Origin: Deltaproteobacteria bacterium
GTDB lineage: Bacteria > Desulfobacterota > Binatia > UBA1149 > CAYXZP01
Assembly: GCA_046583395.1 (NCBI GenBank)
Contig: JAYGCK010000090.1
Coordinates: 1-58,055, forward strand
Reading direction: 5' to 3'
Length of the DNA: 58,055 nucleotides
Part shown: one piece after another, positions 1 through 58,055 of the stretch
Numbering within the stretch: the first letter of the stretch is position 1
Layout of the letters: every line of letters starts with the position of its first letter
Translations under genes and position numbers: made by a program
Notes under the pieces: generated by a model
Databases searched by the model: none
Seen by the model: the letters and a program-made list of their open reading frames with translations, nothing else
What the model was told of the DNA's origin: nothing

Positions 1-61
1 TGGTTAAGGGAGAGGTCTGCAAAACCTCCATTCACCGGTTCGAATCCGGTCGCCGCCTCCA
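1..61 (+). tRNA. tRNA-Cys(GCA), 5' end cut off by the window edge
   Basis: D-loop remnant TGGTTAAGG, anticodon arm GAGGT-CTGCAAA-ACCTC, T-arm ACCGG-TTCGAAT-CCGGT, 3' end CGCCGCC-T-CCA (U73 discriminator typical of Cys). Confidence 0.95.
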
Positions 62-92
62 CCGAAGGGAAGTTCCAGTATTGCTTTAGTTG

Positions 93-812
93 TCAGGCCG
101 CCGGCATCTCGGCCGTCCTGAGCGCATCGTAGGTCGCCGGAGCGCCGACAAACAACTCAGTGCGCAGGTCGTCGAGGGGGCGGGACAGTTCGGCCTCCCA
201 ATCGACCGCCGCCAACAGACCGGCCCGGCAACCGCGCCGGTAGGCTTTCCAGTACAGGGCCGCCAGACCACGCACCCCTTCGGCGCGGCCTCTTAGCAGT
301 GCCATGACGACGATGAAGGCGATGCCGAGGTTGCGGGTCTGGGCATAGGTAAAGGCCAGGAGCGCAGCCTCGCCGACCAGGTCGCGTCCGTAGCCGGTCA
401 TCACATGCCAAAGATCGTGGGTGTCGCGCAGACGCAGACCCAGGCGCTCGGCGCGTGGGTCGATGTAGTCGACCTCGTTGGCCTCGCTGGCTGCCACCAG
501 TCCGTCGGGCGTGATTTGCTCGGTGACAATGAAGTCGGCGTAGGCACGCCCGAGGCAGCCCTCGGGCATGGCCCGGAGACCTTCTTGGTCACCCAGCAGT
601 TCGAGCAGGCCGCTTTCGCGTTCGAGCACGCGGCGCCCGGCAGGGTCGGCCAGGACGCGCCGGAACAGGCGTTCATAACTTCGCCAGCCGGCCAGGGCGC
701 GAATGATGACAAAGACCTCTTCGGTGGCCTCGGGGTCAGCCAACAGACGGCGCATCGCGCGCAGGGCCTCGAAGGGGCGCATGCGCCGGGGTTTGACAGC
801 AGTAGCTTTCAC
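93..812 (-). CDS. Coq4-family protein (ubiquinone biosynthesis COQ4-like)
   Basis: HDxxH-x11-E metal motif (THDLWHVMTGYGRDLVGE) and the LxxMPEGxLGxAY segment. Start probably GTG 812 or ATG 782, not 1085. Confidence 0.85.
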   Translation of the reverse strand: MKATAVKPRRMRPFEALRAMRRLLADPEATEEVFVIIRALAGWRSYERLFRRVLADPAGRRVLERESGLLELLGDQEGLRAMPEGCLGRAYADFIVTEQITPDGLVAASEANEVDYIDPRAERLGLRLRDTHDLWHVMTGYGRDLVGEAALLAFTYAQTRNLGIAFIVVMALLRGRAEGVRGLAALYWKAYRRGCRAGLLAAVDWEAELSRPLDDLRTELFVGAPATYDALRTAEMPAA

Positions 813-877
813 GATAGGAACGCCAAGCTGTTTAATTGTCCGCTGGCTTGGATAGTGAGTCAAAAGGGGAGCGACAT

Positions 878-1384
878 ATGCGTGCATCCGACTTCGGTGA
901 GATTGAGACCGAGCTGTCGAGAAGGGTCGAGCGTATCGTGTGGTGCACAACGGCCACGCAGATGCCCGACGGAAGGCTGCGCTCGCGCATCCTGCACCCG
1001 ATTTGGGAAGGATCCCGGGCCTGGGTCGCCACCGGCCGCCACTCCCCAAAAGAGGCCGACCTCGCGGCCAACCGCTACCTTTCACTTAGCTACTGGGACC
1101 CGGCCCACGAACAGGTCTACGCCGAATGCATCTCGCGCTGGGAGGAATCAGCCGAGGAAAAGGCCAGGGTCTGGCGTCTGTTCGGAGATGCACCGGCACC
1201 GATGGGCTACGATCTTGGACTGTTCTGGCCCGACGGTCCTTCAGACTCCAGCTACGGCCTGCTCGAACTCAGCCCCTGGCGCATCGAACTGTCCTCTCTG
1301 GCCGGCCTTATCGCGGGCCGCCCCTCACTGGTCTGGCAGCCCGCCGGCGACCCGCCGCTTAACGCGAGGGCCAACGGCGGCTAA
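878..1384 (+). CDS. Pyridoxamine 5'-phosphate oxidase-like split-barrel flavin/deazaflavin-binding protein
   Basis: Segments TTAT..PDGRLRSRILHP, T.RHSPK..DL..N.YLSLSYW and LLELSPWRIE. SD-like AAGGGGGAG before ATG 878. Confidence 0.8.
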   Translation: MRASDFGEIETELSRRVERIVWCTTATQMPDGRLRSRILHPIWEGSRAWVATGRHSPKEADLAANRYLSLSYWDPAHEQVYAECISRWEESAEEKARVWRLFGDAPAPMGYDLGLFWPDGPSDSSYGLLELSPWRIELSSLAGLIAGRPSLVWQPAGDPPLNARANGG

Positions 1385-1403
1385 CCTGCCCAGGACGCCG
1401 CCT

Positions 1404-1487
1404 GCCGGGGTGGTGGAACTGGTAGACACTGGGGACTTAAAATCCCCTGGGCCAACGCCCGTCCGGGTTCGACTCCCGGCCCCGGCA
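1404..1487 (+). tRNA. tRNA-Leu(TAA)
   Basis: GCCGGGG acceptor pairs with CCCCGGC; D-loop GGAACTGGTAGAC; anticodon arm GGGGA-CTTAAAA-TCCCC; long variable arm; T-loop TTCGACT; CCA not encoded. Confidence 0.95.
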
Positions 1488-1561
1488 TTTCCTACCCCCC
1501 GAGCGGGTGAAAACGGCCGTCCGGGTGGACAATCTCGGCCGACCCCAGCTAACCTGGACGG

Positions 1562-3274
1562 GTGATGCAAGCCGCGACAAGAGGTCTACTGCTCGCCACC
1601 GTGGCAGCCTTTCTGGTGGCCGCCACGGCCACTCAGGCACCTGCCAACCCCTACGTGCTCGGACTGAAATGTGCGTCAGCTAAGCTTAAGGCGGCGGGCA
1701 AGGACTGCATGTGTCGGCACAAAGCGTTGGCAAAAGCAGTGGCCAAAAGCGTCGCCGCAGATTTCGGAAAATGTGCGCCCAAAATTACTAAAGATTTCAA
1801 CAAGGCCGATGTCAAAGGACAGGGGTGGTGCCGCACGGAAGGCGACAGTCAGGCGGTCGATCAGCGAATCGATAACTTCTGCTCAACTGTCAACACAGCG
1901 CTGGTCCCGGCCGGGGACCTCAGTAAGGGCGCCCGCAAGTGCGCAAGCAAGAAGATCAAAGCGGCGGGCAAGCTATGCATGTGCCTCCACAAAGGCCTCT
2001 CAAAAGCTACGATCAAAGGTCTGACCCCTGATTATGCCAAGTGCCAATCCAAATACGCTGCTGCCTTTGCCAAGACCGAAGCCAAGAGCGCCTGCGCCAC
2101 CAATGGCGACACAACGACGGTTGAGGCCCTGATAGACGCCGGCTTCGCCGAGGTTGAGGCCGACCTGCTCGACCTGGGAACCGACGATTTCGCAACACGT
2201 GGCGACTACGGGGTAGGGCATCTAACCCTGGAACTCGTCGACGACACCCGCACGACCCAGGCCAGCGGCTCCCTGCCCGAACTCCCGTCGCGCACGCTGC
2301 CCACCCAAATCTGGTATCCGGCCGATGCGCCGGTATATGTGGACCAACGAGAGGACGCGGCACTGGTAGATGAGGCCAAGAGCTACCCGCTCATAATACG
2401 TTCCCACGGCTTCGGCGGCACGAACATCGACTCGATGGACCTCACCCGCCACCTGGCAAGCCACGGCTACATAGTGGTGGCCCCGACCTTCCCGCTATCG
2501 AACCTCTTCACGCCGGCCGACGCCATGACGCTCCTCGACATTGACGAGCAGGCGCGCGACGTCAGCTTCCTCATCGACACGGTGCTCGGCTGGAACAACG
2601 ATCCCGACCACCTCTTCTACGGCCGCGTGGACAGCAGCCGGATAGGCGCCACCGGCCATTCGCTGGGCGGGGCGACCTCGCTTCTTGCCGGGTTTCACTC
2701 CGAGGTCAGCGATGACCGCATAGAAGCGGTCGTGGCGCTGGCCCCACTGGCCTGTGTTTTTGACGAGGCGATGTATGACTCTGCATCGATCCCTCTCCTG
2801 ATCATGGGCGGCACCGAGGACATGATAACGCCGGTGACGAGCAACGCGGTCATCCCCTACCAGAGGGCCAACCCAATCAAGTACCTGATGCTCATCGAGG
2901 AGGGCACCCACATCGGCTTTGCCAACCTCCTCATAAGCGACCCGGACGCCAACGGCGACGAGGAGCTTTTCTGCGCGCCGCAGTTCCCGCCCGGCAGCCA
3001 GCGGCCCAGTACCGTAGGCATCACGATCCCGGATGACTATCTCGGGGGCGCAGCCACCGGCATCGATACGACGGCGTCGATCTGCGAACCGATCTGCCCG
3101 CTGCCGCCAGACTCGACCATGAACCACAATGTGCAGCAGGAGCTGGTGCAGGCCGGCACGCTGGCCTTCTTCGACTACATACTCGACAGCAACGTGCCGG
3201 CCCGCCGCCTACTTCAGTCGCGCTTGGTCGCCGAGAACGAGTCCGTATCGATGAGCTACGAAGAGGCCGAGTAG
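1562..3274 (+). CDS. Secreted alpha/beta hydrolase (PAF-acetylhydrolase/dienelactone hydrolase-like) with N-terminal tandem Cys/Lys-rich repeats
   Basis: Signal peptide; WYPA, SHGFGG, LASHGYIVVAP, nucleophile GHSLGG, candidate Asp (GTEDMI) and His (EGTHIGF); two CASxKxKAAGKxCMCxHK repeats at the N-terminus. Confidence 0.85.
   Translation: MMQAATRGLLLATVAAFLVAATATQAPANPYVLGLKCASAKLKAAGKDCMCRHKALAKAVAKSVAADFGKCAPKITKDFNKADVKGQGWCRTEGDSQAVDQRIDNFCSTVNTALVPAGDLSKGARKCASKKIKAAGKLCMCLHKGLSKATIKGLTPDYAKCQSKYAAAFAKTEAKSACATNGDTTTVEALIDAGFAEVEADLLDLGTDDFATRGDYGVGHLTLELVDDTRTTQASGSLPELPSRTLPTQIWYPADAPVYVDQREDAALVDEAKSYPLIIRSHGFGGTNIDSMDLTRHLASHGYIVVAPTFPLSNLFTPADAMTLLDIDEQARDVSFLIDTVLGWNNDPDHLFYGRVDSSRIGATGHSLGGATSLLAGFHSEVSDDRIEAVVALAPLACVFDEAMYDSASIPLLIMGGTEDMITPVTSNAVIPYQRANPIKYLMLIEEGTHIGFANLLISDPDANGDEELFCAPQFPPGSQRPSTVGITIPDDYLGGAATGIDTTASICEPICPLPPDSTMNHNVQQELVQAGTLAFFDYILDSNVPARRLLQSRLVAENESVSMSYEEAE
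1670..2135 (+). repeat. Two tandem Cys/Lys/Ala-rich protein repeats (period about 90 aa)
   Basis: CASAKLKAAGKDCMCRHKALAKA...KC...F.K.....C.T.GD versus CASKKIKAAGKLCMCLHKGLSKA...KC...F.K....C.T.GD. Confidence 0.85.
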
Positions 3275-4074
3275 TCCCAGACCATACGGTGCTCGCCGGC
3301 CTCGCCGAGCAGCTCGGCCGGGTTCTTCCTGTCCACGTGGCCGATGAGGCTGTTGTAGACGCCGTAACCGACAAGCTCCCGCAAGCGGGGGGAAAAGCCC
3401 CGCACCGTCTCTCGCGGAACGCCGAGCTGCTGGTTCTCCTGCTGGCGGATGAAACCGGCGCAATAGTTCATGGCGATTCCCACGCGGCGCTCTTGCGAGC
3501 GGTTGGCGCCCCCACCGTGCCAAAGGCTTCCGTGCCAGACCAGCACGCTGCCACGCGACATCTCGCAGGCCACGCTGTCATAATGACTGCTGTACTCGGG
3601 CGATGTCCCTGACTTGTGGGAGCCGGGAACGACGCGGGTCGCGCCGTTGTCCTCGCTAAAATCGGTCAGCGCCCACATGGTGTTACAGATGATCGCCGGA
3701 TGGGGCTTGGGCAAGGGTATCAGTTGGTCGTCGGCATGGATGGGCTGGGCCGTCTCGTCCGGGTTGATGGAGATAGACGACAAGGACGAGATGAGACAGC
3801 CATCGTCGAGCACCCCCTCTACCACCGGCAGGACGGCCTCGTGGACGGGGATGGCCTCGTAGAGACGCCCGTGGGCCAGAAGGTTGTAGATACGAACGGT
3901 GTGCTCGCCCTCAAAATCGTTCTTGATCGGAACCCTCTCTAGGTCGCGCTCAAGACGGAGCAGGTCATCGGTCAAGGCATCGAGCAGGCCGGGCTCGACC
4001 GCCCCCTCGATGACCGTATAGCCGTCCCGCTCTATGCGGGACAGGTGCGCTTCAATCTGCTTCGGCTCCGGCAA
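3256..4074 (-). CDS. Phytanoyl-CoA dioxygenase (PhyH) family Fe(II)/2-oxoglutarate oxygenase
   Basis: HxD in QPIHADD, WALTDFS..NGATRVVPGSH, distal His in LWHGGGANRS..RR, RQQENQ. Confidence 0.9.
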   Translation of the reverse strand: MPEPKQIEAHLSRIERDGYTVIEGAVEPGLLDALTDDLLRLERDLERVPIKNDFEGEHTVRIYNLLAHGRLYEAIPVHEAVLPVVEGVLDDGCLISSLSSISINPDETAQPIHADDQLIPLPKPHPAIICNTMWALTDFSEDNGATRVVPGSHKSGTSPEYSSHYDSVACEMSRGSVLVWHGSLWHGGGANRSQERRVGIAMNYCAGFIRQQENQQLGVPRETVRGFSPRLRELVGYGVYNSLIGHVDRKNPAELLGEAGEHRMVWDYSASS

Positions 4075-4747
4075 GGTGGTCCGCTATGGCCCGTTCCCAT
4101 TCCTCGGGCATGAACATGACCGGGCCTATTCCGCCCTGGTAGGCGACCTGGCCACGGCTATCGACAAGGTAGAGCCGCTCGGGCAGCGCGTTGTAGGCTT
4201 TCATCACCTCGTCGTTCATCTCATCGACCAGCACGGTCGGTTCTAGTTCAAGCCCGAGCGAGCAGGCCTGGGCGACCTCGGTGCGTTCTTCCATAGAACG
4301 GTGCTGGCGGTAGATGATGTCGTCGGTCTCGTTGTGAGAGACCTGCCACCCGTCGCTCGAATGTATCTCTCTGATATAGACGGCGTAAAAATCGACACGG
4401 TCACGATAGGTCCGGTAAATCTCGTTCAGGCGCCCCGCCGAGGCGCGAAAAGGAGGTCAAGTGTAACTGCCGAAGATGAGGGCCACCGGGCGCTTGCCGA
4501 AATGGTCGGACAAGCGAACGCTGCCACCACCATCGACCCGAGGCAGACAGAAGTCGGGCGCCTCGGTGCCCGGCCCGCAGGACCCGGGCTCGCGCTCGAG
4601 CATCTCGCTCACATGCTCGATCGCCAGCGGGTGGCTCATCACCTCGGCCATCTCTTCGGTCGATATCAAAGGTTCGGGACCGTCGGCACTCGCAGCGCGC
4701 TCGGCCATGATGGAGGCTACGAGGGCTTGGACATTTTCTTGGTTCAT
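4052..4747 (-). CDS. Iodothyronine deiodinase-like selenoprotein (231 aa, Sec97 from in-frame TGA at 4457-4459)
   Basis: Manual translation through the TGA is open and joins two ORFs: APDFCL...RPVALIFGSYT-U-PPFRASAGRLNEIYRTYRDRVDFYAVYIREIHSSDGW...LVDEMNDEVMKAYNALPERLYLV...GGIGP. This matches deiodinase motifs FGSxTUPPF, YIxEAHxSDGW and AxPERLY. Confidence 0.92.
4430..4446 (-). promoter_or_regulatory. Putative bacterial SECIS hairpin
   Basis: GCGCCUC-GGC-GGGGCGC stem-loop beginning at the 11th nt after the UGA, with G in the apical loop. Confidence 0.65.
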
Positions 4748-4781
4748 TCGGGCCACGGACAAACCTAAACCCCCGGCGGCC

Positions 4782-5546
4782 TCAACACGAGCCGGCCGAG
4801 ACCGCGTCATCAACGGTATATACCGCGCCGTTGACGTAGGAGGCCTCGTCGGAGGCCAGGAACAAGATGACCGCAGCGACCTCGTCGACCGTCCCCATAC
4901 GACCGCCGGGAAGCCGTTGGCTAAGCTCCTCGCGGCCGCCTGGCAACATGTCAGCCCAGGCCAGCATCGGTGGCGTGGCAATGGTACCCGGACATACGCA
5001 GTTGACCCTGAGACCGCTGGCGGCCCCTTCGAGCGCAGCCGTGCGGGTAAGATGCATGACTGCGGCCTTGGCCGCCCCATATGCGGACAGACCGGGCTCA
5101 CCGCCGAGCCCGGCGGCCGAAGAGATGTTTATCACCGAGCCCGACCCCTGTTCGGACATCACCCGCATAGCGGCGCGGACCCCGTAGAATACCCCGTCGA
5201 GGGTGACCGACATGACCTCGCGCCAGGTCTCATCACTGGTGTCGCCTATCGGTCCGCCGGTCGAACAGGCCGCATTGTTGACCATGACGTCCAAGCGCCC
5301 GTAACGCGACACCGCCTCGCCGACCACTTGGTCGACGGTCTGCGAGAGCGAGACATCACCGACCAATGTCGAAGCGGCCCCACCGGCAGCGGTGATATCG
5401 GCGGCGGCCTGGCCGGCCCGGTCGGCCTCACGATCATTGACCAACACCTGCGCACCCTCGGCTGCAAAGGCCAGGGCCGCGGCGCGGCCTATACCGGAAC
5501 CGGCGCCGGTTATGGCAACGACCTTGTTGGTAAAACGGGTGCTCAA
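4782..5546 (-). CDS. Short-chain dehydrogenase/reductase (SDR)
   Basis: [15 protein letters not shown], YxxxK (YGAAK), RVNCVCPG. Confidence 0.92.
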
Positions 5547-6523
5547 GAGGCCCGGGCGCGTTCGGTGGGCGCGCTCATCGGCCTTAGGCCGGCGGCCTCA
5601 AGCATGGCCTCGTCGGCCAGGTGGTCGGGATTGCCGGTGGTCAGCAGTTTGTCACCATAGAAGATTGAGTTGGCGCCGGCCAGGAAGCAGAGCATCTGGC
5701 TTTCCTCGCTCATCTCGGTGCGCCCGGCCGACAAACGAACCACAGAGGCCGGCATCATGATACGTGCGGTGGCCACCATCCGGACCATCTCCATGGCAGC
5801 CACAGGTTCGCAGTCGGCCAGAGGCGTGCCCTCGACCGCGACCAATGCGTTTATCGGAACACTTTCGGGATGACGCGGCTGCGTGGCCAGTTCTACCAGC
5901 ATCGCGCAACGGTCGTCGGTGCTTTCGCCCATGCCGATTATGCCACCCGAACAAACGGTGACGCCGGCATCACGGACATGGGTCAGAGTGTCCAAGCGGT
6001 CCTGATACTGGCGGGTGGTGATTATCTCACCGTAGAACTCCGGCGAGGTATCCAAATTGTGGTTGTAGGCCGTCAGCCCGGCCTCGCCCAAGCGGCGGGC
6101 CTGCTCGGCGGTCAACATGCCAAGGGTCACGCAGGCCTCCATCCCAAGGCCCCTCACGCCACGGACCATTTCGAGCACCGAATCGAACTCGGCTCCGTCA
6201 CGGACCTCGCGCCAGGCCGCGCCCATACAGAACCGGCTCGCTCCGGCCTCGCGGGCCAACGCGGCCTTGGACAGGACGTCGGGCACATCCATGAGTTTCT
6301 CGGCCTCGACCCCGGTCTGGTAGTGGGCAGATTGCGGACAATAGGCGCAATCCTCCGGGCAGGCACCGGTTTTTATCGACAGCAGGGAACAGAGCTGCAC
6401 TTCGGCAGGGTCATGGTGAACCCGGTGCAGGGCCTGGGCCCGGAAGATCAGGTCCGGAAGGGGCAGATCGTGAAGCTCACGGGCCTGCGCGGTGGTCCAG
6501 TCGTGACGTATCTCGTCGGCCAT
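5543..6523 (-). CDS. bioB: Biotin synthase
   Basis: [11 protein letters not shown] radical SAM motif, [42 protein letters not shown]. Confidence 0.97.
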
Positions 6524-6529
6524 CGGCGC

Positions 6530-6558
6530 GTTTTATCCAGGCCGGACGCGAGTGGCAA
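6530..6558 (-). promoter_or_regulatory. Sigma70-like promoter for a leaderless bioB transcript
   Basis: TTGCCA-17nt-TAAAAC-6nt-ATG; no SD. Confidence 0.5.
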
Positions 6559-6568
6559 GAAGCTGGTC

Positions 6569-6811
6569 TCAGACCGAGGCGCGACGCTTATCGAACAGAT
6601 AGAGAACCACGGCCACGGTTACCAGACCGGCCAGGGCATTGTCGCCGAGCGCGGCAAAGAGCGCCCCCAGGTTGGTGGCCACGGCCGCGCCCATAAATGG
6701 CACCGAGGGGCCGAACAGCAGATAGATGAGGATGGCAAAGGCCACCAGCAAGACCCCAAGCTCGGTGGCCTGTTTCAGTCCGTTCCTCACGATCCCAATC
6801 ACAGCCGCCAT
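6569..6811 (-). CDS. Small (80 aa) hydrophobic membrane protein of unknown function
   Basis: ATG 6811 preceded by a GGGGGTGAAGG purine tract; 2-3 hydrophobic helices; TE.G..L...AI...LLFG.SVPF.G pattern. Confidence 0.7.
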   Translation of the reverse strand: MAAVIGIVRNGLKQATELGVLLVAFAILIYLLFGPSVPFMGAAVATNLGALFAALGDNALAGLVTVAVVLYLFDKRRASV

Positions 6812-6825
6812 GCCTTCACCCCCAA

Positions 6826-8070
6826 TCAAGTTCGTATTGTAGCAGTATGGTCGGCGGATTTCGCCAAACGGATGACCGTCACCTCCCGCGGGGTGGCCAG
6901 ACGTATCGGCTGGCCTGTGACCCCGAGACCGCAGTTGACGTGGAGAACGCTGCCGCCGGCCCTGTAGGTCCCACGCGCCCACGGGGTGATGAAGCGCGCA
7001 ATCGACAAGGGGCGCCTGCGCGGCCAGGGCAGGGCCAGCTGGCCACCATGGGTATGGCCGGCCAGCACCAGGGACGCACCCAGGCGGGCGGCATGCTTGA
7101 AGAGGTCGGGACGGTGAGTGAGCAGCACGAAGGGGCTGCCCGCGGGTACGCGCTCACAGAGACGGTCGAGACGCTCGTCTCGCTTTAGCCCGCGGAAATG
7201 GTCGGGTCCGCCACGGTCCTCGATGCCCACCACGTGGAGCCTTGCCCCGCCGCTCTCGACCACCGCGACATCGTCACGCAGCACCTCGAAGGTGGTGCCG
7301 CGCCTGAGCAACTCGGCAACACGGTCGGCCCCGCAGTAAACGTCGTGGTTGCCGAGGATGGCGATGACCCCCAGGCGTGCCTCGAGCCGGGCCAGTTGAT
7401 CCATGCCGGCCTCGAGACCGGCAAGGTCGGCCGCAATGTCGCCGGTAATGCATATGAGGTCGGGTGCCAGACGATTGACCTCATCGACGTAAACGCCGAG
7501 CTGCTGGGGCGACATGAAGATGCCCATATGAATGTCGCTTAGCTGAACCACACGCAGCCCGTCGAAGACCTCGGGCAGCCCTTCGATGAACACGTCCAAC
7601 TCCTCGAAGCTGAGCCGGGCCTGGCCGAACACGTAGCCATAGACCATCACGGCAGCGACCATCAACATCCCATAGGCAGAACCACGCAGCGCCAGGGTCC
7701 AGAAAACATCGGGCAAGGGGGCCGCACCCAGAACCGCAGCCAGTTGGGCCAGGACCCAGACGGCGGCAAAGCCGGCATGAACGATTAAGACGCAGCCGAA
7801 GGTGAACAGCGAGATGAAACCCACCGCAAGATGCACGCGGCGCAACATGCCGATTGCTCCGGCCTGCGACAGCGGCAATGCGAAGGCCGCCGAGTTGAGT
7901 CCGAGAAAAACCAGCGGGCCGATAACGTGCGCCCACACCGGGAAGCGTACTTCGAACAGGCCGGCTGCAAACACCGCGATGGTCGTCCACTGGCCGAGCG
8001 CGACAGCGGGGCGCAGGATTGTAAAAAAATTGCGCCAAAACAGGCGTGCGGGATCTTTTAGCACCGACAT
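6826..8070 (-). CDS. Membrane-anchored metallophosphoesterase (YkuE/YaeI-like)
   Basis: N-terminal TM helices; SDIH, ITGD, LGNHD, THRPD, GHTHGGQ. Confidence 0.9.
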   Translation of the reverse strand: MSVLKDPARLFWRNFFTILRPAVALGQWTTIAVFAAGLFEVRFPVWAHVIGPLVFLGLNSAAFALPLSQAGAIGMLRRVHLAVGFISLFTFGCVLIVHAGFAAVWVLAQLAAVLGAAPLPDVFWTLALRGSAYGMLMVAAVMVYGYVFGQARLSFEELDVFIEGLPEVFDGLRVVQLSDIHMGIFMSPQQLGVYVDEVNRLAPDLICITGDIAADLAGLEAGMDQLARLEARLGVIAILGNHDVYCGADRVAELLRRGTTFEVLRDDVAVVESGGARLHVVGIEDRGGPDHFRGLKRDERLDRLCERVPAGSPFVLLTHRPDLFKHAARLGASLVLAGHTHGGQLALPWPRRRPLSIARFITPWARGTYRAGGSVLHVNCGLGVTGQPIRLATPREVTVIRLAKSADHTATIRT

Positions 8071-8088
8071 CGTTCGCCGTTCCCGGCC

Positions 8089-8838
8089 CTAGCGGAACAG
8101 ATCGTCCTCGGGCGGGCGGATCATGTCCCGGGCCCGGCCCTTGCCCGACTGGTAAGCAAAACCCCGAACCAGCACTGCCGGAATGCCATCGGCCTTGCCC
8201 ATGACCATCCCTGCGGCCCCGGCCAACTGGTCGGCAACCGCGACCACTGTGTGCTCGAGCCGGCGCCCGCCACGGTCGAGCCCGCCGCCCAGGTCACGTA
8301 ACACCTCGATACCGGCGGCACCGATGGCCAGGTCTATCTGGCCCAGCCGCCAAGGCCGCCCGAAGGTATCGGACACCACCACGGCCAACTGCTGCCCGAA
8401 ATGGGCCATCAAGGAATCTCGCAGGGAGGCCGCCGAACGGTCGGCGTCCTCGGGAAGGAGGGTGACCTCGTCATCGCCAGCCTGGTTGGAACGGTCGATG
8501 GCCGAGTTAGCACCGACCCAGCCCGGCCCGGTCGCGGTGATAAGATGGCCGTCGCGCATACGCAGGACCTCACGGGCTTCTTTAAGGGCAAGCTCGACCA
8601 GCGGTGGGTCCTTGTCATGACTGCCGGCAAACTCGAGCGCCCGCTCGGAAGGTTCAACATCCGACAGCCTGACCACACGGCCCTCGGCCTTGGAGACGAC
8701 CTTCTGGCAGACAACGACAACGTCGTTCTCGTTGATTCCGACCCGGGAGCTTTCCAGCGCCTCGATGATCTGCTCGGCCAGATCGTCGCCCTCAGCGACT
8801 TCGGGGATTCCCTCGATGGGTATTAGTACGGTAACCAT
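8089..8838 (-). CDS. cofE: Coenzyme F420-0:L-glutamate ligase
   Basis: GIPEV..GDDLA, QKVVSKAEGR, ANSAIDRSN, LLPEDAD.SA, DTFGRPWR.GQ, DQLA.AA.MVMGK, P..DLFR. No C-terminal nitroreductase (FbiB) domain. Confidence 0.95.
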   Translation of the reverse strand: MVTVLIPIEGIPEVAEGDDLAEQIIEALESSRVGINENDVVVVCQKVVSKAEGRVVRLSDVEPSERALEFAGSHDKDPPLVELALKEAREVLRMRDGHLITATGPGWVGANSAIDRSNQAGDDEVTLLPEDADRSAASLRDSLMAHFGQQLAVVVSDTFGRPWRLGQIDLAIGAAGIEVLRDLGGGLDRGGRRLEHTVVAVADQLAGAAGMVMGKADGIPAVLVRGFAYQSGKGRARDMIRPPEDDLFR

Positions 8839-8839
8839 T

Positions 8840-9775
8840 TCAGCTGTCCTGAGTCACAAGCTCTAACATGAACTTGGCCAATCGGCGGGCACGACCGACA
8901 TCACCGATCAATGTGTCGTGCTCGACAAGCTCGGGCCAACCCGGCTGCCGGCGCGAGGGCAGGTCGCCGGGGGCGACCACCAAGTGACCGGCCAGCCCCC
9001 GGTAGAACTCCGCGATGGCCGCGGTCCCACGGCCAAGCGACATCGACCGTAGCATTGCCGGAAGCGGACCCTTTACCGAGCGGCCACCGATGAGAGGACT
9101 GACTGCCACCACTCGCGAACGCGCCCGCCGGAGTGCCTGACGTATACCGGGTACGGTCAGCATCGGTGCGATGCTGACCAAGGGATTGCTGGGGGCGATG
9201 ACCACCGTCTTGGCCCGGGCAATGGCGCTAAGAACACCGGGGGCGGGGCGGGCACGAAGCGCCCCCGTAAAGCTCAGCCGCAAGACCTTGGGCCGGGCCC
9301 GCTCGCGCACAAGGTAGTGCTGGAAACTGAGCCGTCCCCGGTCGGTCACGGCCACGGTCCTGACCCTGTCGTCGCTCATCGGCAGCACCCGGGCCCGAAC
9401 CCCCCGCGCCTTGCAAATATCGCTGGTCACCTGGCTCAGCCGGCGTCCTCGGCCGAGCTGTTGGGTACGAAAGATATGGGTGGCCAGGTCGCGGTCACCG
9501 AGATTGAACCAGGCATCCTGGCCGGTCAGAACCTCGAGCTCGGCAAGGGCCGTAAAGCGGTCGCGGGCTATGCCCCAGCCGGTCCTGCGCGAGGCCATGC
9601 CGGCCAAGGTATAAACGATGGTATCTAGGTCGGGTGAGACCGACAGGCCGTAGAACTCGTCGTCATCGCCGGTGTTGACGATGACCGTAAGGTTCTCCGG
9701 GTCAGTTAAGCGTGCCAGTCCGCGCAGGAGCTTGGCTGCTCCCACGCCACCGGCCAGCATCGTAATGCCCGCCAC
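8840..9775 (-). CDS. cofD: 2-phospho-L-lactate/phosphoenolpyruvate transferase
   Basis: LAGGVGAAK, IVNTGDD, SPDLDT..YTLAG, WFNLGDRDLATH, LPMSDD, FQHYLV, PSNPLVSI. GTG 9775 with GGAGAGG SD. Confidence 0.95.
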   Translation of the reverse strand: MAGITMLAGGVGAAKLLRGLARLTDPENLTVIVNTGDDDEFYGLSVSPDLDTIVYTLAGMASRRTGWGIARDRFTALAELEVLTGQDAWFNLGDRDLATHIFRTQQLGRGRRLSQVTSDICKARGVRARVLPMSDDRVRTVAVTDRGRLSFQHYLVRERARPKVLRLSFTGALRARPAPGVLSAIARAKTVVIAPSNPLVSIAPMLTVPGIRQALRRARSRVVAVSPLIGGRSVKGPLPAMLRSMSLGRGTAAIAEFYRGLAGHLVVAPGDLPSRRQPGWPELVEHDTLIGDVGRARRLAKFMLELVTQDS

Positions 9776-10976
9776 CGTCCTCTCCCGGAGCACCGGTACC
9801 GTCGAGATGACCGTACAGGGTGTTGCGTTGTTGCGGTATGCGTCCCATCCGCGTGACCATCGCGCGTAGCTCCTCGACCGAGGTGTACTCGCCGGCATCT
9901 GCGCCGGCCTCGCGCGATATGCTCTCTTCCATCAGGGTCCCGCCAACATCGTTACAGCCGGCGGCCAAGGAGAGCGCGGCCAGTTCGTGGCCGAGCTTGA
10001 CCCAGGAGGTCTGCAAATTGTCGATAAGCCCACGCAACATCAGACGGCTGGTCGCGTAAACGGCCATATCGAGCTGCCCCTGCGGTATCGGCCGGACCCG
10101 GCCCTCGCGATAAAGCACGGTGTTCTGCCAGATGAACCTCAAGGGCACGAACTCCGTAAACCCTCCGGTCTCGGCCTGGAGCCGGCGCAAGAGGTCTATG
10201 TGACGGGCCACATGCAGCGGTGTTTCTATATGCCCGTACATCACCGTCGATGTGGTTGGCAGCCCCAGCTCATGGGCGGTACGGATAATCTCGGTCCAGT
10301 TGGCCACATCGAGCTTCTTGTGGCTTAGAATCTCGCGGACCTCGTCGTCGAGGATTTCGGCCGCGGTACCGGGCATGCTGCCCAGACCGGCCTCCATCAA
10401 CAGAGATATGAACTCGCGATAACCAAGCCGCATGCGGCGGGCACCGTACATCACCTCCATCGGAGAGAATGCGTGTATGTGGGTATCTGGGAAGGCCTCG
10501 TGTACCGCGCGCAGAATCTGCAGATATCCGTCATCGGGCATCTCGGGGTTGAGTCCGCCCTGCATGCATATCTCGGTGGCACCCCGTTCGATGCCCTGCT
10601 CGATGCGGCCCAGCACATTGTCCATGTCGTGCTCGTAGGCCTCTTCGTCTCCCTTTAGGTGGGCAAAGGCACAGAACTTACAGCCCACGAAACAGACGTT
10701 GGTCCAGTTTACGTTGCGGTTGACGACATAGGTCACTACCGGCCCGACATCGTCGGCCCTTATCCGGTCGGCCGTGGCGACCAGGGCCGAAAGCTCTTTG
10801 CCGCGTGTGTCAAGAAGCCTGACGGACTCTTCGACCGAGGGGCGGGTGCCGCCTAGCGCACGCTCGAGAATGCCCGCAAGGCCGGGGCTGACCGCGCCAA
10901 TCCGCTGCTCGAGACTGCGCTCATCGGTGAGCAAGAAGTCGACGTTGTCGGCGTTGGTCTCGGTCTCATAACTCAT
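9702..10976 (-). CDS. cofH: FO synthase subunit 2 (radical SAM)
   Basis: VTYVVNRNVNWTNVCxxxCxxCAF, TEICMQGG, HAFSPME, SMPGTAAEILDD, GGFTEFVPL, SWVKLG, NDVGGTLMEESISR.AG. Confidence 0.95.
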   Translation of the reverse strand: MSYETETNADNVDFLLTDERSLEQRIGAVSPGLAGILERALGGTRPSVEESVRLLDTRGKELSALVATADRIRADDVGPVVTYVVNRNVNWTNVCFVGCKFCAFAHLKGDEEAYEHDMDNVLGRIEQGIERGATEICMQGGLNPEMPDDGYLQILRAVHEAFPDTHIHAFSPMEVMYGARRMRLGYREFISLLMEAGLGSMPGTAAEILDDEVREILSHKKLDVANWTEIIRTAHELGLPTTSTVMYGHIETPLHVARHIDLLRRLQAETGGFTEFVPLRFIWQNTVLYREGRVRPIPQGQLDMAVYATSRLMLRGLIDNLQTSWVKLGHELAALSLAAGCNDVGGTLMEESISREAGADAGEYTSVEELRAMVTRMGRIPQQRNTLYGHLDGTGAPGEDGGGHYDAGRWRGSSQAPARTGTLN

Positions 10977-12136
10977 GATGCGCTGGCCTCTAGCCGCGTG
11001 TCACTTCTGGCCGCGACGGCCTCGGTCATGGCCGGCGCCATGAACTCATCGTTTAGGAACTCATCATAGACCGGCAGGCGAGGGACAAGCTCGAAGCCTT
11101 CCTCGCCACAGGTCTCGGCCAGGCGGTCGATGTGCGGCCAGGGCGCCTCGGGGTTAACGTAGTCCATTGTAAGAGGGGAGATGCCTCCCCAATCGTTTAT
11201 GCCCGCATGGATGAGCCGGCGGTGTGCGGCCGGGCTAAGATTTGGAGGAGCCTGCAGGCTGGTCTCTTCGCCCAAAATAAGCCGTGCGATGGCCACGCTG
11301 CGCACCATCTCGTCATCACCGGGCTCGGAGGCCTCCGACATACCGGTCTCGGGCTTGGCGCGAAAGTTCTGGACGATGACCTCTTGGATATGTCCGTAGC
11401 GGCGGTGTAGGCCGCGTATCGCGAGCAAACTGGCAATGCGCTCGGCCTCGGTCTCGCCGATGCCGATAAGGATACCGGTGGTAAAGGGGATACGCAGCTG
11501 GCCAGCCTCCTCGATCATTTGCAGTCTGGCCGACGGTTCTTTGTCGGGCGCCCAGGCGTGCGGCATGCCGCGGCCGCGAAGGCGAGGGCTGATGTTCTCC
11601 AGCATCAGGCCCATGCTCACGTTGAGCGGGCGCAGCATGGCCATCTCGTCCTTGCTGAGCAACCCGGCGTTGGTGTGCGGGAGTAAGCCCTCGTCGAGCG
11701 CCAGCCTACAGGCCAACGCGACATACTCGGCGGTTGAATTGCAGCCATACGACCCCAAGAGGTCTTTGAAGCCACGGAAGGCGACCTCGGGCTTGTCGCC
11801 CAAACACATTAGCGCCTCTATGCAGCCGAGACGGCGTCCGCGCACCGACCAATCGCTTATCTCGGCCGGGCTCATCGTCCACTCACCGGGCTGTCCGGGG
11901 TCGCGGCGGAAGGTGCAGTAGGTGCAACGGTCGCGACAGAGATTGGTGACCGGCAAGAAGACCTTGGGCGAATATGTCAGTGTCGTTGGCCAGCGACGGT
12001 CGCGCACGGCGGCGGCGGCGGCCAGCAGTTCGTCGGTACGGTCTGCCTCTATCTGAGTGAGCGTGTAGGCCTCGTTGTCGGAAAGGCCCTTGCCCGACCG
12101 GGCCTGTTGCAGGGCTAGTCTAGCCGGGTCGGTCAT
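10973..12136 (-). CDS. cofG: FO synthase subunit 1 (radical SAM)
   Basis: TYSPKVFLPVTNLCRDRCTYCTF, LLPHTNAG, SMGLMLE, PFTTGILIGIGE, HIQEVIVQNF, QAPPNL, GINDWGGISP, NPEAPWP. Confidence 0.95.
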   Translation of the reverse strand: MTDPARLALQQARSGKGLSDNEAYTLTQIEADRTDELLAAAAAVRDRRWPTTLTYSPKVFLPVTNLCRDRCTYCTFRRDPGQPGEWTMSPAEISDWSVRGRRLGCIEALMCLGDKPEVAFRGFKDLLGSYGCNSTAEYVALACRLALDEGLLPHTNAGLLSKDEMAMLRPLNVSMGLMLENISPRLRGRGMPHAWAPDKEPSARLQMIEEAGQLRIPFTTGILIGIGETEAERIASLLAIRGLHRRYGHIQEVIVQNFRAKPETGMSEASEPGDDEMVRSVAIARLILGEETSLQAPPNLSPAAHRRLIHAGINDWGGISPLTMDYVNPEAPWPHIDRLAETCGEEGFELVPRLPVYDEFLNDEFMAPAMTEAVAARSDTRLEASAS

Positions 12137-12142
12137 GGGCGG

Positions 12143-12171
12143 CTTCTACGGGAGCGCCCCCAGGTTGTCAA
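12143..12171 (-). promoter_or_regulatory. Sigma70-like promoter for a leaderless cofG operon transcript
   Basis: TTGACA-17nt-TAGAAG-6nt-ATG. Confidence 0.55.
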
Positions 12172-12179
12172 CGAGGTTC

Positions 12180-13577
12180 TCAGTTCTCCACCGCCTCTAT
12201 CCCGAGCTTGTCCATGCGGTACTTGAGTATACGGCGGGTGGTGCCGAGCTTCTCAGCCGCACGGGTCTGATTGAAGCGAACGCGTTCTAGAGCCTCGCCG
12301 ATTATTTCGCGTTCGAACTCATCGACGGCATCGGCAAGCGTTGTTTGCCCGGCCAATACCAGCTCGCGTGGCTGACCCGCTGCACCGTTGCCGGGCCGGG
12401 CGCCGTCGAGCAGACCGCCTGGAAGATGATTAGTGTCGATGGTGCCGTTGCCCGGCACAAGCACCATCATGCGTTCGATGACATTTTCCAGCTCACGCAC
12501 ATTGCCGGGCCAGGTGTGGGCCAGGAGCGCATCGACCACCGCCGGGCTCAACTCGCGGCGCGGCACCTTTAGCTCGTCCGACTTGCGCTCGACGAAGTGG
12601 GCAATCAGGCTGGGAACGTCCTCGAGACGCTCGCGCAACGGCGGGACCTCTATGGAAACCACATTTAGACGGTAGTACAGGTCGGCGCGGAAACGGTCCT
12701 CTTCGATGTCCGCAATTAGGTCGCGATTGGTCGCGGCCACCACCCGTACATCGACCAAGATAGGCTTGTCGCCGCCGACCCGCCTTATCTCGCCCTGTTC
12801 GAGCACACGTAACATCTTGGCCTGAAGGGCGGGGCTCATCTCGCCTATCTCGTCGAGGAATATCGTGCCGCCGTCGGCGTGTTCGAACTGGCCTAGCTTG
12901 CGTTCGTGGGCATCGGTGAACGAGCCCTTCTCGTGACCGAACAGTTCGCTCTCGAGCAGGCTCTCCGGGATGGCCGCGCAGTTGAGCGTGACCATGGAAT
13001 GCCCGGCACGCGGCCCGCCGTAGTGGAGCGCCTTGGCAAACAGCTCCTTGCCGGTCCCGGACTCGCCGGTAACAAGCACCGTGGTCTTCATCGGCGCCAC
13101 CCTTTCGATGGTCTCGAACAGCTCCTGCATACACGGCGCCCGGCCGATTATGTTCTCCACGCTGTAACGCTGGCCGACCTCGCCGCGTAGCCTTCGAACC
13201 TCGCGCTTTAGAGCCGAAGTGTCGGCGGCGCGCTGGGCCACGATGCGAATCTCATCGACATCGAAGGGCTTGGTTATGTAATCGAAGGCGCCGAGCTTCA
13301 TCGCCTTGACGGCGGTCTTTACGGTCTTGGTGGCCGTCAGCATCACCACCGGCGTATCAGCATCGCGTGCGCGCAAGGTCTCGAGCACCTCGAGACCGTC
13401 GATGCCGGGCATCAGTATGTCGAGGAACACTACGGTGGCCCGTTCGGAGGCCAGCCATTCGAGCGCCGCCTCGCCAGTGTCCACCGTTACCGGGTCGAAG
13501 TCGTCCTGCAGCACCAAACGCAAGGACTCGCGGACCCCTTTTTCGTCGTCAACTATTAGAGCCTTGGGCTTTGCCAT
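12180..13577 (-). CDS. Sigma-54-dependent response regulator (NtrC/AtoC family)
   Basis: Receiver (VDDE, LDILMP, KPF), Walker A GESGTGKE, ESELFGHEKGSFTDA, FLDEIGE, FRADLYYRL, WPGNVREL, Fis-type HTH. Confidence 0.95.
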   Translation of the reverse strand: MAKPKALIVDDEKGVRESLRLVLQDDFDPVTVDTGEAALEWLASERATVVFLDILMPGIDGLEVLETLRARDADTPVVMLTATKTVKTAVKAMKLGAFDYITKPFDVDEIRIVAQRAADTSALKREVRRLRGEVGQRYSVENIIGRAPCMQELFETIERVAPMKTTVLVTGESGTGKELFAKALHYGGPRAGHSMVTLNCAAIPESLLESELFGHEKGSFTDAHERKLGQFEHADGGTIFLDEIGEMSPALQAKMLRVLEQGEIRRVGGDKPILVDVRVVAATNRDLIADIEEDRFRADLYYRLNVVSIEVPPLRERLEDVPSLIAHFVERKSDELKVPRRELSPAVVDALLAHTWPGNVRELENVIERMMVLVPGNGTIDTNHLPGGLLDGARPGNGAAGQPRELVLAGQTTLADAVDEFEREIIGEALERVRFNQTRAAEKLGTTRRILKYRMDKLGIEAVEN

Positions 13578-15303
13578 CTTCCTCCTCCTCTTCGATACCG
13601 GAGAACTCCAGGGCCACCTTCATCGACCCGCCTTCTAGGGTGGCCGTAAGACGGGCCCCCTCGTCCTGGGCCAGCATCTGTGCAAGGGCCGTCTGCCAGG
13701 GCAGGGCCGATTCTCCGACCCGTTGCAGTCCGGCCGCACCGCCTCGGGCGCGCTCGACATGAACCTTCAGCGTTGCCGGCTCTTCAAAAGCGAGTCCGAC
13801 CGGTTCTCCTCCACTCTCGCTTGCCGCGGCCGCAAGAACACAGCGCAGCATCAAACGAACGCGGCCACGGTCTGCATGGACGCGGGGAGCAACGCTGGCC
13901 GGTTCGACCACAACCTTGGCGCCGAAGTCGGCCCCGACCAAGGTCTCCGAGACCAACTCCTCGAGGTCCAAGGCCTTGGCGACGCGCTCTCCGAGCTGAC
14001 CCGGGCCTTCGAGCAGTCCGGCAAGCTCATCAAGGCCGTTACACCCGGCAAGGGCCTCGGTGATAAGCCCGCCGAGCTGCTCGTCGGGTTCTTCGCGCGC
14101 GGCCAGGAACTGTAGCACGGTCGAGACCGGAGTAAGCCCATTCCTCAACTCGTGGCTGAGAGAGGCCGCCAGACCGGCAAAGCTGGCCTGCTCGGACCCA
14201 TCACCGGGGCGAAGCGGTGAAACCGGCAGACTGCGGCCGGTACCGGTCTCGGCACGGCCGGGCAGGGGACCGTCATCGTTGGTAAACCGTATGTCGTTTC
14301 GGTCGAGGAGCAGATGCCCTGTAACGTTTTCCAAACGCACCAGGCTACGGACAAGTACCGACTCCAACTCGACCAGGTTACCCGGCCACATGTAGTCCTG
14401 TAAAAGTTCGGCAGCACCCGGGGCAAGCGACACACCCCCAACGCCGAGACGGGCTGCGGCACGAGCCAACAACAGTTCGACCATCGGGGCAATGGCCAGC
14501 TGGCGCTCACGCAGGGGGGCAAGCTGCACGGTCAGCGCGGACATGCGCTGATAGAGGCCGGGCGAGAATCTGCCACCGACCGCATCCTCGGCCGGGTCGG
14601 CCGTGGTGGTGGCCAGCAGCCGCAGGCCCGGCTCGGTCTCAAGCAGGGAGACCAGCGTGTCCTGTTGTTCTCGCTCTGCGCTGTCGATGCCGTGGACCAA
14701 CAGCCATGTAGGCTCGAGCCTGGCCTTGGCGGCTCGCTCCAATAGGGCAGTCAGCGTCGTGGCACCCTGCCAGTGAGTAAGCCCGGTCCTTTCGGGCACA
14801 CGGCGGGCCAGTTCTGCGAGCATGCGGCGGCGTCCGCTGCCTTCCTCACCGATTAGCCAGACCGGCCCATCGACTAAAGCAGCGCGGCTGAGAACAGAGG
14901 CCTGGGCCTGGGAAACGAAGGGAAAGTCGAGCCAACCCTCGGCCGGAGCCTGTGCGGGCTCGCCGCCGGGCCGCCCGGCCATGGTCCGGGCCAACCCACG
15001 CTTAATGACCACACGTAGTTCTAGGGGGTCGAAGGGCTTGCGCAGAACCACCAGGCCCGGCCCCTCGGCCAGTCCTTTGGGAAGCGGACGGCGCTGGTCG
15101 ACCAACACCACCACCGGCATGGCTAGACCGGCAAGCCCGGCAAGGGGAACCGTTCCGGCCGAATCCAGGTCGTAGATGAGCAGATCATGGCCAGCCGAAG
15201 AGTCCAGGTCGGGAACCGGCAGGACCTGGTGGACCCTGCCGGCCAAGGCCTCGACAGTGGCCAGGCTCTTGCGGGCCGGGTCGAGCAGGGCCAGCCTAGC
15301 CAC
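13549..15303 (-). CDS. Atypical hybrid: degenerate receiver + degenerate sigma-54 AAA+ + HisKA/degenerate HATPase
   Basis: LIYDL...LRKPFD (receiver remnant); GEEGSGRRR, FSPGLYQRM, LAPLRER, WPGNLVEL (AAA+ remnant without GAFTGA or Walker B); LSHELRNGLTPV (H-box). Confidence 0.7.
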   Translation of the reverse strand: MARLALLDPARKSLATVEALAGRVHQVLPVPDLDSSAGHDLLIYDLDSAGTVPLAGLAGLAMPVVVLVDQRRPLPKGLAEGPGLVVLRKPFDPLELRVVIKRGLARTMAGRPGGEPAQAPAEGWLDFPFVSQAQASVLSRAALVDGPVWLIGEEGSGRRRMLAELARRVPERTGLTHWQGATTLTALLERAAKARLEPTWLLVHGIDSAEREQQDTLVSLLETEPGLRLLATTTADPAEDAVGGRFSPGLYQRMSALTVQLAPLRERQLAIAPMVELLLARAAARLGVGGVSLAPGAAELLQDYMWPGNLVELESVLVRSLVRLENVTGHLLLDRNDIRFTNDDGPLPGRAETGTGRSLPVSPLRPGDGSEQASFAGLAASLSHELRNGLTPVSTVLQFLAAREEPDEQLGGLITEALAGCNGLDELAGLLEGPGQLGERVAKALDLEELVSETLVGADFGAKVVVEPASVAPRVHADRGRVRLMLRCVLAAAASESGGEPVGLAFEEPATLKVHVERARGGAAGLQRVGESALPWQTALAQMLAQDEGARLTATLEGGSMKVALEFSGIEEEEEDGKAQGSNS

Positions 15304-16132
15304 TGGCTATCATCACCTGGACATCCTCGGCACCGGCGTTGTCTTCGACCAGGACCGGCAAACAGACCCGGAACAGGGTGCCCGACGGAAGGCGTTCCTC
15401 TATTTCCACGCGGCCGTCGTGACGCGCGACTATCTCGGCCACGATTGAAAGGCCGAGGCCGGTGCCCTCCTCACGGGTGGTATAGAAGGGTTCGAAGATG
15501 GCCTCGCGCAGTTCGGGCGCAATGCCCGGGCCGCTGTCGCCGACCTCTATTAGAACGGCCCCGGCGGTCTCTCTGAGCCCGAGAGTGACCCGTCCGTTCC
15601 TGCCGGCCGCGTCCATGGCGTTGAGGACCAGGTTCATCACGACCTGCTTTATCTGGTCCTGGTCGGCCAGCACCGGTTGGGCGGACTCGGGCAGGCCGCT
15701 CTTGAACTCGATTCCGCGGTCCTTGGCCTGCGCCTCGAGCAACAGCACGATGCTTTCGAGCGTGGCCGCGAGGTCGGAAGGCTCGAAGGAGGCATGGCGG
15801 GGACGCGCGACGTCGAGAAGCTCGTTTATGAGCACGGTGATGCGTTCGACCTCCGAAAGGGTCAGCTCGAGGAACTTGGTTCGGAACTCGTGGTCGTCGA
15901 AGCGCTCGGGCAGGAGCTGGGTGAAGGTCTGTATGGAGACCAGCGGGTTGCGAATCTCGTGAGCCAGGCCGGCCGTCATGGTGCCGAGCGAAGAGAGCCG
16001 GTCGGCCCGTTCAAGCAGTTGGCGGCTGCGGGCCAGCTTGGCCTCTAAAAGGCGACGACGACGGTGCTCAACGACAAGCAGTCCGGCCAGGACGACCAAG
16101 ACTCCGACAACGATCATCCCCACAAGACCCAC
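15296..16132 (-). CDS. Sensor histidine kinase with one TM helix and no sensor domain
   Basis: H-box LAHEIRNPL, N-box QVVMNLVLNA, G1 DSGPGI, F-box IFEPFYTT, G2 GTGLGL. Confidence 0.92.
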   Translation of the reverse strand: MGLVGMIVVGVLVVLAGLLVVEHRRRRLLEAKLARSRQLLERADRLSSLGTMTAGLAHEIRNPLVSIQTFTQLLPERFDDHEFRTKFLELTLSEVERITVLINELLDVARPRHASFEPSDLAATLESIVLLLEAQAKDRGIEFKSGLPESAQPVLADQDQIKQVVMNLVLNAMDAAGRNGRVTLGLRETAGAVLIEVGDSGPGIAPELREAIFEPFYTTREEGTGLGLSIVAEIVARHDGRVEIEERLPSGTLFRVCLPVLVEDNAGAEDVQVMIASG

Positions 16133-16179
16133 CCAAACACCGCGACTGAAGGGTACCGTACAAAACCGTACGGCGCCAC

Positions 16180-16539
16180 TTATTCACCCGCACTAACGGA
16201 GTAATCGGGGGCTTCGGGCACCAGACGGCGGCGCAATAGGGCGCCCATACACATCGACACCCCCAGGACCGAGAGCAGGACGCCACCGCGATAGACCACC
16301 TGGTAGTATTCCCGCTTGAGCCGTGCGCTCTCGTAGCGCTCATGGGCCTGGCCGCGTTCCTCGAGAATGGAGGCCGTGCCGCGAAACGGCCGTTCGACGG
16401 CCGGGCCGCCGGCCTGCCGGGCCCGCGCCATCGACACTTCGTACTGTTCGACCTTGCGCCCGGCCATAGCCCAATTGCCCAGGCCGAGTATGACCAAGGC
16501 CAGACCGGCAACCAGCACGCGCGAGGAACGACGGACCAT
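16180..16539 (-). CDS. Small two-TM membrane protein
   Basis: Hydrophobic helices at both ends around a charged loop of about 60 aa; co-oriented upstream of the kinase; preceded by TTGACG-17-TAAGTC-6-ATG. Confidence 0.65.
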   Translation of the reverse strand: MVRRSSRVLVAGLALVILGLGNWAMAGRKVEQYEVSMARARQAGGPAVERPFRGTASILEERGQAHERYESARLKREYYQVVYRGGVLLSVLGVSMCMGALLRRRLVPEAPDYSVSAGE

Positions 16540-16620
16540 GTGGCCGACTTAGCCCCAGGAAGGGCGACCGTCAACAGGACCGTTTGAGCGCCGCCAGGGC
16601 GGCAGATATCGTCCCCGGCC

Positions 16621-17283
16621 GTGCAGGTAGCCGACTGGGGAAGCATAGATTACGAGCTGGCGCTGGCCCGCCAACGCGCGCTGGCCGCCGGCGTGGCCCG
16701 GGGACAGGCCGCCCCCGTCATCGTCTCGTGCCAACACCCGGCCACGGTCACGCTGGGCCGCCACGCCCCCAAGACCGATGTTCTGGTCGACACAGAGGCG
16801 CTGGCCGGCCAGGGCATAGGGCTGGTGCGCAGCGACCGCGGCGGCCGGGCGACCTTTCACGGGCCGGGGCAAGCGGTGGTCTATCCGATAGTTAGGCTGG
16901 CCGACCACCGCCTTTCGGTAAAGGGCTGGGTCGCCTTGCTTGAGGAGCGGGCCGCACACTGCCTGGAGACCGCCGGGGTGCCGGTCCAGAAGCGCTGTCA
17001 GGGCCCGGGGCTATGGGCGGCCGGGGGCAAGATTGCATCGATAGGCCTACGTATCGTCCGTGGGGTGAGCTACCACGGCATGGCCATCAACGTCAGCTTG
17101 GATGTCTCGGCCTTCGATTGTATCGTCACATGCGGCGCGCCCGATGCGGCAGTGACCGACATCAGGCGCGAAACGGGCATCGAGCTCGACACCGACGGTC
17201 TCGGCCGGGACCTGGCGCAGGACATCGCGGCCGCACTTACCGCGCAAGCGACTACAAGCATCAATGAGCAGGCCCAAGCGTAA
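16621..17283 (+). CDS. lipB: Lipoyl(octanoyl) transferase
   Basis: QHPATVTLGR, RGGRATFHGPGQ..YPI, KIASIG, SYHGMAIN, F..I..CG. Confidence 0.93.
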   Translation: MQVADWGSIDYELALARQRALAAGVARGQAAPVIVSCQHPATVTLGRHAPKTDVLVDTEALAGQGIGLVRSDRGGRATFHGPGQAVVYPIVRLADHRLSVKGWVALLEERAAHCLETAGVPVQKRCQGPGLWAAGGKIASIGLRIVRGVSYHGMAINVSLDVSAFDCIVTCGAPDAAVTDIRRETGIELDTDGLGRDLAQDIAAALTAQATTSINEQAQA

Positions 17284-18259
17284 CAGCGACGAACTGCTAG
17301 AGGCCATGCTCGGTGGCGACCGCGTGGCGCTTGCCCGTCTTATCACGCGGGTCGAAAACCGCGGGTCGGGCACCGCCGCGCTGATGTCGAAGGTCTACGA
17401 GCGTTGCGGCCGGGCTTTTACCATCGGCATCACCGGACCTCCCGGGGCCGGCAAATCGACCATAACCAACTGCCTGATAGGACACCTGCGTGAGCAGCAA
17501 AAGACCGTGGGCGTGGTCGCCATCGACCCATCGAGCCCGTTTACCGGCGGTTCGGTCCTGGGCGACCGAATACGCATGCAAAAACACTTCCTCGACCCCG
17601 AGGTGTTCATAAGGAGCCTGTCGACACGCGGAAGCCACGGCGGACTGGCCCGCTCGGGGCGCGACGTCACACGCCTGTTCGACGCCTTCGGCAAGGACGT
17701 GGTCATCATGGAAACGGTAGGGGTCGGCCAGACCGAACTCGACATCATGGAGGTGGCCGACACCGTCATCGTAGTGCTGGTCCCCGAGTCAGGCGACACG
17801 GTGCAGGTAATGAAGGCCGGGTTATTGGAGATTGCCGACGTGTTCGTGGTCAACAAGGCCGACCGCGAAGGAGCGGTACGCATGCGTACCGAGCTCGAAA
17901 TGATGCTCAGCCTCAAGGCCTCCGACGACGGTGACCAGTGGCAGGTGCCGGTGCTGATGACAACGGCGTCCTCGGGCCAGGGCACGACCGAAGTGCTCGA
18001 GGCCTGCGTCGAACATCACGGACATATAGATTCGGAACCGCGCCAACGGCACCGCCGCGAACGGCTCAAGGCCGAGGTGTTGGAAATATGCGAGGAGGAA
18101 ATGATGCGCAGACTCCGCGGTCTGGCCGACCAGGGCCGGCTGGCCGAGCTTCTAGACGGGGTGGGCGAGGGCACCAACGACCCCTACAGGGCCGCGCTCG
18201 AAATACTGTCGAAGGACGGCGCGATGGCCGCCGCACTCTCGGACAAGACCAAGGACTGA
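17264..18259 (+). CDS. meaB: Methylmalonyl-CoA mutase-associated GTPase (MeaB/ArgK)
   Basis: LARLIT.VE, GITGPPGAGKST, AIDPSSPFTGGSVLGDRIRM, ETVGVGQ, KAGLLEIAD..VVNKAD. Confidence 0.93.
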   Translation: MSRPKRNSDELLEAMLGGDRVALARLITRVENRGSGTAALMSKVYERCGRAFTIGITGPPGAGKSTITNCLIGHLREQQKTVGVVAIDPSSPFTGGSVLGDRIRMQKHFLDPEVFIRSLSTRGSHGGLARSGRDVTRLFDAFGKDVVIMETVGVGQTELDIMEVADTVIVVLVPESGDTVQVMKAGLLEIADVFVVNKADREGAVRMRTELEMMLSLKASDDGDQWQVPVLMTTASSGQGTTEVLEACVEHHGHIDSEPRQRHRRERLKAEVLEICEEEMMRRLRGLADQGRLAELLDGVGEGTNDPYRAALEILSKDGAMAAALSDKTKD

Positions 18260-18326
18260 CCGGCGGCTTGCCGCGCTCCTTCGACCTTTACTTTTGCCGC
18301 TGCGGCGGCAAGCATCCGCGTTTCGT

Positions 18327-18403
18327 GGCGAGGTAGCTCAGGTGGTTAGAGCGAGGGTCTCATAATCCCTAGGTCGTGAGTTCGAGTCTCACCTTCGCCT
18401 CCA
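18327..18403 (+). tRNA. tRNA-Met(CAT), probably elongator
   Basis: GGCGAGG/CTTCGCC acceptor with G1:C72 paired (so not initiator); anticodon loop CTCATAA; T-loop TTCGAGT; encoded CCA. Ile2 not strictly excluded. Confidence 0.92.
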
Positions 18404-18494
18404 TTTTTCCCGATTCGATTTACACAGCACGCTCACCGTCTCGAGGGTCATCCAAGGTCCGCACGGCAGCAACTTCGGCCACGAGTCCCGCACC

Positions 18495-19361
18495 ATGGAA
18501 TACACCACCGACACACTGGTAGACGGGCTGGCTTTCCCCGAAGGACCGCGCTGGCGCAACGACCGGCTGTGGTTTTCGGACATGCACCAACACACGGTCT
18601 TTAGTGCCGGGCTAGACGGCGACCTTGACGAGGTCTGCGAGTTGCCGGGCAAGCCCTCGGGCCTTGGCTGGCTCCCCGACGACGGCCGTGAGGACAGCGG
18701 TCGACTTCTGATTGTTTCGATGGTTGACCGCTGCCTGATGCGGCTCGACCCGGATGGCCCCCACAAGATAGCCGACCTCTCGGACCTGGCCTCCTACCAC
18801 ACCAACGACATGGTCGTCGACGCTCTCGGGCGCGCCTATATCGGCAACTTCGGTTTCGACATCGACTGCGAGACACCGGCCCCGCGGCCTGCCGAACTGA
18901 TAATGGTCGACAGGGGAGGTTTGGCCCGTGTGGCAGCCGACGAGCTGATGTTCCCAAACGGCACCGTCATATCACCCGACGGACGGACACTGGTCGTTTG
19001 CGAGACCTTCGCCTCACGTCTTACCGCCTTCGACATCGAGGCCGACGGCAGCCTGAGCGGCCGAAGGCTTTGGGCCGGGCTCGACGGCATCTTGCCCGAC
19101 GGCTGCTGCTTGGATGCCGAGGGAGCGATATGGGTGGCCACGGTCACCGGCAACCAACTCGTCCGTGTTCAGGAGGGCGGGAACATCACCGACCGTGTAA
19201 ATCTCGAAACCGAGTCCTACGCCTGCATGTTGGGCGGTGACGACGGTCGTACGCTGTTCATTTGCACCGCGGCCACATCCGACCCCCGCCAGGCCTTGGA
19301 GCAAAGGCGCGGCCGCATCGAGACCGCAGAGATAGCCGTGCCGGGCGCGGGGCTTCCCTGA
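18495..19361 (+). CDS. SMP-30/gluconolactonase/LRE family protein
   Basis: FPEGPRW, LWFSDM, PSGLGW, NDMVVD..GRAYIGN, FPNG..ISPDG, PDG.CLDAEG.IWVA. Confidence 0.92.
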   Translation: MEYTTDTLVDGLAFPEGPRWRNDRLWFSDMHQHTVFSAGLDGDLDEVCELPGKPSGLGWLPDDGREDSGRLLIVSMVDRCLMRLDPDGPHKIADLSDLASYHTNDMVVDALGRAYIGNFGFDIDCETPAPRPAELIMVDRGGLARVAADELMFPNGTVISPDGRTLVVCETFASRLTAFDIEADGSLSGRRLWAGLDGILPDGCCLDAEGAIWVATVTGNQLVRVQEGGNITDRVNLETESYACMLGGDDGRTLFICTAATSDPRQALEQRRGRIETAEIAVPGAGLP

Positions 19362-19400
19362 ACAAGGGCCGCGATATAGTGAGGGCTAGGAGGATAACTT

Positions 19401-20060
19401 ATGGCCTTACGTATAGGTGACCAGGCCCCGGACTTCAGCGCCGAGTCCACCGAAGGGACGATAAGCTTCCACGATTGGATAGGGGAGGGCTGGGCGGTCC
19501 TGTTCTCACACCCAAAGGACTTTACGCCGGTATGCACGACCGAGCTTGGCTATGTGGCCGGCCTCAAACCCGAGTTCGACCGGCGCGATTGCAAGGTCAT
19601 CGGCTTAAGCATCGATTCGGTCGACGACCACGAGGCCTGGGCCGGCGATATCGAGGAGACCCAGGGCCATGCGCTCAACTTTCCGCTCATCGGCGACAGC
19701 GACCTCGAGGTGGCCAAGCTCTACGACATGATTCACCCCAACGCTTCGGGCAAGGCCAAGGAGCGGTCGGCGGCCGACAACGCGACCATCCGTTCGGTCT
19801 TCATCATCGGCCCCGACAAGGCCATCAAGCTGGTCCTGACCTATCCGATGGCCACCGGCCGCAACTTCGACGAGATACTGCGCGTGCTCGACTCCATACA
19901 GCTCACGGCCAAGCACAAAGTGGCCACACCGGTGAACTGGAAGCGTGGCGAGGACGTCATCATCGTACCCGCGGTATCGGACGAAGAGGCCAGCGAGCGT
20001 TTCCCGGACGGCTGGGACGCCCCCAAGCCTTATCTGCGGATAGTTCCCGAACCCGAATAA
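19401..20060 (+). CDS. 1-Cys peroxiredoxin (Prx6 subfamily)
   Basis: LFSHPKDFTPVCTTE, YP..TGRNFDEILR, ATPVNW, PYLR; strong AGGAGG SD. Confidence 0.95.
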   Translation: MALRIGDQAPDFSAESTEGTISFHDWIGEGWAVLFSHPKDFTPVCTTELGYVAGLKPEFDRRDCKVIGLSIDSVDDHEAWAGDIEETQGHALNFPLIGDSDLEVAKLYDMIHPNASGKAKERSAADNATIRSVFIIGPDKAIKLVLTYPMATGRNFDEILRVLDSIQLTAKHKVATPVNWKRGEDVIIVPAVSDEEASERFPDGWDAPKPYLRIVPEPE

Positions 20061-20082
20061 CCCGGCGGCCGGCCTTTAGGAC

Positions 20083-20496
20083 TCAAGGCATCTCGAGCAG
20101 TTCGAGGATGCCGCCGCTTGGGGCCTCGAGATAGGCAAATGCGATATCGTCGGCGATTCGTTTGTAAAAGACCGTTTCGTATCCTTCGGCCTCCAAGTTA
20201 GTGATGCGCTCGTCGATCCGGTCGACACGGAAGCGAATGTGGTGGAGGCCTTCGCCGTGGCGCTCGATATGTTCGCTATGAGGGGTCTGACCCTCCATGA
20301 CCTCGATAAGCTCTATCTCGAGCGGACCGTCGTTGTTGGTGGCGACCTTGAGACGGCAATCGACCATGCGTCCCCGGTAACTGACCGCTTCTAACGGATA
20401 CTCGGCAAGCTCAAAGGGGCCGTGCAGTTTCTCGTAGGCCGGCAGCGAGACCTCCATGTTGCGGACCACGTAGGCCACCTGGTCGAGCTTCCACAC
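20083..20496 (-). CDS. VOC/glyoxalase family protein (methylmalonyl-CoA epimerase-like fold)
   Basis: LDQVAYVV, EIELIE, HGEGLHHI, FAYL...GG.LELLE. Start estimated at GTG 20496. Confidence 0.8.
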   Translation of the reverse strand: MWKLDQVAYVVRNMEVSLPAYEKLHGPFELAEYPLEAVSYRGRMVDCRLKVATNNDGPLEIELIEVMEGQTPHSEHIERHGEGLHHIRFRVDRIDERITNLEAEGYETVFYKRIADDIAFAYLEAPSGGILELLEMP

Positions 20497-20515
20497 GGGC
20501 CAAAGACTAGCCGGG

Positions 20516-21970
20516 TCAGTCGTCGAGGCCGAAGAGCAGGTCGACCAGTTCGTTGGCCACCCCGAGCGAGATCGTGCCCAAACAGGCCGGATCTGGCGTA
20601 GCGTCGGTCGGGAAGGAGCACCCCTGGAGCCCGCCGGTATCGGTGCACTTGGCGAACTGGCCGGCCACCTTGGCGCGCAGCTTGTCGAGCTTGGCGGCAT
20701 AGCTGGCGCTACAGTCGATAGGCTCATCGGCGACGATGTTGGCGATCTCGCAGCGTGACAGGACCTTGGTGGCGATCAAGGCCGACTTGGCCGTAACCTT
20801 GAGCAAGCGGGTTTGGCAGGACGCGGCCTCGGCCGTAACGGCCACCGCTGGCAAGTCGGGCGGATTGGAACCGCTAGCGGCCTCAAAGATGTCCGCGGTG
20901 GCCTCGTCCTGACGGCACACCAGGCAATCGACGAGGTCGTCGAGACCGCCCAGCTCTATGGTCTCGCAGGCCCCCCCGCAGTCGTCGGCCAGGTCAAGCA
21001 GCGAGGGGGTCAGCCCCTGCGGGGCGCAAACGCGGTCACGGTTGCCACCCAGCAAACGGCCGAGCTTGTCCTCGGCAGTGCTCAAGCGGACTTCGCGCAG
21101 GCCCTCACTGCAGGCTCTGCCCCAGGCGGCATCAACGTAGCAGCGATCCCACTCGCGAAGATGCCTCTTGCTGTAGCGGCCAAAGCGCTTGGCCACCGAA
21201 CCAAGGCAGGCGTGGCGCTGGTCGGCCGGTGCGCGCACATGCATAACGCCGACACCGGACAGCGACACATCAAGGGTCGCCTCATCGGCATCGGGGTCGT
21301 TGGTCTCGATACGCAAGACCCCGGCCTCGAAGGCACCGGTGGGCGGCGAAAAGCTCACGGTGATGGTCACGTTCTGGCCCACCGCTATCTCGAAGGGCGC
21401 CACGGGCCCATCGGCCGCGAACATGGGGCTGGAGCCCTCGACCAGGCCATAGGATGACACCAGCAAGGGATGTTCGCTGCCGTTGTTGTAGATGGTCAGT
21501 GCAGAACTGCCGGTGGAACCTGCGTCGGCAAGGATACCGATGGAGGGAACCGAGATGCGAACATCGAGCGGTTCCAAGCAGGAGACCACGCCCGGGGTGG
21601 CGTAACCGTCAAACCCTTGAGGGGCTCCCATGGCCTCGTAGTAGTTAGCGCACGAGTAGCCGGGCAGGGTCAGGTAGTCGAGGAGTTCCTCTACATTGCT
21701 GAAACCGTCCTCGTCGCTGTCGCCGTTCTCGGAATCGGCCAGCGACCTCTGTATCGATTTGCCGACGTAGAGATGCTGTTGCACCAAGTTGCCGAAGGGA
21801 TTGCGTGGACCGGTGCCGTCCCATTTGAAATGACAGACGGCGCAGGTGTAAAGACGCGACTCCTCGGTGATTCCATAGGTGGAGGTCAGCACGTCGAAGT
21901 AGGTCGGCCGAGAATCGGCCTTGCCCGCCGCCGAGACCACGAGCGCCAGCGCTAGTGCCAACACCCTCAC
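20516..21970 (-). CDS. Secreted monoheme c-type cytochrome with Ca-binding-like motif, Ig-like domain and 14-Cys C-terminal domain
   Basis: Signal peptide; CAVCH...GPRNPFG; DSDEDGFSNVEE...TLPG (TSP3-like); LTIYNNGS.PL.V...V.FSP...G.L.I.TNDPD...L.G.G (Ig-like); GTG 21970 overlaps the upstream TGA and follows GGAGG. Confidence 0.8.
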   Translation of the reverse strand: MRVLALALALVVSAAGKADSRPTYFDVLTSTYGITEESRLYTCAVCHFKWDGTGPRNPFGNLVQQHLYVGKSIQRSLADSENGDSDEDGFSNVEELLDYLTLPGYSCANYYEAMGAPQGFDGYATPGVVSCLEPLDVRISVPSIGILADAGSTGSSALTIYNNGSEHPLLVSSYGLVEGSSPMFAADGPVAPFEIAVGQNVTITVSFSPPTGAFEAGVLRIETNDPDADEATLDVSLSGVGVMHVRAPADQRHACLGSVAKRFGRYSKRHLREWDRCYVDAAWGRACSEGLREVRLSTAEDKLGRLLGGNRDRVCAPQGLTPSLLDLADDCGGACETIELGGLDDLVDCLVCRQDEATADIFEAASGSNPPDLPAVAVTAEAASCQTRLLKVTAKSALIATKVLSRCEIANIVADEPIDCSASYAAKLDKLRAKVAGQFAKCTDTGGLQGCSFPTDATPDPACLGTISLGVANELVDLLFGLDD

Positions 21971-24372
21971 GGCTGTGCCACCTCCACCGTGGCCGCCACC
22001 ACCGCTGCCAACGACTGCTCCATGCAGGCCGAAACATCGGCCGCCGCACCGGCAGTCGCACAACCCGCCAACCCCCCAAAGCCGCTCTTACAAGCCGCCA
22101 CCTTGCGCACGGCCTTACTCTTGGCCTTGGCTATCTTGCCACGCGGGTCGGCCGAACAATCTGCAGGACTGGCGGCCCTCAGGTTTCTATCCTCGCAACC
22201 AAGCAACGCGCCCGCCCAGCCGGTGGCCAGTTTGGCGGCGGCGATGCCGAGCGACTTCTGACACGACCGCATCTCGGCCGCTGCGGCCGCCGGTCTGTCA
22301 GGAGGCGAGGTGTTGTAGGCGGCCTCGAGTGCTTGGCCGGCCAGGCTATCGCCGACACAGATGGCGCAGTCGGCCATGTCGCCCATGTCATGAAGAACCA
22401 CCGTGCCGTCGCAGGGGACCGGACACACGCTGCCGTGGCCGAGTGTTTCGGGAACCAAATCGACGGTGGCACAGCGACGGTCGCGGTTTCCTCCTACCTT
22501 GGAGCGCAACTTGGCCGCAGCCTTGGAGACCTTGGCCTCGAGCGCACCCTCGTTGCAGCCCACCCCGGCCGAGGACGACTGGTAACAGCGCGCCCAAGCT
22601 TTCAAGTATTTCTTGAGATACTTGCCCTGGCCGCGGAGCAACACACGGCGACAAGCGTCGACGGTACCAGCGTCTGACTCATAGAAGGCCCGGGCCATGG
22701 CCACTGGCTCGGACATTCCGTATTGGCTCCACAGGTCATAGAGGAGGGGGCCGGCCGCATTGGTCACGTTCTCGTCGAAGAGGAACTCTATGTATTCGCG
22801 TGAAGCGGTCTGGTAGTAGAGCGTGACCTCGGCACGAACCGCTTGGGCGCCCACAGGATAGACCACGTCGTCCCAATACTGGCCGTCTGCGAAGTCCTGC
22901 CCGACCGGATGGCCGTCGAATGACTGATAGGCGGCGTTGGTGAAGCCGCGCGGTGGTATGCGGTTGTCCTTTTCGCGTACGTTGTTGAGTACCAGATGGG
23001 AGCTTGGGCCGGGAACATGCCCGACGACGGCCGCCCATTCGGGGCTCATGCCGTGCACCGCCTCCCACACCTGAAGATACGAGTCGTAGTCGGGCTCACC
23101 GTTGGCCGAATCGTGACCAACCAAGGTGGCGGTCTCGAACACATAGCGGCCCGACTCGAAGACGACCCGGCGCTCGGCGTCGGTTGCCCGCACGTGCAAC
23201 CACATGCGCCGTCCGTCGGGATAACCGGTGGGAAGCTTGTGGCCGCTCTCGTTGCTAACGCGCACGGTCAACTGACCGGCTGAGATGTCGGCCGAAAGCG
23301 TGGCGGCCTTTCTCAGCATCGCTTCGGCCTTGTCGGCGCCGTCGAGCAGCACCTCACGGTCGACCTCGTCCCCAAACACCGGATGATAGGGCAACACCTT
23401 GGGAATGAATGTGTTGGCGCCGACCATCTCGTGGAGCGGGAGGTCGTCGCGCAGGGGACCGTCCTCGGCATCGATGCCGCTGACGTCGGGCATGTGGCAG
23501 TCCTGACAGGTCGATACGACCGCCTTGTTGCCGCCGAACTGCGGAGCGTAGACGCCCGCAGAGGCGTACTCGCTCTCCTTCCACTCGTCGTAGGTCGACT
23601 GTTCGGGGAAGGCGAGTGCGGGATTGCCCGGCTGCCCAAAAGGATTGGGGTCATAGCCGCCCCCGGCATTGCGACTGAACACGGGGTTCCCCACGTTGTG
23701 GCAGGTCCCGCAAAGCGCCGAACTCTGGTGAAAAGGCGAGACCAGAGTACCGTGCGAGGGAACATGCGGGTCGCCAGCATTGTCGGCGACTACGTCAAAA
23801 GGACCGCGCAGCCTGGCCTCGGGGTCGATTACCATCTGTGCAGACCCCAAGGTCGTCACCGGCACCATAAGTGCGGCGATGATGGCAGCGTCGGCCACGG
23901 GGGCATCCTGGCCGCCAAACGGATCGACCATGCGGTGGCACACCGAGCATTGGACACCGTGGCGGTCGCCGGCGTTCATCGCAGTGCCATCGGTCGGGAC
24001 CGAACGGCCCTCGATCCAGCCGCGTGGCAGATGGCAGCGCAGACAGGTCTCGCCCGATTCGTCGAGGTCCTGGTTGGCCACGGCCATGGCGGCCCACATT
24101 AAGGGGTCGCGGCCGGACTGCGCCATCATCGAACCCTGCCAATTGCGGTAGGGTTCGACCTCGGGGCTGCCGTAACCGGCATGACAGTCGGTGCACTGGT
24201 CGGGCGTGGCCAGGCCATCGATCAGGCTTAGTGGTTGGGTCCCGGGCAGGCTGAAGTCCTGGGCCGTGGTAGGGGAATCGGCTAGCACGGGCGGCACCGC
24301 CAACAACAAGGCCAACACTGCGCCAATAGATACAACTAGACGGTCCGACGCTCTTTGTTCGTAGCGCAGCAT
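21967..24372 (-). CDS. Secreted pentaheme c-type cytochrome with 14-Cys C-terminal domain
   Basis: Signal peptide ending VLA; five CxxCH motifs (CTDCH, CLRCH, CSVCH, CGTCH, CQDCH); W.GSMMAQSGRDP, GHKLPTG..RR.WL, DNRIPPRGF. Confidence 0.88.
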   Translation of the reverse strand: MLRYEQRASDRLVVSIGAVLALLLAVPPVLADSPTTAQDFSLPGTQPLSLIDGLATPDQCTDCHAGYGSPEVEPYRNWQGSMMAQSGRDPLMWAAMAVANQDLDESGETCLRCHLPRGWIEGRSVPTDGTAMNAGDRHGVQCSVCHRMVDPFGGQDAPVADAAIIAALMVPVTTLGSAQMVIDPEARLRGPFDVVADNAGDPHVPSHGTLVSPFHQSSALCGTCHNVGNPVFSRNAGGGYDPNPFGQPGNPALAFPEQSTYDEWKESEYASAGVYAPQFGGNKAVVSTCQDCHMPDVSGIDAEDGPLRDDLPLHEMVGANTFIPKVLPYHPVFGDEVDREVLLDGADKAEAMLRKAATLSADISAGQLTVRVSNESGHKLPTGYPDGRRMWLHVRATDAERRVVFESGRYVFETATLVGHDSANGEPDYDSYLQVWEAVHGMSPEWAAVVGHVPGPSSHLVLNNVREKDNRIPPRGFTNAAYQSFDGHPVGQDFADGQYWDDVVYPVGAQAVRAEVTLYYQTASREYIEFLFDENVTNAAGPLLYDLWSQYGMSEPVAMARAFYESDAGTVDACRRVLLRGQGKYLKKYLKAWARCYQSSSAGVGCNEGALEAKVSKAAAKLRSKVGGNRDRRCATVDLVPETLGHGSVCPVPCDGTVVLHDMGDMADCAICVGDSLAGQALEAAYNTSPPDRPAAAAAEMRSCQKSLGIAAAKLATGWAGALLGCEDRNLRAASPADCSADPRGKIAKAKSKAVRKVAACKSGFGGLAGCATAGAAADVSACMEQSLAAVVAATVEVAQP

Positions 24373-24507
24373 GATCACCGGCGGCTCGCTCTCACCCCAA
24401 CCAGAAGCGACAGTGAACCCTGGTCCTCTACGTTCACACCCGGCTCGGCGGCTGTCAACGAACCCGCCCCCCCGATGGGGTGGGTTCACGTGCGAAAAAG
24501 CCCGCTT

Positions 24508-25131
24508 CTAGTCCACTCCGGGCAAGCCCCTCGGGCTGCCGGCCGCGAACAGGTCGTCGGGCGCCAGACGGCCTGCAATCAATTCGTCCAGGACAGACGC
24601 CGTAAAGCCCAAGGCGAAGCTGCGCGGTGTGAAGGGCTCGGTCGGGTCCAAGTCGCCGCTTGTCCGACCGCTGTCTTGCAGCCCGTAGACCAGTAGCAGC
24701 TCAAGACCGGCGGGTTCGAAGCGCGCGCTTTCAAGGCGGGCAAGGACCGGCCGGGCCACCGTGTCCCAGACCCGGCGGTCGCTGTCCTCGACCGCGACGG
24801 CGCCAGCCTCAAAGATGATGCCGGTATCGACACGGATACGCAGATGGCCGGGGCCCAGGTCCGGAGATGGCCCGACCACCTCGACCTCGCTTGGGGCCAA
24901 CGCCCCGGCCTTCATCGATTCCATTAAAAGTAACACTTGAACTGTAAGCGCATCGGGGCCGTAGCTGTTGGCCGTATCGGCCAGTTCGGCGGCCAGCTCC
25001 TCGACCCGCGCTCGCAGCTGTCCGTCGCGGTCGCCACCACCGGCCCCATCGCCGGCAACGGCGGGGCAGGGCGCCGCGCTTAGCAGAACCGCGCTCAGTG
25101 CGATAATGAAGAACCTGGGCACGGCTGCCAT
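24508..25131 (-). CDS. Hypothetical exported protein
   Basis: N-terminal signal peptide; co-oriented upstream of the cytochrome pair; no recognised motif. Confidence 0.6.
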   Translation of the reverse strand: MAAVPRFFIIALSAVLLSAAPCPAVAGDGAGGGDRDGQLRARVEELAAELADTANSYGPDALTVQVLLLMESMKAGALAPSEVEVVGPSPDLGPGHLRIRVDTGIIFEAGAVAVEDSDRRVWDTVARPVLARLESARFEPAGLELLLVYGLQDSGRTSGDLDPTEPFTPRSFALGFTASVLDELIAGRLAPDDLFAAGSPRGLPGVD

Positions 25132-25144
25132 GATGGGCGATGAG

Positions 25145-26235
25145 ATGAGAAAGGGGAAGGCGCGGGGTTGGCCGCTACCGCGCGAGCACTACCGGCTGCT
25201 GTCGGCCCTTCGTAACGGCCTGGACCACGGGCCGGCCGCCGGCCACCTGCTGGTGGCGGTCTCGGGCGGGTCCGACTCGATGGCCTTGCTCGAGCTTGTC
25301 GCACTAGCCGCCAGCAGCGGCCCACTGAAAGTTACCGCCTGCCACATCGACCACCAAGTTCGTCCCAACGGCCCGCGCGAGCGGGACTTTGTAGCGGCCG
25401 GCGCCGCCCAGCTAGGTCTGGCGTTCACCAGCCGCACGGTGACCGACCCCGGCCGTGGCGACGAAGACCACCTGCGCCGCTGCCGTTACCGGCTCCTGGA
25501 AGAAGCGGCAGAGGCTGCAGGAGCCGATCTTATCGTGACCGGCCACACCCGCGACGACCAGATTGAGACGGTACTGTTCCGCTTGCTGCGAGGTGCGGGC
25601 CTGGGCGGCTTGGCCGGCATGCGACAACGTCGCGGCCGCATCGTCCGGCCGCTTCTCGGAGAGAGCCGCGACAGCCTCAGGCGTTTCCTCCGCGACCGCG
25701 GCGTGGCCTGGTTGGACGACCCTTCGAACGCCGACATGCGCTATGCCCGCAACCGCATGCGCCACCTTGTGGTCCCGGCCCTCGAGACGGCCTTCGGCCA
25801 TGGCACGGTCGACCACATCCCGGAACTGGCCCGGCGCTGGCGCCTCGACGAGGACCATCTGGAGGCCGAGGCCCGGCGCTTTGCGGCCTTTGTTACCCGC
25901 GGCCACGGCCCGGCCGCAGAACTCGACCTTGCCGCACTGGCCGGTATCCCCGAGGCCTTGCGTGCCAGGGTGCTAAGGAACTGGGTCGGCTCGGTAGGGG
26001 GCCCCGACCCTCTAACTATCGCGCAACTAGAACGGGTGGAGGCCATCGCATCGAGCACGGCCAAGCCGGGTTCGGTGGACCTTCCCGGGCTCGTGGTCCT
26101 GTACCGGGACGGCCGGCTGCTGGCCGCATCCCCGGGAGCTGGCTCAAAAGCGAACCCGGCCGCGCGTGGAATCAACAAGGCCGACCGTGTACAAGGGCCT
26201 GTTAAGCGCGGGCCGGGAAAGCGCGCGGCAAAGCC

Positions 26236-26239
<4 letters not shown>
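25145..26239 (+). CDS. tilS: tRNA(Ile)-lysidine synthetase
   Basis: PP-loop [39 protein letters not shown]. Start uncertain (about 25130-25170). Confidence 0.93.
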
Positions 26240-28055
<1,816 letters not shown>

Positions 28056-28075
28056 CCCTTGCCGGCCGGCCAGAG

Positions 28076-28924
28076 ATGATTCTGCGCATTGGCGGCGGCG
28101 CGCTAGACCTGACCCGCCCGCGAGTGATGGGGGTGCTAAACGTCACCCCCGACTCTTTCTCCGACGGCGGCAACAACCTGACACCGGCATCGGCTCTGGC
28201 CTCGGCCCGGCGCATGGCCGCCGAAGGCGCCGACATCCTCGACATCGGCGGTGAATCGACCCGTCCGGGCGCCCGGCCGGTGAGCGCCGAGGAGGAAAAG
28301 GCGCGGATCCTGCCGGTCATCGAGGCGATAGGCGCCGAGCTGACCGTCCCGCTGTCGGTCGATACCAGCAAGGCCGAGGTCGCCCGTGCCGCCCTGGAGG
28401 CCGGGGCGGTCCTGGTCAACGACGTCTCGGCGGGCAGCTGGGACCCCAGGATGCTACCCGTGGTGGCCGAACGCGGTGCCGGCATCGTTCTCATGCACAC
28501 CCCCGCGCGGCCCGACAAGATGATGGAACGCAGCGATTACGACGATCTATGGGACACTCTGGAGGCTTGGTTCGAACAACGTCTGACCGCCGCCCACGCC
28601 GCGGGCATCGACACCGAGGCCACCGCCATCGACCCCGGCATAGGTTTCGGCAAGACCACCGCCCAAAACCTCGAACTGCTGGCCGGTCTCGACCGCCTGC
28701 GGGCGCTGGGCCGTCCGGTCCTGGTCGGACTCTCGCGCAAGCGCTTCCTGGGCCAGCTGGGCGGCCGCACCGAGCCGCTGGCACGCGACGATCTGACCAC
28801 GGCGGCCAACGCGCTGGCGCTGGCCGCGGGCGCCAACATCATAAGAACCCACGACGTTGCCCGTGGAGTGGACGCGGCCGCTGTGGCCCTGGCCTTCGGT
28901 GACCGAGCGGCCCCGGGCCGCTAA
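28076..28924 (+). CDS. folP: Dihydropteroate synthase
   Basis: MGVLNVTPDSFSDGG, DIGGESTRPG, SVDT, NDVS, DPGIGFGK, GLSRK, RTHDV. Confidence 0.96.
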   Translation: MILRIGGGALDLTRPRVMGVLNVTPDSFSDGGNNLTPASALASARRMAAEGADILDIGGESTRPGARPVSAEEEKARILPVIEAIGAELTVPLSVDTSKAEVARAALEAGAVLVNDVSAGSWDPRMLPVVAERGAGIVLMHTPARPDKMMERSDYDDLWDTLEAWFEQRLTAAHAAGIDTEATAIDPGIGFGKTTAQNLELLAGLDRLRALGRPVLVGLSRKRFLGQLGGRTEPLARDDLTTAANALALAAGANIIRTHDVARGVDAAAVALAFGDRAAPGR

Positions 28925-28974
28925 CCCGAACAATAGACATCGTTATTGCCGGCGTTCCGCGACATACTGGGCAG

Positions 28975-30336
28975 GTGAGCGGCGAGCGAAAACTGTTCGG
29001 TACCGACGGTATCCGCGGCGTGGCCAACCAGGGCCCGATGACCCCCGAGGCCATTCTCCGGCTCGGACGCGCGGTGGGGCGGCACTTCCAAACCTCGGGC
29101 GAGCGCCGCCACAAGGTCGTCATAGGAAAGGACACCCGGCTTTCGGGCTACATGGTCGAGACCGCGCTGGCCTCGGGGCTCTGTTCGATGGGGGTAGACG
29201 TGTTGCTCGTCGGCCCCATGCCGACCCCCGGAATCGCATTCCTCACCCCCAGCCTGCGCGCCGACGCCGGGGTGGCGATATCAGCCTCGCACAACCCCTT
29301 TGATGACAACGGCATAAAGTTCTTCGGACCCGACGGCTTCAAGCTTCCCGACCAGGACGAGGCCCATATCGAAAAACTGGTGTTCGGCGACGAGATTGAC
29401 CGTGTCCGTCCGACCGCCGGCGGCATCGGCAAGGCATTCAAGCTCGACGACGCCGGCGGGCGTTACAGCGTGTTCGTCAAGAACGTCGTCCCAAAGGGCC
29501 GCACCTTGGACGGCCTGCGCATCGTCGTGGACTGCGCCAACGGAGCGGCACACCGCATCGCACCGATGGTCCTCGACGAACTGGGGGCCGACGTTACGGC
29601 CATCGGCGTCGAGCCCGACGGCATCAACATCAATGACGGTTGCGGCGCGTTGCACACCGAACTCCTGCGCGAGCGTGTGGTCCGCGAGGGTGCCGACCTC
29701 GGTATCGCACTCGACGGAGATGCCGACCGCACGATAATGGTCGATGAACTGGGCCAGGAGGTCGACGGCGACCACATGATGGCCATCCTCGCTATAGGCT
29801 TGCACAAGGCGGGCCGTCTCATCGAAGACACGGTCGTGGGTACGGTGATGTCGAACCTGGGTCTGGAGCTGGCGTTGCGGCAGACCGGCATCTCGCTGGT
29901 CCGCACCCCGGTGGGTGACCGCCACGTCGTCGAGCGAATGCGTCAGCACGGTTTCAATCTCGGAGGCGAACAGTCGGGCCACATCGTCTGCCTCGACCAT
30001 ACCACCACCGGAGACGGCCTTATCACCGCGCTGTCGGTGGTAACGGCCCTGCTAGAGGCCGGCCGGCCCCTTTCAGAGCTAAAGAGCGTGGTCACCAAAT
30101 GTCCGCAGTCGCTCCTCAACGTTCGCGTCAAAGAGAAGCGGAAGCTCAGCGAGGTGCCACGCGTCGCCGACGCGATACGCGCAGCCGAAAGTGCGCTGGG
30201 CGATTCGGGCCGCGTGCTGGTCCGTTATTCGGGAACCGAGGCGCTTGCCCGGGTAATGGTCGAGGGCCAGGAAGCCGCGCTGGTCGACGCGCAGGCCCGC
30301 ATGATCGCCGACGCGGTCGAGGACTCGCTGGCCTGA
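28975..30336 (+). CDS. glmM: Phosphoglucosamine mutase
   Basis: [44 protein letters not shown]. Confidence 0.97.
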
Positions 30337-30341
30337 ACCGG

Positions 30342-31100
30342 ATGGTGCGGGGACGCAGGCTCGGCCTGGGCGTCAACATCGACCATGTGGCCACCATTCG
30401 CCAGGCGCGTCTGACCGACTACCCGGACCCGGTCGCGGCCGCACTGGCGGCCGAACGGGGCGGGGCAAGCGGAATAACCGTCCATCTGCGCGAGGACCGC
30501 CGGCACATACAGGACCGTGATGTCGAGGGCCTGCTTGCCGCAGTATCGACCAAGGTGAACCTCGAGATGGCCGCCACCCCCGACATCGTCGAGTTGGCCT
30601 GCCGCTTGCGGCCGGCCGACTGCTGTTTGGTCCCCGAGCAACGCCAGGAGCTGACCACCGAAGGCGGCCTTTCGGTGGCCGGCAACGAGGCCCGGCTCGA
30701 GCCCGTCATCGCCCGGCTCAACGCGGCCGGAATACGGACCAGTCTGTTCATCGACCCCGACCAGGCCGAAGTGGAGGCCGCTGCCAGCGTCGGTGCCCCA
30801 GTGGTCGAGCTGCACACGGGAAGCTACGCCGAGGCCGGCACCGAACGCAGCCAAGCCGAACTGGAACGGGTAGCCAACGCAGCCACCCTGGCCGCCACCC
30901 GTGGTCTGGCCGTCAACGGCGGCCACGGGCTCACACTCGACAACGTTGGCCGGGTCGCGGCCATCGCCGAGATGGAAGAACTCAACATCGGCCACAGCAT
31001 CGTCGCACGCGCTCTCATGGTCGGGATAGAGGAGGCGACCAGAGAGATGCTCGCGGCCTGTCTGTCGGCGCGCGGGTTTGCCGCTGCCGGGGCCCTTTAG
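30342..31100 (+). CDS. pdxJ: Pyridoxine 5'-phosphate synthase
   Basis: [51 protein letters not shown]. Confidence 0.97.
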
Positions 31101-31104
31101 TCCG

Positions 31105-32700
31105 ATGGACGGACGGCCGACCCCGGTACTCGACGCTCGTGCAATGCGAGCGCTCGACCGTTTCACAATCGATTCGGGCACGCCGGGTCTGGAACTGATG
31201 GAGCGAGCCGGTCGCGCGGTCACCGGGCATATCGCGACCAACATCGTCACAGCCGACGGCGGGCGCGTGCTGGTCCTTGCCGGCCACGGCAGCAACGGGG
31301 GCGACGGACTGGTAATCGCACGCCTGCTCGTCGAACGCGGCTGGCAGGTCGATGTCGCTCTCGTCGCCGGCGAACCGGCCGCAAACAGCGACGCGGCCAC
31401 CAATCTCGGCCGCTGGCGCGACTTGGAGCAGGGACCGGCCTTGGACCTGGATGCCGCCACCCGCGCCCTGGCCACAGAGGAACCGGGCTACGTTCTCGTC
31501 GTCGATACCATCTTCGGCACCGGACTCGACCGCGAGCTTAACGGTGAGATGAGCGAGCTGGTCGGCGTCCTTAACTCAGCGCGTTCACGTAGCGGGCTGG
31601 CCGTGCTTGCCGTCGACCTGCCATCGGGACTGTCGGCCGATAGCGGCCAGAGGCGGGGCGCGGCTGTGACCGCCGATAACACGGTCACCATCGGTGCGGG
31701 CAAACCCGGACTCTTTCTCGGCACGGGGATAGAAGCGGCCGGACGGGTCACTGTGGCCGACATCGGCCTGGCCGGCCCGGCCGATGCCGGGCTTGATGTG
31801 CTGGGCGAGGTTCTCGACGAGCGGGGCTGCCGGCGTTTTCTCAGTCCACGTGGCCGTGGGGCGCACAAGGGCAGTCAGGGGCATCTCCTGATTATCGGCG
31901 GGTCGTCGGGCAAAACGGGGGCAGCCAAGCTTGCCGCCCGTGCTGCGCTTCGTTCCGGGGCCGGACTAGTGAGCCTGGCGGTCCCTAGCTCAGTGGCCGC
32001 GGCCGTAGATTCGGAGTTCACAGAGGCCATGACCATTGCTGTGGCCGACCGCGAGGGTCAGCTCGACCGTGGCGCGATGGCCGGGCTCGCGGAACTCGAA
32101 CGTTTCGATGCGATTGTGGCCGGACCGGGTCTGGGCACAGGACCGGGTGCGGCCGAACTGGTCGAAGCGTTGGTAAGTACGGTAGAGGTTCCCTTGCTGC
32201 TCGATGCCGACGCGTTGAACGTCGTCGCGGCCGGTATCGGAACGGCCGCCCTGGCCCGGGCCAGGGCAGGGCGGCCGCTGACATTGACCCCGCACCCGGG
32301 CGAGATGGCCAGACTGTTGGGCACCGACAGCGCTACCGTACAGAACGACCGGCTGGCGGCCTGCCGCAAGGTGTTGGCCGACGGCTCGCCCACAGTCGTG
32401 CTCAAGGGAGCGGCCACCATCGTGGCCTCGGCCGAACAGCTGGCCTTTAACAGCTCGGGCAACCCCGGCATGGCCACGGCCGGAATGGGCGACGTACTGG
32501 CCGGGACCATCGGTGCGCTGGCCGCCGCCGGCTCGGAACCCTTCGAGGCCGCCGCCTTGGGGGTGTACCTGCACGGAACGGCCGCCGACATTCTAGCCGG
32601 GGGTCTCGGCGGACCCGGATTTCTGGCCGGCGAGGTAGCCGACACCTTGCCTCGGGCGCTGGCCGCACTGATGCGCGGTCCGTCGGCACCGGAACTATGA
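31105..32700 (+). CDS. nnr: Bifunctional NAD(P)HX epimerase/dehydratase
   Basis: LMERAG, G.NGGDG, D.IFGTG, AVDLPSG, HKG..G, GPGLG, DADALN, TPHPGE, LKG, MATAGMGDVL. Confidence 0.93.
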   Translation: MDGRPTPVLDARAMRALDRFTIDSGTPGLELMERAGRAVTGHIATNIVTADGGRVLVLAGHGSNGGDGLVIARLLVERGWQVDVALVAGEPAANSDAATNLGRWRDLEQGPALDLDAATRALATEEPGYVLVVDTIFGTGLDRELNGEMSELVGVLNSARSRSGLAVLAVDLPSGLSADSGQRRGAAVTADNTVTIGAGKPGLFLGTGIEAAGRVTVADIGLAGPADAGLDVLGEVLDERGCRRFLSPRGRGAHKGSQGHLLIIGGSSGKTGAAKLAARAALRSGAGLVSLAVPSSVAAAVDSEFTEAMTIAVADREGQLDRGAMAGLAELERFDAIVAGPGLGTGPGAAELVEALVSTVEVPLLLDADALNVVAAGIGTAALARARAGRPLTLTPHPGEMARLLGTDSATVQNDRLAACRKVLADGSPTVVLKGAATIVASAEQLAFNSSGNPGMATAGMGDVLAGTIGALAAAGSEPFEAAALGVYLHGTAADILAGGLGGPGFLAGEVADTLPRALAALMRGPSAPEL

Positions 32701-33200
32701 GCAGCGGCGGCATCGAAGTCAGGAGCCGCTCTGAAGAGGAAACCCTGGCACTGGGCCGGCGTCTGGCCGAACTGCTGGCCGAACCGGCCACGGTCGGTCT
32801 GAAGGGCCCGCTGGGGGCCGGCAAGACCGTGGTGGTCCGCGGCATGGCCGAGGCCTTGGGCGTGGACCCGCACGAAGTTTGCAGCCCCTCCTTCGTCTAT
32901 CTCGTCGAATACGAGGAGGCAGCCAAGCGGTTCTTCCACGGAGACCTGTACCGTCTGGCCGAACTACCCAAAGAGGAGGCCGAAGGCGTCTACTCGGGCA
33001 TCGGGCTCTACGACGCGGTCGGGGCCCATGCTTTGGCGGCCGTAGAGTGGTGGGAACACTACCGTGGACCGCTTCCAGAGCGGCTCGTCGTTGTTGAGTT
33101 GGAGATAGAAAACCCCGAGAATAGGGCGATTAAGCTCGAATTTTCGGGCGCGGGACTCGACCAGGTTCGAGGCGAACTGGCCCGCTGGCAAGCACGATGA
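32697..33200 (+). CDS. tsaE: t6A biosynthesis ATPase
   Basis: G.LGAGKT, SPSF..L..Y, H.DLYRL, VEW. Confidence 0.92.
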   Translation: MSSGGIEVRSRSEEETLALGRRLAELLAEPATVGLKGPLGAGKTVVVRGMAEALGVDPHEVCSPSFVYLVEYEEAAKRFFHGDLYRLAELPKEEAEGVYSGIGLYDAVGAHALAAVEWWEHYRGPLPERLVVVELEIENPENRAIKLEFSGAGLDQVRGELARWQAR

Positions 33201-34444
33201 GCAAGGCAAGAAGGGTAGTTCATAAGTACGGCGGGACCTCGGTGGGAAGTCCCGAACGCCTGCATGCGGTGGCCCAGCGGGTCAAGGCCACCTCCGAAAG
33301 CGGCGCCAAACTGGTGGTCGTGGTCTCGGCCATGTCGGGTGAGACCAACCGCCTGCTCGACCTGGCCGCCTCTGTCTCTCCCGAACCGGCCCGCCGTGAG
33401 CTCGACGTTCTCCTGGCCACCGGCGAGCAGGCCTCGACGGCGCTTCTCACAATGGCGCTGGCCGACGTCGGAGTGGACGCGGTCTCGCTCCAGGGCCACC
33501 AGGTGCGCATCGCGACCGACTCCTCGTTCGGGCGCGCACGCATCAAGTCGATAGACGTGTCGCGTGTCGAAAAGGCGCTCGCAGAAGGGTACGTGGCCGT
33601 GATTGCCGGCTTTCAGGGTGTCGACGAAGAGCACAACATCACCACGCTGGGCCGCGGCGGCTCCGATACCAGCGCGGTAGCCCTGGCCGCGGCCTTGTCG
33701 GCCGAGGCCTGCGAGATTTACACCGACGTTCCGGGAGTGTTCACCGCCGACCCCCGCATCTGCCCCGATGCCGTAAAGCTCGACCGCATCTCTTTTGACG
33801 AGATGATAGAGCTGGCCGGGCAGGGGACCAAGATCCTGCAGATCCGCAGTGTGGAATGCGCCAAGCGTTACGGCGTTAATGTATGCGTACGTTCGAGCTT
33901 TGACGACGGCGAGGGGACCTGGGTGGTCCCGGAGGAAGAGAGCATGGAAGAGGTTCTAGTATCGGGAGTGGCCTTCGACCGCGACCAGGCAAAGATAACC
34001 TTACAGGGAGTGCCCGACCGCCCGGGGCTGGCGGCTTCGGTCCTCGGCCCACTTGCCGAGTCGGGCATCGTGATTGACATGATCGTTCAGAACGTGGCCG
34101 AGGACGGCCGTACCGACCTCACTTTCACGGTCCCCGACGCCGAGAAGGCCCGTGCCGAAGAAATGGTCCGCAAGGTAGCCGGCGAGGTCGGTGCACGTGG
34201 CGTCGTAGCGGCCGGCGGGCTGGCCAAAGTGTCCGTGGTCGGGCTCGGCATGCGCAATCACGCCGGCGTGGCCGCGCGAGCGTTCGAACTGCTGGCCTCC
34301 GAAAGCGTCAACATTCAGATGATTTCCACCTCCGAGATAAAAATCTCGGTGGTCGTCGAACTCGGCGACCTCGAGCGGGCCGTAAACGTCCTTCACCGCG
34401 GCTTCATAGGCAGCGAGTCGGAGGTGGGAAGCGGAGCCGGATGA
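33197..34444 (+). CDS. lysC: Aspartate kinase
   Basis: [37 protein letters not shown], two ACT domains. Confidence 0.96.
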
Positions 34445-36030
34445 AGCGCATCCAGATATACGACACCACGCTCCGTGACGGCACCCAGGGCGAAGGCGTG
34501 AGCTTTAGCCTGCACGACAAGCTGGCCATCACCGAGCGCCTCGACGCCCTCGGAATCGGTTACGTTGAAGGCGGCTACCCGGTATCCAACCCAAAGGACG
34601 CCGCGTTCTTTAAAGAGGCCGCCAAGCTCGAGCTTTCGACCGTAAGGCTGGCGGCCTTCGGCTCGACGGCCAGACCGGGAACACCGCCGTCGCGCGACGC
34701 CGGACTGCGCGCGCTGCTCAAGGCCGGGACCCCGGTAGTGACAATCGTGGCCAAGTCCTGGGACCTCCACGTAAAGGAGGTCCTGCGGGTTTCTCTTTCG
34801 GCCAACCTAGAGCTTATCGAGAAGACTACCGCCTATCTCAAGAAGCACGTCGACGAGGTCATCGTCGATGCCGAGCACTTCTTTGACGGACACGCGGCTA
34901 ACCCGACCTACGCATTGAAAGCCCTCGAGGCCGCCGCTGCCGGCGGCGCCGACCTGGTCTGCCTGTGCGACACCAACGGCGGGACGCTTCCCAACACTAT
35001 CGCAGAAGCGATGGAGGCCGCCGGTTCGGTAGCGGTGCCGCTGGGCATCCATTGCCATAACGACTCCGGACTTGCGGTTGCCAACACGCTTCGCGCGGTC
35101 GAGTGCGGGGCGGTGCAGGTGCAGGGGACCATGAACGGCTTCGGCGAACGTTGCGGCAACGCCAACCTTTGCACGGTCATCCCCAACCTGCAGTTGAAGC
35201 TCGGTTACCGCTGCACCACCCACCGCAAGCTCAAGGCGCTGTCGGCCACCTCGCGATATATTTACGAACTGGCCAACGTAGAGCCCGACCGCCATCGTCC
35301 CTATGTCGGACGTTCGGCCTTCGCCCACAAGGGCGGGCTCCATGTCGCGGCGGTGCGCAAGAACCCGGTCACCTACGAGCACATCGACCCGGACGTGGTC
35401 GGCAACGAGCGCCGCGTGCTCGTCTCCGACCTGTCCGGCCGCAGCAACGTTGCCCACAAGGCCGAACAGTTCGGCATAGACATGACCGACCGTGCCGATG
35501 AACTGGCCACCGTGCTAAGCGAAATCAAGCAACTGGAAAGCTCGGGTTTTCAGTTCGAGGGGGCCGAAGCCTCGCTCGAACTGCTAATGCGCAAGGACCT
35601 CAAGAAGAAGACGAGATTTTTCCGTCTGGTCGAGTTCCGCGTCATCGACGAAAAGCCCAATGAGGACGAACACAGCCGCTCGGAGGCCAGCGTGATGATC
35701 GAGGGGCCCGACGGGAACCCCGAACACACGGTGGCCTCCGGCAACGGACCGGTCAACGCGCTGGACTCGGCGCTGCGCAAGGCGCTGAGCAAGTTCTATC
35801 CCGAGCTCGAGCAGGTGCAGCTACACGACTACAAGGTCCGCGTGCTCGCCGGCCTGGAGGGAACGGGAAGTCTGGTCCGGGTCCTTATCGAGTCCGGTGA
35901 CGGCCAGAGCCGTTGGGGGACCGTCGGCGTGTCCCACAACATAGTCGAGGCCAGCTGGCAGGCCTTGGTCGACAGCATCACCTACAAGCTTCACAAGGAC
36001 CGGGGCGCAGTGGGCAAGCGCGCCTCCTAA
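34441..36030 (+). CDS. cimA: Citramalate synthase
   Basis: DTTLRDG.QGEG, EGG.P.SNPKD, KSWDLHV, DAEHFFDG, HCHND, GERCGN, HKGGLH. Confidence 0.92.
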   Translation: MKRIQIYDTTLRDGTQGEGVSFSLHDKLAITERLDALGIGYVEGGYPVSNPKDAAFFKEAAKLELSTVRLAAFGSTARPGTPPSRDAGLRALLKAGTPVVTIVAKSWDLHVKEVLRVSLSANLELIEKTTAYLKKHVDEVIVDAEHFFDGHAANPTYALKALEAAAAGGADLVCLCDTNGGTLPNTIAEAMEAAGSVAVPLGIHCHNDSGLAVANTLRAVECGAVQVQGTMNGFGERCGNANLCTVIPNLQLKLGYRCTTHRKLKALSATSRYIYELANVEPDRHRPYVGRSAFAHKGGLHVAAVRKNPVTYEHIDPDVVGNERRVLVSDLSGRSNVAHKAEQFGIDMTDRADELATVLSEIKQLESSGFQFEGAEASLELLMRKDLKKKTRFFRLVEFRVIDEKPNEDEHSRSEASVMIEGPDGNPEHTVASGNGPVNALDSALRKALSKFYPELEQVQLHDYKVRVLAGLEGTGSLVRVLIESGDGQSRWGTVGVSHNIVEASWQALVDSITYKLHKDRGAVGKRAS

Positions 36031-36036
36031 GCGCCT

Positions 36037-37164
36037 ATGCGCGGTTACTTCGACCACAACGCCACTTCACCGATAAGACCGGAGATTGTCGCCGTCATGG
36101 CCGAGGTCATGGCAGGAGAGGCCGGCAACCCTTCGAGCATGCATGCCGAAGGCCGCTTGGCACGCGAGCTTCTCGACCAGGCCCGCTCACGGCTGGCCGG
36201 CCTGCTCGACTGCGAGCCCGGCCAGGTCCTGTTCACCTCGGGCGCGACCGAATCCAACAACCTGGCCATACGCGGCATGTTCGCCGCCGACCCCGGTCTT
36301 AGGGTAATCACCTGTGCGGCCGAACACGTATCGGTATTGGGCACCGTCGAGGCCCTCGGTAGCGAGGGTGCCGACACGGTCATACTCGCGGTGGACGGCT
36401 CGGCCAGACCAAACCTTGAGGAACTGACCCGACTCGGCGCCAAGGGGCCGGCGCTGATGGCCTTGGGTTGGGCCAACTCGGAGTCGGGCCATCTGGCCGA
36501 CATCGATGGACTACTAGCGGCCAAGGGCCCCGGCTGCCGGCTTCATCTCGATGCCGCCCAGGCTGTCGGGCGGGTCCCGGTGGCAATGCGGGAGGGAATG
36601 GACAGCTTGGCACTGTCGGCCCACAAGTTTGGGGGACCGCGCGGTATCGGTGCTTTGGTCCTCGCCGACCACTCGGCAGTTGAGGGTCTCATGTCGGGCG
36701 GACCGCAAGAGGCCGGGCTAAGGCCCGGCACCGAGAACCTTGCGGGCATAGTCGGTATGGGCCTGGCCGCCAAGCTGGCCGGCAAGCAACTCGGCGACGA
36801 ACAGGAACGCCTTGGCCGGCTCAGAGAGACGTTATGGAACAGGCTAACTGACGCCTTGGACGGCCTCATCAGAGTGTCAGCCAAGGACGGACTGCCCGGC
36901 ACGCTGACCGTGGCTCTGCCCGGCGTTCGGGCCGAGGTCCTGGTCGCGGCACTCGATATGGAAGGTTTTGCAGTATCGACCGGTTCGGCTTGTGCGGCTG
37001 CCTCACCCGAACCCTCCCACGTCATGGAGGCCCTTGGCCTGCCCCTTTCGCATCGCAACGGGGTAGTCCGAATCAGCATGGGGTGGAACACCAGCGCCGA
37101 ACAGACCGAGGGTCTGGCCGAGGCTTTCGTGCACATCAGCCAGCGGGCCAGGAGAGCTGCATGA
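36037..37164 (+). CDS. Cysteine desulfurase (IscS/NifS type)
   Basis: [44 protein letters not shown]. Confidence 0.92.
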
Positions 37165-38264
37165 CAAAGTCCGGCCGCCGCGTTGTCGTTGCCATGAGCG
37201 GCGGGGTCGATAGCTCGGTGGCCGCGGCCCTGCTGGTCGAGCAGGGGTACGATGTTGTCGGCATCTCGATGCGGCTTGCACCCGAGGGCGCGGTCGAGGG
37301 TTCGAGCGGTTGCTGCAGCCTGGCCGACTTCGAGGATGCGCGCCGCGTGGCCGCCCAGCTCGGAATACCCCATTATGTCTTTGACCTGCGCGAACCCTTC
37401 AAAGAGCGCGTAATCGACAGCTTCGTCGGCGAGTATCTGGCCGGACGCACGCCCAGCCCCTGCATACTGTGTAATCGCGAGATCAAGTTCGATGTCCTTC
37501 ACAAGCGGGCACGGCAGCTGGGCGCCGGCCATGTCGCCACCGGACACTACGCACGCATCACCCGCGACGGACCACGCTTCCGGCTCGAGCGAGGCCGCGA
37601 CGAGGCCAAGGACCAAAGCTACTTCCTCTTCGAGATGGACCAGCAGGCACTTGCCTCAACGCTCTTCCCGGTCGGCGACCTCGGCAAGCAGGAGGTCCGG
37701 CGGCTGGCCACCGAACTAAAGCTCGGGGTAAGCGACAAGCCCGAAAGCCAGGAGATATGTTTTGTGGCCGACGGAGATTATGCCGCCTTCGTCGAGTCAC
37801 GGGCAGCCGGGCGTCTGCGCCAGGGTGCGATAGTGGACGGGACCGGACGCGAACTGGGCCGGCATGCCGGAGTCCATCGTTTCACCGTCGGCCAGCGAAA
37901 GGGCCTGGGCATCTCCTCGTCCGAACCGATGTACGTGCAGTCCATCGATGCCGAAACTGCACGCGTGGCGGTGGCACCCCGGCAAGAGCTTACCAGCCGG
38001 GGCCTGGAGGCCGACGCGGCCAGTTGGGTGGCAGGAATGGCCCCGCCCGAGAGCAGCCGGATGCAGGCCAGAATCCGTTACCGCCACCAGCCCGTGGCAG
38101 CCACCCTGGTCGAGGTCGCCGACGACCGTATCCGGCTGGCCTTCGACCAGCCAGAGGAGGCCGTGGCGCCGGGGCAAGCGGTGGTGCTGTACCGCGAGCG
38201 CGAGGTGCTCGGCGGCGCGTGGATTCGCCGGCCACTGGCAGAGGAACTGAGCGCGTGCGCGTAG
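37161..38264 (+). CDS. mnmA: tRNA 2-thiouridylase
   Basis: [49 protein letters not shown]. Confidence 0.96.
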
Positions 38265-39550
38265 CGCTGGCCACACTGGGCTGCAAGGTCAATCAGTACG
38301 ACAGCGCGGTCATCGACCGGCTGGTCAGGGAAAAGCAGTGGCAGCGGGTAGACTTCGACGAAGCGGCCGAGGCCTACATAATAAACACCTGCACGGTCAC
38401 CGACCGTGCCGACGCCGACGGCAGGCGGCTGGCGCGCCGGGCCAGGCGCCGCAACCCCGAAGCACGCGTGATACTGACCGGCTGTTACGCCCAGACCAAT
38501 CCGGCCGGGATAGCCGCGCTCGGCTACGTCGACCACGTGGTCGGCCTCGGGCGTCTCCCGGAACTATTGTCAGCCGTGGAGGGCAAATTGGCCGACCGCA
38601 TTGCGGTGTCCGACCTCAGGCGCGCCGACAAGGTCGAGACCCTCGGCATCGAGAGCTTCAACGGACGCAGCCGTGCCTTCGTTAAAATTCAGGAAGGCTG
38701 CGACTTGTTCTGTACCTTCTGCATCGTGCCGGTAGCACGCGGAAAGAGCCGGAGCGTGGAGCCGCGAAAGGTCATCGACGAGATAGAACTGTTGGCCGCC
38801 GGTGGCTTTGGCGAGGTGGTACTGACCGGGGTTCATCTTGGTGGCTACGGGAACGACCTGGCGCCGGCCTGCGACCTGGCCTTCTTGCTCAAGGCCATCG
38901 CCGAACGCGCGCCCAAACTTCGCGTACGAATAAGCTCGGTCGACCCGCCCGAACTGACCGAACGTTTTCTCGGCACCATCGCCGACAACGACATCTTCTG
39001 CCGGCACCTGCATGTCCCGGTGCAATCCGGTTGTGACCCGGTACTGGGGCGGATGAAGCGAAAGTACACGGCGGGGGAGGCGGCCGAACGTCTGTCGGCG
39101 GCCCGCCGGCAAATGCCGGACCTATGTATCGGCACCGACCTCATTACCGGATTTCCGGGCGAGACCGAAGATGAGTTCGCCCAAACGGTGCGTTTTCTCG
39201 AACAGGCCGAACTCGACTACCTGCACGTCTTTCCCTACTCGCGGCGTTCGGCCACCTCGGCTGCCAAACGCTGGAGCGAACTTCCCGACCATGTCGTTCA
39301 TGAGCGGGCCAGACTGGTAAGGGCACTTGACCGTAGCATGCGGCGCCGCTTTGAGGACCGTTTCATCGGCACCCGCGCCAGGGTCCTGTTCGAGAATGCG
39401 CGTGACAAGGAAACCGGAATGTTAAAGGGCTACTCGAACAACTACCTGCCGCTCATCGCCGATGGCCCCGACTCCCTGATGAACCGTGAGGTCACCGTCA
39501 CCGTCACCGGCCGCAACGCTGGCGGACGCCTCGAAGCCCTGGTCGCATGA
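38255..39550 (+). CDS. mtaB: tRNA t6A37 methylthiotransferase
   Basis: [55 protein letters not shown]; TRAM-like C-terminus. Confidence 0.92.
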
Positions 39551-40232
39551 GCGATTCGCTGGCCGGCCTCGAAGATAGCCTCGGGTATCGGTTCAAGGAC
39601 CGCGCCCTTCTCGAACAAGCGCTGGCGCATGGCTCTTGGGCGCGCGAGAAGGGCAAGAAGGACAACGAGAGGCTGGAGTTCCTCGGCGACGCAGTTCTCG
39701 GGCTGGCCGCAAGCGACATGCTCATGTCGCGCTTTGCCGGTGACGACAAGAACGAGGGTGAACTCTCCCGTATGCGCGCGGCCTTGGTCAGCCGGCCGAC
39801 ACTTGCCCGGGCCGCGACCGCCATTGACCTTGGCCCGCATATCCTGCTCGGCCGCGGCGAGCTTGGTAGCGGCGGGGCCGGCAAACCGAGCATCCTCGAG
39901 GGAACCTTCGAGGCCATCATAGGCGCGGTGTTCCTAGACGGCGGCTACATGCCCGCGCGAGAGCTGGTCGAGCGTCTTCTCGGCCCATGGGTAGCGGAAG
40001 GGCCGTTGGAAACCCTCGACCCCAAGAGCGCCCTGCAAGAACAACTGGCCCGCCTCGGCCGTGGTGTGCCGAGCTATGTTGTGGCCTCCAAGAGCGGTCC
40101 CGACCACATGCCGGTCTACGAGGTAGAGGTACAGGAGGGCTCGGCCGTGCTTGCCAGCGGACGGGGTGGCGGCCGTAAGGCCGCCGAACGCGAGGCGGCC
40201 AGCGAAGCGCTAAAGAAGCTGGGGGCCGGCGG

Positions 40233-40236
<4 letters not shown>
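39547..40236 (+). CDS. rnc: Ribonuclease III
   Basis: NERLEFLGDAVL, EG.LS..RA, FEA.IGA..LD, dsRBD (DPKS.LQE, GPDH). Confidence 0.96.
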
Positions 40237-41116
<880 letters not shown>

Positions 41117-41120
<4 letters not shown>

Positions 41121-42211
41121 ACCGCCCCACCGCCGGCGACCTCGACGCTGCGCTGGCCAAAAAGGTTCAGCTTGTAGCGCCGTATCGTGGCCGGCTCTAT
41201 GCGCCGGCCGCTATCGTCCTGGTAGTACAGGGCATCGACCGGACACTGAACGACGCAGGCCCCGCATTTAACGCAACGATCCTCGTGGGCCAGCTCAATC
41301 GTGCGGCTCCCGGGCACCTGCTCGAAACAAGTTTCAGGACAGACCGCCTCGCAGTTGTAGACGCCGACACAAGCGGCGCTATCTAGCGTAATGGCCCAAC
41401 GGCGGCTGTCGAAGTGGCTGCCGCCCACGGTCGGGGTCGAACCAGCATGGTCGAAGGTCAGGACGGCCAGGATGAGCGTAGTCGAAACCAGCGCTTGGCC
41501 GCAGTTGACCAGCGTGGCTCCGACCGACAGCGGCCAAGCCAGCGCCGCTGTGGCCGAAACCAGCCACAGTACCGGCCAGCGCAGGCGTCCCATACGGTCG
41601 TAGACGAAGAAGACCAGGAAGGACATCAGCCAGGCCTGGGTAACGGCCACCAGTCCCCAGGAAACACTCACGAGCGCCAGCAACGCGCCTAGCAGCAAAG
41701 AGGTGGGGAAGGCCCAGGCTATGGCCATCTCCGAACGCTCGCGGGCACCGAAGCGTACCCGCCGCATTGAACCGTCCTTCTTCATGCCGGCCTCGAGATA
41801 ACGGGGCAGGTCACGGGCGTGGACCGGTCCGAACACGACCTTCCAACCCGACCGTTTGGCGACCTCGCGGCCGAGCACACCGGTAGCGGCAAGTTGCGGA
41901 AGTACGGCACGCTTGTTGGTGACCTCTTTTTCGACCCCTGAGGTCTTTAGCGCGGTTATGACCTGGCTGGTCGTGAGCAGGCCGCCGGCCGCCGCGCACC
42001 ACACGTTGACGCCGCGCGAGGGGGCCACCACCACCCAGGCGTCGATACCGCCCAACTCGGCCATAAGACGTCTTACGGTAAGGTCGTAGTTACAGGTGAC
42101 CAGTACCGGACTGGACGACCCCGGGCTCCCCGACCGGCGAAGTCCGGTCTCGGTCGGCCAGGGGAACAGGCGCAGGCCGGTCTGAAGTGCGTCGAGCAGC
42201 AGTGCCTTCAC
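41117..42211 (-). CDS. HgcAB-like fusion protein (corrinoid-binding domain + about 4 TM helices + ferredoxin)
   Basis: SPVLVTCNY.LT, cap-helix-like GVNVWCAAAGG, LPQLAATGV, GW.V.FGPV.A.DLP.YL, MRRVRF...ER; hydrophobic block; CVGVYNCEAVCP and CVKCGACVVQCP. Confidence 0.88.
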
Positions 42212-42876
42212 GCACCGGCCCCCTTGCGCGCTTCGAACAGGCCTATGGTCCCGAACAGGTAGCTGCGCTCATGGACCGCGCTCAATCCGGCGGCGGCAAG
42301 TTCGGCCTCGGGCCGGGGCAGGGGTGAACTCGTGCGTCCGGCCAACACCCAGGCCAGCACCGACAGTGGCAGTCTCAGCAGCCCGAACAGGAACCTTGCC
42401 AGACCTGTGCGGGGAAGCGTCTCGTCGACAAGGACCAGCCGGCCGCCGTCGACCAGCAGCCGGGCGGCCTGGCCCAGAACATAGGCCCGTTCGCTGGCCG
42501 ACATCTCCGACAGGGCAAAGGCCGCGGTCACCACATCGAAGGATGCCGGCTCGAGACCGTCAATCTCGGCGGCGGCCTTTTCCTGAAGCACTAGCCGGGA
42601 CTGGTCCTTGGTGGCGCCGAGCCGCTGGGCGGCGATGTCGAGCATCTCGGGAGCTTCGTCTATGGCCAGCACGCTGGCGCCGTCGCGCAAGAGCAAAGAG
42701 GTCAGAGCGCCGGTCCCGCAGCCGATCTCCAGGATACGGGCACCCGGGACCAGCGCAGCCCTGCCTGCCGCGTCCCTGCGGCTGCGGGCGGCCACGCCGA
42801 AGGTCAGCAGCTCCATCCCGGCGTCATAACGCCTGGGGGCCGACTCCAGGATTCGCATGAGGACAAGCGAGCTCAC
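42208..42876 (-). CDS. Class I SAM-dependent methyltransferase resembling corrinoid-protein-associated methyltransferases
   Basis: MRILESAP.RYD N-terminus, motif I LEIGCGTG, ID....ML, FD......LSE, GG.L...DE. Its TGA overlaps the GTG of the HgcAB-like gene. Start GTG 42876 is favoured because ATG 42891 overlaps a putative -10 (TTGCCA-17-GACAAT). Confidence 0.88.
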   Translation of the reverse strand: MSSLVLMRILESAPRRYDAGMELLTFGVAARSRRDAAGRAALVPGARILEIGCGTGALTSLLLRDGASVLAIDEAPEMLDIAAQRLGATKDQSRLVLQEKAAAEIDGLEPASFDVVTAAFALSEMSASERAYVLGQAARLLVDGGRLVLVDETLPRTGLARFLFGLLRLPLSVLAWVLAGRTSSPLPRPEAELAAAGLSAVHERSYLFGTIGLFEARKGAGA

Positions 42877-42942
42877 CGGTGTGACTGCCATTGTCAGCCC
42901 ATGCCTCTTTGATGGCAAGGCCGCCCGCGCTACGGTCGGGTC

Positions 42943-44292
42943 ATGGCCGTGACCAAGGCTCCCGTAGTGGCGATAGTCGGGCGTCCCAACGTCGGCAAGT
43001 CGACCCTTTTCAACCGACTGATTGGCCGGCGGCGCGCCATCACGCTGGCGGTACCGGGCGTGACCCGCGACCCCATCAGCGAAAGCGTCGACTGGGACGG
43101 GTGCCGACTGGTCCTGGTCGACACCGGCGGGCTCGGCGGAGAAAGCGACATCGCCCTTGCCGAAAGAGTACACCGTCACACGTTGGCCTCGGTCAGCCAG
43201 GCCGACCTGGTCCTTGTCGTGCTCGACGCGCGCGCCGGACTAAGCCCGCTCGATGCCGAGACCGTAACAACAATCAAGGGATTGGGCCTGCCGACCCTTT
43301 ACGTTGCCAACAAGGCCGAGGGCCCGGTCGAGGACTCGGTGGTCGAGTTCTGCCGCCTCGGCATCGACGTTCCCCTGGCGGTCTCGGCCGAGCACGGCCA
43401 CGGCATCGCCGAACTCAAGGAGGCCCTGCTCGATGCATTGAAGGACCTGGGTCCCTTCCCAGAGCCGGCCGCCCCTGAACCCGCCGGACCGGACCGGCTC
43501 GATCTGGCCATTGTCGGCCGCCCAAATGTGGGCAAGTCATCACTGGCCAACCGCCTGGCCGGACGCGACCTGAGCCTGGTCGACGCGCGCCCGGGAACCA
43601 CCCGCGACGTGGTCGATACCGAGGTCAGCATGGGCGACAACGATTATCTGCTCCTCGATACCGCCGGCATGCGCCGGCCCTCACGCATTCAGATGGCCAT
43701 CGAGCGGCACAGCGTGGGGCGAAGCACCTCGGCCATAGAACGGGCCGACGTGGTCCTCCTGCTGATAGAACCCGAAGAGGGCATGACCGACCAGGACGCC
43801 CGAATCGCATCACTGGTGTGGCGGCACGGCGGCGCGCTGGTCGTGGCCATGAACAAATCCGACCTGCTCGGCGGCGCGCCTTCGCTGGCGGCCGTGGCCG
43901 AGGAGACCAGACGTCGATACCCGAGCCTGACCAACGTTGACCTGTGCCTGATATCGGCGCTCGAGGGTCGCGGTATCGAAGCCTGTCTTGCGCGCACCCA
44001 GGCCGCCTGGCGTGCGACCAAGCTAAAGGTGCCGACCTCGACCGTGAACCGCATACTGGCCGGGGCCGCCGAGCGGCGCCAGCCACCGGTGGTGGGCCGG
44101 GGACGGCTCAGCCTTCTGTATGGGACCCAGACCGGCAGCTGCCCGCCGACCTTCGCAATCTACACCAACCGGCGGCGAGTGCCCGAAGACTACCGGCGTT
44201 TTCTGGAACGCTGTATGCGCGAGCAGCTAGAGCTCAAGGGAAGCCCCGTGCGTTTGCGATTCATGCGACGCGATTCCCACCAGGGCCGCTAG
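42943..44292 (+). CDS. der: Ribosome biogenesis GTPase Der (EngA)
   Basis: Two G domains (GRPNVGKS twice, PGVTRD/PGTTRD, DTGG/DTAG, NKAE/NKSD) and KH-like C-terminus. Confidence 0.96.
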   Translation: MAVTKAPVVAIVGRPNVGKSTLFNRLIGRRRAITLAVPGVTRDPISESVDWDGCRLVLVDTGGLGGESDIALAERVHRHTLASVSQADLVLVVLDARAGLSPLDAETVTTIKGLGLPTLYVANKAEGPVEDSVVEFCRLGIDVPLAVSAEHGHGIAELKEALLDALKDLGPFPEPAAPEPAGPDRLDLAIVGRPNVGKSSLANRLAGRDLSLVDARPGTTRDVVDTEVSMGDNDYLLLDTAGMRRPSRIQMAIERHSVGRSTSAIERADVVLLLIEPEEGMTDQDARIASLVWRHGGALVVAMNKSDLLGGAPSLAAVAEETRRRYPSLTNVDLCLISALEGRGIEACLARTQAAWRATKLKVPTSTVNRILAGAAERRQPPVVGRGRLSLLYGTQTGSCPPTFAIYTNRRRVPEDYRRFLERCMREQLELKGSPVRLRFMRRDSHQGR

Positions 44293-44801
44293 GCCGAACC
44301 GGCGTGTTCGCGCGCCAGGGTCATGTATTCCTCGAGGGTCTCGTCCATCCACGCCCGTTCCTCGGGGCTTACCGCACGAACGACCTTGGCGGGTTGGCCC
44401 ATAACCACCATTCCGGCGGGAACCACCGTGCCCGAAGTGACCAGGCTCATGGCCGCGACCATGGCGCCCGGCTCAATCACCGCATGGTCGAGCACTATGG
44501 CGCCGATGCCGATGAGCGCACGGTTGCCGATTTCACAGCCGTGGACCACGGCGCGGTGCCCGACGGTCACGTCGTCGCCGACAATGGTGGGGCCGTGGTC
44601 ACGGCTAACATGGAGGGTCGAATGGTCCTGAATGTTACTGCGTTTGCCGATCCGGATATGGCTGACATCGCCGCGCAACACGCACTGGTACCAGACCGAG
44701 GAATGCTCGCCGATCGTCACGTCGCCTATGACGCGCGCGTCGGGTGCGACCCAGGCCGCCGGATCGACGACAGGGCTTTTGGTAAGATACTTGCTTAACA
44801 C
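44289..44801 (-). CDS. Gamma carbonic anhydrase family protein
   Basis: Hexapeptide repeats; LRGD, SNIQD...H, VTVGH.A.VHGC. Confidence 0.92.
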   Translation of the reverse strand: MLSKYLTKSPVVDPAAWVAPDARVIGDVTIGEHSSVWYQCVLRGDVSHIRIGKRSNIQDHSTLHVSRDHGPTIVGDDVTVGHRAVVHGCEIGNRALIGIGAIVLDHAVIEPGAMVAAMSLVTSGTVVPAGMVVMGQPAKVVRAVSPEERAWMDETLEEYMTLAREHAGSA

Positions 44802-44839
44802 GTAGCGGTTTGGTGGGGCACAGGCTGTTCGTTCGGTTC

Positions 44840-46346
<1,507 letters not shown>

Positions 46347-46358
46347 ACACGGGGCTCA

Positions 46359-47900
46359 ATGGTCGTAGTTCTCGATTTCGGCAGCCAGTACACCCAGCTC
46401 ATTGCCCGGCGCGTACGCGAGGCCGGCGTCTACTGCGAGATACACCCCTATGACATCGAGGCCGGCCGGCTGGCCGAACTCGCTCCGGCCGCGGTCATCC
46501 TGTCGGGGGGACCGTCGAGCGTTTACGACGCCGACGCACCGATGCCGGCTCCCGAGGTCCTCGAGATGGACCTGCCGTATCTCGGCATATGCTACGGCAT
46601 GGGGGTCCTGGGACTGGCGGACGGCGGTACCGTGGCGGCAAGCAAAGAGCGCGAGTACGGACCGGCCGAACTATCGGTCAACACCGGCGACCGGCTCTTC
46701 GCGGGCCTAAACGGCCAGGCACCCGGAGCTGCGCTGCGCGTGTGGATGAGCCACGGCGACCGCTTGGAACGCTTGCCCGAGGGTTGGGAAGCGGTCGCGG
46801 CCACCGACTCCTCTCCCTATGCCGCCGTACGTGACGGCAAACGCCCACGCTATGGCTTGCAGTTCCACCCCGAGGTGGTCCACAGCAGGGGCGGGACCGA
46901 GATTCTTCGAAACTTCCTGTTCGGCGTCTGCGGCCTGAGCTCGGACTGGACCATGGAGGCCTTCGCCGAGACCGCCTGCCGGCGGATTCGCGAACAGGTC
47001 GGCGATGGCCGCATTGTCTGCGGTCTGAGTGGAGGGGTGGACTCGAGCGTGACCGCGGCGCTCATCGAACGCGCGGTCCCCGGGCAACTGACCTGCGTGT
47101 TCGTCGATAACGGCCTGCTTCGCAAAGACGAGGCCAGCCAGGTCAGCGAGCGGCTGGGCGGGTATTTCGGCGGCGATTTCGTGGCGGTCGATGCCGCCTC
47201 ACGTTTCCTTAAGGCGCTGTCCGGGGTCAGCGACCCGGAACGAAAGCGTAAGATTATCGGCGAGACCTTCATCGAAGTATTTGAAGAGGCCGCCAACGAA
47301 CGCGGGCAGGCCGGTTTCCTGGCCCAGGGAACGCTCTACCCCGACGTCATCGAATCGGTCTCGGTCAAAGGCCCTTCGGCCACCATCAAGAGCCACCACA
47401 ACGTAGGCGGACTGCCCGAGCGCATGAAACTCGAGCTGGTCGAACCGCTGCGCGAACTGTTCAAGGACGAGGTCCGCGCCGTCGGCCGCGTGCTCGAACT
47501 TCCCGACGACATACTCGACCGTCATCCATTTCCGGGCCCCGGACTGGCCGTCCGCATTCTTGGCGAGATTATTGAAGAGGATCTGGCCATCTTGCGCGAG
47601 GCCGACGCTATCTTCATAGACGAGATACGCCGTGCAGGCCTCTACGATGACATCTGGCAGGCCTTCGCGGTCCTACTGCCGGTGCGCACGGTAGGCGTTC
47701 AAGGCGACTTCAGGACCTACGACCGGGTCGTCGCCCTGCGCGCGATAACCAGCGAGGACGGTATGACCGCCGACTGGTTCCGGTTCCCCGACGAGGTGCT
47801 TGCACGGGCCTCGGCGCGCATCAGCAACGAGGTGACGGGCATAAACAGGGTGGTCTACGACGTCTCTTCCAAGCCACCGGCCACGGTGGAATGGGAGTAA
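46359..47900 (+). CDS. guaA: GMP synthase
   Basis: [63 protein letters not shown]. Confidence 0.97.
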
Positions 47901-47904
47901 GAGC

Positions 47905-50900
47905 TTGGCCTACGCCCACCTGCACCTCCACACCCACTACAGCCTCCTAGACGGCGCCACCAAAGTTTCCGCCTTGATGTCGAAGGTTTCCGGCCTCGAC
48001 ATGCCCGCCGTGGCCATCACCGACCACGGCAATATGTTCGGCGTAATTGACTTCTACCGCAGCGCGGTCAGCCAAGGCGTCAAGCCCATAATCGGTTGCG
48101 AGGTCTACGTCGCGCCCGGCAGCCGCAAGGACCGCAGCCAGCATGTGGTGGGAGACTACGAGCGGGGGGGCAACGACCACCTGATACTGTTGGCCAGCAA
48201 CGACACCGGCTACCGTAACCTCAGTCGCATGGTCACCCAGAGCTACCGCGACGGGTTCTACTACAAGCCGCGAATCGACAAAGAACTCCTGGGTGAATTC
48301 AATGAAGGGTTGATATGCCTGAGCGGATGTCTGAGCGGCGAGGTCGCCAGCGCGATAACCGCAGGCCGCCACGACATCGCCAGACGCGCGATTGAGGAAT
48401 ACCAGGGACTGTTCGGCGACCGTTATTATCTCGAGATTCAGGACAACCGCATGGCCCAGCAGCGCACGGTCAACGAGTACATGCTCGAGGCCAGCCGTGA
48501 ACTGAGCATCCCCTTGGTGGCCACCAACGATTGCCACTATCTCGACCACGACGACCACCTGGCCCACGAGGTGTTGCTGTGCGTACAGACCGGCAAGACC
48601 ATGGCCGACGAGGACCGCTGGAAGCTCGATACCGACCAACTGTTCGTAAAAGGCGAGGAGGAGATGCTCGCCGCGTTCCCCGACTGCCCCGAAGCGGTGA
48701 CGTCGTCGGTCGAGATTGCCGAACGCTGCGACGTCGAGATTACCTTCGGCAAGCACCAGTTCCCGGTCTTTTCGGTGCCCGAAGGCACCAGCCTGGACAA
48801 GACGTTGGCCGGGCAGGCGCGGGCCGGATTGGCCGAACGCGGCAAGGCCGAACTCGACGATTATCGCACCCGCCTCGAGGACGAACTCGAGATGATCACC
48901 CGCATGGACTTTGCCGGGTACTTTCTGATCGTCGCCGACTTCGTCAATTGGGCAAAGGCCCAGGGGATACCGGTCGGGCCGGGCAGAGGCTCGGCCGCGG
49001 GGAGTCTGGTCTCGTGGGCGCTCGGTATCACCGACATAGACCCGATTCCCTACAAGCTGCTCTTCGAGCGCTTCCTCAACCCGGAGCGCCGGACCATGCC
49101 CGACATCGATGTCGACTTTTGTTACGAGCGCCGCGACGAGGTGGTCCAGTATGTGCGCGACAAGTACGGCAAGGACTGCGTGGCCAACATCATCACCTTC
49201 GGCACGCTAAAGGGACGGGCGGCGATAAGGGATGTGGGCCGGGCACTCGGGTTCTCGTTCGCCGAGACCGACCGCATCTGCAAGCTCTACCCGGCTCCCG
49301 TTCAGGGGCGTGACCACTCGCTGGAAAAGGCACTCAGCCTCGAACCCAAGCTCGAGGAGATTCGCAAGTCGGGCGACCGCGAGAAACAACTGTTCGACCA
49401 TGCCTTGAAGCTCGAGGGGCTGGCCCGCCATGTGTCCAAGCACGCCGCGGGCATCGTCATCTCCGACCGGCCTTTGGTCGAATCGGTGCCGCTATACACC
49501 GACAAGGACGGAACCGTGATGACGCAGTTCGCGGGGCCCGACATCGAGGCACTCGGGCTCATCAAGTTCGACTTCCTCGGCCTCAAAACGCTCACCCTGT
49601 TGGACCACGCGGTCAGGTGCATACGCGAGACGCGCGACGAAGATATAGACCTCTCCAAGCTCCCGGCCGACGACACCGAAACCTACCGCCTGATTGCGCG
49701 GGCCGACACCGTCGGAGTATTCCAAATGCAGAGCGACGGGATGCGCAAGCTCCTGACCCAGCTAAAACCGGTCGCGTTCGAGGACCTCGTGGCCGTCCTG
49801 GCCCTGTTCCGTCCCGGCCCGCTCGATAGCGGCATGGTCGACCAGTACATCAAACGCCGCAACGGCGAGGAGGCCGTGCGTTTTCCCGACGACAGCATGG
49901 CCTCGATACTGCGCGAGACCCACGGGGTCATCGTTTACCAGGAACAGGTCATGCAGATTGCCCAGGCATATGCCGGTTACACGCTCGGAGAAGCCGACAA
50001 CCTGCGCCGCGCGATGGGCAAAAAGAAGGCCGAGGTCATGGCCGTCGAACGACAGCGCTTCATGGACGGCGCCAAGGCGGCCGGCCATCGAGCCTCGGAT
50101 GCCGAAGCAATCTTCCAGCAGGTCGAGACCTTCGCCGCCTACGGCTTCAACAAATCGCATTCGGCCGCCTACGCCATGATCTCCTACCAGACCGCCTATC
50201 TCAAGGCGCATTATCCCCGCGAGTTCCTTGCCGCGCTGATGACCATCGAGATGGCCGACACCGACAAGACCTACAAAAACATGGCCGACTGCCGCGCGCG
50301 TGGCATCCGCGTGCTGCCGCCCGACGTCAATAGCAGCGAGATAGGCTTTACGGTGTCCGAAGAGGGCATTCGCTTCGGGCTCGGGGCGGTCAAAGGTATC
50401 GGGGAGAAGGCCATCGAGATGATCTTGGAGGCGCGCCAGGCCGGTCCCTTCGACTCGCTTGGAGATTTCTTGATACGCCGCGCCGGCAGCCAGATTAACC
50501 GGCGGACGGTCGAGGGGCTGATAAAGAGCGGCGCATTCGATTTGGTGGAGCCCGGGAGAGCTCGTCTGGTCGCCGCCCTCGACCCGACCATGGCCTGGGC
50601 CTCTCGTGTACGTGAGGACCGGGCCGCGGGCCAGATGGGCCTGTTCGCCGGCGGCGGCACCGACAGCGAAGCGGAACCCGAACTCCCCGACATCATCGAA
50701 TGGGACAACGCCGCAAGGCTGGAGGCCGAACACGAGGTCGTCGGCTTTTACATCTCCGGTCACCCGCTCGACCGTTACACGGCCGACCTTAGCCTGGTCG
50801 GCGCGACCACGACCTCGGCCCTGGGCAACGCGCGCGACCAAAGCCGGGTAGCGATGGCTGGCGTCACCAACACCGTCAAGCGCAAGAACAGCCGCAAAGG

Positions 50901-51381
50901 GGACCGCTATGCAACCTTCAACCTCGAGGACCGCGAAGGGGTCATCGAGGTAATCGCTTGGCCAAAGGTCTACAGCCAATGCGAGGCCGCCATCGTGGGC
51001 CGCGAGCCCTTGTTCGTCACCGGCACGCTCGAGACCGTCGATATGGGCAGAGCGGACGAGGGCGGCAACGGCGACCCTGTCGGCCGCAAGGCTCAGGTGA
51101 TTGCGGCCGAGATTATTCCGCTGACCGAGGCCAGGCGGCGGCGCGCACGTAGCGTCGATATCTGCATTGAGGCCGGCCTCTTCGATCCGGCCCGCCTGGG
51201 ACGGTTAAAGGATACCATGAGGAAATACCCCGGCGCCTGCCGGCCCTACCTGCGAGTGACCAGGCCCGGGGCCAGCGAGGCCATTATCGAGCTTCCGGCC
51301 GACCTAACGGTCGACCCCAACGACAGGTTCCTCCAGGAGGTGGAATCACTGGCCGGGCTAGGCAGCACAGTGGTCAAGTGA
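47905..51381 (+). CDS. dnaE: DNA polymerase III alpha subunit
   Basis: HLHLHT.YSLLDG PHP domain, [43 protein letters not shown] fold. Confidence 0.97.
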
Positions 51382-52628
51382 CCGCGCCGGAGAGCGAACG
51401 AGAACGCGCGGTCCTGGTCTGGGCCGGACGCGAAACGTCGCGTTGCCGCCCGTCGCTCGAAGAGTTGGGGCGGCTCGCACGCACGGTCGAGCTGAAAATA
51501 GTCGGGCGTCTTACCCAGGAAATAAAGAAGGTCCGTCCGGCCACGCTTATCGGGAAGGGCAAGGTCGATGAACTGGTCGACATGGTGACCCAGTGGTCGG
51601 CCGATGTCGTGATCTTCGACGATGCGCTGAGCCCGGCACAACGCCGCAACCTAGAGCGCGCGGTCGACATAAAGGTCATCGACCGCAGCCAGCTCATCCT
51701 CGACATATTCGCGCGGCGCGCACGCACCAGCGCCGGCAAGCTCCAGGTCGAGCTTGCCCAACTCGATTACCTGCTGCCGCGACTGACCCGCCATTGGACC
51801 CATCTGTCGCGTATCCGCGGCGGGGTAGGGACCAAGGGCCCCGGCGAGACCCAGCTCGAGGTCGACCGCCAGCTCATCGCCCACCGCATGGCCAGGCTCA
51901 AAAAGCGCCTGGCCGACATCGACCGTACCCGCGACCTCAATGCGCGTGGGCGCCGGGCCATTCCTTATCCAACTGTGGCGCTGGTCGGGTATACCAACGC
52001 GGGCAAGTCTTCGCTGATGAACGCGCTAACCGGGTCCGACATGTTCGTGGCCGACCAGCTGTTTGCCACCCTCGACCCGACCGTGCGCAGCCTGGACCTG
52101 CCATCGGGAACCAAGGCCATGCTGGTCGATACCGTAGGCTTCGTCTCCAAGCTCCCGCACGAACTTATTGAGGCTTTCAAGGGCACGCTCGAACAGGTGA
52201 CCCAGTCGGACCTCATCCTCCATGTGGTCGATTCGACCTCCTCTGACCTCGAGTCACACCTCGAGGTCGTAAGCTCCATCCTCGGAGAACTCGGCGCGCT
52301 AGGGCTCCCGCAACTGGTGGTCTACAACAAGCAGGACCAATCCGGCGCGGCCGGCCCGCCGAACGGCGCACTGGCGGTATCGGCCTTATCGGGAGCCGGA
52401 CTCGACCGTATCCCGGCCGCAATAGACAGCAAGCTCCGGCACGAGGAAACGCGCATCGAGGTGCTGGTCGAGCACAGCGACGGACGCACCCGGGCGTGGT
52501 TGTACGACAACGCGCGTGTGGTAGATGAGCGCGAAGAGGCCAACGGGACCCGGATCGTGGCCTGGGCCAGCCAACGAACCGTGGGCAGGCTGGGCCAGCT
52601 CAAGGCCGGGGCGGGCACCAAAGCCTGA
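51378..52628 (+). CDS. hflX: GTPase HflX
   Basis: [47 protein letters not shown]. Confidence 0.96.
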
Positions 52629-52643
52629 GACCACCGCGTACGC

Positions 52644-53189
52644 ATGCTCAACATTCCCAACGCCCTGACCTTCCTCAGGATACTAGCGGTCCCGCTGTTC
52701 CTGTCCTTGCTCGCCGACGGTCGTTACCAGCCCGCGCTCATCGTGTTTGCCCTGGCCGGACTCACCGACGCGCTCGACGGTGCGGTAGCCCGGCTGACCG
52801 ACACCCGGACCGAACTCGGCTCATACCTCGACCCCTTCGCCGACAAACTGCTCCTGGTAAGCGCCTTCATCACGCTAGGCATAATAGGCAGCATCCCGGC
52901 ACCGTTGATGATTACGGTCATCGTTCGCGACGTGGTCATCATGGGCGGCTATCTGTTCGCAGCCACCGTAATGGAAAAGGCCATGGCCATGTCCCCGACC
53001 ATCTGGGGTAAGGTCACCACCTTCACTCAGCTCGTGACGGTGGCCCTGGTGCTTGTCGATATGGCCGCCTGGCTCGCGGTCCCGACCGAGACCCTCATGG
53101 CGGCCTTCATCATAACGGCCGTGGCCACGGTGGTCTCGGGCGTGCACTACGTCGCCTTCGGACTCAGGCAATACCAAGCCGAAAGCTAA
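52644..53189 (+). CDS. CDP-alcohol phosphatidyltransferase (PgsA-like)
   Basis: NIPN.LT..R and D..DG..AR......G..LDP.ADK motif. Confidence 0.9.
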   Translation: MLNIPNALTFLRILAVPLFLSLLADGRYQPALIVFALAGLTDALDGAVARLTDTRTELGSYLDPFADKLLLVSAFITLGIIGSIPAPLMITVIVRDVVIMGGYLFAATVMEKAMAMSPTIWGKVTTFTQLVTVALVLVDMAAWLAVPTETLMAAFIITAVATVVSGVHYVAFGLRQYQAES

Positions 53190-53192
53190 GCG

Positions 53193-53957
53193 TCACAAAG
53201 GGGCAAGCGGCGTTCGGCAGGGCGGACCGTCGGCGTGAAAAAGCTCGGTCCGGCCCCCGGCATCAACGAGCAGTAGTGAGGCAGAACGAGTGCCGAACTC
53301 CTCGGTGTGAACACAAAGCCGGCCAAAGGGGCCGGCCTCGTCAGGGTCGGCGCTGGCGCCGTGATCGGCAAGCACGGTCGTGGTCGCGCAACGGAGTTCC
53401 TCGGCGTCTGCACCGCCGGCCAACAGTTCGGCCACCTCTTCGAAGCGTGGGACCGCGCTTGCCAACCTCGGACAGCGGGGGTCGTTGACATCGAGCCCGG
53501 TCAGCACGGAGAGCCCGGCGTCGAGTTCTGTGAGCCGGGGCCCGGATGCCGAGGCGTTATCGATGACGACGGCGCGTTCGGGGCCGGCCAGGAACAAGTT
53601 GAAGGACTGGTAGCGACCGAGGTCCTGGCCCTCGACCGAGGCCAGAGCCCCTCTAAAATCATCGTGGGCCAGAGCCTCGAGGCACAGCAAGCCACGCGAG
53701 CGCTGCCCGGCACTGCGCGGCTGGGGAGGAAAGTTTCCCTGACGGCGATTTAGAAGTCCGGCAACTAGGGGCCCGGAGCTATTGCGAAACCCAAACCATG
53801 TCCCGTTCGCCTCGAGGTCGAGTCCGGCCGTTACACCGGGCGGCTCCCGGAGAGGTGCGGGGGGCAGGGTGGGGCGCCCATAGAACTCGTCTCGGTTGGC
53901 GGCAACAACGAGCGGATAACGCGCGCTTAGTTCCCTAAATACAGCCAAAGTGCACAT
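53193..53957 (-). CDS. NRDE/TANGO2 family protein
   Basis: MCTL start, AANRDEFY.RP, D...GTW.G, SRG.L, FNL, FGTRS. Confidence 0.9.
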   Translation of the reverse strand: MCTLAVFRELSARYPLVVAANRDEFYGRPTLPPAPLREPPGVTAGLDLEANGTWFGFRNSSGPLVAGLLNRRQGNFPPQPRSAGQRSRGLLCLEALAHDDFRGALASVEGQDLGRYQSFNLFLAGPERAVVIDNASASGPRLTELDAGLSVLTGLDVNDPRCPRLASAVPRFEEVAELLAGGADAEELRCATTTVLADHGASADPDEAGPFGRLCVHTEEFGTRSASLLLVDAGGRTELFHADGPPCRTPLAPL

Positions 53958-54049
53958 TGTCTCGCCCCGGACGCCGTGTTAGCGTGCCCGAACTTCGCTG
54001 GCCAACGGCCGTCTTTGCACGACCGGCCCATAGCAACCAAGGACCGACC

Positions 54050-55051
54050 GTGAGCGCCGACAAAGAACAAACATACGCATCGATTGACGACGTCCAATCC
54101 CGTTTGGCCGGACAGAAATACATCTGCGACCGCAATATCGCCACCATCGTCTTCCTTGCCTCGCGCCTTGGTAAGCCCTTGCTCGTTGAGGGACCGGCCG
54201 GTGTGGGTAAGACCGAACTGGCAAAGGTGGTCGCAACCAGTCTCGATGCAGAGCTTATACGGCTGCAGTGCTACGAGGGGCTCGACGAGGCCAAGGCTCT
54301 CTACGAATGGGAGTACGCCAAACAGCTGCTCTATACCCAGATTCTCAAGGACAAGATTGGCGAGGTCACCGCGGGCACCAACACATTGTCGGAGGCCGTC
54401 GACCGCCTGACCGCCCAGGACGACGTCTTCTTCTCCAACCGCTTCATCCTGGAGCGGCCGCTTCTTCGGGCAATAAGCTCGGAACAGGTGCAGGTCCTGC
54501 TCATAGACGAGATTGACAAAGCCGATGCCGAATTTGAGGCCTTCCTCCTGGAAATCCTCAGCGACTTCCAGGTCACCATTCCCGAGATAGGGACCATAGT
54601 GGCCCGTCGTATCCCGGTCGTCGTTCTGACCTCGAACAACGCCCGTGAGATGTCCGATGCTCTCAAGCGCCGTTGCATGCACCTTTACATAGACTTTCCC
54701 TCCGAGAGCCTCGAGCTGGAGATTGTGCGCCTCAAGGTCCCCGAGGCCGACGAGGAACTGACCCGGGAGCTGGTCAGCATCGTGCAGTCCATCCGTGGCC
54801 TCGACCTGAAAAAGGCCCCGAGCATCTCGGAGACACTGGACTGGGCCAGGGCCCTGGTCGTGATGAACATCGACAGCCTGGAGGACGAACTGGTGGCCGA
54901 CACGCTATCGACCATCTGTAAGTACGAGGGCGACCTGCGAAAGGCCGAAAAGGAGCTATCCTCCTACGTTGAGCGCAAGCGCGCCGAACGACGCGCGGCC
55001 GAAGAACCGGCCCAACCCGAGCCCGAAAGCGACAAGGACCTGCTCCACTAG
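54050..55051 (+). CDS. MoxR-family AAA+ ATPase (CoxD-like)
   Basis: PLLVEGPAGVGKTE, RLQCYEGLD..KALYEW, LLIDEIDKAD.EFEA, TSN..R..SDALKRRC. GTG 54050 with AAGGA SD. Confidence 0.92.
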   Translation: MSADKEQTYASIDDVQSRLAGQKYICDRNIATIVFLASRLGKPLLVEGPAGVGKTELAKVVATSLDAELIRLQCYEGLDEAKALYEWEYAKQLLYTQILKDKIGEVTAGTNTLSEAVDRLTAQDDVFFSNRFILERPLLRAISSEQVQVLLIDEIDKADAEFEAFLLEILSDFQVTIPEIGTIVARRIPVVVLTSNNAREMSDALKRRCMHLYIDFPSESLELEIVRLKVPEADEELTRELVSIVQSIRGLDLKKAPSISETLDWARALVVMNIDSLEDELVADTLSTICKYEGDLRKAEKELSSYVERKRAERRAAEEPAQPEPESDKDLLH

Positions 55052-55071
55052 GTCCGCCGGCCCCCGGCCTC

Positions 55072-56478
55072 ATGGAAAGACGCATCATAGAGTTCGCGGG
55101 CCTGCTCAGGCGCCGTGGCGTGCGTGTGTCGACCGCCGAGACCATCGACGCGATGCGAGCGGTCGAGCTGACCGGACTGTCGGAAAAGAAAGACTTCAAG
55201 AGCACCCTGCGTGCGACCATGGTCAAACGCTCGAGCGACCTCGAGCCTTTTTCCGAGGCCTTCGACGTCTTCTTCTCCGGGCTGGCCCAGATGATACGCG
55301 ACCTCGGCCAACAGGCGGCTGGGGACCTCACAGACGCCGACCTCCAGGCCTTCCTCGAAGAGCTGGCACGCATGCTCGAGGAATCCGACCAGGACATCTC
55401 CGACCTGGCCCGTTCCCTGCTTCTCCAGGACGCCGGGAACATGGAACGGATGCTGCGCGAGGCCCTTGCCAAAGCCAGCGCCGAAAAACCCGAGATGAAC
55501 ATGACCGCGCCCGGAGCCGCGCGCATAGTCTCGGAAGCGCTAGGGGCGGGGGGGCTGCAACGCGAGCTCGACCGATTGCTCGAGACCGCCGAAGAGGCCG
55601 GGATGTCGCCCGACGACCTCGAACGCCTGCGCGAATACTTCAAGCAGCGCATGAAGGACCTCGGCCAGATGGTCAAGGGCATGATGAAGACCGAAGGCGC
55701 CAAGAACGAGCAGCGCGAGTCGAAGGCCAAGGAGCGCGAACGGCTCCTCGACAAGAGCTTCTACTACCTGTCACCGTCCGAAATACGGCGGATGCGAGAG
55801 GCCGTCTCGGCGCTGGCCAGACGGCTGAAGAACGTGATGTCGGTACGCCGCAAGCGCACCAAGCGGGGCCGGCTCGACGTAAAGGCCACCCTGCGTTCCT
55901 CGTTGGAGTTCGGGGGTGTCCCGTTCCGCATCCGCTACGAGGACAAGCGCAAGGAAAGGCCGCAAATAGTCATACTTTGCGATATCTCGGACTCGGTGAG
56001 GAACGTGTCGCGCTTCATGTTGCAGTTCGTCCACTCGCTCCAGGACATGTACTCGCGGGTCAGGAGCTTCGTGTTCGTGGCCGACCTGGGCGAGGTTTCG
56101 GGTCTGTTCGAGGACAACGACATCCAGACCGCCATTCAAAAGGCCATCGGCGGGGAGGTCGTCAACGTCTATGCCCATTCCGACTTCGGGCGGGCCTTTA
56201 AGAAGTTCCACGAGGAGTACCTGGAGGGGGTAGACAGCCGGACCACGGTCATCGTGCTGGGAGACGCCCGCAACAACTACAACGCCCCCAACGACTGGGT
56301 CTTGCGCGACGTTCAGGAGCGCGCCCGCCAGGTCATCTGGCTCAACCCCGAGAACCGCTCCACCTGGGGCTTTGGCGACAGCGAGATGGAGCGCTACGGG
56401 CGCTTCTGCGATATGGTCGAAGAGTGCCGCAACCTGCGCCAGCTCTATACCGTCGTCGACGCTATGGCCCTGGGATAA
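55072..56478 (+). CDS. VWA-domain CoxE-like protein
   Basis: F...LR..G..VS..E, G.LD...T.R, MIDAS-like CDISDSV, LGDARNNY, WLNPE....WG.GDS. Confidence 0.9.
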   Translation: MERRIIEFAGLLRRRGVRVSTAETIDAMRAVELTGLSEKKDFKSTLRATMVKRSSDLEPFSEAFDVFFSGLAQMIRDLGQQAAGDLTDADLQAFLEELARMLEESDQDISDLARSLLLQDAGNMERMLREALAKASAEKPEMNMTAPGAARIVSEALGAGGLQRELDRLLETAEEAGMSPDDLERLREYFKQRMKDLGQMVKGMMKTEGAKNEQRESKAKERERLLDKSFYYLSPSEIRRMREAVSALARRLKNVMSVRRKRTKRGRLDVKATLRSSLEFGGVPFRIRYEDKRKERPQIVILCDISDSVRNVSRFMLQFVHSLQDMYSRVRSFVFVADLGEVSGLFEDNDIQTAIQKAIGGEVVNVYAHSDFGRAFKKFHEEYLEGVDSRTTVIVLGDARNNYNAPNDWVLRDVQERARQVIWLNPENRSTWGFGDSEMERYGRFCDMVEECRNLRQLYTVVDAMALG

Positions 56479-56522
56479 GGCGGTTGACGGCCGTCCCGCG
56501 GCCGGTCAGAATCCAGGGTAGA

Positions 56523-57065
56523 ATGGCGACGGCGGACACTGAATTCGTACGGATGATTGTGCAGGGGCTCGCCCTCGACCGGATCACCAAAACGCCTATC
56601 CTCGTGCTCCGGGACGAGGAGGAAACGGTCTCGCTCCCGATATGGATAGGGCTCTTGGAGGCCACCTCGATGGCAACCGAGCTTGAGGGCGTGAAGATGT
56701 CGCGCCCGATGACCCACGACCTCCTAAAGCAGCTCATAGACGAATGCGGGGCCCAGGTTAGCCGTATCGAGGTCACTGACCTGCGCAACAACACCTTCTA
56801 TGCGGTCATCCATCTCGACGTGAACGGCAACACGCACACGATTGACGCGCGGCCGAGCGACGCCATTTCGCTGGCCCTGCGGACCGAAAGCCCGATCTAT
56901 GTCGCTCGCCAGGTGCTCGACACGCACATGGCCGAGACCGAAGAGTTGGGCGCCGACGAAGAGGGGCAAAACAGCGACGAACGTGACCTGTCCGATATCG
57001 AGCCCGAGCGCTGGGGCGACATCCTAGAAGAGCTGGACCCGACCGACTTCAAGTATAAGATGTAG
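56523..57065 (+). CDS. Bifunctional nuclease family protein (DUF151)
   Basis: LPIWIG..EA, RPMTHDL, FYA, DARPSDA.ALALR..PIYV. Confidence 0.9.
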   Translation: MATADTEFVRMIVQGLALDRITKTPILVLRDEEETVSLPIWIGLLEATSMATELEGVKMSRPMTHDLLKQLIDECGAQVSRIEVTDLRNNTFYAVIHLDVNGNTHTIDARPSDAISLALRTESPIYVARQVLDTHMAETEELGADEEGQNSDERDLSDIEPERWGDILEELDPTDFKYKM

Positions 57066-57092
57066 TTCTCGCCGGCTGGGCCGGCCTCCGCT

Positions 57093-57758
57093 ATGGCCGA
57101 TACGCCGTCGTTCAACCGCAAGGACCTAAGGTCCCCCGACGCATTCTTCGAGGCCGCCGGTAGGCTCAACCGCTATCTGGGCCAAAATCGTCGTCCGGTC
57201 ATAGTGGCGGCCCTAACGGCTGCAATGCTGCTATTCGGCGGCCTGGCCACCAAGGGCTATGTCTCGGCCTCCAAGGCCCGCGACGCCGCAGCCTTCGAAC
57301 GGGCCCGTAGCTCCCTAGAAACCGAAAGTTTTGCCGCGGCCCGTATCGGACTCGACAACCTGGCCAAAGACGGGGCCGGAATCTACGGCGACCTTGGGGC
57401 CTTCTACGCAGCCGGCCTGGCCCTTTCCGAGGGACGTCTGGAAGAGGCCGTCTCGGCCTATGAGGCCTTTGAGGCCCGTGCGCCTACCGAGTACCTGCGC
57501 CAGGCCGCGATTACGTCCCGGGCCCACGCCCTGGAACAGGCCGACCGCGGCCACGAAGCCCTGGCCGCCTATGGAAGGGCCGGGGACATCGACGGACCGT
57601 ACCGCCGCCCGGCACTACTGGCCAAGGCACGCCTTGCCGAGTCCTTGGCCGAGACCGACATGGCCACCGAGGCCCTAGAACGGCTCCTTGAGCTCTATCC
57701 GGGCGGCCCGAACTCTTCTGCGCTGTCAGCACGCCTTTCCGCGCTAAGCGGGGGTTAA
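57093..57758 (+). CDS. Membrane-anchored TPR protein (YfgM-like)
   Basis: RKDL..PD.F N-terminus, one TM helix, Ala-rich TPR-like helices ending L.ELYP. Confidence 0.75.
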   Translation: MADTPSFNRKDLRSPDAFFEAAGRLNRYLGQNRRPVIVAALTAAMLLFGGLATKGYVSASKARDAAAFERARSSLETESFAAARIGLDNLAKDGAGIYGDLGAFYAAGLALSEGRLEEAVSAYEAFEARAPTEYLRQAAITSRAHALEQADRGHEALAAYGRAGDIDGPYRRPALLAKARLAESLAETDMATEALERLLELYPGGPNSSALSARLSALSGG

Positions 57759-57854
57759 GCCCTCCAACATTACAAGCAACGCGTAGAAGCGCGGCAGGCG
57801 AGGCCGGGGGGCCCGCAGCAAAAAGCCGCCTGGCGTGGGTTTTCCACGCCAGTA

Positions 57855-57882
57855 ACGTCCGATAAGATATATTATGTTAACT
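57855..57882 (+). other. dif site (XerCD chromosome dimer resolution)
   Basis: ACGTCCGATAA-GATATA-TTATGTTAACT has the 11-6-11 layout; the XerD arm matches E. coli TTATGTTAAAT at 10/11; AT-rich island in intergenic DNA. Confidence 0.9.
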
Positions 57883-57958
57883 TGAGGACGTAGCTCCTCA
57901 GCAGTAGCCGCAGGCTAGCCAGGCCTTTTGGCTTTGTTTCGCAGTCTTACCCCGCACT

Positions 57959-58055
57959 TTACTCGTCGTCGGGAAGACCGGCTTCTGGACAGCACTGCCG
58001 TAACTCCTCGAGACCATCCAAATCGCCCTTGGCCTTGAGCAGCAAGCCGAGGTTG
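57959..58055 (-). CDS. 3' end of a probable TPR-containing protein (partial)
   Basis: Manual translation NLGLLLKAKGDLDGLEELRQCCPEAGLPDDE*; NLG.LL...GD is TPR-like. Confidence 0.5.
   Translation of the reverse strand, partial: NLGLLLKAKGDLDGLEELRQCCPEAGLPDDE

Follow-up and report, generated by a model that had tools for sequence, protein, structure and literature searches.

A bacterial deiodinase-like gene with an in-frame UGA at the selenocysteine position of the animal deiodinases

The locus and its reading frame

The window (the whole stretch of 58,055 nucleotides that was analysed) carries on its minus strand, in the order of transcription, bioB, an SDR gene, a deiodinase-like gene and a gene for a PhyH-type dioxygenase (Table 1). 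The frame of the deiodinase-like gene runs from ATG 4747-4745 to TGA 4054-4052, and the TGA at 4459-4457 is its sole internal stop. Under translation table 11 the frame is reported as two same-frame ORF entries, 4457..5101, which ends FGSYT, and 4052..4294 (80 aa). Because the selenocysteine (Sec) codon looks like a stop, ordinary annotation splits the gene in two. The initial annotation of this DNA had stated that the ORF ending FGSYT* continues past the TGA into 4052-4294 with no other stop; we re-read the frame with the same outcome, and the sequence that had been quoted after the TGA is identical to the letters read. It had also anticipated that standard annotation would yield two fragments, and relatives are split likewise in public gene calls, with N-terminal fragments ending FGSYT and C-terminal fragments beginning just past the TGA. 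A start at ATG 4747 agrees with the N-termini seen in translations of the orthologues; upstream of it, in frame, are a TTG (18 nt away) and a GTG (9 nt away).

The read-through protein matched the Pfam T4_deiodinase model (PF00837) with an E-value of 5.8e-32 and 111.3 bits (gathering cut-off, 27 bits) over residues 56–217, spanning the TGA. The one-frame reading goes beyond chance, because this single match crosses the TGA and because relatives carry TGA in the same column (see below).

Table 1. Positions of the genes, codons and RNA element considered here, in window coordinates
Feature	Position	Strand	Remarks
bioB	5543-6523	minus	
SDR	4782-5546	minus	
Deiodinase-like selenoprotein CDS	4052..4747	minus	231 codons including the putative Sec97, plus stop TGA 4052-4054
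In-frame UGA (codon 97), almost certainly read as selenocysteine, Sec97	4457..4459	minus	Dio3/Dio2 column, conservation and contigs
Predicted SECIS upper stem-loop	4430..4446	minus	5' arm 4446-4440, loop GGC 4439-4437, 3' arm 4436-4430
Cys162 codon, candidate resolving cysteine	4262..4264	minus	role suggested by conservation
PhyH-type dioxygenase	3256-4074	minus	start overlaps stop of the deiodinase-like gene

Conservation of the UGA codon, its hairpin and the selenocysteine machinery

Relatives were collected in two ways. A search of 40 other genomes gave 12 matches at E ≤ 1e-30, from 11 of them, and each of these matches outside the window's genome contained exactly one TGA (12/12). The TGA stood in the same column in all 11 of the 12 matches that were readable, so that with the window 12 rows read FGSYT*PPF; weaker matches in the 40 genomes were mostly short and to other thioredoxin-fold proteins. 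A GTDB scan with one genome per species found at least 585 related loci, and the best 80 of these were kept. In these best 80, which come from many phyla, the catalytic column held TGA in 78 and Cys in 2. Alignment of homologues for Cys or Sec at this column had been proposed as a check in the initial annotation, and a Sec codon or Cys is what both collections have there.

A 7-bp stem begins 10 nt past the UGA, within the reading frame, and is the predicted upper stem-loop of a SECIS element. When the 12 sequences were aligned, 86.9% of the cells were paired, compared with 39–57% when the partners were slid, and two-sided changes were present in six of the seven pairs. With 79 sequences, 76.1% of the cells were paired versus 31–51% with slid partners, double-changed cells numbered 115, where shuffled alignments averaged 40, and the covariation score was 0.50 versus 0.155 for the shuffles; neither the cell count nor the score was reached in any of 500 shuffles, tests that are inflated by the relatedness of the sequences. 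The number of pairs with any double change (six) was not discriminating, as 354 of the 500 shuffles reached it. The loop G (column 27) was at least 90% conserved. Folding of the window's hairpin alone (63 nt after the UGA) gave −15.5 kcal/mol with a z-score of 0.09, equalled in 105 of 200 shuffles. The case for the SECIS rests on the comparative data, because the window's own fold is no better than that of the shuffles.

Other candidate structures were tried and rejected. A bulged stem variant paired 77.4% of the cells, as against 86.9% for the plain 7-bp stem, and neither of the lower stems in the minimum-energy fold was conserved; for instance, columns 15-41 pair in 10 and columns 12-44 in 20 of the 79 sequences. 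Positions 4300-4520, scanned against Rfam at E ≤ 10, gave three chance-level matches, none of them SECIS-related. Like the E. coli fdhF-type SECIS, the hairpin is a stem-loop within the coding sequence straight after the UGA and has a conserved G in a small apical loop; unlike it, the sequence is unrelated, and the element here has 7 bp, a 3-nt loop and a 10-nt spacer. The spacer of the minimal fdhF element is 11 nt. In the animal deiodinases the SECIS lies in the 3' UTR, whereas here it is inside the ORF. A G in the small apical loop is the feature named for bacterial SECIS elements in the accessible text of the Sargasso Sea study (PMC1088965).

The genome, which is 98.68% complete in 131 contigs, encodes a tRNA-Sec (66.3 bits, cut-off 47; called tRNA-SeC with anticodon TCA by ARAGORN). 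Scores for selA, selB and selD (558.8, 369.6 and 367.9 bits, respectively) were above the curated cut-offs, and the three genes are adjacent on one contig (C75). An in-frame TGA is also carried by selD itself and by two DsbA-like frames elsewhere in the genome, which holds at least four TGA-Sec candidates. The initial annotation had predicted that the organism decodes Sec, had called for a search for the sel genes and had counted the lack of Sec machinery in a complete genome against its reading; tRNA-Sec, selA, selB and selD were all found, in a genome as complete as stated above.

Two other readings of the TGA were weighed. Were translation to end at it, the locus would have to be either a pseudogene or a pair of separate small genes, as the two ORFs under table 11, the fragments that public gene callers emit for relatives and the lack of significance of the single-sequence hairpin might suggest. 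We consider this very improbable: the TGA is kept in the same column (11/11 and 78/80) across many phyla with the protein conserved on both sides of it, the hairpin covaries, the genome has the full Sec machinery, and homologues have Cys at the TGA column. The chance that the TGA instead specifies an ordinary amino acid (Trp or Gly, under another code), or is an assembly error for TGC or TGT, is close to negligible. A W is printed at the column in some public predictions of relatives (P0003, P0004, P0012); callers therefore applied a TGA=W code to such contigs. Against another code, TGA terminates 409 of the 792 open frames in the genome that are 400 codons or longer, making it the commonest stop, as well as 9 of the 12 neighbouring Pfam-positive ORFs and the deiodinase-like gene itself. 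Because it is the commonest stop both in the genome and among the neighbours, TGA has not been reassigned. An assembly error is opposed by runs X1, X2 and X13, each from a different study: their contigs span 4457-4459 and all agree with the TGA (one of the three runs may be the source sample; run X4 covers 4823-4886 only, outside the codon). A TGC or TGT at this codon, which had been named beforehand as speaking against Sec, was thus present in none of the contigs from three runs of three studies. Metagenomes from 11 studies, covering marine, seawater and hydrothermal-vent samples, contain the stretch; no RNA run had more than 0.07 of its words, and a single one had any (0.07). We conclude that the locus almost certainly encodes a real, Sec-decoded deiodinase-like protein.

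Family, fold and active-site residues

The family assignment was examined at the level of sequence and of structure. The AhpC-TSA model (PF00578) scored 39.3 bits against a cut-off of 26, which is 72 bits under the PF00837 score, and the Redoxin Pfam model scored slightly below its own cut-off. The best matches in a PDB sequence search, over ~150 residues, were the catalytic core of mouse Dio3 (4tr3, E = 3.3e-25) and Dio2 (9h48, E = 4.9e-18), and residue 97 aligned with the Cys that substitutes for Sec in the crystallised mutants 4tr3 and 9h48. The earlier placement of the TGA at the catalytic Sec position of deiodinases was upheld by this alignment to the Sec column of mouse Dio3 and Dio2, and the deiodinase block described after the Sec site is present downstream as YIxExHxxDGW. 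An AlphaFold2 model (53-row alignment; mean pLDDT 92.2, pTM 0.89) was closest in Foldseek to 4tr3 (E = 2.5e-14, TM 0.78, 36% identity) and 9h48 (TM 0.80), followed by DsbE, ResA and TlpA-like oxidoreductases, with peroxiredoxins further down. The 55-residue N-terminal extension was modelled as three helices, amphipathic or charged. Neither a transmembrane segment nor an N-terminal membrane anchor was found in the protein (maximum 19-residue hydropathy, 0.83). We consider it very probable that the product is soluble, probably cytoplasmic, and belongs with the bacterial deiodinase-like selenoproteins (PF00837).

The gene is a further member of a family that is already known. Zhang, Fomenko & Gladyshev described the family in 2005 with four Sec and six Cys sequences from the Sargasso Sea, and a later analysis of the GOS data counted 22 selenoprotein sequences and 21 Cys homologues (accessible text of PMC1088965 and PMC2398784). 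It is entered among the prokaryotic selenoproteins, with no known substrate, in reviews of 2022 and 2026, as far as their available portions go (PMC9312934, PMC13188914). That bacterial deiodinase-like selenoproteins are known and that no substrate is established had been stated in the initial annotation, and the 2005 paper and the reviews agree, in the parts available. In the literature searched, which was accessible partly and had subscription journals outside its scope, we found neither an experimental study or substrate of a bacterial member nor a discussion of a resolving Cys in one. The family is large: 3,985 representatives of 50%-identity clusters matched at E ≤ 1e-10, of which 667 reached E ≤ 1e-30, and Cys occupied the catalytic column in 135 of the 153 library domain rows from the 150 best representatives.

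With the bacterial deiodinase-like selenoproteins of 2005 the window protein shares PF00837, Sec at the catalytic column, a downstream SECIS with a loop G, Cys homologues, a marine occurrence and the lack of a known function, as described in the accessible text (PMC1088965). No family-defining difference was seen; specific to this copy are the 55-residue three-helix N-terminal extension and the bioB-SDR-DIO-PhyH order. The motif is entered as UxxC in the tables of both reviews, as available (PMC9312934, PMC13188914), whereas the residue at Sec+3 was Phe in 78, Tyr in 3 and Cys in 0 of the 81 sequences compared here.

These 81 sequences (the window and the best 80 of at least 585 GTDB loci) were used to follow the active-site residues. 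The proton-relay residues of Dio2, as given in the accessible part of the Dio2 structure paper (PMC11592359), and their neighbour, namely Ser127, Thr129, Tyr157, Glu160, His162, His182 and Trp167, align with Ser94, Thr96, Tyr124, Glu127, His129, His149 and Trp134, respectively, all present in the window protein. Glu127, His129 and Tyr124 were found in 81/81 sequences, as was Arg191, with Thr96 in 80/81, Ser94 in 79/81 and Trp134 in 75/81. Conservation of the relay across the family is incomplete: the His149 column has Pro in 50/81 and His in 26/81. The relay residues of Dio are near-invariant in the bacterial forms, the His149 column excepted.

Like the animal deiodinases (Dio3 4tr3, Dio2 9h48), the protein combines a Trx/Prx fold and the Dio insertion with Sec at the same position. 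Unlike them, it has no membrane anchor. Both of the animal cysteines are replaced, the proximal one (Dio3 Cys168) by Tyr95 and the distal one (Dio3 Cys239, Dio2 Cys205) by Pro170. At the carboxylate clamp (Dio3 Arg275, Dio2 Lys241) the window protein has Ile207, and the commonest residues of this column in the 81 sequences were P (23), A (20), M (11), R (7), E (6) and I (4). Dio3 Phe258 corresponds to an invariant Pro189 in the bacterial forms. These forms also have an extra, near-invariant cysteine, Cys162, where both mouse enzymes have Leu.

Cys162 was found in 80 of the 81 sequences and was displaced by one residue in the remaining one. It is placed near the C-terminal end of helix 152-165 in the AlphaFold2 model, and its column lies 7 (Dio3) or 10 (Dio2) residues ahead of the distal Cys. 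The 150 best library representatives supplied 153 domain rows. In these, a Cys at column 162 or one residue off accompanied a catalytic Cys in 115 of 135 rows (20 of 135 were without it), but was present in 3 of the 15 rows with a non-redox catalytic residue (S, A, D, L or R) and in 1 of the 3 rows printed W at the catalytic column. The apparent coupling between Cys162 and the catalytic residue is a trend and not a test, kin being not independent. On balance, we favour Cys162 as the resolving residue, a role suggested by its conservation.

The surroundings of the gene were compared across relatives. Among 11 loci from the window's order, 6 had bioB immediately upstream; PhyH lay downstream of the gene in 2 of them, and does so in the window itself. 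No partner was shared across phyla among 150 neighbour ORFs of 80 loci (the best 80 of at least 585), ORFs that were picked by a crude longest-ORF rule and of which some may be wrong. Lineage-specific neighbours were dienelactone hydrolase at 7 Chloroflexota loci, TauD at 3 alphaproteobacterial loci and SelA once. Domain fusions in 71 long homologues involved EF-hand (35/71) and TPR (13/71) domains; the EF-hand fusion is already in print, and was seen among the homologues here too. Neighbourhood and fusions are uninformative on the chemistry.

Proposed mechanism and substrate

By analogy with bacterial Sec biology, SelB with Sec-tRNA(Sec) would be recruited by the in-frame hairpin, so that UGA97 is recoded to Sec. 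The Sec97 selenolate would sit at the N-terminus of helix alpha-1 in the Trx/Prx fold with its deiodinase-specific insertion, where it is expected to act in catalysis by attacking an electrophilic atom of a small substrate, with the Dio proton relay kept. The near-invariant Cys162 may then resolve the oxidised selenium by forming a selenenylsulfide, which a thioredoxin-type reductant would reduce.

As to the substrate, a halogenated phenolic compound undergoing Dio-like reductive dehalogenation is possible, at less than even odds, and is put forward tentatively; a hydroperoxide or disulfide is only slightly less probable, and other substrate chemistry accounts for the rest. Thyroid hormone is unlikely, because the carboxylate clamp for thyronines is missing and because of the argument made by the authors of 2005 in the accessible text (PMC1088965).

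A Sec-dependent peroxidase or thiol-disulfide oxidoreductase with Prx- or TlpA-like chemistry, whose deiodinase features would be structural heritage, was weighed against Dio-like chemistry. The protein resembles peroxiredoxins and TlpA/ResA/DsbE in its Trx fold, its N-terminal beta-hairpin module and the nucleophile at the start of helix alpha-1, and the matches to them are weaker but real: AhpC-TSA is above its cut-off and Redoxin just under, and DsbE, ResA and TlpA-like proteins come next in structure after Dio3 and Dio2, with Prx lower. It differs from them in lacking CxxC and in having the deiodinase insertion, and the deiodinase models and structures score far better, PF00837 being far above the Prx models. 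The peroxiredoxin active-site motif is PxxxT/SxxC. The window protein departs from it, with Ser94 three residues before Sec97 and Leu90, not Pro, seven before. An invariant Arg191, a Ser94 spaced from Sec as is the Thr/Ser of Prx, and a Sec with a distant Cys, the pair expected of an atypical 2-Cys Prx, would suit a peroxidase; the Leu90 in place of the motif's Pro argues against it. The 2005 authors favoured a redox role over deiodination, thyroid hormones being unexpected in bacteria, in the accessible text of their paper (PMC1088965). Prx- or TlpA-like chemistry is opposed by features that the available part of the Dio2 structure paper (PMC11592359) assigns to deiodinases, namely the Dio-specific insertion together with Glu127 and His129 of the relay, both invariant (81/81). 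Taking both sides together, we regard a peroxidase or oxidoreductase as fairly unlikely.

A more far-reaching form of the dehalogenation proposal is that the bacterial deiodinase-like proteins are true selenium-dependent reductive dehalogenases of small halogenated phenolics, acting via a Sec97/Cys162 cycle absent from the animal enzymes. We offer this as a speculation with the odds well against it. The substrates could be, at an equally long shot, bromo- or iodophenols and metabolites resembling halotyrosine that occur in sea water and soil: Sec97 would abstract the halogen, Cys162 would form the Se-S bond and thioredoxin would reduce it. If true, a family of thousands of sequence clusters, orphaned for two decades, would gain its first substrate and mechanism, and the chemistry of thyroid-hormone deiodination would originate in bacterial organohalogen metabolism.

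The gene and many of its relatives are filed as two fragments in public protein sets, and metabolic readings of such marine genomes therefore miss a selenoenzyme. The present analysis is of value because it corrects this annotation and gives an orphan enzyme family a Sec97/Cys162 hypothesis that can be tested, based on a relay that is kept, a thyronine clamp and animal cysteines that are absent, and a Cys162 that is conserved.

The motif after Sec

The motif of the deiodinase-like family is given as UxxC in the tables of two reviews (PMC9312934, PMC13188914). In contrast to those tabulated entries, none of the 81 sequences examined here (the window protein plus 80 GTDB loci) carries Cys at the third residue after Sec; this position is Phe in 78 and Tyr in 3.

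Gene neighbourhood of the deiodinase-like gene

Directly 5' of the deiodinase-like gene and on the same strand, bioB was found in 6 of the 11 relatives' loci in the window's order (L025, L026 and L028–L031). In the window, as in G001 (a genome of the same order), bioB and the deiodinase-like gene are separated by an SDR gene. The pairing of bioB with the deiodinase-like gene may reflect inherited synteny only.

Two distant lineages have an Fe(II)/2-oxoglutarate-type dioxygenase gene beside the deiodinase-like gene. It encodes PhyH in the window and in two genomes of its order, G001 and G008, and TauD in three alphaproteobacterial loci (L070, L110, L114) among the best 80 of at least 585 loci. 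Within the same best 80 of at least 585, a dienelactone-hydrolase gene is a neighbour in 7 Chloroflexota loci. The window has a DLH-like alpha/beta-hydrolase ORF, the translation of which is Lys- and Cys-rich in its N-terminal part and contains a stretch of ~100 residues that occurs twice. Coenzyme F420 biosynthesis genes, which are unusual outside Actinomycetota, archaea and Chloroflexota, form a run in the window as well.

Of the titled relatives among the matches listed, an 'uncultured Myxococcales' MAG is the nearest (83% identity). The titles of two records, L044 (a Nitrosopumilus MAG) and L049 (Candidatus Binatia), conflict with the genome grouping; letter for letter, the gene segments of these records match the ones in G007 and G016 (loci L024 and L030), genomes assigned to the window's order by genome search.

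Features in the window and on other contigs (C75, C112, C131) of its genome
Feature	Location	Strand	Remarks
tRNA-Leu	window 1403-1488		anticodon TAA
DLH-like alpha/beta-hydrolase ORF	window 1562-3274	plus	
PhyH dioxygenase	window 3256-4074		beside deiodinase-like gene
bioB	window 5543-6523	as deiodinase-like gene	biotin synthase
F420 biosynthesis run	window 8089-12136	minus	CofE-like (F420_ligase), CofD, CofH-like, one more radical-SAM gene
tRNA-Met	window 18327-18403		
selA, selB, selD (L009, L010, L018)	C75:8429-12690	all same strand	adjacent to one another
DsbA-like frame (PF01323), L122	C112:43411-43965		single in-frame TGA, U-x-x-C motif
DsbA-like frame (PF01323), L121	C131:18434-18838		single in-frame TGA, U-x-x-C motif

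Selenium genes elsewhere in the genome

Within the window, the tRNA-Sec model gives a sub-threshold match of 38.9 bits, which corresponds to the tRNA-Leu. Outside the window, the same genome encodes selA, selB and selD, together with two DsbA-like frames interrupted by TGA. The selD gene itself contains an in-frame TGA (U30 in the translated frame), from which the SelD of this organism is predicted to be a Sec-containing form.

What the first reader, a model, noticed from the sequence alone, without database searches (positions are those of the whole stretch)
41117..42876. SAM methyltransferase + fused HgcAB-like protein: a corrinoid methyl-transfer system with unknown target
Seen: a translationally coupled two-gene unit. 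The second gene has an HgcA-type corrinoid domain with the cap-helix Cys (NVWCAAAGG), about 4 TM helices and a fused ferredoxin. Known: HgcA/HgcB methylate mercury in anaerobes using N(V/I)WCA(A/G)GK. Organisms with fused HgcAB that were tested (Pyrococcus furiosus, Methanococcoides methylutens) did not methylate Hg, so the role of the fusions is open. Inference: the methyltransferase loads a SAM methyl onto the corrinoid (or modifies the corrinoid protein), the ferredoxin re-reduces cobalt, and the methyl goes to an unidentified acceptor such as a metal(loid) or membrane substrate. The host looks oxygen-using (2OG dioxygenase, Coq4) and B12-using (meaB), which is unusual for hgc homologues.
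Basis: partly seen in the sequence, partly recalled or inferred. Interest (0 to 1): 0.88.

Follow-up and report, generated by a model that had tools for sequence, protein, structure and literature searches.

The report
Known CpaM plus HgcAB-like gene pair
This is a real, intact copy of an already catalogued two-gene unit: a SAM methyltransferase paired with a membrane-bound vitamin-B12 and iron-sulfur protein related to the mercury-methylating enzyme. Its target is still unknown and is probably not mercury.

Summary
On the minus strand, a 222-aa SAM methyltransferase gene (42208-42876) overlaps a 364-aa gene (41117-42211) by 4 bases (GTGA).

- **Second protein.** It has a corrinoid domain with cap-helix Cys72 (NVWCAAAGG), four predicted membrane helices and a C-terminal ferredoxin.
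- **Already catalogued.** NCBIfam names both proteins: HgcAB-like fusion protein (368 bits, cut-off 285) and corrinoid protein-associated methyltransferase CpaM (228 bits, cut-off 180). The protein fails the true HgcA model (160 bits, cut-off 275) and the published cap-helix motifs. It also lacks the cysteine-bearing C-terminal tail seen in a model-passing HgcB.
- **Linkage.** CpaM lies directly upstream in 76 of 80 related loci. Single-chain CpaM-HgcAB-like fusions exist.
- **Docking model.** A complex model places CpaM's SAM face on the cap helix (ipSAE 0.67, best control 0.00).
- **Host.** It is a marine bacterium with a 2.1-Mb genome, a haem-copper oxidase and no CobS or CbiB. An oxidase-bearing host is normal here, not unusual: 71 of 80 carrier genomes encode such an oxidase.
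- **Likely mechanism (inferred).** SAM gives its methyl through CpaM to Co(I), forming a Cys-ligated methyl-Co(III), which passes it to an unknown acceptor.

This scan had already reported the same pair in other genomes (26 notes matched my word look-up). Ordinary member; interest is low to moderate.

The parts
42208..42876 (-). cpaM: class I SAM-dependent methyltransferase, 222 aa (GTG start; an in-frame ATG at 42891 is the alternative start)
   Evidence: NCBIfam NF043040 CpaM scores 228.2 bits against a cut-off of 180. Pfam gives Methyltransf_12/25/11 and UbiE-type hits. The N-terminus MSSLxLMR and the motifs G52, G54, T55, G56, M78, D151 and E152 are invariant in 57 sequences; C53 and D73 are nearly invariant (90% or more).
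41117..42211 (-). HgcAB-like fusion protein gene, 364 aa (GTG start, TAA stop)
   Evidence: NCBIfam NF043039 scores 368.1 bits against a cut-off of 285. The HgcA model NF040863 scores only 160.1 against 275. AlphaFold2 model: pLDDT 85.6.
42208..42211 (-). GTGA overlap of the cpaM stop (TGA) with the HgcAB-like start (GTG); AAGGGGG lies upstream
   Evidence: Read directly from the sequence.
41804..42163 (-). Corrinoid-binding domain (residues 17-136), CFeSP/CdhD type
   Evidence: Pfam PF03599, E 2e-11. It is the only PF03599 match in the genome. Foldseek's best hits are the HgcAB model 9a0b_A and CFeSP large subunits.
41981..42013 (-). Cap-helix motif GVNVWCAAAGG (residues 67-77); Cys72 codon at 41996-41998
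   Evidence: C72, N69 and W71 are invariant. The motif aligns with NVWCAAGK of a model-passing HgcA.
41456..41746 (-). Membrane domain: four predicted helices (residues 156-252)
   Evidence: AlphaFold2 helices at 156-179, 183-206, 208-230 and 234-252. Basic residues flank the cytoplasmic ends (read from the sequence).
41213..41395 (-). Ferredoxin domain (residues 273-333). Motif 1 is CVGVYNCEAVCPETC, with the second Cys replaced by Val284; motif 2 is CVKCGACVVQCP.
   Evidence: Pfam Fer4 families. Motif table across loci. Val284 aligns with the second Cys of HgcB motif 1. 7Fe ferredoxins are among the PDB sequence hits.
41120..41212 (-). Conserved basic C-terminal tail (IRRYKLNLxGxR...), with no cysteine
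   Evidence: R344, K347, L348, G352 and R354 are invariant in 57 sequences. There are 0 Cys after motif 2. Residues 345-349 touch CpaM in the complex model.
42890..42918 (-). Sigma-70-like promoter match (TTGCCA, 17 nt, GACAAT) in the 66-nt gap before the divergent der gene
   Evidence: One site found against 0.1 expected from shuffles. This is a consensus match only. If real, the GTG 42876 mRNA would be nearly leaderless.

Best explanation
**What it is.** An intact, ordinary member of the catalogued CpaM plus HgcAB-like module. It sits without a regulator between the housekeeping genes era and der in a small-genome marine bacterium that can respire oxygen and must import its corrinoid.

**Proposed mechanism.**
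1. The N-terminal domain of the membrane protein holds a cobamide, with Cys72 of the cap helix as lower axial ligand.
2. The fused ferredoxin reduces Co(II) to Co(I). It probably carries one [3Fe-4S] and one [4Fe-4S] cluster, because motif 1 has only three Cys.
3. CpaM docks its SAM pocket onto the upper face of the corrinoid and transfers the methyl, giving a Cys-on methyl-Co(III).
4. The methyl then passes to an acceptor at the membrane face. The acceptor is unknown and is unlikely to be Hg(II).

**Shown here:** gene anatomy, family membership, near-obligate linkage, single-chain fusions, and a complex model that passes its controls.

**Inferred:** cobamide binding, Cys ligation, cluster types, the direction of methyl flow, and everything about the acceptor.
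For: **Family membership.** NF043039 scores 368.1 against 285 and NF043040 scores 228.2 against 180.

**Linkage in 80 related loci.**
- CpaM lies directly upstream on the same strand in 76 of 80.
- Two of the four misses are contig breaks, with CpaM found at the end of another contig.
- One miss is a 5'-truncated gene. One is an intact gene with no CpaM detected in that genome assembly.

**Linkage in one 81-genome order sample.**
- 21 genomes have CpaM over the cut-off and 20 have an HgcAB-like hit; 19 have both.
- The three mismatches are explained by contig ends or a frameshift.
- The one genome with a true HgcA has no CpaM.

**Single-chain fusions.**
- P0124 (638 aa) passes both models in one chain.
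- 13 of the 150 listed representatives are at least 536 aa with the HgcAB-like part starting at residue 238 or later.
- 5 of 5 of these that I scanned are methyltransferase + CdhD + Fer4.

**Complex model.**
- ipSAE median 0.67 (0.63, 0.67, 0.70); the best of 3 controls is 0.00.
- That mark was reached by 58 of 80 solved complexes and 2 of 110 mismatched pairs.
- Partner pLDDT is at least 81 and the runs share at least 67% of their contacts.
- The interface joins residues 64-92 of the membrane protein (including C72) and 345-349 with CpaM residues 74-77, 99-106 and 124-133.
- By the known class I fold, those CpaM stretches are the loops after strands 2, 3 and 4 that line the SAM and substrate site (my inference).

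**Precedent.** Purified HgcAB forms a Cys-thiolate methyl-Co(III) from SAM (PMC11588087).

**Host.** COX1 is present; three B12-binding domains are found; no CbiB or CobS is detected at 98.7% completeness.
Against: - No biochemical step is tested.
- True HgcAB needs no partner to take the methyl from SAM, so CpaM may do something else.
- The complex was modelled without the cobamide. CpaM therefore touches the cap helix itself, which is where the cofactor should lie. The sandwich geometry is my reading, not an output of the model.
- The cap-helix start (residues 72-75) has pLDDT below 50.
- One intact HgcAB-like gene (L069) has no CpaM in its genome assembly.
- My own alignments were used for the complex, so the calibration counts hold only roughly.
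- Cluster type cannot be read from sequence. An extra Cys after CP (C295) is present in most family members and might complete a [4Fe-4S] cluster.
Confidence: 0.55

Rival explanations
1. CpaM is not the loader. As in true HgcAB, the corrinoid takes its methyl from SAM directly. CpaM instead methylates the acceptor or the product a second time, or prepares it, as the next enzyme of a two-step pathway.
For: Purified HgcAB is methylated by SAM with no partner (PMC11588087). CpaM's nearest named relatives are small-molecule methyltransferases such as UbiE/MenG, UbiG and ArsM types, all far below their cut-offs. Tight linkage and fusion fit consecutive pathway enzymes as well as a direct partnership.
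Against: The complex model places the SAM-site loops of CpaM on the cap helix, not at the membrane face. True hgcA loci lack CpaM: one locus was inspected (L085) and its genome G087 has none. So the partner looks like a substitute for something that HgcA does by itself.
Confidence: 0.17
2. The module handles corrinoids rather than methylating a substrate. It would reduce and methylate scavenged cobamide at the membrane to supply the host's B12 enzymes.
For: The host has no detectable CbiB or CobS yet carries three B12-binding domains and MeaB. From my own recall, not from any call: the membrane protein BtuM binds cobalamin through a cysteine, and methionine synthase is reactivated by reduction plus SAM.
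Against: No cobalamin riboswitch, or any other riboswitch, was found in the window or in 9 relatives' loci that lack a TetR gene (0 of 10 sources). In 43 of 80 loci the upstream gene is a TetR-type repressor, which is not B12-type control. Distribution is patchy within the host's own order (13 of 31 genomes). I did not test whether carriers as a group lack B12 synthesis.
Confidence: 0.1
3. It is a working mercury methylase, like HgcAB.
For: It shares the cap-helix Cys and about 30% identity with a model-passing HgcA, and Foldseek's best hit is the HgcAB model. Podar et al. note that a lack of MeHg in P. furiosus does not prove the fusion cannot catalyse the reaction (PMC4646819).
Against: - The HgcA model scores 160 against a cut-off of 275.
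- The motif NVWCAAAG is not among the six accepted cap-helix motifs (PMC10087281).
- There is no cysteine after ferredoxin motif 2. The model-passing HgcB used for comparison (L085) has one Cys after motif 2 and a C-terminal Cys-Cys. Published work names C73, C94 and C95 of HgcB as crucial.
- Two cultured carriers of fused HgcAB made no MeHg above controls.
Confidence: 0.04
4. It is a decaying or silent remnant with no present function.
For: Broken copies exist elsewhere: a 5'-truncated gene in L062 and a frameshifted one in L097. There is no firm evidence of transcription here.
Against: - Both frames are intact and every family-invariant residue is present.
- The same arrangement is kept in the closest related genome found, at 77% protein identity.
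- DNA contigs of two seawater runs from other studies show it at about 99% identity.
- The genome is only 2.13 Mb.
Confidence: 0.03

Closest known systems
CpaM plus HgcAB-like fusion protein (NCBIfam NF043040 and NF043039); the 'fused HgcAB' of Podar et al. 2015, Gilmour et al. 2018, Capo et al. 2022 and Lin et al. 2023
   Same: Both proteins pass the curated cut-offs. They share the gene order, the translational overlap, the cap-helix Cys, the membrane helices and the fused ferredoxin.
   Different: - This copy has no TetR gene upstream, which 43 of 80 relatives have.
- It sits between era and der, an arrangement shared only with the closest relative L005.
- The papers I read describe the fusion but not the methyltransferase partner. 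'Corrinoid protein-associated methyltransferase' occurs in none of the papers found, and the 'CpaM' hits listed are unrelated uses of the abbreviation.
HgcA/HgcB mercury methylase (Pseudodesulfovibrio mercurii ND132; NF040863 and NF040864)
   Same: A corrinoid domain with a cap-helix Cys, a membrane domain, and a ferredoxin partner. SAM is the methyl source in the purified enzyme (PMC11588087).
   Different: - It is below the HgcA cut-off (160 against 275).
- The motif is NVWCAAAGG rather than N(V/I)WCA(A/G/S)GK.
- Four predicted helices against the five stated for HgcA.
- The ferredoxin is fused, its motif 1 lacks the second Cys, and it has no tail cysteines.
- It has a dedicated methyltransferase partner.
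Corrinoid iron-sulfur protein with its methyltransferase MeTr (Wood-Ljungdahl pathway; PDB 2h9a, 4c1n, 4djd)
   Same: The corrinoid-binding fold: 126 aligned columns at an rmsd of about 3.1 A, and E 4e-10 by sequence. The logic is also the same: a separate methyltransferase loads a protein-bound Co(I).
   Different: - The donor there is methyl-tetrahydrofolate and the loader is a TIM-barrel enzyme.
- CFeSP has no cap-helix Cys at the aligned position: the alignment shows SVLTA opposite NVWCA.
- CFeSP is soluble.
- The CFeSP gamma-subunit model NF003195 scores 75 against 306.
- This gene is the only PF03599 match in the genome; other Wood-Ljungdahl genes were not searched for.
7Fe ferredoxins (PDB 1fdd, 1axq, 2v2k, 1h98, 1bc6)
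   Same: They appear among the sequence hits to the ferredoxin part. The pattern is the same: a first motif with three Cys followed by CPxxC, then a full second motif.
   Different: Here the ferredoxin is a domain of a membrane protein. The cluster type is inferred from the Cys pattern only. The spacing of motif 1 is that of a standard CxxCxxC with the middle Cys replaced.

Membership tests
HgcAB-like fusion protein (NF043039) | Score over the curated equivalog cut-off | tested here: met
   368.1 bits against 285, covering profile positions 3-350 of 350.
HgcAB-like fusion protein (NF043039) | One chain with a corrinoid domain, membrane helices and a C-terminal ferredoxin | tested here: met
   PF03599 at residues 17-136 and Fer4 at about 276-335. 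Four long helices at 156-252.
HgcAB-like fusion protein (NF043039) | Conserved cap-helix cysteine | tested here: met
   C72 is invariant in 22 of 22 sequences and 57 of 57.
HgcAB-like fusion protein (NF043039) | Binds a cobamide and Fe-S clusters | not testable with these tools
   Needs purified protein with UV-visible, EPR and metal analysis.
CpaM, corrinoid protein-associated methyltransferase (NF043040) | Score over the curated cut-off | tested here: met
   228.2 bits against 180, covering profile positions 1-216 of 216.
CpaM, corrinoid protein-associated methyltransferase (NF043040) | Encoded next to an HgcAB-like gene | tested here: met
   A 4-base overlap here. The same order is found in 76 of 80 loci. 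21 of 21 CpaM-positive genomes in one order sample have the partner beside it: 19 were detected, 1 is frameshifted and 1 is cut by a contig end.
CpaM, corrinoid protein-associated methyltransferase (NF043040) | Class I SAM-binding motifs | tested here: met
   LEIGCGTG with G52, G54, T55 and G56 invariant and C53 and D73 nearly invariant (90% or more). Pfam Methyltransf_12/25/11. Actual SAM binding is not testable here.
HgcA, mercury methylation corrinoid protein (NF040863) | Score over the curated cut-off | tested here: not met
   160.1 bits against 275. A genuine member found here scores 358.
HgcA, mercury methylation corrinoid protein (NF040863) | [quoted passage not shown] 2022) | tested here: not met
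   The sequence reads NVWCAAAG(G). The motif list comes from PMC10087281.
HgcB, mercury methylation ferredoxin (NF040864) | Two CxxCxxCxxxCP motifs, plus the cysteines after motif 2 and at the C-terminus | tested here: not met
   43.4 bits against 99. Motif 1 lacks its second Cys (V284), and there is no Cys after motif 2. The importance of C73, C94 and C95 is stated in PMC11588087.
HgcAB mercury methylase | Methylates Hg(II) | not testable with these tools
   Two cultured carriers of fused forms were negative (PMC4646819; PMC5893877). This protein is untested.
Corrinoid iron-sulfur protein large subunit (NF003195, AcsC/CdhE) | Score over the cut-off; N-terminal [4Fe-4S] domain and TIM-barrel domain | tested here: not met
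   75 bits against 306. Only profile positions 321-448, the corrinoid domain, align.

The most novel reading that the evidence does not exclude
The module is an oxygen-compatible metal(loid) methylating machine that runs on SAM and cobalamin. It would work in the oxic ocean in a cosmopolitan, small-genome, oxygen-respiring marine bacterium. Surveys that discard 'fused HgcAB' would then be missing a real source of methylated metal(loid)s in oxic water. In the boldest form this includes methylmercury.
Probability: 0.06. Interest if true: 0.85.

Novelty: new member of a known kind. Interest (0 to 1): 0.3.

Why it matters
**Why the family matters.** Fused HgcAB-like genes are picked up by every hgcA survey and then set aside because two cultured carriers made no methylmercury. 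What they do is an open question.

**What this copy adds.**
- The family is mostly carried by genomes with an aerobic-type oxidase (71 of 80 examined).
- Its constant partner is predicted to dock on the cobalt site.
- Its ferredoxin motif 1 lacks the second cysteine in every locus where it can be read.
- A streamlined marine genome keeps the pair, without a regulator, between two essential GTPase genes.

If the loader hypothesis is right, CpaM would be a Rossmann-fold, SAM-dependent methyltransferase acting on a protein-bound corrinoid. That would also bear on how true HgcA uses SAM.

**Practical point.** This gene should not be counted as a mercury methylator.

Tried and rejected
- **Other conserved neighbours.** Clustering all ORFs of 80 loci gave only the pair, their antisense shadow ORFs and the TetR gene in 43 loci. 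The next cluster, an SDR-like protein, occurs in 12 loci at varying positions. No acceptor can be read from context.
- **Does the three-Cys ferredoxin motif track oxidase-bearing hosts?** Rejected. The motif is the same in the genomes without COX1, including the archaeal and OP8 genomes.
- **Riboswitches.** None in 10 sources.
- **CpaM profile against solved structures.** Only generic class I methyltransferases; nothing pointed to a substrate.
- **Expression.**
  - Two RNA libraries (X19, X20) hold 151-nt contigs at depth 2 on cpaM (42424-42879) and on der.
  - No contig lies on the HgcAB-like gene.
  - DNA carry-over cannot be excluded, and contigs cannot show level or strand. I draw no conclusion about transcription.
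- **Cassette-type TetR elsewhere in this genome.** The best match is only 27% identical, so its status is undecided.
- **Papers and supplements.**
  - Haft and Gwadz 2023 (J Bacteriol) might describe these NCBIfam models, but it is not held.
  - Supplements were not consulted. Figure S6 of Podar 2015 and the Hg-MATE catalogue may list carriers and their neighbours.
- **Phylogeny.** I built none against experimentally validated methylators, because I held only one true HgcA sequence (L085).
Full report
**1. What is there**

Two genes lie on the minus strand.
- The upstream gene (42208-42876, 222 aa from GTG) is a class I SAM methyltransferase. Pfam gives Methyltransf_12/25/11 and UbiE-type hits.
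- The downstream gene (41117-42211, 364 aa) starts at a GTG that overlaps the upstream TGA, giving GTGA. AAGGGGG lies a few bases before it.

The downstream protein has three parts.
- A CdhD-type corrinoid domain at residues 17-136, containing GVNVWCAAAGG with Cys72.
- Four long helices at 156-252 in an AlphaFold2 model (mean pLDDT 85.6, pTM 0.82).
- A C-terminal ferredoxin at about residues 273-333.

An even number of helices puts both soluble domains on the same side of the membrane. The basic residues before helix 1 and between helices 2 and 3 suggest the cytoplasm (my reading of the sequence).

Homologues start MSSLxLMR exactly at the GTG 42876 codon.

**2. It is already named**

| NCBIfam model | Score (bits) | Cut-off (bits) | Result |
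|---|---|---|---|
| NF043039, HgcAB-like fusion protein | 368.1 | 285 | passes |
| NF043040, corrinoid protein-associated methyltransferase CpaM | 228.2 | 180 | passes |
| NF040863, true HgcA | 160.1 | 275 | fails |
| NF040864, HgcB | 43.4 | 99 | fails |
| NF003195, CFeSP gamma subunit | 75 | 306 | fails |

What the literature says (passages read in each case):
- Fused HgcAB was described by Podar et al. 2015 (PMC4646819).
- Two cultured carriers, Pyrococcus furiosus and Methanococcoides methylutens, made no methylmercury above controls.
- Capo et al. 2022 advise treating such sequences with caution and list six accepted cap-helix motifs (PMC10087281). NVWCAAAG is not among them.
- Lin et al. 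2023 place the fused forms in a separate clade and note one aerobic carrier (PMC10083202).
- I found no paper that discusses the methyltransferase partner. The phrase 'corrinoid protein-associated methyltransferase' occurs in none of the papers found, and the 'CpaM' hits listed are unrelated uses of the abbreviation.
- A paper by the NCBIfam curators is not held. I did not consult supplements.

This scan had already reported the same pair in other genomes: 26 notes matched my word look-up.

**3. Linkage**

*The 80 related loci.* A scan of one genome per species found 203 loci that encode a relative; the best 80 were kept.
- In 76 of 80, a CpaM homologue lies directly upstream on the same strand.
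- Two of the four misses have no upstream DNA, and their CpaM sits at the end of another contig.
- One miss is a 5'-truncated gene (L062).
- One is an intact gene in a genome assembly with no detectable CpaM (L069).

*An 81-genome sample of one order.*
- 20 genomes carry an HgcAB-like gene and 21 carry CpaM over the cut-off; 19 overlap.
- The three mismatches are a contig edge with a partial CpaM, a frameshifted partner gene and a partner cut by the contig end.
- The single genome with a true HgcA (358 bits) has no CpaM.

*Single-chain forms.*
- P0124 (638 aa) passes both models in one polypeptide.
- Of the 150 best representatives from an exhaustive search, 13 are at least 536 aa with the HgcAB-like part starting at residue 238 or later.
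- All 5 that I scanned are methyltransferase + CdhD + Fer4.

*Family size.* At 50% identity clustering there are 179 clusters at E up to 1e-30 and 758 at E up to 1e-10.

**4. How the two proteins may meet**

A complex prediction with my own 57-row alignments gave the following.
- ipSAE was 0.63, 0.67 and 0.70 (median 0.67); the best of three controls was 0.00.
- That mark was reached by 58 of 80 solved complexes and 2 of 110 mismatched pairs in the tool's calibration. The calibration holds only roughly for alignments supplied by the user.
- Partner pLDDT was at least 81, and the runs agreed in at least 67% of their contacts.

The confident interface joins:
- residues 15-23, 64-92 (the cap helix with C72), 120-121 and 345-349 (the conserved RRYKLN tail) of the membrane protein, with
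- CpaM residues 6-11, 74-77, 99-106, 124-133 and 176-182.

In class I methyltransferases the loops after strands 2, 3 and 4 form the SAM and substrate site. Those are the stretches 74-77, 99-106 and 124-133, next to the nearly invariant D73, A102, E104, D106, S123 and S126.

The model holds no cobamide. I read the contact as CpaM facing the place where the corrin ring would sit, with Cys72 below it. This is an inference.

No similar complex is solved. The best fold matches are a computed HgcAB model (9a0b) and CFeSP, whose loader is a TIM-barrel enzyme. A pass from memory of solved structures is therefore unlikely.

**5. Differences from the mercury enzyme**

I compared the protein with a model-passing hgcAB locus (L085).
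- The corrinoid and first membrane parts are about 30% identical. NVWCAAGK aligns with NVWCAAAG.
- The ferredoxin aligns at 42% identity over 52 residues. Val284 sits where HgcB has the second Cys of motif 1.
- The first motif reads CxGxxxCxxxCP, with a non-Cys residue at that position, in every one of the 80 loci where it can be read, archaeal ones included.
- The single-chain P0124 keeps the classical motif.
- 7Fe ferredoxins appear among the PDB sequence hits. A [3Fe-4S] plus [4Fe-4S] pair is therefore plausible but unproven.
- After motif 2 there is no cysteine. The HgcB of L085 has one Cys after motif 2 and a C-terminal Cys-Cys. Published work names C73, C94 and C95 as crucial.
- Purified HgcAB takes its methyl from SAM without a partner and forms a Cys-thiolate methyl-Co(III) (PMC11588087).

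**6. Host and setting**

*The genome.*
- It has 2.13 Mb in 131 contigs and is 98.7% complete.
- It encodes a haem-copper oxidase subunit I (457 bits) and three B12-binding domains.
- It has no detectable CbiB or CobS.
- This gene is its only CdhD-family match.

*An oxidase-bearing host is normal for this branch.* 38 of 40 plus 33 of 40 carrier genomes have a COX1-family match over the cut-off. The Pfam family also covers nitric-oxide reductases and cbb3 oxidases, so this shows potential for aerobic respiration, not lifestyle.

*Distribution.* In the host's own order, 13 of 31 species genomes (10 of 18 genera) carry the gene.

*Gene neighbourhood.*
- The order is rnc, era, then the pair on the opposite strand, then der, a hexapeptide-repeat protein, guaB and guaA.
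- Only the closest relative, L005, shares this placement.
- A TetR-type gene precedes CpaM in 43 of 80 loci (Pfam-confirmed in 3 of 3 members). It is absent here.
- The 66-nt gap to der holds one sigma-70-like match.

*Where the DNA occurs.*
- The stretch is found nearly unchanged in marine, seawater and hydrothermal-vent metagenome runs.
- 18 runs hold at least half of its sampled words. Six of these may be the source of the assembly.
- The other 12 runs come from 10 studies.
- DNA contigs of two such runs tile era, the pair and der at about 99% identity.

**7. Verdict**

The claim that an oxygen-using host is exceptional does not hold.
- The best explanation is a SAM to CpaM to Cys-on cobamide to unknown-acceptor relay (confidence 0.55 for the mechanism; about 0.95 for family membership).
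- The main rivals are:
  - CpaM acting after, rather than on, the corrinoid (0.17);
  - corrinoid processing (0.10);
  - true mercury methylation (0.04);
  - a silent remnant (0.03).
- The acceptor cannot be named from sequence or context.

Noticed in passing
window 26206-28055: The ftsH gene is split by a frameshift near 27700-27735. The AAA and first half of the M41 peptidase domain end at 27735, and the rest of the peptidase continues in another frame to 28055. This is either an assembly indel or a genuine break.
   Followed up: partly
window 8092-12136 (minus strand): A run of coenzyme F420 biosynthesis genes: F420 ligase (cofE-like), CofD, a CofH-like radical SAM gene and a second radical SAM gene. 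This is in a bacterium that also carries Coq4 and a haem-copper oxidase.
   Followed up: no
window 20519-25131 (minus strand) and 405-1562, 4476-5657: Several long ORFs (515, 840, 207, 386 and 394 aa) have no Pfam match at E up to 1e-5. Some may be shadow ORFs in this 65% GC DNA.
   Followed up: no
P0123 (769 aa, public protein collection): An HgcAB-like protein (397 bits on NF043039) carries a C-terminal extension of about 400 aa. The precomputed Pfam hits for it include the VirJ family (PF06057).
   Followed up: no
P0159, P0180, P0214, P0215, P0236 (431-539 aa): A set of HgcAB-like relatives has an N-terminal extension of roughly 110-200 residues with no Pfam match. Both of their ferredoxin motifs hit Fer4 models.
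   Followed up: partly
L097 3586-4697 (G113): A TetR-CpaM-HgcAB-like operon in which the HgcAB-like gene is split by a frameshift after about residue 110. The contig is 1.19 Mb long.
   Followed up: partly
L005-L084, ferredoxin motif 1: The second Cys of the first ferredoxin motif is replaced (CxGxxxCxxxCP) in every locus where the motif is readable. The Cys three residues after CP is present in most loci but is Val or Leu in about ten. I saw no mention of this in the papers I read.
   Followed up: partly
window 1-58, 1404-1487, 18327-18400: Three tRNA genes; the first is cut by the start of the window.
   Followed up: no
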